Shown: positions 1 to 64,000 of the stretch, in pieces
Position numbering within the stretch: position 1 is the stretch's first letter
Layout: every line of letters begins with the position of its first letter
Source: the human T2T-CHM13v2.0 reference genome, Homo sapiens
DNA length: 64,000 nt
NCBI RefSeq assembly: GCF_009914755.1
Contig: NC_060931.1
Reading direction: 5' to 3' (one strand)
Translations under genes and position numbers: made by a program
The notes under the pieces: model-generated
What the model was told of the DNA's origin: nothing
Database searches by the model: none
The model's input: only the letters and a program-made list of their open reading frames with translations

Positions 1-556
1 ACAGAGAAAATACAGAAGGAAAACCCATAAAGGCAGAAGGATAAGAAGGTATTTCCAAGAACATGCAGCCGATAACACAGCATGCTACAGAAATGTCAAG
101 GAGATTGAACAAGAGGCCGAGGGGAGGGAGATCTCAAAGAAAATCTGAAAATTCATAGAGGGAGACTCAAGATAGTGAAGTGACCAAGGAATTAGTGAAC
201 AGTCAGGAGTTGATTAAGAAGGAAGAATAGTCACCTTTCCTTAAAATATAAAAAGTTAACTGTGAGAAATGGAAAAAATAATGCAACAAAGTCGAGATAA
301 AATATTTTCAATATAGAAACAATCTTATATCCTAAATAGGAGAGGGAAGTAAGAGGAAGAAGGGAAATTGTCCATTTGTTCTTTCAACAGGTATTTTCAG
401 AGCACACCTTGTTCAGGCACTGCTCTGAACAGCAGTCAAGAGAAATGGTGTGTCCCCCACCACCACCACCACCTGTAAGGCGTATCTCCTGCTGAGAAAA
501 GAGGGACTGAGACTGAGGCACATGAAGGCGCGTCATGTGCCTCAAAACTGAGGTTG

Positions 557-559
<3 letters not shown>

Positions 560-596
<37 letters not shown>

Positions 597-845
597 ATAG
601 GGTCTCACTCTGCCACCCAGGCCAGAGCACAGTGGTACAATCGTAGCTCACTGCAGTCTCAAACTCCTCGGCACAGGTGATCCTCCCACCTCAGCCTCCT
701 GAGTAGCTGAGACTACAGGTGCACACCACCATGCCCAGCTAATATTTTTATTTTTTGTAAGAAGCAGTTTCCAATGCCTGGCATCAAGCGACCCTCTACC
801 ACCCAAAGTGCTGGGACTGCAGGCCTGAGCCACTGGAACTGTCCC
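560..845 (-). mobile_element. AluJ-like SINE with internal deletion; 31-nt poly(T) tail
   Basis: poly-T 560-590 followed by reverse-complement Alu body with J-type features (GTAGCTCACTGCAG..., TGATCCTCCCACCTCAGCC). Confidence 0.9.
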
Positions 846-1184
<339 letters not shown>

Positions 1185-1569
1185 TAAAATAAAGTGAGAG
1201 GGGAGAATTAGAGTGGAATACGGAACATTTTTAAAACAACTGTATAAAAAACAGACTACAGGACATAACAATCCACATTTTAAAAATAGAAATATAATTG
1301 GAATTAACTAAAAGGTAATATGAAATCATATTTATCTATAATTTTAGCACTTTTCCCACCAATTATGAGGAGGAGACATAAGAGTAGGCGTAAACAGGAT
1401 GGTGACGATAGCTGGTTTTGAGAATTGGCAAAATCACTTGCCAAGAGGTCAACAGAATCCAGGATGTTTATTTGGGCAGCTTTAGAATGAATGATTATGG
1501 TGAAGACCAGTAATAGCCTCTTCTTTATTAAGAGGATCCTGAGGGGATTTTTGTTCATTTCACTGGGCC

Positions 1570-1905
1570 AGGTAAGAAAAAAATAACCTTGTGGCCAAAT
1601 GTGGTCATAAGGCTAAGTTCTGGCCAAAGAGAAGTATATAGCTTTCTTTGTTATATCTGGCAAGTCTCCTTAAAATAAAGGGGGATTTATCTTCTACTCA
1701 TTTCCTTCCTCCTTCCTGCCATCTGGAAGTAAGAATTGATAGATTCTTTGAATGAAATTCTAGCAGCCACCTTGGATCATAAGAACAAGGGCATCAGAGT
1801 AAAGAAGCCTGGGTTGCTGATGACTTCATGAATCTTCCTCCGTTCCAGCACTTCACTACCTGCCTCAAAGCTTATTTTACATGAGTGAAAAATAAACTTC
1901 TAAGT
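1570..1905 (+). mobile_element. MLT1 (MaLR, J/I-like) LTR fragment; probable 3' end at ~2435-2520
   Basis: GGTCATAAGGCTAAGTTCTGGCCAA, GCAGCCACCTTGGATCAT, AAGCCTGGGTTGCTGATGAC and AATAAACTTCT resemble MLT1 consensus motifs. Confidence 0.65.
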
Positions 1906-2075
1906 CATTTCCTAATCTTGGCCTTAATTCTGGAGAGCACTCCTAGAAGCAATAGGTCCTACCATGACTTCAGGAGCCAGGACTGGAAATAGAGCCCCTG
2001 CCACTACTTTATGAGAATTTATTAAAAGGTTGTGAGACTGCAAATCAGTTTCTTCCTCTCCTTTCCTTTCCTTCC

Positions 2076-2243
2076 CAGTGGTTCTCAGATCACCCAGAGG
2101 AATTTATAAGACATGAAAATTTCTGGACCGTATCCTACACCTTTCAAATTACATCCCTTGGCATGAGGCATGGCAATCTACATTTTACAAGCAAGTTATT
2201 CTACCACAGGTGGTCCATGGACTAAGCTTTAAGAAATCCTGCT
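2076..2243. mobile_element. MER5A-family hAT-Charlie MITE
   Basis: CAGTGGTTCTCA start; GGTGGTCCATGGACTAAGCTTTAAGAAATCCTG end. Confidence 0.65.
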
Positions 2244-4039
2244 TTGTTATCACCATACCAGTTCCCTAAACCCAGATGGTGCTTGTTTCATAGGCTAAAA
2301 TCTATCACCTCAGTGGGGGCAGTGAAGCTTAATCGGGCAAGGCAATGCATTTATTATTTCAAGTAACATGTGTCAAGCCCTGACCTAGGTTTTGGGGACA
2401 CAAAAACGAAAACAAAAAACAAAAAACAAAAACATACTTCTATGCTGTACAAGTCGCTGTTATTTTGGGTTTCTATATTCTAGAGAAAAAAAAAAAAAAC
2501 CTAATTGTAATGAATGCAGTGATCACAGTCCAGATTGTGTTAAGGTAAAGATGACCTAAACAAGAATCTGAGATGACTCTAAAGAAGAGAAGACAAGCAT
2601 CAAAATGCACTATTCAAAATGAATGCATTAGCTCATTCATTCATCCCACCTGGACAGAGCATCAGTTTAAGAGATTCAGAGTCTGGCTCATGGTAAATGC
2701 TCAATAAGATTTCAACAGCAAGGAGCTAATAATTTGGATAACCCAATGGTCCTTTTCTCTGTAGCAAAGTCTACACTGCCAAAAGAGGCATTCAACAATA
2801 TTGAATGTAAGTTTACATGAATGATTGAAACTGCTGTTACTGATTATTTGATATATGAACTTGGTATTTTTGTGCTTCACAGAGCCATCTGGTAAGAGAG
2901 GAAAGCACTATTATCCACATTACTGCTCCTCTAGACCAATACTTTCATTAAGGTAATATCCGTGAAGGCATTTCATTTTTGAAAAGAATGAAGCAGTATA
3001 AAATGTATAGTACAGTTAGGCTTTACTAATGATGTTATTAATAAAAAAGAATTAACCACTTCAGCTATTTCTATACATAACATTTATGGTAGGCTGTTTC
3101 TGTATATAAAGTTATTTAGGTAATGGGATCTGATATTCTCTTCTAATCTAGTTTAGTTTTCTAATAAGATCTGACAGTCTTTCCTTTTCTAATCTTGTCT
3201 CCCCTGGAAGTCAGTATGGCATTTATTTTACGCTCACAGCCTTCCTGATTACTAATCCATAGCGGGTTGCAGAGAAAGTAGCATACAGAATCACCATGGT
3301 TCCTAAATAGTGTATGGGTGTTTCTCAGCCAAACATTCCACCACAATATAGCTCCATATCACTCTCAGATACTGAATTATGGGACAATGCCTCTGGTTCT
3401 AAATGCCCCAAAATTCAGAAAACTCTGGGAACTAAGGAAGTAAGAAAAATCAATAGTCTTATTTCAAGTAGTTCTCCAGCTGTCACATTGATTCTGTTCC
3501 TGGGATATGCAAAAAGATTTAAGAAAAAAACTAGAAAGAACTTCTTCATTATGTTATAAAAATTATAAAATTTTTTAATCAGGTGTCCTAAGGCAATCTC
3601 AAAGACAAATGTAGGCACAGACAGCAGGATTTCAAATGCGATGGTGAAATAACCTTTTCATTATTTATAAAAATGTATGATGCACTCCATTTAAAAGAAC
3701 AAAGACAGACAGACTAGTCTTAATCCTTCAAATGTTAAGTCAAAAGTCCCTGAATTGCTTTCTCGAATGCGCTTCAATGACAGAAGATGAAAAATCCCTA
3801 ATCATGGATGTATTGAAACCAAAATGCTCCAAATTGCATGAAAATCCTGAGTTAAGTACAAAAGGCCAAGTTTATAACATGAAAATAAAAATAAGGTCAA
3901 ATCATCAGCCTTGAGCTAAAAAGGGAAGAGGCCCTTTGAAGGTAAAAAACTAAACATAACAAGTTCAGATTTTAAGAAAGGGGGAGGGGCATCCCATCTG
4001 TCTTTACTGTATGTAGTTCTCCCTCTTCTGTAACCACAA

Positions 4040-5040
4040 CAACAAAATCCTGCCTCTTTAGAGAAATGGCTGATTCTATTATTAAGGAAGTATTCAAGAT
4101 GAGCTTGGAGCACCAGGTAGTTCCGGTAAGAAAGAAAGAACATGATCCCCTAAACAAACAAACAAAAATACTCACAGAGATGAGAGTAGGTCAGAGGGGC
4201 ACAAGAGCCAACTGAAAGAGGTCCCAATGGCCAAAACTGTTAACAATTTGAGCAAAAAGTAAAGTAGCATTGGATTACAACCCAGAGTATGAAATAAATA
4301 TCCATCAATCCATATGGATTAATACACAGGTGACAAGAGACAAATCTCCCAGGCAGAATAATTCCAAATAAATTATACAATCCTCCATCCTAAAGGAGAA
4401 AGAACATAGCTATAGGCTATACACAGCAGAGAGTGGGCTGCACATAGTAACTTCCTTCCAAAGAGGATTATGAAAAGAGGGAGAAACCTTTACAGTAGAG
4501 AAATATAATAAGCACTACACTTCAGGATGGTGATCAAGGTCAACATCAATAGTCATAAATCATGTTTACAGTACGTATCTTTAACATGATGTGATTAAAA
4601 TGGCACTGTCTCCAGAGTCTTTCTCCCCCAAGTCTATAACCCTAGTCTAATCAGGAGAAAAATATAAGATAAATTCCAATAGAGGCGCATCCTACAATAC
4701 ACCTTACCAATGTTACTCAAAACTGCCAAGGTCAGCAAAAACAAAGAAAGTCTGAAAAACTGCCACTGTCAGAGGAGCCAAGGGGACCTGACAACTAAAC
4801 GTAATGTGGTATCCTGGAGGGGATGCCTGGACAGTAAAAGGGTGCTGGGCAAAAACTAAGGAAATCTGAATAAACTATGGAATAATAAAATGATAATAAT
4901 GTATCAATATTGGTTCATTAATTGTAACAAATGCACCATACTAACGTCCAATGTTAATATAGGGGAAGCTGCTCATGGGGCTTATATAACAACTCTCTGT
5001 ACTATCTTCTCAACTGTTTCTGTAAATCTAAAGTTATTTT
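4040..5040 (+). mobile_element. L1MC3/L1MC4 3' end fragment
   Basis: GAAATGGCTGATTC...GATGAGCTTGGAGCA...CCCAATGGCCAAA...GGAAATCTGAATAAA...ACTCTCTGTACTATC, diagnostic of the L1MC 3'UTR. Confidence 0.85.
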
Positions 5041-5981
5041 TTTCAGTCTATTAATTTTTTTAAAAAGCTCTGAGGCAAGCAAAAACAGAACTGAACAACT
5101 ATTCCATCAGGTATTCATTCAGTGATTACTCCATGGGACAAAACTGTCAACCCTTATGACGGAAGCCCAAAAGCATGTTTGGACTTCAGGAAAAAAGGCA
5201 AGAAAAAAACCCACTATGCCAGAAGGCAAAGATAATTCTATTCCACCTTTGGAAAACTAAATGACATCCAGATTTTCTTTTAATTAAGAAGTAAAACAAG
5301 AACAGAAGAGAAAATCTCAAGAAAACCAATTTCTTTTTATATCCGACTGTGAGAAGGAAAACTATTTGAATTCTATGAGAGAAACCACAGTCACTCTCTA
5401 AATCAATGATCTCGAAAACGCAGTCATGCAACTCAGGAGTGAAAGGTTGATGTATTTTTTAATTAAAAAGAAATTAAGACGATATTTAGTATGCAGACAA
5501 GCACAAGGACCTCACTTGTCCTTATAGTAGATGGTCACAGGTTATCTACTGCGAGTGAGATATGCTAAGGAAATGCGAGAGCTGCACCACACAGAGATGT
5601 CAGCAGCACCTCACCCTCTTCTCCAGTATATCAGGATGACCTACAGTTTAACTGTGCCCAGGAAAGCAAAACTACAGATTATTCAGTTTTGCATAATCTT
5701 CACAAAATGGGTAAGTGGCTTAAAGATATTCTTTAACACATATTGAAGATAATACAAATTCTGCACAAGCATGCAGAAGCATACAAGTAAATACTGAACT
5801 GCTCACTTCTTCCTCCTAGAACTAGCAAGTCTTAACAAGCTGGAAGTAGACTCTAACTAGCTCTGATAAGAACTAAGCTCTGAAGAAAGGGATGGAGGGA
5901 GGAAGGGAAATTATAAACACATTTGAACTTCAGACTTACATCAATTATCATAAATGATAAATTTATCCTTCAGTATATAGA

Positions 5982-6448
<467 letters not shown>

Positions 6449-7562
6449 TATGGTGTCTTATGCTATTAGCTAATGACAGTGTAAAGCCCTCATAACCAGC
6501 AATGTTACTTTAAAACATATTAATTTCATCTGTATCTCACTCTTTTTCATTGCTGTTCTCTGAAAATTTTATATATAAATAGCAAACAATAAATTATTTG
6601 TGGATTTTCATAAACATAAATGAATTCCCCTTTGAAAATTGATATGGTATGAGATTTGTTTAGGAAAAAAACTGAAGCCCAGTATTGTAAATGAAATTAC
6701 ATTATAATAAAACACAATTTACAATAGAAAAAATATTAATGGCAAGTTATCAAGGGTTTTTATGTTCTGTTTAAAAAATTACTGAAACTGATATAAAATG
6801 AATATTAGCCAAAGCACATGCCAGTCATTTTAACAGTTATTTTGCCAAAGGACCAAAGATTATTATTACGAATATCTCATCCCTAAAAAGTATTTCAATT
6901 AAACCATGAAAACTCTAGAGTACTGAGTTTCGTATTCATATTGCACAAACTTCTATATTTAAGCACAGTATTTTTTTCAAGTGTGCATAGGGAAATCAAA
7001 AGTGTCAAGTCAATTCATTCTTTGAGGAAATAAATTGCATGTGGACAAAGCAGAACTATTAAAGGGCTCTGAACAAATATTCCATACCAGAGTCTATTAA
7101 AATAATTGAATTACCAATGGACTAAAAAAATTGGTAAGTCACATATAAGAAATTGCTTCAGAGAAAGTAAACAAAGAGTAGAAATAAACAGGTACTTCCT
7201 TGAGAAATCTTTCTTGTCCTCTCCCAAGAGTGACCAAATGGTATATGCCAGTTGCACAAGCATAATAACAAACTGTGTCCCCTTCCATTCATTCGCAGAC
7301 TGCCCTGGCTTGGATAATAAATTATATAATCACTGTATCCTTCATCATCTTCGGGTTTCGCCTCATCCTTCTATTTCAGTCTCCAGCAAAACTTACTTCA
7401 ATGAGATGTACATCCTACCATATCCCATAAATAATGCTCATCAGGGTCACCAGTGACCTCTTCTGTAAAACTCAATGACTAATTCTCAGTTCTCTTCTTG
7501 CCTAATACATCTCGGCAGCATAACAGGGTAGATCACCCCTTGAATCTTTCTTCTTGAATGAT

Positions 7563-7620
7563 CAGGGATGGGGGCGGTGGGGGAGAAAGGAGGGGGACAG
7601 GAAATAAAGTAGGGAGAGAG
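7563..7620. repeat. Inverted repeat arm A (reverse complement of 8594-8651)
   Basis: Hand alignment 50/58 identical, no gaps. Confidence 0.9.
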
Positions 7621-7877
7621 TTGTGTGGTTGCACTTTGTGAACCATCTCCAGTTTTATTAGATTGTTCTTGAGCTATCATGATCAAAACACGATTTAACC
7701 ATTGGAAGGCAAGACAACTGGCTTTTGCTGCTGTTGCTATTGTCCTTTCTAGTACCCTTCCTGGAACATTTTGTATCATATTGATTTAAGTGTAGTACTC
7801 AGGGCTTCAGGACATAGGGCCATCGAGTTTTAGGAGGGAGTGATTTCATTCTGCGGAGAATCACTTTGGGCAAGCAA
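7621..7877. repeat. Inverted repeat arm B (reverse complement of 9132-9392)
   Basis: Hand alignment: ~27 mismatches plus one 4-nt gap over 261 columns; perfect 56-bp (7758-7813) and 41-bp (7657-7697) blocks. Confidence 0.97.
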
Positions 7878-8593
7878 TCCCCCCATCCCTTGACTTGAGG
7901 AAAACACTCTCTATTGGTTCTCCTTCTGTGTGACTGACCCACTCCTTCTCAGCCTTGTTTGCTGCTTATTCCTTATTGCATAGAAAGTACTGAATAAAAC
8001 TTGTTGAATAAATAGTGAATATCTCTAGCTTCCATATGTAAGAGTGCCCAGTGCCCCAGATGCAGATCTTTGGACCTTTTCTCAATCTATACCCACTCCC
8101 TAAGTAATCCCCTTTAGTCTCATGGCTTCAAATGCCGTCTATAATGGTGACTTCCATATGCAAGACACCAACCCGGGGCTTTCCCCCTGAACTCCAGAAC
8201 TCTATGTCTAACTGCCTATTCAACAATTCCACTTGGAGAACTAACAGACATCTCAAACTCAACAAGTCCAAATCAGATTCCTGAATCTTCTCTCCATGCA
8301 AACCTGCTCCATCCACAGTGCTGCCCATCCAAGTACCATATCTACCACCGACGCTCTATTCCCCGTGAACAGTTTTCATCTCTAGACTGTATAAAACAGC
8401 CCTCTAATTGGCCTCTCTGCTTCTACACTTGCCTCTCTTATACTCTATTCTCCACACACCAGCCAGATGGATCTTGTTAAAATATAGTCAGAGGAAGTTA
8501 TTTCCTGGTTCAAAAACCTCCACTGGCTTCCTTTCACAGTAAAAGTCAAATTCCTCACAAATCACCTACAAAGCTCTACATAACCTGGCTTCT

Positions 8594-8651
8594 CTCTCTC
8601 CCTACTTTATCTCCTATGTCCCTCCCTCCTCCCCCACAGGCCCCATCCCTG
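8594..8651. repeat. Inverted repeat arm A' (donor, inside L2); G-quadruplex motif on - strand
   Basis: Partner of 7563-7620; - strand reads GGG-AT-GGGG-CCTGT-GGGGG-AGGA-GGG-A-GGG. Confidence 0.88.
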
Positions 8652-9131
8652 CGACAGACACACTGCCCTCCTTGCTGCTCTTAAAACATACAGAGCACAA
8701 TGCCACCTTTTAGACTTACTGTAGATAGCCACATATTCAGTTAATGCCTTACTTTCCGTTTCACACTAATTCCTTGGCTCTCTGCTCAAATGTTAGTTAT
8801 CATAGTACTTCCCTGAGCAATCTATGTAAGATAGAAACACCTTCGACTCCACACTAGCACTCACTCTTAACCTGATTTGTTTTTTATAATAAATTTATCA
8901 CCAGTTTGTTCATTCAATCTTTTTTCTAATGTCTGTCTCCCCACACTAGCACATAAATTCCTGGATCCATTAACTAAAACTGTGCCACATACACAGTAAG
9001 CACTCAATAAGTATCTGCTGAGCGGCACTTTCAGCAATGACTTTATGTCCATTTACAATAAATCAATTCCATATGCTTTCTCTAAAAATCAAGTGACTCG
9101 TCCCCAATTTGAATAGGTACTCTTCCCTTGG

Positions 9132-9392
9132 TTGCTTGCCCAAAAGGATTCTTTGCAGAATGAAATTACTCCCTCCTAAAACTCAGTGGCCCTTTCCAGG
9201 TCCTGAAGCCCTGAGTACTACACTTAAATCAATATGATACAAAATGTTCCAGGAACGGTATTAGAAAGGACAACAGCAACAGCTACAGATGCCAAATGGC
9301 TTCCCTTCAAATCGCTAAATCGTGTTTTGATCATGATAGCTCAAGAACAATCTAATGAAACTGGAGATGGTTCAAAATGTGCAACTATACAA
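9132..9392. repeat. Inverted repeat arm B' (apparently unique-sequence donor)
   Basis: Partner of 7621-7877; perfect blocks 9200-9255 and 9316-9356. Confidence 0.97.
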
Positions 9393-10505
9393 TTTCAAAG
9401 TTTGTAAATATTTTCTTTGAGAATAGATTAAGTATTTTTGAGGTAAACAGATGTTTAGGCTTACTACCTATATAGTGAAAGAAATCCATGTAATATGCCT
9501 TGGGCCCTGCAAACCTGAGCATATATCTAGTTATTGTCATCCAACCTTTCAAGTTGAAAGTGTAAAGAGATTCTGAATGATTTAAATCAGTTTCCATCTA
9601 AGAGCATTACCTCCCATAATGCAACTGTAATGGGTCTGTCCAAGTTTACTAAACCTAATATTATAAAATCTATGCCACTATAAACAAAATGCCCCAATAA
9701 ATTCTCACAAGAATCTATATATGTTAGAAATGCATGAGAAAAAGAACACTTTATATTTTACAACTAGTAAGCTTCTGCTCTGTAGGAAGTGGGGGGAAGT
9801 GCAAGTGAAACCTGACAAAGTTCTGAGTCTTTCTTGACATAAAAGTAGAAGGCTATAGCAAGAAATGTTTTCTTTCTTTACGCTTACAAAGGTTAGCCAT
9901 ATTCTTGTTGCCAATAAACACATTCTCACTATAACCAAATGAATGAAGTTGAGTTCTTTATCTTGGCACACTGACATCTCTGGATTGCTGGCAGAGTTCA
10001 AAGCTGCTCCATCAACTGTCCCTTGCCCTGCAGACATGGGGCACAATAAACTGTGTCTCCTGTCAATCAAGAAAATCAATCACTGCCTAGCAAACTGTAG
10101 ATGTAATGCCATAACCCTAAGGGTTCATCATAAAGTACTAAAAATTATAGTCCATCACATTAGTTTTGACATGTTGACAGCAGGGCCCACAATAGTCTTT
10201 ACACTTGAAAAGCCGGTTCAACACACTTCCTGAAGGCAGACTCTAAGTTTGGAATGCGCTTCTAAATCAAACAGAAAGCCTGACTTTTATCCTTAGGCTA
10301 CTCCTGTAACCTCAACCCATGTCCACCCATATCAAAAAGCACAGAATCTCTTCATGGCAAGCAGTAGAAGAAAGGCCAAGGAGGTTCAACATGGCAGTAA
10401 ATACTCCCTTTGAAAACCCTTTCTACTTAGGTTTGGTTAGGTTTGATGAGAATTATTTTGGGAAGAGGTGGGCTTTAAAGCTTTGTGGGCTTCACATGTA
10501 ATAAC

Positions 10506-10932
10506 TGTATTCATCCATTCGCACACTGATATGAAGAAATACCTGAGACTGGGTAATTTACAAAGGAAAGAGGTTTCATTGACTCGCAGTTCCACATGGC
10601 TGGGGAGGCCTCAGAAAACTTACAATCATGAAGGAAGGCAACTCTTTACAAGGCAGCAGGAGAGAGAATGAGTGCCAGCAGGAGAGAGAATGAGTGCCAG
10701 CAGGAGAGAGAATGAGTGCCAGCAGGGGAGAGAATGAGTGCCAGCAGGAGAAATGCCAGACGCTTATAAAACCATCAGATCTTGTGAGAACTCACTATCA
10801 CAAGAACAGCATGGGGGAAAACACCCCCATGATTCAGTCACCTCCCAGCAGGTCCCTCCCATGGCATGTGGGAATTATGGGATTACAATTCAAGATGAGA
10901 TTTGGGTGGGGACACAAAGCCAAATCATATCA
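10506..10932 (-). mobile_element. THE1C-like MaLR solo LTR
   Basis: TGTATT...AATACCTGAGACTGGGTAATTT...GATGAGATTTGGGTGGGGACACAAAGCCAAATCATATCA. Confidence 0.92.
10654..10750. repeat. 22-bp tandem repeat x~4.4 (CAGCAGGAGAGAGAATGAGTGC) inside the THE1 LTR
   Basis: Near-perfect direct units read directly from the sequence. Confidence 0.95.
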
Positions 10933-11043
10933 ACAATACTAAGAATAAACAATTATACTATGTAGATCTTTTCTTTCTTTAATATTCCTTAAAGAGGACT
11001 TTGACTCGAGTTATACCAATACATATAATTAAAATAAATACAC

Positions 11044-11073
11044 ATGCTCACTTTGACAGCACATATACTAAAA
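11044..11073 (+). pseudogene. 3'-truncated U6 snRNA retropseudogene (first ~30 nt), tailless, with ~20-bp TSD
   Basis: ATGCTCACTTTGACAGCACATATACTAAAA vs U6 GTGCTCGCTTCGGCAGCACATATACTAAAA (26/30); TSD 11023-11042 / 11074-11093 (18/20). Confidence 0.85.
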
Positions 11074-11623
11074 ATATAATCAAAATAAGTACAAATTAAG
11101 CTAAATTAAACATACTTAAACAACAGTCTGATGTTCCCCGAGACCTACAGTTTAAGAGGAAAAAACATCTGACAATTACTTGGAATTAGAGTTTAAAAAG
11201 CACTTTTAATAACCTTCTTTAAAGGACCTTCTTTAAATGATATAGATTACATAACACACTATGTCATCGAAGTACTTCTGAACAGAAGTCATTTTATTCA
11301 CTCAGTTTTTTAAAAATAAAATGTAAAAATTTAAATGCAAAAGACCTGTGATTCACGAATGACTTCTGATTACACAGACACAATCCACCATATCAAGAGT
11401 CAAACCCATACTGAAGGAAATCCTACTAAACCCAAAACAGGCAAACATTTTCATCTCATGGGCACTGTGGGCTTTAAGAGAAATTAAGAGCAACTTCTGC
11501 TATCAACAGGAAAAGCTTTGACACCAACTGATGACTTACACTAGGCCACAGATAAGTACTCTGGCAAATGATACCACCTCAGTCTCAGTGTCCCTTAATC
11601 AGATCCAGGTCCAGGTGAAGTAA

Positions 11624-11939
<316 letters not shown>

Positions 11940-12354
11940 TATATAATTGTGTGTGTGTATACATATACATACGCACAAAAAAAAGTTTGCTAACAAAGAG
12001 TATTCAAAGGTTTTGTTTTTAATAAAGAAGGGAAAGAACACAAAAGCCCATTGATACAGCTGTGCTATGTCCCACATAGTGAAATAGCTATATATTACCT
12101 AAACTACAGGAATATGGGAATAAACATGGAACATTCTCCAAGACAAAAATAAGTAGGAAAGGAGGGTTCAAATAACAGATGATACATTACCATTTGTGTA
12201 AAAAAAATTTTTTATACGTATATTTTTACACATATATCTTTTCATCCTTAGACTATCCATCAAAAGGGAAAATGTTAAGAGCACAATAGTGAAAAGAAGC
12301 ATTACTCTGCATATCTTACTCTTGTATCTTATTAATTTTGTACTTTTTTAAAAA

Positions 12355-12792
12355 ATTTATTTATTTATTTTTGAGACGGAGTCTCGCTCTGTTGCCCAGA
12401 CTGGAGTGCAGCGGTGCAATCTTGGCTCACTGCAACCTCCAGGTTCAAGCGATTTATCCTGCTTCAGCCTCCTGAGTAGATGGGATTATAGGCACGAGTC
12501 ACCAAGCCCAGCTAATTTTTTATATTTTTAATAGAGACAGGGTTTCACCATGTTAGCTAGGATGGTCTCAATCTCCTGAACTCATGATTGGCCCGCCTTG
12601 GCCTCCCAAAGTGCTGGGATTACAGGCATACGCCACCACGCCTGGCTATTTTTTTTTTTTTTTTTGTATTTTTAGTAGAGATGGGGCTTCTCCATGTTGG
12701 TCAGGCTGGTCTCAAACTCCCGACCTCTGGTGATGTGCCTGCCTCGGCCTCTCAAAGTGCTGGGATTACAGGCATGAGCCACTGCAACTGGC
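12355..12792 (-). mobile_element. AluS with an extra left monomer (three-monomer chimera)
   Basis: Full Alu 12355-12646 runs directly into a second A-rich linker and left monomer 12647-12792. Confidence 0.88.
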
Positions 12793-13012
12793 TTTTTTTT
12801 TTTTTTTTTTTTTTAGAGACAAGGTCTCAATCTGTTGCCCAGGCAAGAGGGTAGTGGTGCAATCATGACTCACAGTAGCCTCAAACTCCTGGACTCAAGT
12901 GATCCTCCTGCCTGCCTGTCTGACAAGTACCTGGGACTACAGGAACATACTACCACATCAAGTTAGTTTTCTTGTTGTTGTTGTTGTTTCTGTAGAGACG
13001 AGGTCTCTATGT
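12793..13012 (-). mobile_element. AluJ, truncated by MER1 insertion
   Basis: poly-T, J-type right monomer; breaks at GGTCTCTATGT. Confidence 0.85.
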
Positions 13013-13122
13013 CAGGAGTCCCCAGCTCCCCAGCCGCATCCCAGTACTGGTTCCTGGCCTGTTAGGAACTGGCTGCGCAGCAGGAGGTGAGCAGTAGGCA
13101 TGCAAGCATTACCACCTGAGCT
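13013..13122 (+). mobile_element. MER1 (hAT-Charlie) 5' fragment
   Basis: CAGGAGTCCC...GGCCTGTTAGGAACTGGCTGCGCAGCAGGAGGTGAGC...CATTACCACCTGAGCT matches the MER1 start. Confidence 0.85.
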
Positions 13123-13124
13123 TG

Positions 13125-14087
13125 CATAATATAATATACTATATTATATAGTATATAATATAGTATATTATATTATATAGTATATAATATAGTATATTAT
13201 ATAATATAGTATATAATATAGTATATTATATAATATAGTATATAATATAGTATATTATATTATATAGTATATAATATAGTATATTATATAATATAGTATA
13301 TAATATACTATATTATATAGTATATTATATACTATATTATATAGTATATATTATGTATATTATATATAACATATATAATATATATATTTTATATATATAT
13401 AATGTATAATATATATTTAATATATATTATATATTATATATAATATATATCATATATATATTATATATAATATATATCATATATATATATTATATATATT
13501 ATATATCATATATATATGATATATAATATATATATTATATATATGATATATAATATATATCATATATATATGATATATAATATATATCATATATATATGA
13601 TATATAATATATATATCATATATATAATATATATATTATATATTATATATTATATATATAATATAATATATAATCAATATATATAACATTATATATAATA
13701 TATTATATATTATATAATATATATTAATTATATCATATTATATATTATATTATATATTAATTATATTATATATATTATATATTATATTATATATGATATA
13801 TTATATATCATATATATTATATAGTATATGTAATATATTATATAGTATATGTAATATATTATATAGTATATGTAATATATTATATATTATATATGTAATA
13901 TATAATATATGTAATATATTATATATTATATGTAATATATATTATATATTATATGTAATGTATATTATATATTATATGTAATGTATATTATATATTATAT
14001 GTAATTTATATATTATAATATATAAATATGTGTTATATATTTATTATATAATATATATGTGAATAAGTTATATATATATATATATAT
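13125..14087. repeat. ~960-bp AT-rich (TA)-type compound minisatellite, including five 29-bp units at 13161-13305
   Basis: Almost pure A/T; unit TAGTATATTATATAATATAGTATATAATA. Confidence 0.97.
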
Positions 14088-15240
14088 GTGAAACAAGTAA
14101 AATAGAAGAGTTCCTACTGATGGAAAGCGACCTCCCAAGCAATGTATCCCACTCCTAAGAAGTTGCTGGCCAACAATCCTTAAATGTTAGGCTAGAATAT
14201 AATAAAGGATCACTAAAATGATAGATTGTTTGGGTTTCAGACTACAAGTAAAGCAAATAATTTGTGCAACACTATCTAGCATCCTTTCTTCCCAAAAATT
14301 ATTAAATAATTCATGCTGATTTGTCTGCGTAGATTGGAAACTTTTAAGAGACTAGAGAAAGGGACTTAGAACCACTAATTCCCTAAACAGCAAAAGGAGA
14401 TGCAACTCACTCTAAACACCATGTAGGGGTTTTTCCCTCTGCTGAAATAAGTTATAGGGAACTCAGAAAACATTTGTTCTTCAAAGCTTAGGGGAAGATT
14501 TTATAAAACAGTGTTATATTTAAGAACTTACTCATATCCATATCCATCCTAATTCCTAATTCTATTCATCTTTTTAAATTACTTCTTGACATACAACAGT
14601 TCTCTTCATCAATAGTTACTAGAAATGAATATAGAAAAGGTGTTAACATGTCAAAACCATACCTTAGGAGAGTAGAAATGAAAAGCAGAAAGGGAAAATT
14701 AACGTTTTCTATATTTGCCTTTGGATCAGATAAATGTTTATACTAAGTCTGTACTACATTCAAAAGCTTTGTTAAAAAGAAGTGAGGATAGGAAATTTAT
14801 GAGTAATTACAGAAGATTGAAACAGATTGGAAAATTATTAAAAGGCTGAGGTATACTTCAAAATATTTCCGTTCTGTCAGGAGAAGAAGCAGCAGCACAC
14901 CAGCCACATATTAGTTAAAGGAAAGCAACGTTGCATTTGCGTTCATTCAGTCACAGATTGATTTGACACTCGTTTATGAAACTTTTAAGAATTTTAACAG
15001 CAGGAGCAATGTACTTTTTAAGTCAATAGCTTCAGCACTGAAATTATGAGAACCAAGTATATCAAAATAGTAGTAGTTCAACAAGGAAAATAAAGGGGCC
15101 TCTTTCTTGGAAAAAAAATTGAAGATAAAAGATACCAAAATTACTTGCCTCAATTAATTTCAGAATAAAGTTATAAAACTACATCTCTATATATACATAG
15201 TGTGTATATAGGTACAACATATATGTCTATATATATATAT

Positions 15241-15261
15241 TGTGTGTGTGTGTGTGTGTGT
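15241..15261. repeat. (TG)n microsatellite after a (TA)n run
   Basis: Direct reading. Confidence 0.9.
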
Positions 15262-15277
15262 AGAGAGAGAAAGAAGA

Positions 15278-15517
15278 TTCTCACTCTGTTTGTGCTGCTA
15301 TAACAGAATACAATAGACTGGGCAATTTATAAAGAAGAGAAATTTATTAGAGTTCTGAAGGCTGAGAAGTCCAAGATCAAAGCGCCAGCATCAATGTCTA
15401 GCGAGCGCCTTCTAGGCAAGGCCCTCATGACCCAAGCACCCCATCTCTCAACACTGCCATGTTGGAAGATGAATTTTTCAACACACGGATTTTGGGGGAC
15501 ACATTCCGAACAGAACA
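15278..15517 (-). mobile_element. MLT1A/MSTD-like MaLR LTR (internally deleted)
   Basis: GCTGCTATAACAGAATAC...AAGTCCAAGATCAA...TTTTGGGGGACACATTC. Confidence 0.8.
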
Positions 15518-15959
15518 CATGTACCTAATATAGTTTTGAAACTGTAAGATAATTCAACAATCTAGACATTTATATTGAGTGAGGAAGTACTTCTTAGGCA
15601 AACAAGCAAAGCAAAAAATCATCACTGACAGTCTCAGTTTTGTTACTAGACTCAGCTTTTAAAGGCAAGAGCATGTGTTCATTTCTGAATCCCTAGCACC
15701 AAGCAAACTGCCTGGCACACAACAGATACTCAGTAACACTCATCAAAAAACTGATCAATGACTGAACAGCACATCCTGGTTTGACAGAGACTGTGTCAGA
15801 GACCAAGTGTCCAGCTCCACCTTGGCTCTAGTCTAGCAGGCTGATCCTGATTCTGTGAACCTGTCAGGAACTGTCATAGTTCCCAGATCTTTGTTATGGT
15901 TTTTCCTCTGTCTTGAATACCTTTCAGAATAGTACAGTGATTAAGTACATATGAATAAG

Positions 15960-16190
15960 AATAGTACAGTGATTAGGCACAGTGATTAATACAATGATTG
16001 GAATCAGACCTAGCTCAAATCCAAGTTTTCTCATTTATTAGCTGCCTTACTGGAATATTTGGGAAATTAATTTAACATCTCTGAGCCTACAAAGTGTGGA
16101 CTATAGTAACAGGAGACTCAGTGAGATTATACTTATAGAGAGCTGTATAGTGCCTAGCAATGTAAGTAAATATTCAACAAATGTAGATTC
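15960..16190 (+). mobile_element. MIR SINE
   Basis: CTCAAATCC...ATTTAACATCTCTGAGCCT...TAGTGCCTAGCA...GTAAGT core. Confidence 0.65.
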
Positions 16191-17314
16191 CTGTCCCTGC
16201 CAAAGACCTATCTATCTTTCAAAACCAACAGAAAATACTTTACCCCCCTCCCCTTTCCCTACATCTTTTCTTTTTACCCATTAATCATTTTCACCTGCCA
16301 ACCATGGTATTCACAATTCCGTCTAATAATAGCTATATACATCTCATTTAACAGTTTATAAATTTCAGATATGCTAAAAACATAATTTATTCATCCTATT
16401 AGCTTGAAAATTCAACGTAAGACCTGGCACAAAGAAGTTATACAATGAACTGTTTCTAACATAACCTAAAAAAGCCATTCATTGTGCTGTTTCCTGTGTC
16501 ATGAAAATAGTTACCCATAAAACTAAATGTGTGCACATGCACATAAACTAAACCATCACAATTTCGGAGTGTTCTAAATTTCTTTCCACTTAATCTTTAA
16601 AACTTTCTATGTCAATATTGCACAACAGAAGCACAATATTGCTTCTAACGATACTATACTCTGTATGAACAGAAACACAATCTTAAAACAGATGGGCAGA
16701 TGAACGGACAGATACATAGAGACAGAAAGAACAAGGTATAACACACTTAATATCAGCATCCCTCACTTAATGAAGTATATGATCCAATTCTAAATCAGCT
16801 AGAAACTGAATTTTATTTCTTCTCATGATATTCATTATAAGTTAGACAATGAATCTAAAGAAAATGAAACACTCCCACACTTGCAGGGCCAGTTAATAAT
16901 AAAAAACACTTATAATTGCAAATCCCTGGAAGGTTTCCATCTAAACTGCACTCCTCTACCATTCTTCCACTCACACCCACACCTGGAAATGATCTCGGCC
17001 AACAAAAGGGAACATACAAAGTTTTCACACATTATGAGACACATATCCATAATTTTATGAATAAACAATGTGGCTAATCAACTCTCTACTTACAATTCCC
17101 TTACTTTATATGTAGATTATTTTTAATATTACAGGAATGGATTATGTAATCTGCTGGGTTCCCAAATCCTTTGTCAGGTCCTCCATCTTTCAGTTGTCTA
17201 GCATCTATGAGGACTTTGCTGCTCATTAGTACATCTACCAAAGGCAATGAAGGAAAGGAAAACAAACAGAAACAAATCTTTCATTTTGTTCAAGTGAGTT
17301 CTTACATCTTTTTT

Positions 17315-17524
17315 AGATGTATCATCAATTTAAAAGTGAAAATATTTACACATTTTAACATCTCTGATGCGCATTCTAGAATACATTTAGAATGCATTTT
17401 AGAGTCAATGAGATCTTAGCACAGTGTGGGTGTAATTGGCAATTGTTGTTACTTTCTTAGTGGTACATAAAACAATGACGTATCTTATAATTAATGGCAT
17501 CAAGGATGCAATTTAAACCAGTAT
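17315..17524. mobile_element. MER104-like (TcMar-Tc2) MITE
   Basis: CACATTTTAACATCTCTGA...TTTCTTAGTGGTACATAAAACAATG...TCTTATAATTAATGGCATC. Confidence 0.65.
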
Positions 17525-18869
17525 TTAAGCTATACTTATTATTTTTATTATTTTACACCAATATCATGAATATTTGTGAGTTGTAATGAGGTTTATAAAT
17601 AAATCAAAATTTGTGGAATTAAGATACTAGGATAAAAGATATCAAATATTAACAAAGAATAATCAACATGTTCTCTGCTTTTCTAACAAAAGCTAATGTT
17701 TATAATATTTAAAAACCATGATTTCCTTATAATGTCATGAAAAAGCAAATGATATTGTTATTAATGCTTTGGATCCAATGAAGAACACAGGCCCAAAAAT
17801 AGTGTGAAGAACAACAGACTGAAGAAAACACCCAATGTGCCAAACGCAATGAGATCACAGGGAAGGGGAAGCTGTCCCAGGGGAATGGGGAAGGAGTCAT
17901 AGAAGAGTCATTCTAGCAGTACTGGAGGCTGAGTTACAGTGCCCTATGTGGAGGAGGTAGGATAGTCCCGGAGAAAACACCATATGCAAAGAGTCAAAAC
18001 GCATGAAAAGTGGCCAATACTGTGAATGGGGAAAAAGAGGTAATGACAGCAGAAAACCTAGGAGAGAGGTGGTGGCCACACAGTAAAATATATTTTAGGC
18101 CATTTTAAGTAATGATCACCAGCTCCCTCTCCCCATCAATTTCAGCTGGAAGACTCAAATAAATGATTTTTTTTAAATCTCCATTTTGATATGGCTATTA
18201 CTGGCCTTATTGCTTAGAGCAATGTCAAGGTGCTACATATAGCCCTAACATTGTCAATGTCTTCTTTAGATTTGACACACTAGAATTAAAATGAAATCAC
18301 TCTTAACATTATTTTCGCTAATCAACTCATGTTCTCCCACATTATGATTCAGGAGCTAAGGCTTCTAAAATTACAGACTTCTCAAAGAAGCTAAAAAGAA
18401 CTTGTGAATAAGATTATGAATGAAATCTAAGAAGACACGTTAAATCTGCTCCCAAGTATAAAAGCCAAAGAATTTATCCATTAGCATCTGAATAATAAGT
18501 GCCAACACAGCAAGCTGTCATCTGAAACTCTTGGCAGTTCCTTCCTTTGAGCCCTGATGAAGCAGGAGCCATAAGGTATGGATGTGTAAGGAGATAATTA
18601 GAATTCTCATTTCCCCCAGGTATTGTCAGCCCCAAGAGAATAACAAGGTGCTATTATTTTATTACACAGTAAGTTCTACTGTTACATAAACTGTATAACT
18701 TCTTACACAAGATTACTATGTATCAAGTACTGATCTCATTCCACTAAGAAAGAAGCTCAACTGTGAGCTGAATTTTTATCTCCTATTCACTGGGTATCCC
18801 TAGTACCTAACACAGAGAAGCTCAGTAAATATCCAGTAAATACAAGTAAAAAGAAAAAAAAATAGAAAT

Positions 18870-19070
18870 CAAAGTATCATATATGCACTCTTTCATTTAA
18901 GCCCTACAAATTATGGGGAAAATCCTATTACTTTTCCTATTTGCCAAAGGAAGAACTAAGGCTTGAGAAGGAAAATAATTGACCAGAGGTCACCAGTGGC
19001 ATAACAAAGCCAGACTACTTTAAGCCAGTCTCCTGCTTAACCTCTAGGCTGCCCCTTTCCTATCTACGTG
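18870..19070 (-). mobile_element. MIR SINE
   Basis: TCATTTAAGCCCTACAA...AACTAAGGCTTGAGA...GGTCACC antisense MIR pattern. Confidence 0.55.
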
Positions 19071-19250
19071 GATTTCCTTGATGACTACACTTAATGCAAA
19101 TCTCAAGAGGTCTGTAGCATTAGGTTTAGAGAAAACTCAGGAAAGGCTAAGTGAAAGATTCTCAGTAACCCATTAGCAAACTGAGTTTCCAGCAGATTAA
19201 CACACTACTTATGAATCTTTAAAGTAGAAAATAGAAAATTAGAGGAATCT

Positions 19251-19818
19251 TAAGGGCAGCAGAATATACCACTCCAAAGTATGTCACAATGTTCAATGAC
19301 TGTTTTGAGCTAAAGGCAATTGAGAAGAAACAGATACACAAAAAGCTCTCCGCTTTCTCCCTATTTGCCTAAAAGCCAGACATAAATTTATAAAGGTGCC
19401 CCTCTTCCCTTCTCTATCAGAAAGGACAAGTAAATCACCAGAGATGACTTCTGACCCTTATCAGTCTAGAGAGGGCGCCAGAGAAACCTCTGTCCAAAGT
19501 ACACTAACTGCCATTACTTTGTTTACCATTAGTCTCCCCTATATTTATACCTCCCCAGAATGTGTACCCCTAAACACTCAAGGCTCTTTTCCATTGTCAT
19601 GTCCCCCTGTAAACATTCATCATTTTTGGGGGAAGATGCTATATAAGCCATAGTTCTAAGCCACCTCTTTTGAGAGTTACTCTTTCCTTGAGTTTTCTCC
19701 CTTATAAGATATACACAAGTTAATGAATCTTTTTCTCTCTTGTTAGTCTGTCTTTTGTTACAAAGGTCCCAGCTAAGAACTCAGAAGGGTAGAGGGAAGA
19801 TTATTTTCCTCCCCTAAG
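19251..19818 (+). mobile_element. MER34-family ERV1 solo LTR
   Basis: CAGAATATACCACTCCAAAGTATG...TTTTGAGCTAAAGGCAATTGAGAAG...AGGGTAGAGGGAAGATTATTTTCCTCCCCTA. Confidence 0.8.
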
Positions 19819-21416
19819 AACCTCAGAGATAAAGGACAATTTTGGTGGAAAATGCGGTTATTGGAGTATCTTAAATTTTTCTGATTACTAATTTGTTTCT
19901 ATTTCTACCCTATTATTTTCCTTCTATTAATCTTTTAAAAGCATTTCCCAAATTATATCCAATAACTACATTATTTGGATTTTTCAAAGTAATATTTCAT
20001 TTCATTAAATCTAAACCAGAGGTTACGAGAGAATGTTTCAAGTAATAATTTTCCACACAACTAGGCCATGACTGCCACCTGGCTGACAGTGATTGCAAGG
20101 TGCCATCCAATTGTAGGAAGCTTAAAATATGACAGAAAAATGTGTCTCTAAGAATCCATGGAAAAAGAGAAAGAGCAAGAGAGTATCTCAAGAACAGAAG
20201 CATCGTGCTTCTTTTTAAGAGCCTTACAAAAAATGGAGTACTAAGTAGAAGCTCAATAAATATCAATTGAAAACAATTATTGGTTTGCTTTGAAATTCTG
20301 CATATGTAGATGACTTCCCTTTTAAAAAAATATTTAATCTATAATATCTAAGGTAAAAAATGTTCAACAGAAAAGTATATCTTTTTAATATTTTTCCATA
20401 TAAACTGGAAAAAACGAGTCATTTCTAAACTCTTAGATGTGTTGACATTTTATGAGCGACTGTATATTTAAATTAAAAAATAAATAAATAAAATGGAAAG
20501 AATGCACAGCAGATAAAGATTACTTCACACAAACATATGACTTAGTGCTTGGGAACCCCTACAAATGCCGAAAGGTTTCAATGGAAAACAAAAAAATAAT
20601 TTTACTTGCATAGGCTATGGAGCAGGCCCTCACTGTTGGTAATTGTAATTACTGTAGTTAATTTACATACTATTATAATTTATATACTATTTAGTTAATT
20701 TCATATTATAGTTAATTTATATACTATTCTATACCATGTGCATGACAAATTAATCTTCATGCACACTTTATCAATATAAATCAACAATAAACAAAACACA
20801 TCAATATAAAGCTTGATGTCCAACTTGATTTTCTTCAAACGTGTGTGTTTGTATTTGCATCAAACAAAAATAAGGTAGAGCTATAAGAACTTTAAGTTGT
20901 CAAAACAAAGTAAAAATGGTCTCTAGTAAGAAAGCAAATACTTTAAAAGGCTGATATAGTGCTAAGGTTATACATGCAAGGACTTTCTCCTTTTTCTGTA
21001 CAACTTTTGACAGAGGGAGGAGCAAAGAGAATAGTAGAATAAGAATCAAGCATATGAGAAAACAAAAAAGTTTGCGGTCAGAAATTTCAGCAAGGGCACT
21101 GACTTAAAAAAACTGGAGAATTATCTACAAAAGATTTTGATAAAACTATATATAACACAAGCTCAAATGGATCTGAATAAATTTTGGGGAATATACCATA
21201 TAAGGAGGAGTAGGATTAGACACCTTGTGATTAGGCTGAATGGCAAGTGACATGTCAATTATGGAACAGGAAGAAAAACTATCCACAGGCCCATCTGTGG
21301 ATTAAATATACTCTTTCTTAGTACCATGGGGCAGGGCAGGGCAGGGAGAGAAAGCGGAGAAACAGAACTTGATAAACACCTGTTTTAGGGGCCAAAAAGC
21401 AATATAAAAGAAATCA

Positions 21417-21742
<326 letters not shown>

Positions 21743-22684
21743 ATCACAGACCTAGTCCTTATCTTTGGCTACCAAATGGGAAAATCTCACAAGTCCAAAT
21801 GGACTGAGTCTAACCACGAAATAATATCACGGATTCAGCCATTACAACTCTCTAGAATTTTCTCATTTCTTCTCCATTAAAGAGCAAAGAGTAGACACAG
21901 ATGTAAAACTGGACCTGAGTTCCAGTTCTGCCAGTAGTTGAACCTCTGCTCTGTAAGAGCTGTATGACAGATCTGTCTGCAGGACTCAACAAATAAGAAA
22001 CGTTCAGTATACAACTGTAGCTTTTTAAAAGTCAGTCCTCAATTTTCTCATAGACTTCAATTTTCTCATCCATCTGTTTATTCAACATGTTTTAGCATGC
22101 TTGGCATTTTTATGAGCTCGGCATAAGGGCACTGAAAATAGAAATATTCTACCTGCCCTCCAACAGCCCAGAGTTTCATGGGAGACAGACCATTAACACA
22201 AGGTTGTGGAAGAGAAATAAAGGCGTAAGAATAAACCTCAAACTGGCATAGCTTCAGCGCCAAAGTCATTTAGCCAATCTATCCCAAAACTGTTCATAAA
22301 AATTGGTATTAATCTAATGAGATAAATAACTCCTACCCATTTCTCAATGTATAACTACCACCAACCATTTTTAATAAATTAGAATATCTGCATAAAATTA
22401 ATTATAAAATTGATTCACTCTGTCTTTAAGTTATTTAAAAGGATTACAGACAAGGGGAAAATGCCATATACCTGTATCACAGCCAGAATCTTTTTTAGAT
22501 AATTTCTCAAATACCCCACTGTTAGCAATAAAAATTCATGGGTCTTATAAAATGTATTAATTTCTAATCATGAGGCCTGTATTTGAGATTTTCTTAATGG
22601 AAGAATCTGTATGGATATAGAGTTAGCTACTTTATGACTTAGCTCCTTAATTAGTAGAGGGGAAAGAAGGCTCTTTTGCACTAA

Positions 22685-23041
<357 letters not shown>

Positions 23042-23156
23042 AAGTCACTGATTTCTTAGGAACATTATGAGTAATCTCCTGGAAAAAAAAAAAGTTCATG
23101 TACACAAAATGTACATACAAATGTAAGAAGTAACTTTTTCTTTAAGAAATATATAT

Positions 23157-23541
23157 GTATTAGCACCTGCATTGCTATAAAGAAATACCTGAGACTGGGT
23201 AATTTATAAAGAAAAGAGGTTTCATTGGCTCAAATTCTACGGCTGTACAGGAAGTATGGTGGCATCTGCTTGGCTTCTAGGGAGGCCTCAGGAAACTTAA
23301 CAATCGTGGCAGAAGGAGAAGGGAAAGCCAGCACTTTACACGGCCAGAGCAGGAAGAAGTGGCAGGGAAGGTGCCACACACTTTTAAATGACCAGATCTC
23401 AGAACTTACTATCAGGAGAACAGCACCAAGGGGGAAATCTGCCCCCATGATCCAGTCACCTCCCACCAGGCTTCACCTTCAACAATGGGGATTACAATTC
23501 CACTTGGGATTTCGCCAGGGACACAGATCCAAACCGTATAA
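23157..23541 (-). mobile_element. MSTA/MSTB MaLR solo LTR
   Basis: TGTATTAG...GCTATAAAGAAATACCTGAGACTGGG...GGGACACAGATCCAAACC. Confidence 0.9.
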
Positions 23542-23949
23542 ATATACTTAGTGCCCATTTTCCCCTCTCAAACAATTCAGGTGTGCCAGAGCAATGCAAG
23601 TGCAGGTGTGCGTGTGTGTGTGTACGTGTGTTGAAGGGTGAGGAGGGAGCCACCCAGGCCCACAGTGAGGTGTCAGAGCCAATCAAGGGTGAAGGGGGTG
23701 GGGTTGGCTGACCATGGGATGTCAGAGCTCCAGTGGGAGCGGGAAGAAAATGTCACTCTCATTAAGCCATCATGGGGATTAAGTCATATGGACAGTTTAG
23801 CGCAATGTCTAGCATAGAGTATGTAAACCCATGGGGTAGGAACTTTTTACCCGTTTTGTTCAACACTGTAGTCTCCGTGCCTAGGTAACTACTACCTTAT
23901 CAACGTTCAATCATATTTGACAAACTGGTAAGTTTCAGTGTTAACTCTC

Positions 23950-25913
23950 CACTCAATAATTGGAATTACGATAAGGTAAAAGGAGTTAGAGAAGACCAAA
24001 AAGGCACAGTGAGTAAAAAAGGAAAACAGCAGGGACTCCCCCTAGAGCAAAGAGGAGCTGACTTCACAGGGAACTCTTCTATACACTGTTGTGGTGTCTT
24101 CTACCTCCGAGTATGTAGTAAGAAGCATTAAATGCCTGTACTTCCCTGTCCCATAAGAGCCGGAGGGGATCACCCAGATGAGGAAGAGTGATATATAAAG
24201 TGCTAGTTGAAAATATAGATTGTTTCTCAACCCTTCTCCCTACCTGTGGTCCAAGAGAAGCAAAATAGAATCCCAGGAGAAGGGTAATCACAATCTTGAA
24301 TAAGGACTTAAAGGCAGCAGGGGTAGTAAAGAGAAGCAACATCTCAATACAACCAACGGCCACATCTGGCCAGTGAAAAAGACTAACAGGAGTTGGAGGC
24401 TTACAGTGAATGCTGATCACCTGAATTCAGTTGTTGCTGCTAGAGTCCCAGCTATTCTAGCCACTGCAACTGTAACTGAAACCACTGCACAGGCTGCTGG
24501 CACTAAGTCTGAGGTCCTGGGCATTACCAACACCTTGTTTTTCATCCCACAGGTACCTGAGGACCAAAATCCATTTTCATTTACATGCAAGGCCTCCAGG
24601 TACTTCCAAACGGGAAGCTACACTCTTTGGGGCTATATGCCAAGAGGGAGTAGAGTCAGGATTTCGTGCCTTGTGACATCTAAAGTTTTCACTACAGAGG
24701 AGAGCCCGTTGGTAAACAAGTCAGAAGCCTCACTTTCAACAGTCCTGACTGTGGTGTTACCATACCTCTGCCTGAAAAGGAGGCTGAGAAACTCTCACAG
24801 TGTACAAGAATCTTCCCAAGTAAAAGTTCTTGGGACTATGAAGACAGTTTTCTGCTCAATTCCTCTGGCAGTTAAGGAATTCTGCTGTCTTATTAGTCTC
24901 TTTGGGTACAGGAAACAGTATGTACCTCACCTTGGCATTCTACTTGGTGCTTTACTTTGGTTAGTTTGCAAACCAGCACCCTTGGAGCATAGCCCAAACA
25001 GAGTCCCCATTGGAAACCAACCAGCAAGCTGTGGCACACTCTCAACCTCTGGCACTCCACAGACTCACGACGAGTCTCTACGATGAGTTGGGAATCTAAG
25101 TATGGAGTGAAGGGAGATGATCTCCAACCAGCAGCAACCTTTGGGGTTCTGGGCTCATCACCTCCCTGATGTGGCTGCCAGGTACATCCCTTTTAAAAAG
25201 CAGCTATGAGCTTGCTGCTTGGCTCTTGTTTAAACTCTCCACCTAACCCACAGAGGCCTTGTGACTCACTTGCCTGATAGTCCCATTGAAGGACTCTATA
25301 AATATCAAGGTGGGTAGGACCCAATAAGCCTAGCTTATCAAATAGAAATGATACCTTCAAGGACCAGCTAGCCTACTCCCAGTGGCATCTCAACTTTACC
25401 TTAAAAAAGTGGCAGCTATCCCTCTGGGGAAAACTATCCCCCCTTCCCCGCCGGCCCCAACTCTGGCACCTGAAGCAAAGTCATTGGCTCATGCGGCCAT
25501 GGGTTGCCTGGGCTTGGTTCATTGATGGTTCAGCTAAGTTGAAACTCAATGTTCACTGGACTGCTAAAGCTGTACAATCTCAGTGCTCAACTGTGCAGAA
25601 ATGAAAATAGCCGTGGTGTTTCTGCACAGGGAGGCAAAGCCCAAAGCCACTCTCACAGCTTTGGCCAATATTTGACTTGATGTACATTATATTTCTACTG
25701 ACTAAAATTATTCCTAGTGTTCTATCTCAGGTTGGCCTCATTCTGCTGCTTGGACTATTACTGATAATGCCCTTGGTTAAATTTCATATGAGACAAGTTG
25801 AACAGTCTGGTCTGAGTCTCTGTCAATCCAATTAATCAGAGTGGCTGACAGAGTGGGGTATTCAGGTTAAAATTCTTCAGAAGCCAGGACAGCACAGGAG
25901 TAAGTGCAGATGG
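23950..25913 (+). mobile_element. Degenerate ERVL-class internal region (pol relic; MER76-int-like)
   Basis: ORF 24373-25086 begins KKTNRSWRLTVNADHLNSVV...LGITNTLFFIP...DQNPFSFT, a decayed match to the ERVL RT N-terminus (KKTDGSWRMTVDYRKLN...DLANAFFSIP...QKQFAF). Confidence 0.8.
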
Positions 25914-26349
25914 TGTTGAGAAGTAGTTCTCTATGGGTCTCTCATGTTTCTGTATGTCTTGTGAGGTACTGCCCATTTTTGTTCCAGATCATCTTTTCAA
26001 GGATAGCTTAGAGGACAGAGACAGTGTCAGCTCTGGAGGAAAAGGCAGCCATGCTTACTAAAGATAACGTCTCCTTCCAGGGCATTTACTTAACATTATG
26101 AAAAATTCAAGAGTCATAAGCTCTGGGATTGTCTCAGGCAGCCCTAGGTGTCATCTGACTGTCTTCCCATCATCCTATGGGAAGCAAGATCCAGAAAACT
26201 GGCCCAAAATGCTGCTGCCACTGCTGTAAGAAATTGTCCTTCATCTCTGACTCAGGAGTCTCATGTCTTCCACCAGTATCCATGAAATTGTGGCTGACTT
26301 ATTAGTTTGCAAGAGGGGTAAAATCTGAAGCGATTCCCTGTTCTTGACA
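25914..26349 (+). mobile_element. ERVL 3' LTR (MER76-like)
   Basis: TG...CA termini: TGTTGAGAAGTAGTTCTCTATGGGTCTCTC ... GGTAAAATCTG...GTTCTTGACA. Confidence 0.7.
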
Positions 26350-26419
26350 TTTATAGCATCACATATACACACGAGAGTATTTTATCATATTTTTAGGCAT
26401 AAGAATGAGCTGCAAGTAA

Positions 26420-26751
<332 letters not shown>

Positions 26752-27994
26752 GAAAAATCTTAAACTTAATAATGCATCCTCTTCTCCTCTACTCAGCCCT
26801 TCCCCCTACCCACAAATATCACCAATATTTGTAAATACCTAATTTTATTATTTATATCATGCTATTTGAACTTTATAAATTTCTAATATTTTATTTTCAG
26901 CTATGAAACAAACAAGAGTGAAATTATCATTAAGAGCTGAAGAACATTAGTAAATTACAAAAGACTTATTTCAAACATTTTCATGGACTAAAAAATGCAC
27001 CGATACCTAAAATATTGTCTCTTGGGAATTTGTAGTTGTTTTAATATGAACTTTTCTCAAAATCTAAAATTCTAGTATATGCTATAAACACTATATCAGC
27101 AGAGGATAAATATAATAGCAGTTGCATTTCTGAAATGTTTAAGAATACCATGGTTTCTAGAAATAGTAAACATGTCAGAAGAATACATATTCAGGCTTGC
27201 GGGTAGAAAACATATGTCTATGTCAACAAGACTGCTGAAAATGATAGTTGATTTTCTTTCCTTCCATAAGACAATATTAACTATCCCACAAAGCACAGAC
27301 ACTTTTGTTCACATCATAAACTACCAAGTCAGAATATGTGCGTGAACACAGCCATGGAATAATATGTCTTAGTAAATGCCAGTTATCATTGTCATAAATT
27401 TCTAACAGTTCATTATAAACAAAACCCAGGAACAAGATTCAAAATTATGTTATTTTAAAGACAGGTCATCATTCATGATTGATTTCTGTACAAAACTGAG
27501 GTAGAGGCTATTGTATAGTAGTAACTTTTAAACCCTGTAAGAAAAAACGATTTTCACATTTTTTGAGTTTTTTCAACACAAAGGCAATAAACATATTACT
27601 AAAATCCAAGACATTGTATCATTTCATCTGTAAATATTTCAGCATGTATTACCAAAGGAGTTCTTAGAAAAAAAATAGACACACTATTACCACATCAAAA
27701 ATGAACAATAATTGCTTAATATCAAACATCCAGAATGTTCAAATTTCCTGTCACATACAAAAAAATTTTTATACTTCATTCATTGAAATGAGAATCCAAA
27801 GAAGGCCCACACATATGTCTCTTAAATCTCTTTTAATCCAGATTTCTCTTCCATTTCTTTGTGTTGTTTTCCTTGATGTTTATCTGTTGAAGGAACTAGG
27901 TTGTTTATCCCACATACTATATTTTGCTGATTTTATCTAATGATATCATTTGATATCTTCCTCTACTCCCTGAATTTCTTATAAGCTAGTAGTT

Positions 27995-28262
27995 TGTGTC
28001 TGTTGTCAATTTTTTGCCTCCAGATATAAATCCATTCTTCCTAGCCAGCTCTGCAAGAGTGGGGTTGAACTTGGAAATATTTCTCCTCTGATGAGCTATC
28101 CCAGTACAAGGCTTTGTCACTAGAAGGCAGTGGAAAGACAAGCAGAAGGAAGAGCTTCTCTTTCTGGTTCTAGTGTATTTGTCTCTCTGGGCTTCAGCAT
28201 GGCATACAGTTCCTTACAGCCGAGCTGAAAAGCCAGCATCAACCAGCACCTTCCCATGGACG

Positions 28263-28300
<38 letters not shown>

Positions 28301-28960
28301 CCAGTGTATCCCTCTTGGGAGCTTCCACAACCAGTGCCAATAGCAGGGCACTTCACCATCACCAGCCTCCCCCAACTCAACCCCATCCCCAGGAGGTTTT
28401 GCAATAGTGCACAGGAGCTGCCACCTGCCTTTAGACGACCTCCCTGGAGCCCCCAATGGCTGTGCAGCAGAGTGGCAGTGAGTAGGGATTGATAGGTGGT
28501 TTTCCACCGACACCCACCATCAGGTGTCTTTGAAGAAGGGTGCCACCAGGTAAGCACCTCCATTTGAACAAATCCTCTGTCACCCACCCATCCCAGAGAA
28601 TAGGCTGACTCAGTAAATTCCAAGTCATTGCATCTTCCTGTGAATACCTTCCACAGTACTCCTGAGCATGGGTTTCCAGGCAGCACAGAACCTCGGCCAA
28701 CTACCCCCAGCAGTAAGCCACAGCTGCACAGCCTCCACCCAGGCTAGGCTCTCAGCCCTGAGAGTGGGTGATCTCTTCCTTGGACACTTTCTTCCATGCT
28801 GGTGGTGGTGACTGCTCTCCATGTATCTGCTATTCCTATACATCTTTGCCTCTTATTAGTTAATCCACCTACTCCACTCCCCTAGTGACCATTCTTTAGA
28901 TGAAACTTTCCATTTCCAAATAACTGTATGGTTTCTGTCCCTTATTTAGACCATGACACA
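27995..28960. mobile_element. LTR41-like ERVL LTR containing a (CA)n run at 28264-28298
   Basis: Start resembles LTR41 (…AAATCCATTCTTC…GCTCTGC…ATTTCTCCTCTG…GCTTTGTCACTAGAAGGCAGTGG). Confidence 0.65.
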
Positions 28961-30764
28961 TATTCAGTTAAATCTAAAGGCTTAATCAGACTCAGGCTTA
29001 TTTCCTAAGTCAGGCTGAGTACTTCTGTCAGGAGGCAAAAGTCTGGTTGTCTATTTTTGTTATGATTATAATCTAGACATCTATCATTCTGTTAGCGGTT
29101 AAAATTCTAATTCTAGAGGGAGGGGCCAAGATGGCCGAGTAGAAACAGCTGCGGTGGAAGGCTCCTATCAAGAATGAAAACGATGAGTGAATCCTGCACC
29201 GGCAACTGAGGTATCCAGGTTCTCCCATTGGAACTGACTAGACAGTTGGAATGAACTACAGAGCTGGGTGCAGCGACAGCCCACCCAGGAACTGCACAGG
29301 GCACGGGGAGCTCCCACCCTTAGCTAAGGAAGGTGGGAAGTGATTGTGCTGCCCCACTTGGGAAACCATGCATTTTCCACGGATCTGTGCAGACGGATCT
29401 GTGCAGATTCTCAGTGGCTGCCTAAGACTGCCTAAGACTACCGAGGTCCTGAGGGGAAAGGGGAGGCCACCATCACTGCAGATGCCTGCTGCCTAAGACA
29501 ACTGAGCTCCTGGGCGGAGGGGAGGCAACAACCATCACTGCAGCTCCAGTCTGCCGTTTTCTCCTGCCGGTGCCAGGGAGACTGGACGGTTTGGACCCAC
29601 AAGGAATTCCCCACAGTGCAGCACAGCGGGTGTGGCAGATCATGGCCAGACTGCCTCTTCAGGCCAAATTTGGACCCATCACTCCTCACCAGGCAGGGCC
29701 TCTCTGCAACAATCTCAGCAACTCCAGCCATGGATATGTGAACAGAACTCTGATATCCTTAGTACAGAGCCTGTCAGGGAAGGGTCAGCCATGATCTCCA
29801 TGGATCAGCAGACTTAGTCTTTCCCTGCTGGTGCTGAGGAATCTGGGCAGTCCGGACAAGTGGGATTCCCCCAGAGCAGCGCACCCTCTCCACCAAAGGG
29901 CAGCCAGAGTGCTTTGTTACACAGGTCCTTGATCCCATGCCTCCTGACTGGGTGAGAACCTCCAACAGCGGTCGCCAGACACTTTGTACAGGAGCATTCC
30001 CACTGGCATCAGGTCGGTGCCCCTCTGGGACAGAGATCCCAGAGGAAGGAGAAGGCAGCTATCTTTGCTGTTCTGCAGCCTTCAATAGTGACACCTCCAG
30101 GTGCAGATAGGACCCAGGCAAATAGGGTCTGGAGTGGAACTCCAGCAAACCTCAGCAGCCCTACAAAAGAGGGGCACGTTAAAAGAAAAACAAAGAGAAA
30201 GCAAAAACAAGAACATCATCACAAAAAAGTCCCCACAAAAACTCCATCCAAAGGTCAGTAGCCTCAAAGACCAAAGGTAGATAAAGTCACAAAGATGAGA
30301 AAGAATTAAGGAAAACAATGCTGAAAACTCAAAAAGCCAGAGTGCCTCTTCTCCCACAAATGACTGCAACACCTCTCCAGCAAGGGCACAGAACTGGGCT
30401 GAGGCTGAGATGGATGAACTGACAGAGGTAGGCTTCAGAAGGTGGGTAATAACAAACTTCACTGAACTAAAGAAGCATGTTCAAACCCAATGCAAAGAAG
30501 CTAAGAATCATGATAAAACACTATTAACCAGAATAAGCCATTCAGGGAGGAACATAAATGACCTGATGGAGCCGAGGAACACAACATGAGAACTCCACAA
30601 TGCAACCACAAGTATCAATAGCAAAATAGACAAAGTAGAGGAGAAAATTTCAGAGCTTAAAGACTATCTTGCTGAAATAAAGCAGACTAAATTAGAGAAA
30701 AAATAATAAATAGGAATGAATAAAAGCTCCGAGAACTACGGGATTATGTAAAAAGACCAATCCT

Positions 30765-31068
<304 letters not shown>

Positions 31069-32692
31069 CTACAACTGCTTGGGGTACCTGAAAAAGACAG
31101 GGGGAACGGGACCAAATTGGAAAGCATACTTCAGGATATCATTGAGGAGAACTTCCCCAACCTAGCAAGACAGACCAACATCCAAATTCAGGATATCCAG
31201 AGAACCCCAATAAGATACTCCATGAGAAGATCAACCCCTAACACATAATCATCAGATTCTCCAAGGCCAAAATGAAGGAAAAAGTGCTAAGGGAAGCCAG
31301 AGAGAATGGCTAGGTCACCTACAAAGGGAAGCCCATCAGACTAATAGTGGACCTCTCAGCAGAAACCCTACAAGCCAGAAGAGATTGGGGGCCAATATTC
31401 AACATTCTTAAACAAAAGAATTTCCAATCCAGAATTTCACATCTGGCCAAACTAAGCTTCATAAGTGAATGAGAAATAAAACCCTTTTCAGACAAGCAAA
31501 TGCTGAGGAAATCCATCTCCACCAGGCCTGTCTTGCAAGAGCTCCTGAAGGAAGATATTAAATATGCAAAGGAGAAACCATTACCAGCCACTACAAAAAC
31601 ACACTGAAGTACAAAGACCAATGACACTGTGAAACAACTACCTCAACAAGTCTGCAAAATAACCAGCTAGCATCATGATGATGGGATCAAATTCAAATAT
31701 AACACTGTTAACCTTAAACGTAAGTGGGCTAAATCCCCCAATTAAAAGACAGAGAATGGCAAGTTGGATAATGAATCAAGACCCATTGGTATGCTGCCTT
31801 CAAGAGAGACATTTACCAAGCAAATGGAAACAAGAAAAAAGCAGAAGTCGCAATAGTACTTTCTGACAAAAGGCACTTTAAACCAAAAAAGACTTAAAAA
31901 GACAATGAAGGGCACTACATAATGGTACAGGGTTCAATTCAACAAGAGCTAACTATCCTAAATATATATGCACCCAATACAGGAGGACCAGGATTCATAA
32001 AGTAAACTCTTAGAGACCTACAAAGAGACTTCGACACAATAATAGTGGGAGACTTTAACACCCCACTGACAATATTAGACAGATCATCCAAACAGAAAGT
32101 TAACAAAAATATTCAGGACCTGTACTCAGCTCTGGATCAAGTGAACCTGATAGACATCTACAGAACTCTCAACCCAAAAAAACAGAATATACATTCTCCT
32201 CATTGCCACATGGCATTTACTCTAAAATTGATCACATAACCGGTAGTAAAACACTCCTCGGCAAATGCAAAAGAACTGAAACAATAACAGTCTCTCAGAT
32301 CACAATGCAATCAAATTAGAACTCAAGATTAAGAAACTCACTCAAAACCACACAACTACATGGAAAGCGAACAACTTGCTCCTGATTGGCTCCTGGGTAA
32401 ATAATGAAATTATGGCAGAAATCAAGAAGTTCTTAGACACCAATGAGAACAAAGAGACAAATGTGCCAGATTCTCTGGGATGCAGCCAAAACGGTGTTAA
32501 GAGAGAAATTTATAGCACTAAATGCTGACATCAAAAAGCTAGAAAGATCTCAAGTCAACATCCTATCATCATAACAAAAAGAACTAGAGAACCAAGAGCA
32601 AACAAACCCCACAGCTACCAGAAGACAAGAAATAACCAACATCAGAGCAGAATTGAATGAGTCAGAGACATGAAAATCCTTCAAAAAAATCA

Positions 32693-33043
<351 letters not shown>

Positions 33044-33812
33044 CTATTTTATTAATAGTCTAGCTAGACTAATAAGAAAAGAGAGAGGAATCAAGTAGAG
33101 ACAATAAAACATGATACAGGATAAAGCCACTATCGCCACTGACCCCACAGAAATACAAACAACCATCAGAAAATACTATAAACACCTCTATGCAAACAAA
33201 CTAGAAAATATAGAAGAAATGGATAAATTCCTAAACATATACACCCTCCCAAGACTGAACCAGGAAGAAGTTGAATCCCTGAATAGTCCAATATCAGGTT
33301 CTGAAATTGAGGCTGTAATAAATAGCATACCAACCAAAAATGCCCAGAAACAGACATATTTACAGCTAAATTCTGCCGGAGGTACAAAGAGGGGCTGGTA
33401 CAATTTCTTCTGAAATTATTCCAAACAATTGAAAAGGCGGGACTCCTCCCTAATTCATTTTATGAGGCCAGCAACATCCTGCTACCAAAACCTGGCAAAG
33501 ATACAACCAACAAAAGAAAGCTTCATGCCAATATCCCTGATGAATATCGATGCAAAAATCCTCAACAAAATACTGGCAAACCAAATCTAGCAGCACATCA
33601 AAAAGCTTATCAACCACAATCAAGTCAGCTTCATCCCCAGGATACAAGGCTGGTTAAACATATGCAAATCAGTAAATGCAATTCATTACATAAACAGAAC
33701 TAAAGACAAAAGCCACACAATTATCTCAATAGATGCAGAAAAGGCCTAAGATAAAATTAAACATCCTTCATGTTAAAAAACTCTCAATAAACTAGGTATT
33801 GATGGAACATAG

Positions 33813-34034
<222 letters not shown>

Positions 34035-36627
34035 TGACATGTTCCTGTATCTAGAAAACCCCATCGACCCATCCTGAAAGCTTCTTGAGCTGATAAGCAA
34101 CTTCAGCAAAGTCTCAGGATACAAAATCAATGTGCAAAAATCACAGGCATTCCTATACACTAATAGTAGCCAAATCATGAATGAACTCCCATTCACAATT
34201 TCTACAAAGAGAATAAAATACCCAGGAATACAGCTAGCAAGGGAAGTGAAGGACCTCTTCAAGGAGAACTACAAACCACTGCTTGAGGAAATAAGAGAGG
34301 ACACAAACAGATGGAAAAACATTCCATGCTCATGGATAAAAAGAATCAATACTGTGAAAATGGCCATTCTGCCCAAAGTATCTATAGATTCAATGCTATG
34401 CCCATTAAACTAGCATTGACATTCTTCACAGAATTAGAAAAAACCTACTTTAGAATTCACGTGGAACCAAAAAAGAGCTCATACAACCAAGATAATCCTA
34501 AACAAAAAGAACAAAGCTGGAGGCATCATGCTACCCAGCTTCAAACAATAATACAAGGCTACAGTAACAAAAACAGCATGACACTGGTACAAAAACAGAA
34601 ACATAGACCAATGGAACAGAATAGAGATCTCAGAAATAAGACTGTACATCTACAACCATCTGATCTTTGACAAACCTGACAAAAACAAGCAATGGGGAAA
34701 GAATCCCCCATTTAATAAATGATGCTGGCATAACTGGCTAGCCATATGCAGAAAATTGAAACTGGACCCTGTTCTTATACTTTATACAAAAATTAACTCA
34801 AGATAGATTAAAGACTTAAATGTAAAAACCAAAACTATAAAAACCCTAGAAGAAAATCTAGGCAATACCATTCACGACACATGCATGGGCAAAGATTTCA
34901 TGATGAAAATGTCAAAAGAAATTGCAACAAGAGCAAAATTTGACAAATGGGATCTAATTAAACTAAAGAGCTGCACAGCAAAAGAAACTATCATCAGAGT
35001 GAACAGACAACCTACAGAATGGGAGAAAATTCTTACACTCTATCCATCTCACAAAGGTCTAATATCCAGAATCTACAAGGAACTTAAATTTACAAGAATA
35101 AAACAAACAACCCCATTAAAAAGTGGGCAAAGAAGATGAACAGACTACTCAGAAAAAGGCATTTATGCGGCCAAAAAATGTATGGAAAAAAGCTCAGCAT
35201 CACTGATCATTAGAGAAATGCAAATCAAAACCACAGCGAGATCCATCTCGCACCAGTCAAAATGCATTATTAAAAAGTCAAGAAACAACAAATTTTGGCT
35301 AGGCTGTGAATAAATAGGAATACTTTTACACTACTGGTGGGAATGTAAATTAGTTCAACTATTGTGGAAGACAGTGTGGCAATTCCTCGAAGACCTAAAA
35401 CCAGAAATACTATTTGGCTCAGCAATCCTATTACTGGGTATAAACCCAAAGGAATATAAATCATTCTGTTATGAAGATAAATGCACACACATGTTCACTG
35501 CAGCACTATTCACAATAGCAGACATAGAATCAACCCAAATGCCTGTCAAGAATAGAGTGGATAAAGAAAATGTAGCACATATACACCATGGAATACTATG
35601 CAGTCACAAAAAGGAATGAGATCATGTCGTTTGCAGAGACATGGATGGAGCTGGAAACCACTATCCTCAGCAAAGTAATGCAGGAACAGAAAACCAAACA
35701 CTGCATGTTCTCACTTATAAGTAGGAGTTGAACAATGAGAACACATGGACACAAGCAGGGGCCTGTCAGGGGTGGTGGCAAGGGGAGGTAGAGCATCGGG
35801 AAAAATAGCTAATGCAGGCTGGGCTTAATACCTAGGTGATGGGTTGATAGGTGCAGCAAATCACCATGGCACATGTTTACTTATGTAACAAACCTGCACA
35901 TCCTGCACATGTATCCCAGAACTTGAAAAGAAATTCGAATGCTACTTTTACTCATTAATTCTAACATTACTCACAAGGGGCTAGTGAGATTCGAATTCTA
36001 TCATGAGTGACTACCACATTTATTACCTGGAGTATGTGGGTAAGGAAAAACTGCCTCATAATAATCATTTGTTTACCCTGATGTTTAGTTTATACAAGAA
36101 TGGCAAGATAAACACTTGGCTTCTTTTTCCTTATCTATCAGTCATTCTGGGAGGAATTTCTTTGTGTGTGTGTTTTTTAAAGCCATAGAGAAAAGACATT
36201 GTAGTAAGAAATGACAATCAGACTGACAATTTACTCTGCAGCAACATGGGAATCCAGATGACAGTGGAATACTATAAAGTGTCCATACTTTGATACCTAA
36301 AATGAACAAAACAAATATATTTACAGACAATGAAAGCATTTTTTGACTGAATAAACCTCTTACAAAGAATATTCTAAAATGTGTATACTTCATGGATAAG
36401 AAAAAAAATTCTAGAAAGGTCTGAAAAACAAAGTATAGAGAGGAAAAAAGTAAACATGAATAAATCAAATAAGATAAATCTAAATAAAACACTTATAAAA
36501 TAATTACAGTGATAGCTATAGTAACCAAAGTGGTAACTAAGAGTAGCCTAAGTCTGAAAAGAAGATATAAGAGTCAAAGCATTCTGAGATCCCATACTTT
36601 GTTTAGAAGAAAGGTAAATATAGTGAT

Positions 36628-37001
36628 TGATATGGTTTGGCTCTATGTCCCCATTCAGATCTCACCTCAAATTGTAATCCCCATAATCTCCACGTGTCGA
36701 GGGCAGGACCAGGTAAAGGGAGAATTGGATCATGTGGGCAGTTTCTCCCATGCTGTACTTTTTATAGTAGTGAGTTCTCATGAGATCTGATGTTGTATAA
36801 GCATCTGGCATTTCCCGTTTGCACTCACTCCATCCTGCCACGCTGTGAAGAAGGTACCTGCTTCTTTACCTTCCACCATCATTGTAAGTTTCCTGAGGCC
36901 TCCCCAACAATGCAGAAGTGTGAGTCAATTAAACCTCTTTCCTTTATAAATTACCCAGTCTCAGGTATTTCTTCATAGCTGTGTGAGAACACACTAATAC
37001 A
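36628..37001 (+). mobile_element. THE1C/D MaLR solo LTR with perfect 5-bp TSD GTGAT
   Basis: TGATATGGTTTGGCT...CTAATACA; GTGAT at 36623-36627 and 37002-37006. Confidence 0.95.
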
Positions 37002-37239
37002 GTGATTAACTTTATACTTCAAATCAAACATCCAAGCAAGAAATTTTATAAGGCTGAAAAGAATGTACACATGCAATATGTAACTTTTCAAACAGTAAAG
37101 TTTGAAAAAGTAAAGAAAAAGAAAATGAAACAAGAAAATAACAAATAAAATATAACAACAAAGTGCCTAGAAAGGAAAGTTGAGAGAGGAGGTTTTAACA
37201 AAAAAAAAAAAAAATCACACTTCACACCAAAGGACATTA

Positions 37240-38745
<1,506 letters not shown>

Positions 38746-38763
38746 TAAAAAACACATCAACAC

Positions 38764-39124
38764 TGCTATGGTCTGAATGAATCTTCCCTAAAATTACTAT
38801 GTTGAAACCTAATCATCAGCATGATAGTATTAGCAGGTGGGGCCTTTGCAGAGGTGATTAAGTCATAAGGGCAGAGCCCTCAAAAATGGAATTAGTTCAC
38901 TTATAAAATAGGCCCAAGGGAGTTTGTTCGCACTTTCCATCCTTTGAAAACACAGCTGGAAAGCACCATCTGTGAAGCAGAAAGTAGGTCTTCACCAAAC
39001 ATCAAATTTGCCAACACCTTGATCTTGGACTTCCCAGACTCCAGAACTGTGAGAAAGAAAGTTTTGTCATTTACAAGCTACCCAGTTTATGGAGTTTGGT
39101 TACGGCAGCCAGAAGAGACTAACA
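38764..39124 (+). mobile_element. MLT1A0-like MaLR solo LTR
   Basis: TGCTATGGTCTGAATG...GGTGGGGCCTTTG...CCTTGATCTTGGACTTCCCAGACTCCAGAACTGTGAG. Confidence 0.88.
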
Positions 39125-39927
39125 GATACAAACTTTTATGTTAAATAAAATCAGAGAAATGAATATAAATTTACCAGTAATCACGGTCAAAAAACAAAGC
39201 AAAATCTCCAGTTTAAAGACAGATTATCAGACTGAATGTAAAATTAAAATCCAGCTATATGTTGTTTACAAGACAGATAGCTAAAATATAAGGACCCAAT
39301 AAATCTAAAAGCATAAAATTAGAAACAAATATGTAATAGGAAAACACTAACCAAAAGATAACTACTACAGTTACACAAAATAACAAACCTCATCACAACT
39401 AGCTTGTTATAGTTACTTATTTCAGGATATACATTGCCAACTTGGCACCATCCTTCAAAAACAGGGTATTATAGAAATACGTGCCAAATAGTGGTGACAT
39501 TTCTGTAACACTTACAATGCCTAAGAGGGTTTGGGACCAACAGTAAATATTCAAATACTGTTGACTGATTGACTGAATGGTAAGTATTGCCAGAATTTTC
39601 AAATAATGTAAACCTCCAGGCAATGGCTGTGGGGGTCTGTTTGCTAAAACATTTATCACAGGCCTCCACACCAGGGCTCAAAGTGTATAAGGTAAAACTT
39701 AGATACCAGTATATCCCTTATCCTCAAAAGCATATAAACAGAGAGAGTATTTGATTCTCATTTAAACAAACAAGTTAATTTAAAAGAAGATATATTTGTC
39801 ACACACAAAATATTTAAAACCTCACATTGAAATAAATCTTTCTCTAAAATTTGATAGTGTCTTTCTAAGGGCTGTTTTCTAGTTAGCACAGGTGTATCCA
39901 ATAAGCAGTTAAATATTAAAACAATGC

Positions 39928-40288
39928 TGTATGAGTCCGTTTTCATGCTGCTGATAAAGACATATACAAGACTGGGTAATTTATAAAGAAAAATGGTTTA
40001 ATGAACTCACAGTTCCACATGGCTGGGGAGGCCTCACTATCATGGTGGAAGGCAAGGAGGAACAAAGTCACGTCTCACATGGTGGCAGGCAAGAGGGCTT
40101 GTGCAGGAGAACTCCCCTTTATAAAACCATCAGATCTTGTGAGATTTATTCACTACCACAAGAACAGTATGGGGGAACTGCCACCATGATTCAATTACCT
40201 CCCACTGTGTCCCTCCCATGACACGTGGGAATTATGGGAGCTATAATTCTAGATGAGATTTGGGTGGAGACACAGCCAAATTATATCA
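39928..40288 (-). mobile_element. THE1B MaLR solo LTR
   Basis: TGTATGAGTCCGTTTTCATGCTGCTGATAAAGAC...GACACAGCCAAATTATATCA; TSD AATGC/ATTGC. Confidence 0.95.
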
Positions 40289-42159
40289 ATTGCTATCCTA
40301 ATCCAATTAACCTTCACTCAATTTTCCTAGTAATTATTAAATCAGATAATAGTTAATTAATGTCCTATTTTACTCATTTTGTTACTCATTTTCATGAAAT
40401 ATTAAAATGCTACTAAAACCATCCTTATTTTAACACTTTGTCATCCTAAATGATACAATATTCAAAATACCATTTTAAAACAAATTTTACAGATTATATT
40501 CACTCTGTAAGTATACATTATCTTGATTCAAGTACTCAACAATTTTCTTACGGCAATAATAAAATTCACTTGCAAATAAGTAAAAAACACAAAATTCAAC
40601 ACTTGAATTTTATATTTTTGTCAAGAATGGAATTATAGTCTTTAAAAGGCATCAATAAAAAGGATAACTAATTATTTTAAGAACAAGTCTAAGAAACTAC
40701 AAAACCCACAAAGCACATATAAAAATACTAGTTTGAGAATAAAGTTTTCTTAGTTGACCACATCTCCCCCCAAGAAAATAAAACTCCTAAACTGATTAGG
40801 TATTCTGTAAATTTAAAATGTATTCATGTGGTAATTACTGTGTAATCCATTAATTAAAACTGGTTAGGCATAGTGATTTTATAACCTGTTACATGCAGAT
40901 GTGACATCTCTTCTCCAACCCTACCTAACCACTAACATAGCATAATTTTATAATCACCGTAGAGTAAGAAGCTAAATTTGAGTACTCTAACTCCATGGAT
41001 TTAAAAATAGGGGTAACAGACTACATTTGGTTCTGGTAAAGATCAAATTTTGGTATCATCTCTACCTCAAACCTCAGTGGCAGAAATCTGGTCTTCTATT
41101 TCCTTTCTATCTCTCCTACAGCATTGTCTATAGGGCTTTGCACTCAGCAGGTGATCAACAAATGCTTCTTAACTAAAACAAGTAAGATCCAAGCCACAAT
41201 ATTCCATGAAGCCAACACTTTCATAAAAGATTTCATTTTTTTATATACAATAAGCAACATATCATAAAAGATTTCTATTAGCGCCATGGTTCACTGAAAC
41301 TCAATTACAATGAACTATTTTACAAAAATGTCTCATTTAAAACAGAAGATCTCTCTTTTCATCAGTAAAACAGCACTTTTTGCATACTGCAGTTTTAATT
41401 CTCTAGTACTTCATAATTTTTCTAGGGTGTTGGCATAGCAAATAAATTTTTACAGTAAATGACCACAAAATGTCACATTTCCTCAGAATATAAATACTTC
41501 CAATTATAAAAAAAAGCTAATAAATCCTCAGTTTAGAAGGGGCATTCAATTTAAGGTAAATATATAGAAATTGTAAGCCTTTTATTGCTTCCTCCTAAAA
41601 GCAAGAGAATGCTCATGCAGTGTTTTAATTATGATACCGAGGACTTGTATTTCTTTCCATTCTGCTTTATTCACCCAGTTTTTGATGGCTAGCCAGTTTG
41701 ATCACAGATCTATGAAGAAGCCCCCAAGAAGTCTCTGTGTCACTTAAACCGCTTCTGCACAACTAAAAAGAGGCCTTTACTGGAGAGTACGAGTCCACCC
41801 AGAATCAGAAGAAAAGTGCCAGTTAATATCACAGCAAGTCAGATCTGTGCCTAACTTACCCAGATTACTTGGACCAAATACTTGGGAGGATACTGACTGA
41901 AACATCTTTTTTCCAATTTTGACAACAGCAAAGTTATGGAACAAAGAGACATTATAAATACATCAGAATTATATGCAGATGAACTTAAAAGTTGGAAATT
42001 TTTTAAAAAGAATTACACACAGAGATTAAATTTCATGGAGATGGATAAAAATAACCAACCTCAAACCAAATGAAAACAATGTCAAAAAGTTGCTGATGTG
42101 CAACTCAGGGACAGAGAGATGGCCAAATGTGAATCAGCTGCAACATGGGTGCACACAGG

Positions 42160-42542
42160 GTCTATAGTCTGCTACTCTCTTCTAGACTATTTATTACACA
42201 TCTTCTCTCACCTCAAACCTCTTTTCCCCATTCTCACCCTCCTTATAACCTTATACTCCTCCTCAGTGATAAAACGGAACCAATCAGAAAACTTCCATAA
42301 ATTCATACAAACACACATATCCAAGTACCATCATCTCTCTGCTCATACACCCTGTGCCCCTTCCTACACAAATAAATAATGTATGCTCCTAACGCCCAAC
42401 TCATCCTTTTGTGCCTTGGACCCCATCCACTTGCACTAGGAACTGACAATAATTTCCGTAGTTCTTCCCTCTTTTCTCCTACATTATAAATTAATTCCCT
42501 TTCTGCTGGAGCACATATAATGCTGTTAATTCTCCATGCTTT

Positions 42543-42600
<58 letters not shown>

Positions 42601-42660
42601 TCCTCCTCAGGCTACCCCATCATTTCTCTGCCCTGTTATAGCAAAATGCCTCAAAAAGTC
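42160..42660 (+). mobile_element. L2 fragment with a (CA)~26 microsatellite at 42546-42598
   Basis: Pyrimidine-rich L2 ORF2 motifs (TGTGCCTTGGACCCCATCC, ATAGCAAAATGCCTCAAAA). Confidence 0.7.
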
Positions 42661-45600
42661 TTTTGAGAATTTTGTTTTAAAATAGTAAGTGGATACAAAT
42701 CCAAAATAAATGAAAGAACACTCAAAAGAAGTAAGAGGTTTATTTGTTTTTTTAAAAAGATTTGCAAACTTTCTCTAGATTTGAGCAAACATTATTAGTA
42801 GATTGAACAGGTCAATAATGGGTACCTAGAGTAACTGATATACTTTAAAACATGAGCAGTTTGTTCTGGCTGATAAATTAGACAGCTGTTCTGAATTCGA
42901 TTTCACGCTATTTTCACAAACAGCTAATTTCCTGCTACCAGTAATAAAGCTACCTGAAACTATACACAGTTAACATCATCACCTTTATCTTTCAAGAAAG
43001 ATATCAAATTACTTGCTTACAGTTAGTTTTGGACATATCCAAAAATATGCCCCCTCTTCAAAAATACAAACAGCTACATTAGCTTCACATTTATTTCAAA
43101 ATTATACTATACAAAAATCATATTACAATATGGAGTTTTAAAATACGCTATTTTCTCCTCTGCAAGTTTTCTTAAACTAATATATTCTTTACTTCCCACG
43201 TTTTCATAGGTCAAACTTGTAAGCTCAGGGAGAAAAAAAATCAAGTCGTACCAGTCTTTGATTGAAAATCCAATTTACATTTTCATCTCCAACCCCTCCT
43301 AATCAGCGTTATGCAAATTGCAATACAAAATTTCAATTCTAATAAAAATTTAAAGAAAAAAGACTTTAATTTCAAAGTTCATTTTTCAAGCATGAGATTA
43401 TTCCATTTTAACTTACTATAAAGGAAATAGTTCTAAAGTAATTCCAAAAACATACACATTTGTATATACTGAATATCAGCATGATATTCCTAAATAAACA
43501 TCATCAAATTTGAGAAACAGGTAACTACTCAGATTCTCTTTCCTCAATAAGTTGAACGAGTTCATGCTTCTGGATTTGTTAATAAACAACAAATTAAATT
43601 TATGCAAGGCTCTTTCTTTAAGTGATACTGTGTAGTAATGAAAATTCTGACTATAAAAAATGGTAAGCTAGTATTTACCCTTGTGGTTATGACATTCTAT
43701 TAAAATAATTTATCCTCCTGAAATTTAAGTTTCATTTCTGTGTTCCTTAGTTAAATGTGTAACAAATGTAAAATGGATTCTACACAAATATATATAAATA
43801 CTCACTGGAGGTTCCAAATAAAAATATTTTTATAGCAAATTTCATTTATTCCTCTATATGTAGCACGTAGTAGCAGAGGAAAGCTACTTTTCTTCCCCTG
43901 TATATTATCATGAAATTTCACATTTTAAAAATAAGACTTCATTTCAAATCCTGAAATCACTGAAAAATCTCCAGCCTTACATGAAACTTCTTTTAAGTCT
44001 TTTACTTTAATAATACATCTCTACATACAATTGCAGCGATTGTGATGGCTTTTATTAGTATTATATTTCAACAGTTTGTTGCTTTTCACATTCTCTTAAC
44101 TGTTCTGCAAGAGGCTTATTAAAAAGATTCAGTGACAAATGCCAAGATATTCTGCTATATCTGTAATTATATTAAATAAAATACCCACTACTTTTTCACT
44201 AAAAAAAATATTTCTTCAACACGTTGGCTACTTTCTACTGAGTCAAAGCAGGAGTCCTGAGTGACCTATGATCAACTCAGACCACCATGCCTGAATTCTT
44301 TAGTTAACAACCACTCTCCATGATACTTTATCATACTTCTTGCCTTCACTGCCCTTTTATCAGAGGAAACAAATCGGATTTCATCACCTACAGCCAAGAT
44401 GTCCAAAATCCCTAACTACTTCCTGTGACCAGAAAAAAAAAAAAGTATGCTTCACTAGACTGGGCACACTGCTGGTCCTCCCCTTTGTCCCACTCTGTAA
44501 GGCAAGCTAGCGTCACAGGCTTCTTGCCTGAAAATCAATATAAGTTAATCCAACCACCCATCCAGTTCAATCTCTCCCAAGAAGGCCTTGAAGACTAATG
44601 TTCCAACACCTCAAAAATAGGAAGATTATAAAAAGGCAGAATAACAATAGAGGAGTATCCTTCCTACAAGGACAAAGATGTGCTGGGCAAAATCTAGAGA
44701 AAAGAAATGCCAAATCTGAATTTCGACAGCCATTTCAACCTGAAATTAATGTTATGACATCCAGAGCACAGCCAAAAATTATAGTCGGAATAAGCCACAC
44801 AAAAACTGTAGCTATGAGATCACTGTTGAACTAAGCCAAAGCTTCCTTTATATAGCATCCACATCCCAGTATTGTTTCTCTTTACAGCAAAGAAATCTTG
44901 TACTCTCAAGAGCTGACCACAGCATTATCGAAATAGCCTTACATAGAGGCAAGTTTGGGGAAAAAAAAGGTAAAGGAAATTTAAAGTTTATAGCTTCAGA
45001 AGAAACTCTCTACCACCATTTTGTTGGATGGAAGAAACATGCCAGAGATAAAAAACCAGGAAACCTTTAATTTAGAGTAATTCAGCCTATTTTTCATCCC
45101 TTGGAAACTTTACCATTTCTATGTAGAGTATGGGCATTCAACAGCATAGAATTCAGCTCTGCAGGAATTCACATTTTAAAACATCATTTTTTAAACCAAC
45201 TGGATACATGAGAACTTTCAATAAAAATATAATAAACTTTAAAATCTTGGCATGTGCAAACTATCAGATCAGCTGCCTAGAATTCAAGCTCGCATAAAGA
45301 CTGAATACACCTGAAATTACATGTGTAGGATAGTAATGGTTACAGCCCACAAGAATTATTTGTATCATTCTACCACGAGTTTGACAGTGTTGCCATTAAA
45401 AAAGGAGAAGAATTGCTTTTCAACCCTCAGTGAAAATTTAGCCTGTTATCACTATGTGAGATTCTGACATTACGGGAAAGAAGAACAGCTCTTCTGAAAA
45501 TTAGTCCTTATTTTAAAAGCTTAAGATACTGAACAAAGATAAAAGAAATTAAAGTAATTCTCAAAGAAAAAACTGTCAATATATTCCAAGCTTCTTCAAG

Positions 45601-47960
45601 AACACAGAGATTTCAGTTTCACATTATAATTAGCTTTCACAATTGAAACTTAGAATTGCTCATGCACAATGACTACGTGAAGGAATAAAGAAAAACTAAA
45701 ATATTATAATGCAGCCTGTGATTTACTGGGAAAGTAGAGCTTTAATACATGAAGTGAGGCTCAAAGAAAAATGGGCTGGAATATATAATACAGGCAACCA
45801 ACCAGGTTTAGAACCCACATATTTAAAGGGCCACAGCTTCTGTCATGCTTGGAACCTGGGGACACTTCCTCCACTGCCTTAACAACCTGTTACCACTGCC
45901 ACTTCCGGAGTCTCAATCTCACACTTCCTGCCAAAAATTCAGAAGCCAGGAAGCATATCTGATTGCCAAAAGTTCTAAAATCCTGCTACATTATGCATTG
46001 AGTGAGTTTTATAAGGCAGTCTAAGACCTTAACCAACATTGTAATTTCATTTCCATGAGAAAATATATTCTGAGTTTAAAACTACAAACACAACAGAGAC
46101 TTTGGATAAAACTGCGCACATTTAAACTTAATTAGAGCTAATCAGCATAGCTAATAAATTTCTTTTACTAAGGTAAACCTGACACTTTCCAGGCTCAACC
46201 ATTCACCATTAACTTTAAAAAACAAATTAAACCAAGCAAGTATCTTATCTTCAACTATGCACAAAGGCCAAAAACTGACTTAAAATTCACAGGACCTGCA
46301 TACAACAACTTAAAAAATGCGCATGACCCACAGCCCTTTCTCGTATGCTATTACACGGCAGAATAAAGCATTTAGCACATATTACCACGAATCCTATATT
46401 GATGACATAACGGTAATTGGTTTTGGATTCATTTCCGTGTTTTCAAACACCTTCTAGTTTTGCCAAAAACAGAGTGAACATATTCCTATAAGTAATTTAT
46501 TGACAGAATCCTGTATTTTAAAATCGACTATTCGTCAAAGATTCTGTGATGAGGTAGGGCTAAAATAGGGCAGGTGGTGGTTTGGACAAAGGGACAATTT
46601 ATATTACAAGTGACTTTGAGAACTTTTTATATATATCATATATATCTTCATTCCATTTTAATAACCTGTTTTGAGGACTTCTTTAGTTCCCTGTATTTAT
46701 ATCTCAATACACAAATCCTTAAGATCCAGGGCACATTGAAAGGAAGCTTCAAAGACAGGAAAAGTAAAAAAAAAATCTAAAAGGCTGAGAAGAGGGAAAA
46801 GGGAAAGGGGAGAAGGCCAGGAATAATCTGTAATCAATCTTTTTTATTTTTGTATTAATACTGCTTACTGTAACTTATAAGGTGCAGGTAGCCATTCCAG
46901 GTCCAATTTCAAGTTATATCGCTAAACTAATGAAAAAACTTTTTTATAACTTTTCTGAGATCCCATTTTGTCCTCTTTAAGTGAACCCTTAATTAGACCT
47001 AACTTTGATGAACTCAAACCAGCAATTAATACTTCCTAGACCCACTGACTTTTGTTACTTGTTAAATCCTCCTGAGACATACATTAAAACCTGATGTTTT
47101 TAGTAGCCATAGCACTAACACAAAGTAATGAATATATTTACATTTTCATTATACCTTGACAGCATTTTTTCCTAAATAGATTATTTATTTAACATATTAT
47201 AAACTGTAATATGCACTGAAATTTTTCAGTAAGCAGGCTATTTATATAACATTCACCCAGATGCTATCTAATGCAGTTGACTAGAATAACACTGTGTAGA
47301 CAGCCATTCTTCTATGAGTTATGGCTCACATAAAAAATATTCCAGCAAATATAACTGCTATTGTTTTTAAACTCCTTTAAATACGCAATCACTACCTCTC
47401 TTCCTACAATGGCTTTCCAGGTCAAATATCTTTTTTTTTAAGTCTAAAATCCTGTCATAGTGTTACCTTCTCCAAGTTCCAATTTCCTCCCATTCTATCA
47501 TAACCTTCATTCATTTGGCATTCAGTCACTACCATGTACCATCTAAATTAGAAGCTCTACAAAAGACAAAATCTCTTGGGCTCCAAGGTTTTCTACATGC
47601 TAGCCTTCATTTCTGTTTTTTAATAAGGTTATCCATACATCATCAGTAGAAAATCTTCCCCAACCTTTTACAAACTCAGCCTTATCTAGAAAACAATAGA
47701 ACAGTAATTCAGCCACTATAAGAAAGATTTAATGGATTATACTGTTAACATTCTATAAGAATACTAGACCATTCTACTAAAAAACCTTTAAAGTAAAAAC
47801 AGGCAGGTTACCTAATTATTTTAAAACAACTGGTGAAAGGGATATGGCTGAAAATACACGTATCATTCTCATATATATTATTACTTAACTTTTTACATGT
47901 ATATCAAAAGGAACTGTTTTTAATTTTTACACATTTTAGGTGTTTAAAACTGCATGGGAT

Positions 47961-48307
<347 letters not shown>

Positions 48308-48784
48308 TTAAAGAAATGTAAACACTGTCTCACTGTACCACCTCAACTCTCCAGCAAACTGAGACTCTAACCAAAAGCATCTAAGATAATTCTGTGCAAC
48401 AAACATAGAAGTCAAAAGGTCCAGGAATAAAGAAAAACACACACACATTTTCCTCAGAAAATAGGCTTAATGCCTTCATTTGCTACCTATTTTTCCTCTT
48501 TTCCTATCTTCCTTCAGTTATTCCTATGGTTGACAATTCTAACAACTATTTGGTTTGTAAAACAATTGAAAGTAACTTTGGAAAACAGTATTTTGACTAG
48601 ATACTGTAAGGCTAAAGACAAAAAGACTGTACACAAAATTCTTACTCTAGTTAATAAGTCTGTTTCTCACAGGGATATGGGCTAGCAATCCTTTACATGT
48701 ATACTATCCACTTCACTTCATATGTATACATATTAAGCAAAGCCACTTTATATGTATAGTATGTATGAGCAAATAAGTGTATTA

Positions 48785-50392
<1,608 letters not shown>

Positions 50393-50544
50393 GTATAATA
50401 TTATGGTTGCCAACTTTAAAAGGAGGAAGATAGTTATAACAACAAAATTCACTGTAGACAAAACAAAATGGAATAAAATGCACTCCCTTCCACAAAACTG
50501 ACTGCAAGAAATCATATACAATGTGTATAAGGTGGTAAACCACT

Positions 50545-50930
50545 CTGTTATACTGATGGTACCCAAATCGCACCCCTAATATCCAAGTGCTTGTACCTCT
50601 AGCTCCCAGCTGGGTCATGTGATGGCTTTGGCAGTGTAACATTAGCATGCATAAGGCAAGCTTCTTTCTACATCAGAAATTACTTTCCTGGTACGCACCT
50701 TCTCGGAGCCCTTAGTAAAGAGGTCCAGGAACCACACTGGAGAAATCATGTGGAAAGACAGGCCCAGCCAGGCCTTTTCCAGGCCTACCAGAAAAGACAC
50801 CTAACATGTGAGTAAAAGAAGCCATCTTAAACGTTCCAACCTCAAAAGGTGGCAACTGGAGCAGAAGAAAGACCCACCTGATCCAGCCCAGAATGCAGAA
50901 TCATGAGGAAAAAATAAATCATATTGGGTG
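50545..50930 (+). mobile_element. MLT1G/H-like MaLR LTR
   Basis: GGTCATGTGATGGCTTTGGC, ACATGTGAGT..GAAGCCATCTT, CCAGCCCAGAATGCAGAATCATGAG..AATAAAT. Confidence 0.7.
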
Positions 50931-51033
50931 ATATACACAGTCCATACAACAGTCAGCTGTCTATTAAAGGTTTCAGTGTATATAAGATTCTTTGCTTTAT
51001 AAGAAAGACAGTTTTGGAAACACAGCAGACTAA

Positions 51034-51347
<314 letters not shown>

Positions 51348-51655
51348 ATATACATAACTCTTTTAGCATGAACCCCTCTAAATGCTGGATGGAATAGAAT
51401 AAATAAATACTGCTCTCTAAAAACATAGCTGCCCTCACAAGAGAGGGAAATCCCCAAGTTTGTGTGTAGTTGGAGGCAGGGCTTGCCAAGAGGAAATTTG
51501 AAGCCACAATAACATGCTCATGAGCAGATGCTGCTGAGGCTCAGTAGCAAGAGGGGGAGTGAAGGAAGTCTAGCCAAAGGCTGTGGGCCTTATTGGTTAG
51601 GGTTTTGACACCAATGCGAGGATAGGGGAAAAAATCATGGGACATGCAAGGTAGG

Positions 51656-52198
51656 TACGTCTTAGGTATTTATGACATATATCACAGCTTTGGTAAGTTA
51701 ACCCATAGAAGATTACCAAGTGATGTTTAATGTAAATGCCTGACTGCCCATTAAAATTTGATTTGGAGCTGAGCAGCCTGGCAACTCAACTTAAAGGCAA
51801 CTCATTGTCTAAATATATGTGGTAGGATGCTTAGCATAGGAGGCATAAAGAAGAATAAGAATTCATGTCACTCCCCTCCAAGAGCATACATAAGCAAACA
51901 GATCAACTAGAGTACCACTCAATAAGTGATACTGCCTTGTGATCCTCAATTTACTTTTCTCTGAACTCTCTTCCTCTCCAAAAGCTTAAAAATAGGCAAT
52001 CCTTTCTGTTAGACATAAAGAGCACACATAGGAATATCAAAAGAAAACACAATATGAGAATAAAAAAAATTATGTCCCAAACCACTACAACTACATCTTA
52101 GGTATTTATGACATATATCACAGCTTTGGTTAAGTTAACCCATAGAAGATTACCAAGTAATGTTTAATGTAAATGCCTGACTGCCCATTAAAATTTGA
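51656..52198 (+). repeat. Dispersed direct duplication: 51656-51761 and 52092-52198 (~97% identical)
   Basis: TAC(G/A)TCTTAGGTATTTATGAC...GCCCATTAAAATTTGA; 2 substitutions and 1 indel. Confidence 0.97.
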
Positions 52199-52849
52199 AT
52201 TTCAGATAAAAGCAAATAATTTGGTGGCATGCTACTGTCATTTTTGTATGCTTTAGCATATAATCAGACCACCCAGTTATCTTAAAATAGTGCCTGACCA
52301 ATGATATGAACACAGTGAACAAAACTGCGACATTAGGAATGGTTCAATATAAAATAAGCATCTCGGGTAAGAGAATCAAAAAAAATCAAAGCAGATTATA
52401 CTGTGGGACAAAGGACAGTATCAGAGAAACCTGTCAACAAGTAACAAGGCCTCATCACTAGCTGGAATTCAGCAGTAAGAATATGTCATATTTGAGGAGC
52501 TCTGGAATAGGCAGAAAACAAAGATCAAGGTAAACTCCCAAATCCAGAGAAACCACATTCCTGAGAGTATTACAAAAAGGCTTCCAAGAAAAAGCAGGAA
52601 TTGAACCACTGAATCTGAGATCAAAGACGGCAGATGTATCCTGCAAACTTTCACCTCAAACACTCAGATCCCAACTACAAGCAAGATTACAATGATTCCA
52701 AACCTTGAGTATTTGGCTAGAGTTCTTGGAAGTCATCCTGTGGCCAATTCTGTCCACTGTCTCCACCATATCTATCCATCCAACTTCTCTGTCAGTACCA
52801 CTTCAGTTTATTTAGTTGCTAGTATGCCCATATCCCAGTCCCAGAAGAT

Positions 52850-53330
52850 GAACTGTTTCTGGCCAAAATCAGTCATAAGAACAGAATTCCACGTGATTGC
52901 TTTTTAGGAATGGCCACATAACCTAGTTCTGGCCAATATGAAATAAAACAAAAGTGAATTATGTGGATTGTGGATCTTAGGAGAAGGCTTTTAGTTTTCT
53001 GATATAGGGGGATGAACCAGGTTGGCGTGACCCTTTTTAAAATCCCTCCATACTTTTTTTCTGCTTACAATGCATCCTTGATGCCTGAAGTTCTAATAAC
53101 TACCTTGCCTCTAATGAGATCACAAGCATGAGGCTAACGGCCAACACAGAAAGACAGAAGAGCAAAGAACAGGCCTGCATCCCTATCAACAGTGTACAGC
53201 AGCTACGCCAGCCCTCCACCACCTACCTCCAGATTCATCGTTTAAGAAAAATCAATTCCTAATTGTTGAAGCTACTGTGAGATGAGTTTCCCTATTACTT
53301 ACACCCAAATGCATTCCTTAACTGATGTAC
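52850..53330 (+). mobile_element. MLT1J/K-like MaLR LTR
   Basis: GGCCACATAACCTAGTTCTGGCCAAT...GATGCCTGAAG...ACCTACCTCCAGA...CATTCCTTAACTGAT. Confidence 0.7.
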
Positions 53331-53504
53331 TGTTTCCCACTAAGGATAGTGATAGACTCACTCACCAGGTTGAGAATAAACTGAAAGTTTATTAAACTTG
53401 TCTCTGAGAATAAACTCAGAGACAAGAGATGTAGAGATTGGGGAAAAAAGTCTTCAAAGAGAAATAAAACTCCATCAGCCATACCACATATACACATACA
53501 AAAT

Positions 53505-53760
53505 CAGTATTGTGGTAGTGGTTACCCAACAGGCTCTGTAGCCAGACTACCTGGGCCTAAACCTCAACTCTGCTGCTTCCTGGACCTGTGACCTTGGGCA
53601 AGATAGTCAACCTCTCTGTACCTATCTCAGCATTCTCATTTCTAAAATGGGGCTAACAGTATATTCCCCTTAAGAATGTTTGTGAGAATAAACAAGGTAA
53701 TACATAGAAAACTTGGAATAGTTCCTTGCATACAGTAAGCTCTCAGTAAATACTGGTAAT
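53505..53760 (+). mobile_element. MIR SINE
   Basis: GGCTCTGTAGCCAGACTACCTGGG...CTGTGACCTTGGGCAAG...AACCTCTCTG...CTCATTTCTAAAATGGGG. Confidence 0.88.
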
Positions 53761-54077
53761 CACCTGTATTATGCAAACATATATAAATATATAAAAATGA
53801 ATGATACAGTTTATGCAGTGCAAACATGACACAAATTGTGTGGTACAAGTGAGCAGAAAATTCCTCACAGAACTCACCCACCTCTAACACATTGTCTCAA
53901 CTGAGTAGTGCTTCTGTGTCTGCTAATAGCTGCATCAGCAGCTCTAACTCTTGGATGGCATAAAAATGATGCAATTTCACAACAAGAAGATTGACTAAAC
54001 ATAAGCCATTTACACTTCAAAAAGCAGTGCAAGGGCAAAAGCGTAACGTCAGATCTCATCTCAAGTATTGTTCTTAC

Positions 54078-54105
54078 CTGGCAAGTGGAAACAATAACTC
54101 ATCTC
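54078..54105 (-). CDS. Candidate 28-nt internal exon (microexon) of an unidentified - strand gene; likely frame (G)DELLFPLA(R), phase 1 to 2
   Basis: - strand: TTTAAC branch point, CTTTCTATTACTGTTAG acceptor, exon GAGATGAGTTATTGTTTCCACTTGCCAG, donor CAG/GTAAGA; flanks contain no recognisable repeats. Confidence 0.6.
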
Positions 54106-55085
54106 CTAACAGTAATAGAAAGGTTAAATTTATGATAGGCTTCAAGTATACAATACCACCATATGCCTAATCCTTTCATAGTTATCTAGTGTCACAGTCC
54201 AATGCACACTTCAACGGAATCACTAGTTTCTATGAATGTCATTAGTACGAGCTGGTCTGCACATGGGTTCCCTTCACTTGCATTTTTTTTTTTAATCAAC
54301 AAGAATTGTCACAGGCAGATTCTAACAGATCCACTGAAACAGATAACACTAAATCAGTTGAACTGATAATAGGCAAGAGAGAACGTTCAGAAACCAATTG
54401 TTCCTATGATAATAGTAACCTGGATCAAGACAGACAGCAAAAAATAAACAAGGAAACTATTTTACAGTTTTGAACAAAACAGTATAAACATTCCACCAGG
54501 CTTCCCACACCCTAACTACTCTGGTTTTGTAAGCTACTTTAGAGCTTTGGGTATTGGACACCTACTTGTAAATTCCCATTACCATCTTATTTTTCTCAGT
54601 CCTAATATATGCCTGATGTTCCTATATAAACATTCCTAGCCTTGTACTTCAGTTTAGGCCAGCTTCTTTTACTTTCCATTCCTTGGATATCTCATCAAAC
54701 CTAAATATATTCTATTCTATTTCCAAATTTTAGTTATAATTTTAGAAGTTTAAAATTTGAAGGAGAGGACAATATTTTTAGAGTTGACTCCAACACTCAC
54801 TGGTTTGGCGAAATAAAGTCATTTCTGTAGTTAGAAGGTAATACTTAGCACATGGAGATCAAGCATATGGAAATTAAAATGACAAAACTATATAACTGCT
54901 GTCTAAATGCAAAGTTATGACTACTGGATACATTTCACTTTTTTAAAAAACAAGTGAGGGACCATAAATACAAATGCAGATGGTCCTGGAGTTCATTTCA
55001 CCTCCTCCCCTTCCCCAATTTCTGGATTTTTCAAGGAGCTAGTTCAGCAGGTCAGAGTTAACAACGCAAGAATAGGCTGAAATTA

Positions 55086-55132
55086 GCTGCTTAGCAACAC
55101 AAGCTCCCCACTCTAGTAACCTGGAAGTTCCC
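55086..55132. promoter_or_regulatory. RFX X-box-like (GCTGCTTAGCAAC) and NF-kB-like (GGAAGTTCCC) motifs in a locally GC-richer unique segment
   Basis: Motif match only. Confidence 0.25.
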
Positions 55133-55620
55133 AGACACACAGTATTACAGTCACCTGGAGGTTCCAGCAAATATGTGGAACTTTTGTGGGGGTGGGAGGG
55201 CAGCAGTTGAGATTCCTCTCCTGGAGTGATTACAGGGCACCCTGCAGCACAGGCGAGCCTAGCCTAAGTCCTTTCCGTGGGATGAGCACCTGAGGAATCC
55301 CACAAGCTCCCAGGTATGTGTGACCTGCCCACTTTGTACATTGTCCTCAAAGGCTGCATGCTATGCTTTTACAGGTGCATTTTCACTTTTAATTCTCATA
55401 GTCTATGACAGGTCATTTACAGATAAGGAAACTGACTTCCAAGAAAGTTAAGATGACCTATTTACTCACCTTTTAAATTAACAACAAACTAAGGAGAATT
55501 TAGTGCTTAAAGTGTAATTTCCAAAAGGTTTAGAATCATGACCTTCATGCAAATATAAAAGGAACACATGCCAAAGATATTATTCAGCTCATCAATTAAT
55601 GAGATTATTAGTACAAACTT

Positions 55621-55622
<2 letters not shown>

Positions 55623-55654
<32 letters not shown>
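55623..55654. repeat. (GT)16 microsatellite
   Basis: Direct reading. Confidence 0.95.
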
Positions 55655-55656
<2 letters not shown>

Positions 55657-55991
55657 GTGGAGTATTACTGAAATCAATGGTGAATCTATTATAAGAAGGG
55701 TTTCCAAGCTGAGTGACAAAGCATTCAGGGTGCCTCACTGAACTAACAGAGACACTGTATGAACTACTAACAGGTTTTTTGGACCCAATTACTTAGTAGA
55801 AGTTACTATTAGGTATTTGGTGCTGGTGGCCCCATGAAAAAATTACTGAGACACTGAAGACTAAAACTGAAAGTTTAGTAATGTCTACCATAGAGCAATG
55901 AAACATAATATCTGGGGATATTTCTTCAGGGTGGAAATCAATTCTATCCTACTGGACAAAATTCATTTGCATTATTATAGATAAGAATCTT

Positions 55992-56300
<309 letters not shown>

Positions 56301-56819
56301 CTATCCCTACAGCATTGCAAAATTGCCTAATCAAAAAAAAAGTGAAAGGTATACACCCTGTATCTAGTCACTTCAGGATCCACTAAACAAGCCCAGCGTT
56401 CCACTGAAAAGACTCCTAGTAATCTTTTCTGATCATTTTCAAGTCTTGGACAACCTTTCCCACCTTAGATTATGGGCAGTACTACCAAGAGTACCACAAA
56501 AATCACGATGCGGGAGTGAAAAAGCAGGATCAGCTATAATCCATGAATATTTCCATCCAGAATTGCAGAGCATCCACTGCCAGCAAGGACATATTGAAAG
56601 GGACACACTAATATGCTGATACTGCCACATAACCTGCTACAGCCTTTCTGGAAAGCCACCTAGGAACATGTACTGGAAACCCTACAGGCTCATAACTTTG
56701 ATTATTTAATTCTACTCCCAGAAATACACACTCAACATACAATCAGAAGTGGACTAAGGTACATAAATATCTCACAGTGTTAATCACAAAAATAAAAAAT
56801 TTAAAACAAGTTAATTTAC

Positions 56820-57060
56820 CACCTTAAATATTTCTTCTTTCCAGAAGCCTTCAATAAACCCCCAAATCCTTCCTGTGTGATCCAAGGTTGCCCTTACATG
56901 TCTCTTACCACATTGTACTCTAATGTCTCACTTGCTTATCCATTTGCCCTACTAGGCTATAATCTCTATGGAAACTTGGACCATGTATTTCAATTGCATG
57001 GATTTAGTATGATGCTACATGCATAACAGACAAAGTTGGCTCAATAAATAAAATGTTAAA
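56820..57060 (+). mobile_element. L2 3' end
   Basis: CTACTAGGCTATAATCTCTATG...GCTCAATAAATA. Confidence 0.6.
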
Positions 57061-57991
57061 CAGCCTGAAAACATATGTTTCCTCTATAGAAATGAAACCA
57101 TAATTACAAGTATTAACAAGTATTTTTCACAAAGAGGCCATTTTAATTCCATTTTCAAAAAGCTTTGATATATTCTGACTTACAGTAACCAATTCAGATG
57201 CGAGATTCACCAAAAAAAAAAAAAAAAAAGTGAGGTCAGAAACAGCTTTACTGACTTCAAACTTCAGAACTCTTCAACTATCATTCCTTAAAATCAAAAG
57301 CATGGGCTTATTTAATAGGATGATATCATCCAGAGAAAAGAATGTGATCGTGTGACTACTTTCTTTGGCTTTAAGCCATAACTAGAAGAATGTATTCAGT
57401 CACAGATGTCTCATTTGTAAAGGGATACTCAGGAATTGAAATGCCTGAAGAAGCATAACTTACAAACATCTCTCTGGTTAACGATTTTCCAAAAGAAAAT
57501 TGTTTGTGTGATTTTAACACCCAAACTTTATAGAGTGTATATATCTCATAATATAGTAATTTTTGGCCAATAATTCCAAAGGAAAATTTTAGATTTACTT
57601 CCCCCAAACTCAATAAAACACCAAAACAAAATTATATATGAGAAAAGCCTGAAGTTATATCTTAACCAATTACATTGATAAAATATCAGCATTACGTGTA
57701 GACATTTTGAAAGGCAGACCAAGGGCCAAAAAAGTGGATATGCACCTCAGATGTTGCTGGTGTGGAAAAAGGTATCACCTCATCGCACTCAGGTGAGCCA
57801 TCCTCTGCCACTGGGTATGTGTCCTGAATGCCTCATCACACTATACATTTTCACAGACAACAATAAAGCTCAAAAGAAAACCACTGGATATTAATCGTTG
57901 AAAAGAAGTTCTAGATAATGATAAATGTTATCATGAAATGTGATGGAGGGTGTTTTTAATTATTTTAAAAGGAAGTTGCTATTCCTCTTGG

Positions 57992-58158
57992 GTAGTGCCT
58001 TTCACATTTTAAGGAGCATTAAGGCTGACCGAGGGTCTCGTTAAAATGCAGATATTTATTCAGTCAGTCTGAAGTGGGGCCTGAGATTCTGCTTTTCTAA
58101 CAGGCACTGAGGCATGCCAATGCTATTGGCCTAAGAATTTCAATTTAAGTAACAAGGT
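57992..58158. mobile_element. MER5A MITE
   Basis: TTAAAATGCAGAT..ATTCAGTCAGTCTGAAGTGGGGCCTGAGATTCTGCTTTTCTAACA. Confidence 0.8.
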
Positions 58159-58358
58159 TTTAGAGCACCATACAAAGAAATTTATAAACTTAAACAAGGT
58201 ATGCAACTGTGCGACCTTCCATTTTCCTGCTCCCGCTTCCTCTTTTCATTTCTTCTTTAATCTCAAAGCACTGATTGTCTCCCCTGATGATTTATCAAGA
58301 CCTTCCTGTTCAGGATTCTCAATATCCTACAGAAGCTGCAATTTAAGATAACAAAACA

Positions 58359-58657
58359 GGCCAAGCATGGTGGTACACCTGTAATCCCAGCACTTTGGGA
58401 GGCCAAGGCGGGCAGATCACCTGAGGTCAAGAGTTCAAGAGAACCCTGGCCAACATGGCGAAACCCCGTCTCTACTAAAAATAAAAAAATTAGCCAGGCG
58501 TGGTGGCATGCACCTGTAGCCCCAGCTACTCAGGAGGATGAGGCAGGAGGATCGATAGAACCTGGGAGACAGAGGTTGCAGTGAGCCAAGATTGTCACTG
58601 CACTCCAGCCTGAGCAACAGAGCGAGACTACATCTCCAAAATAAAATAAAATAAAAT
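58359..58657 (+). mobile_element. AluS (Sx/Sz-like)
   Basis: Full dimer with (AAAAT)n tail. Confidence 0.95.
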
Positions 58658-59988
58658 AACGAAAACAGGTCCCAGTAAGCATTCTTGACAAGGACATCTG
58701 ATTTTCCAAAAGTAGGTAACTGATACCTATATTGGGATAGGCTGGAAAGCATTACATGAAAAGAAAATTGTTGATATGTCTTCCCATGCCTAGAATGGTT
58801 CCCAGTACACAGCAGGCAGGCACTCAAATAATTGTTCAACAAATGGCTATGATCTGATTAAGATTTTTCAGTATTTGAAGGGTAATTAGGTAGAAAACAA
58901 GTAAAGATCTTCTATGCTATTTAAGGTGGAAAATAGAGAGCTAAGGGTAAACTTCAGCTTTTTTAAAATACATATTTTAGTCATCAGTTGTCTGTCCAAT
59001 AATGCTACATGTTTTCTCAAAAAGACTGAGCTATCTGAACATGTTCCAGCATAAAAACCAGATGGCTATCTCAGAGGATTACTAAGGAATACACACACTA
59101 GGAACAGTAAAGGTTTCAAAGGTCTCCTACCCATCCAAAGGATTCACTCAGAGCATGTGTATTTGGATTAGGAAGAAACTTTTTCTAGAACAGTTTTCCT
59201 ATTTTGAAAAAAGAAAAAAAGGTTTTTTGGCAGCAATTGGGCTGGCAAGCCAAAACCTTACACATGACCTATGAGTAAATCAAAAGCTTAAATTCACTGG
59301 AACTCATAAAAACAAAAGAAACTATTCCACTGTGAAAAATGAATACCTTCAAAGACAATGGTGTGACAAAGACACAGAAATACTCAGAATAACATCCATT
59401 TGTTGCAGCATTTGTTTGCCACCTACAAAGAATAACTTTCAGATGCATTTTACCAACAGCAACAAAAAAAATAAAATGTATTTGATGGGAAGTTAATGCA
59501 CAAATTCACCTCGTTTTCCTAGAAAACCTCAAAGACATCTCGTGTTAATGTGTCAATATCCACAGATTTTTTTGGTGTAATTATGCCGTAATATTTTATC
59601 ATTGTGAATATTAAAACTACCCCACAGGCTCACTTGATATTTTCAATTTTTTCATCTAAAAAAACCATTTTTTCTAATACTGCTACAAAATAAAAATTTA
59701 GATAATTTTTTAAAGATTTAAAATTATTTTTAAACTCACTTTAGAAGTTTTAGTTTCTAAAAGCATGGAACTATTAAAATGCTAATATGGAAAGATGGGG
59801 GGGCAGGTGCCATAAGACTAAATACCACTGAATCAAAGGAAATTGATTGTCTAGATGATGTGGAAAATATAGCTTATAAAGTTAATGAGATCTTATTTAA
59901 GGCAAGAGAAACAATTTGCTCACTGACAACAAGGATGAATCAAAATGTTGTCATCAAGTATAACTAATCTAATTAAAAGTACAGCAAA

Positions 59989-60394
<406 letters not shown>

Positions 60395-60729
60395 TTAACA
60401 GCAAGTCTCAGTAAATTAGAAATAGGTTGAAAGAAATAAAAAAGAAGAATTCCAACAATTATAAGTTATACGCCAAGAAAAGCATGAACAGTCAACACAG
60501 TGAGTGTCCTGGAAACATTCCAGAGATTTGAGAGCTACGTAGGAGGATTTCTGATTGGGTAGGAGAGTACCATAAGATCCTTGAAACTCTGGAATTCACA
60601 AATTCGTATCTTCCACTATCTTAGCCCTTGATAACAAAAATATCACAATCCTTAAGCAGCAGATAAGGCTAATCCTTACACAGCAGCTTTAGTCAGAGAT
60701 TTCTTTACCATACCAGATGAAAGTGTCTT

Positions 60730-60831
60730 GGGCAACCCGCTGGGGTCCCCTTCCACACTTTGGAAGCTTTGTTCTTTTGCTCTTTGCAATAAATCTTGCT
60801 ACTGCTCACTCTTTGGAAAAAAAAAAAAAAA
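60730..60831 (+). mobile_element. Processed (L1-mobilised) LTR12/ERV9 RNA 3' end with poly(A) and 11-bp TSD
   Basis: GGCAACCCGCTGGGGTCCCCTTCCACAC...GCAATAAATCTTGCTACTGCTCACTCTTTGG followed by A15; TSD GAAAGTGTCTT at 60719-60729 and 60832-60842. Confidence 0.9.
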
Positions 60832-61119
60832 GAAAGTGTCTTAAAAAACCAATCAACAATAACCCTGAAAGTTTTCTAGGTTTTAAAGCAAGAATACTGC
60901 TTTAAACAACAAGAACAAAAGTCATTATAATTTTAGGGGAAATAGACATTCAGAAAACCTAGGTTTTAGTCCAGTTCTATCTCTAGTATCTATTTCTAAG
61001 GCTTTCTTTGGAAAAGAAATATTCTTTTCCTTGCCTATGAAGTTCTTTCCAAACTTACAAGGCTACGACGTACTCCTTGCTAATACGAATAAAAACAAAA
61101 CATTTGACAAATTACCACA

Positions 61120-61390
61120 AATTAAACACAGATCAAGTATGTCTAATGAAAATTTATCATCTGAATTGAGATGTGCCAGATACGTAAACTACACACTTGA
61201 GTTTGAAGATTCTGTGCAAAAAACGGAAACTATAGCATTAGTAGTGATTTCTATTGACCACATGTCAAAATAATATAATTTTAGATTAAATAAGACAAAC
61301 AAAATTAAAATTCATAACCTTTATAATGAGACTATTAGAAAATTTTGAATTATATAACATACGAAATTACATTTCCATTGTGTTGTACTA
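61120..61390. mobile_element. MER33/Charlie1 hAT fragment
   Basis: CAGATCAAGTAT...ATGAAAATTTA..TCTGAATTGAGATGTGC...TACACAC..GAGTTTGAAGA. Confidence 0.75.
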
Positions 61391-61694
61391 AACAGCCTGT
61401 TATGTACTGAAATCTTTCACAGTAAGATTTGTCAACCCTTTTTATTTTCCTACAACATCTATTAGATGTGTGGCCCATAATGGATAAGCAGGAATGAACA
61501 GAGAAACCTTTGTATGTAAGTAGAAAACAGAAACTAAATAAGACCAAAATTGACTCTCTGATTCATATACTAGCTCTATGCTATTAGAATTACATGTTAA
61601 AACCTCTTTTTTGGAAGTCATGGTAATACTGAAATATGGACCCAGTCAATTTTTTTTTAGTTTACAGCTGAAAAGCTAATTGACATACCCTATT

Positions 61695-61846
61695 TGTTAT
61701 GAGCTAAATTGTGCCCACCCACCCCCCCACTCCCACCAAATTCATAAGTTGAAGTCCTAACCCCCAGAACCTCAGAATATGGCTGTATTTGCAGACAGGA
61801 TCTTTAAAGAGATAAATATAGTACAGTGAAGTCAGATAGGTGGGCC
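61695..61846 (+). mobile_element. MLT1B/C 5' fragment abutting an antisense Alu 5' scrap (61847-61894) and an L1M tail
   Basis: TGTTATGAGCTAAATTGTGCCC...GTTGAAGTCCTAACCCCCAGAACCTCAGAAT. Confidence 0.75.
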
Positions 61847-62962
61847 TCTCCCAGATGGATGCTGGGAATACAGGTGAGAGCCACCACACGTGGCTAACTA
61901 TAGCACTTTTATTTGTCAATCATGCCTCAAAAAAGTTGAAAAAATAAAAATAAAAAGATCAGTATTCTTAGTAAACTGGAAATTAAAACCTCTGTAACTG
62001 CTGTGTCTTAAAAGTTTGTGAAATAAGTACATGGCAAATAACTGTTCTGAGTTTTGACTATTTACCTTTATTTTGGCCATAAAGTGTTTCAAGTAAATCA
62101 ACTTTACTTTTTTAAAAAAAGTTTAAAGCATATTAATTTCTGAACATAAATCTTCATGATAAAAACTGAAATGATCACAGGCACTGAAGAACAAAGCAAA
62201 AAGTTTAGATGTCTAAGACTATGCTGAAAAGGCACCTAGTTTACAAGGCCTCAAACAGCCATAGTACACCCTTACCAGTTAAATATTCTGTATTAATTTA
62301 AAAATAAAAACCTTTCAGATGAAAAGTTTAAAAAGACAAAAAATACTTAAAATGCTTGAATTCTTACATGTCACCATTACATGCTTTACACATATTGTTT
62401 AATTTTCACAACTCTCCTTGGAAAGTGTCATTCTCCCTATTTTAATAATGAGAAAATCACAATGTAAAGAACTGCAACCAGAATATATTAAAAAAAAAAA
62501 AAAACTCCTAAAATACGTTTTTATAAAAAAGGAAAGATAACCTAATTGAAACAATGAGTAAGAGCCATAAACACTTAAGACGAGCAAAAGTCAATAAACA
62601 CATTATGAGAAATCTGTCATAAGGAAAATGACAAAAATCATAGAGACATCTCTATACACCCACCACAATGGCTAAAATTTAAGAATAATAATTCTAAGGA
62701 TTGGCAAAGATCATTCTAGGTGGCAAATTTAGCATGAGCTAAGGGAAAACACTGAAGCAAGAACAAATGTTCCTATAAGGCAATAGTGGGTATGTGAGTT
62801 TACCTTAGGTGCAAAGAGGTGATTGTACCATCACAGTGACTACAGTTAATAAATAATATATTGTATGCTTGAAAACTGCCTTCAAGATAAGGACTTTAAC
62901 CTACAGTTGGTTGGCAAATCAGAACCATGACATCAATGACACAACTAAATGAGTTTTAAAGT

Positions 62963-63465
62963 ACAGTAGTTCCCCTTATCTGTATATAACCTACACACAC
63001 CCTCCTGTATACTTTAAATCATCTGTAGATTAGACTGTCTGTGGCCAGTTACGAACCCACCCACACAGTAGGGCAGGAAGGAGTGAAGCTGAGCTCCACC
63101 TCCTGTCATATCAGCAGGGCATTAGATTCTCACATGATCCCAAAGCCTATTGTGGACTGCACATGCAAAGGATCTAGGTCGCACACTCCTTATGAGAATC
63201 TAATGCCTGATGATCTGTCACTGTATTTATTACATGTAATAATAAATACCTACATACATTATATATTACAATGCAATAATAGAAATAAAGTGGACAATAA
63301 ATGTAATGGCTTGAGTCATCCTGAAACCACCACCACCCACCCCTCCAGTGGTCCATAGAAAAACTGTCTAATATAAAACCAGTTCCTGGTGCCAAAAAAA
63401 GTTGGGTGACTCGCTGCAGTGGAGTTCTTAGAATATATCACTCTAGGATATGGGGGGGATTACTG
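62963..63465. mobile_element. Nested DNA transposons: MER44/Tigger-type ends enclosing a MER2-like piece and MER1A (~63035-63417)
   Basis: TIR-like CAGTAGTTCCCCTTATC ... GATATGGGGGGGATTACTG; MER1A motifs GAGCTCCACCTCCTGTCA, CCTTATGAGAATCTAATGCCTGATGATCTG, CCTGGTGCCAAAAA. Confidence 0.75.
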
Positions 63466-63519
63466 TTTATAAAAAGCTGCTTTGTATAGAATGTTCCAAA
63501 GACAGAAGACACAGAAACT

Positions 63520-64000
63520 TTCAAAAACTATCTCTTTCTCTGCAATAAATGTCTCTTCCTCCACAATCTGATTCTACCCTCACTGTTCAACCACATTCTT
63601 CCAAAACCCTCATGAGCACTCTCCAACCTGGTCACACTCTCTCTCTCTCACCACCGTGTCCATTTTCACGTCCAGATGCAACACTGAGTTCTCTCTCTAG
63701 GATGGCCCATCACTTGCGATGCTCTTCTGGAAACCTCCCTGTGCTTCTCTCCATTTAAATCCAGTGCTCTTTTGCAGGCCCAGCTGATGTCTGACTCACC
63801 CCATGATTTATCTGCCGACTCCAGCCTGCCTCTCATCCCGGTGTCTACAGTTCCTATGTGGGTTCTACAATACATAATTCAGCATCTCACTGGAATCTTA
63901 TGTTTTGTTCTTGACACTCAATTAGCCCATAAACTCCTAGATAGAAGGGACCACTTCTTTCAATTTTGTATCCCCCTCAGCACCTAGTACCAAAGGGTAT
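63520..64000 (+). mobile_element. L2 3' region
   Basis: AAACTCCTAGATAGAAGGGACCAC...TTTGTATCCCCCTCAGCACCTAG. Confidence 0.7.

What the first reader, a model, noticed from the sequence alone, without database searches (positions are those of the whole stretch)
7621..9392. Long non-Alu inverted repeat able to form a ~257-bp intronic dsRNA
Seen: 7621-7877 is the reverse complement of 9132-9392 (~230/261 aligned positions, one 4-nt gap), separated by a 1,254-nt spacer. I do not recognise the arms as any interspersed repeat, so this is not an ordinary Alu-Alu pair. Established: long intramolecular duplexes in pre-mRNA are ADAR1/ADAR2 A-to-I substrates (compare the editing complementary sequences of GRIA2/GRIK2). 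They can bind other dsRNA-binding proteins or MDA5/PKR and can alter splicing or back-splicing. Inference: inside the inferred - strand intron this could be a dedicated structured RNA element, such as an editing platform, an ADAR-recruiting element or an endo-siRNA source.
Basis: partly seen in the sequence, partly recalled or inferred. Interest (0 to 1): 0.82.

Follow-up and report, generated by a model that had tools for sequence, protein, structure and literature searches.

The report
Single-copy inverted duplication in TPK1 intron
A real, one-of-a-kind inverted duplication inside a TPK1 intron could fold into a roughly 230-base-pair RNA hairpin, but it looks like a neutral scar of an old copying error rather than a purpose-built RNA element.

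Summary
7621-7877 is the reverse complement of 9132-9392: 230 of 261 columns match, with 27 mismatches, one 4-nt gap and a 1,254-nt spacer (BLAST E 3.5e-92).

The arms are not a transposon. A whole-genome search found only these two copies. The same tool found 40 dispersed 69-90% copies of an old LINE-like repeat in the spacer.

The left arm abuts a second inverted copy. 7563-7620 is the reverse complement of 8594-8651 (50/58), a piece of that old repeat. So 7563-7879 is a chimeric block built from two non-adjacent nearby templates. It is most likely one templated, inverted insertion, roughly 20-85 Myr old.

On TPK1-sense RNA the arms pair in the global MFE: 233 bp, cofold -383 kcal/mol against -122 for shuffled partners.

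Nothing indicates a dedicated function. There is no wobble bias on the transcribed strand and no Rfam hit. Alu-like pairs in the same window give stronger predicted duplexes.

Editing, crosslinking and conservation could not be tested. Verdict: a new member of the known class of "non-repetitive" intronic dsRNAs, of low-to-moderate interest.

The parts
7563..7620 (.). A': inverted 58-nt copy of 8594-8651 (50/58 identical), directly abutting the left arm. It is the first templated piece of the chimeric insertion.
7621..7879 (.). Left arm (B'): inverted copy of 9130/9132-9392. It is the second templated piece of the insertion and the 3' arm of the hairpin on the - strand (TPK1-sense) RNA.
7880..9129 (.). 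Spacer, which forms the loop of the hairpin. 7880-~8040 is unique sequence; the rest is mostly the old dispersed repeat plus about 100 nt of unique sequence.
8040..9047 (+). Ancient dispersed LINE-like repeat. By recall it resembles a LINE-2 3' end with a MIR-like tail; this was not checked against Dfam. Homology to copies on other chromosomes is collinear across this span.
   Evidence: 40 matches elsewhere in the genome, 69-90% identity; blastn and nhmmer against 28 fetched copies
8594..8651 (.). A: source of the 58-nt piece. It lies in continuous old-repeat context, so it is the original and 7563-7620 is the copy.
9130..9392 (.). Right arm (B): inferred source of the left arm, continuous with genome-unique flanks. 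It is the 5' arm of the hairpin on the - strand RNA.

Best explanation
The structure is a locus-specific, non-transposon inverted duplication created by one complex DNA event in the primate lineage. A 317-nt block (7563-7879) was inserted about 0.7-1.8 kb upstream (on +) of its templates. The block is stitched from two non-adjacent nearby segments, both copied in inverted orientation: 8594-8651 (inside an old LINE-like repeat) and 9130-9392 (unique sequence). The most likely process is serial template switching during replication or break repair (the FoSTeS/MMBIR or templated-insertion type; these mechanism names are recalled). Since then the copies have drifted about 11% apart. As a by-product, TPK1 pre-mRNA (- strand) carries a hairpin of about 230 bp with a 1.25-kb loop and perfect helices of 56 and 41 bp. 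That hairpin is expected to be a promiscuous nuclear ADAR substrate, like the Alu inverted pairs in the same intron, and to be discarded with the intron. Shown here: the repeat, its uniqueness, the chimeric junction, the polarity of the 58-nt piece and the predicted fold. Inferred: a single event, the polarity of the long arm, the age, editing and the lack of function.
For: (1) Arm identity is 230/261 at E 3.5e-92. (2) The whole-genome search found only the two copies of each arm, and the flanks 6600-8066 and 9026-10200 matched nothing elsewhere. The same tool detected 40 dispersed copies of the spacer repeat down to 69% identity, so it is sensitive enough to see an old repeat family. (3) 7563-7620 matches 8594-8651 at 86%, the only match to spacer positions 717-774 among the 42, most of the other 40 being 69-82% identical (four 85-90%, each under 55 nt). 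It abuts the arm at 7620|7621, joining rc(8594) to rc(9392), a junction that cannot be ancestral. (4) nhmmer shows collinear old-repeat homology through 8594-8651, for example L007 8077-9047, L026 8400-8990 and L013 8412-8976, so that copy is the original. (5) The two pieces have statistically indistinguishable divergence (27/257 vs 8/58, Fisher p 0.49), which fits one event. (6) No poly-A, target-site duplication or splice signals are visible at the junctions (read). (7) The arms pair in the MFE on both strands: 233 and 236 bp, cofold -382.6 and -395.3 kcal/mol, against -122 and -124 with shuffled partners. (8) There is no sign of selection for pairing: G:U accounts for 6/27 mismatches on - RNA and 9/27 on + RNA, and mismatch binning is not significantly clustered (634/5000). 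(9) Three Alu-like pairs in the same window give -481 to -514 kcal/mol and 268-279 bp, against -383 kcal/mol and 232 bp here.
Against: No outgroup genome could be examined, so the derived state, the polarity of the long arm and the age are inferences. No convincing microhomology is seen at the three junctions (0-1 nt, read). The 10-nt identity CCCCATCCCT at 7881-7890 and 8641-8650 sits at two breakpoints but is not significant by shuffling (15/300 in a 200-nt target, 60/300 in the wider region). The longest perfect helix (56 bp) is longer than random placement of the mismatches gives (39/5000). That could mean arm-to-arm gene conversion or constraint rather than pure drift. The transition/transversion count (15/12) is lower than I would expect for neutral human DNA (expectation recalled), though the numbers are small. 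Whether the hairpin is edited at all was not tested.
Confidence: 0.75

Rival explanations
1. Dedicated structured RNA element: the hairpin is kept by selection as a nuclear dsRNA platform in TPK1 pre-mRNA. It would recruit ADAR, regulate splicing or intron fate, or act as an endo-siRNA source.
For: The predicted duplex is strong on the sense strand. Its perfect helices of 56 and 41 bp match or exceed the median for edited dsRNAs (31 bp; PMC11838218 Table 1). The 56-bp run is longer than random mismatch placement gives (39/5000). The arms are non-repetitive, a rare class, of which 4,597 are reported as edited genome-wide (PMC11838218).
Against: There is no wobble bias on the transcribed strand. 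Arm divergence equals that of the co-inserted non-arm piece. The hairpin is equally stable on the untranscribed strand, as expected for any DNA duplication. No Rfam family matches. No annotated exon is nearby (hub table). Stronger Alu-like pairs lie in the same window. Two searches for TPK1 with editing terms found no relevant paper.
Confidence: 0.06
2. Circle-derived insertion: the junction rc(8594)|rc(9392) is the circular permutation expected if 8594-9392 (799 bp) first formed an extrachromosomal DNA circle or a tandem duplication. Part of it (58 + 259 nt across the circle junction) was then re-inserted in inverted orientation.
For: The order A'-B' in the insertion is the reverse of what a simple inverted copy of 8594-9392 would give. 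It equals a read across a head-to-tail junction of that segment (geometry by inference).
Against: Two successive template switches give the same product without a circle. No microhomology is seen at the would-be circle junction. No other trace of a tandem or circular copy exists in the genome.
Confidence: 0.12
3. RNA-mediated origin: the block is a retro-copy of a back-spliced circular RNA or a lariat from the - strand TPK1 pre-mRNA. On that strand the arm lies upstream and the 58-nt piece downstream, so 'downstream end joined to upstream start' is the back-splice order.
For: The inserted block on + has the sense of the - strand transcript, and the junction order fits a back-splice or lariat read-through (geometry). 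CircRNA-derived pseudogenes have been described (recalled, not looked up).
Against: On the - strand source there is no AG before the arm start (the bases are AA) and no GT right after the 58-nt piece (AG AA follows). There is no polypyrimidine tract or branch-site context, no poly-A and no target-site duplication (read). No exon is annotated here (hub table).
Confidence: 0.03
4. The arms are terminal inverted repeats of a DNA transposon, or two independent copies of a transposon that is too old or too rare to recognise.
For: Long inverted termini flanking an internal segment are the layout of some DNA transposons.
Against: Only two copies exist in 3.1 Gb at E<=10. The flanks are unique. No target-site duplication is present: 7611-7620 and 9393-9402 are unrelated. 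The internal segment is an older LINE-like repeat. The arms are 88-90% alike, far closer than old independent copies would be (the spacer family mostly shows 69-82%).
Confidence: 0.02

Closest known systems
Non-repetitive predicted intramolecular dsRNAs of the human genome (dsRNAscan catalogue; Andrews & Bass, PMC11838218; passages and Table 1 read)
   Same: Inverted arms lie within 10 kb, more than 70% paired, outside interspersed repeats and in an intron. The paper places 96.4% of predicted dsRNAs in protein-coding loci in introns. Length, pairing percentage, longest helix and free energy fall in the range of its 'edited' class.
   Different: At 261 bp it is longer than that class's medians (144 bp edited, 75 bp unedited). 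Here the origin of the pair, a chimeric templated insertion, is worked out.
Inverted Alu pairs (IR-Alu), the main ADAR substrates in human introns
   Same: Same expected behaviour: an intronic duplex of roughly 250-300 bp and 80-90% pairing with a kb-scale loop. Three such pairs sit in the same window.
   Different: The arms are single-copy rather than a retroposon family. The pair arose by one local duplication, not two insertions. Its predicted duplex is somewhat weaker than the local Alu-like pairs.
Templated insertions and inverted duplications from template switching (FoSTeS/MMBIR; short-range template switches in great apes, PMC7954356; templated insertions in cancer genomes, PMC7025897; the two papers seen as search listing and abstract start only; mechanism names recalled)
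   Same: Nearby cis templates, inverted orientation, and more than one templated piece joined in a chimeric junction.
   Different: The block of about 317 nt is larger than the short-range events as I recall them from those studies, and much smaller than the kb-to-Mb disease rearrangements. Microhomology at the junctions is not detectable after about 11% divergence. It is an old event, apparently fixed.
   Same: A pre-mRNA duplex involving intronic sequence that could bind ADAR.
   Different: Those hairpins pair an exon with a short, deeply conserved intronic complement and direct site-specific recoding (recalled). Here both arms are intronic, no exon is nearby (hub table) and the pair is a young duplication.

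Membership tests
Interspersed-repeat inverted pair (IR-Alu and similar) | Each arm is a member of a multi-copy dispersed family | tested here: not met
   2 matches each (self and partner) in the 3.1-Gb assembly at E<=10; the flanks are also unique. Positive control: the spacer repeat gave 40 matches elsewhere in the genome down to 69% identity. Caveat: the tool skips very common words, and no Dfam library was available.
DNA transposon with long terminal inverted repeats / MITE | Target-site duplication directly outside the two arms, and other copies in the genome | tested here: not met
   7611-7620 and 9393-9402 are unrelated (read). There are no other copies.
Templated inverted insertion by template switching (FoSTeS/MMBIR type) | The copy lies near its templates in cis, in inverted orientation | tested here: met
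   the templates lie 0.7-1.8 kb from the inserted block, and both pieces are inverted.
Templated inverted insertion by template switching (FoSTeS/MMBIR type) | A chimeric junction joins segments that are not adjacent in the template | tested here: met
   7620|7621 joins rc(8594) to rc(9392). The templates are 480 nt apart and in permuted order.
Templated inverted insertion by template switching (FoSTeS/MMBIR type) | Microhomology at the breakpoint junctions | tested here: inconclusive
   0-1 nt at the three junctions by eye. The 10-nt CCCCATCCCT shared by 7881-7890 and 8641-8650 is not significant (15/300 and 60/300 shuffles). About 11% divergence may have erased any signal.
Templated inverted insertion by template switching (FoSTeS/MMBIR type) | The insertion is absent from outgroup genomes (derived state) | not testable with these tools
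   No other primate or mammalian genome is held.
Non-repetitive intramolecular dsRNA (dsRNAscan definition, PMC11838218) | At least 25 bp, at least 70% paired, arms within 10 kb, arms not overlapping annotated repeats | tested here: met
   232-236 bp and 88-90% paired with a 1,254-nt loop. The arms are genome-unique. RepeatMasker annotation itself was not available.
Candidate MDA5 substrate (PMC11838218 criterion) | More than 300 bp, more than 96% paired, and present in mature cytoplasmic RNA | tested here: not met
   261 columns at 88.1% identity. The pair is intronic (hub table). The criterion is quoted from the passages.
Exon-ECS site-specific editing hairpin (GRIA2-like) | One arm is an exon carrying a recoding site, and the duplex is conserved across vertebrates | tested here: not met
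   No exon of the selected TPK1 transcript lies in the window (hub table). The other 42 transcripts were not seen. Conservation is not testable here.
L1-mediated retro-copy / circRNA-derived pseudogene | Poly-A tail, target-site duplication, and a junction at canonical splice sites | tested here: not met
   None is visible at 7562/7563, 7620/7621, 7879/7880 or at the source positions 8593/8594 and 9392/9393 (read).
Known structured RNA family (Rfam 15) | A covariance-model match | tested here: not met
   0 matches at E<=1 in 6500-10500 on both strands.

The most novel reading that the evidence does not exclude
The hairpin is not a passive scar. Its two long perfect helices (56 and 41 bp) would be kept intact by selection or by arm-to-arm gene conversion, because the duplex acts in TPK1 pre-mRNA as a primate-specific nuclear dsRNA element, for example an ADAR/dsRBP landing site that affects processing of the large 5' intron. 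If the permuted junction also reflects re-insertion of a 799-bp DNA circle, the locus would be a fixed germline example of circle-derived sequence creating a new structured RNA.
Probability: 0.05. Interest if true: 0.55.

Novelty: new member of a known kind. Interest (0 to 1): 0.22.

Why it matters
As it stands, the value is mainly clean annotation. This is a transposon-free inverted pair whose origin can be read from its junctions: two nearby templates, both inverted, joined in permuted order. Such loci are useful in two ways. They are natural test cases for ADAR editing of a long duplex without the mapping ambiguity of Alu. They are also dated examples of medium-size (about 300 nt) template-switch insertions in primate genome evolution. 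For TPK1 biology there is no indication of an effect.

Tried and rejected
**Rejected readings**
- Transposon pair or TIR element. Rejected by genome-wide uniqueness and the absence of a target-site duplication.
- Inversion with staggered breaks, which duplicates both breakpoints in inverted orientation (model recalled). It would put 8594-8651 directly next to 9132-9392, but 480 nt of continuous old repeat lie between them.
- Simple inverted copy of 8594-9392 followed by an internal deletion. The order of the two pieces is the wrong way round.
- RNA-mediated origin (back-splice or lariat). No splice signals, poly-A or target-site duplication.
- Target-site-like repeat between the end of the left flank and 7880 onward. 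Only a 9/10 match, CACCCCTTGA/CATCCCTTGA, lying 19 nt from the junction (6/300 shuffles in a 30-nt by 30-nt test). Not used.
- The 10-nt breakpoint motif. Not significant.
- An nhmmer alignment of one repeat copy (L023) that ran into the right arm (to 9288). Its low posterior values beyond about 9010 showed it to be over-extension.

**Checks that found nothing**
- Known RNA families: none.
- ORFs: four ORFs of 61-97 aa on the - strand, unremarkable. Base composition is unremarkable.
- Literature: 'TPK1' + 'A-to-I' + 'intron' gave 1 irrelevant paper. 'TPK1' + 'RNA editing' gave 6 irrelevant papers. TPK1 is not mentioned in the main text of PMC11838218 or PMC12695637.

- Earlier findings of this scan.
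- Supplementary tables. Whether this locus is listed in the dsRNAscan tables or in editing-site lists remains open.

Full report
**1. The observation**

- The repeat finder on 7000-10000 reported arms 7621-7813/9200-9392 (193 nt, 90% complementary) and 7816-7877/9132-9193 (62 nt, 89%), with 1,254 nt between the inner ends.
- blastn of the region against the whole 64-kb window joined these into one alignment of 261 columns: 27 mismatches, one gap opening (4 nt), 88.1% identity, E 3.5e-92.
- MAFFT shows homology stopping sharply at 7621/9392 on the outside and at about 7877-7879/9130-9132 on the inside.

**2. Not a transposon**

- Each arm, searched against the window's own 3.1-Gb assembly at E<=10, matched only itself and its partner (2 candidates, 2 scored).
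- Longer queries covering the flanks (6600-8066 and 9026-10200) likewise matched nothing else.
- This is not due to lack of sensitivity. With the 1,254-nt spacer as query, the same tool returned 42 matches: the locus itself, the 58-nt piece described below, and 40 matches on many chromosomes at 69-90% identity, all within spacer positions about 190-683.
- The tool states that it skips very common words and that its counts are lower bounds. No Dfam library was available.
- No target-site duplication flanks the pair, and 7611-7620 and 9393-9402 are unrelated (read).

**3. Anatomy beyond the arms**

A second inverted pair exists: 7563-7620 is the reverse complement of 8594-8651 (58 nt, 50/58). 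It directly abuts the left arm.

The spacer from about 8040 to about 9010-9047 is an ancient dispersed repeat.
- blastn against 28 fetched copies covers 8067-8560.
- nhmmer extends the collinear homology, for example L007 8077-9047, L026 8400-8990, L013 8412-8976 and L014 8367-8880.
- One alignment that ran on to 9288 had only low posterior values beyond about 9010 and is over-extension.
- From memory the sequence looks like the 3' end of LINE-2 with a MIR-like tail. That name is recalled, not tested.

Because 8594-8651 lies inside continuous old-repeat sequence, it is the original and 7563-7620 is the copy. That copy is the only match to spacer positions 717-774 among the 42; its 86% identity exceeds the 69-82% of most dispersed family members, although four short hits (50-66 nt) reach 85-90%.

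The junction 7620|7621 therefore joins rc(8594) to rc(9392). These two template positions are 798 nt apart and appear in permuted order.

**4. Origin**

The simplest history is one event that inserted a 317-nt chimeric block (7563-7879). The block was copied in inverted orientation from two nearby templates. The right arm is inferred to be the original. Otherwise two independent events would have to share a breakpoint to the nucleotide.

- The two pieces are equally diverged from their templates: 27/257 vs 8/58, Fisher p 0.49.
- Pooled divergence is 35/315 (Jukes-Cantor 0.12, 95% range 0.083-0.169). With recalled rates of 1.0-2.2e-9 per site per year, that gives roughly 20-85 Myr.
- I see no poly-A, target-site duplication or splice-site dinucleotides at the junctions. 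This argues against a retro-copy of a back-spliced RNA or lariat, even though the junction order would fit one on the - strand.
- An inversion with staggered breaks, and a simple inverted copy followed by deletion, both predict a different arrangement.
- Serial template switching fits the nearby inverted templates and the chimeric junction. So does re-insertion from a circle or tandem intermediate of 8594-9392. I cannot separate the two.
- Microhomology is not evident. A 10-nt identity at two breakpoints (7881-7890 and 8641-8650) does not exceed shuffled controls convincingly (15/300 locally, 60/300 regionally).

**5. RNA-level consequences**

TPK1 is on the - strand and the window lies inside it, with no exon of the selected transcript in the window (hub table).

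- Folding 7563-9392 (1,830 nt) pairs the arms in the global minimum-free-energy structure on both strands: 233 arm-arm pairs on -, 236 on +.
- Cofolding the arms gives -382.6 (-) and -395.3 (+) kcal/mol, against -122 +/- 4 and -124 +/- 5 with a shuffled partner.
- The longest perfect helices are 56, 41, 17 and 17 bp.
- In the dsRNAscan preprint (PMC11838218; passages and Table 1 read) the medians for edited dsRNAs are 297 bp, 31 contiguous bp, -410 kcal/mol, 84.7% paired and a 2,025-nt loop.
- That paper predicts about 0.5 million non-repetitive dsRNAs, of which 4,597 are edited.
- So this hairpin has the features of an ADAR substrate and belongs to a known but sparse class.
- It misses that paper's criterion for MDA5 candidates (>300 bp and >96% paired).
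- Intronic dsRNAs are described as non-immunogenic because splicing removes them (PMC12695637, passages).

**6. Is it a dedicated element?**

Nothing I could compute says so.
- Of the 27 mismatches, 6 are G:U on the - RNA and 9 on the + RNA, so pairing is not preferentially preserved on the transcribed strand.
- Mismatch binning is not significantly clustered (634/5000).
- No Rfam family matches at E<=1.
- The same window holds at least seven Alu-like 5' heads on both strands (motif recalled) and several inverted pairs. Three of these give stronger predicted duplexes on the - strand than this one: -481 to -514 kcal/mol and 268-279 bp, against -383 kcal/mol and 232 bp.

One hint points the other way. 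The 56-bp perfect run is longer than random placement of the mismatches gives (39/5000). This could reflect gene conversion between the arms, constraint, or chance after several tests.

**7. What could not be done**

- No other primate or mammalian genome, no RepeatMasker/Dfam, and no editing, CLIP, crosslinking or small-RNA data were available.
- Two full-text searches for TPK1 with editing terms gave nothing relevant.
- The template-switch papers were seen only as search listings and abstract starts.

**8. Verdict**

The claim of a dedicated RNA element is not supported. I file it as a new member of a known kind: a non-repetitive intronic inverted duplication of template-switch type. Interest is 0.22.

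Noticed in passing
window 13129-14087: A tract of about 950 bp of degenerate (AT)n / TATATTA repeats (TRF score 748; 71-72% matches). It dominates the self-complementary pairs reported in the window and is a potential cruciform or flexibility site.
   Followed up: partly
window 10654-10751: A small minisatellite: a 22-nt unit CAGCAGGAGAGAGAATGAGTGC repeated 4.5 times at 97% identity.
   Followed up: no
window 26435-26756/32671-33096, 47956-48294/51037-51352, 49405-49736/51037-51352: Alu-like inverted pairs in the same TPK1 intron region. Predicted - strand duplexes are -481 to -514 kcal/mol, stronger than the finding's hairpin. The element at 51037-51352 can pair with at least four partners.
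   Followed up: partly
window 7881-7890 and 8641-8650: An identical 10-mer, CCCCATCCCT, sits just inside the spacer next to the left arm and at the very end of the 58-nt source segment. As a result the inserted block is bounded by a 10-nt inverted repeat. It is not significant by shuffling but might be a remnant of breakpoint microhomology.
   Followed up: partly
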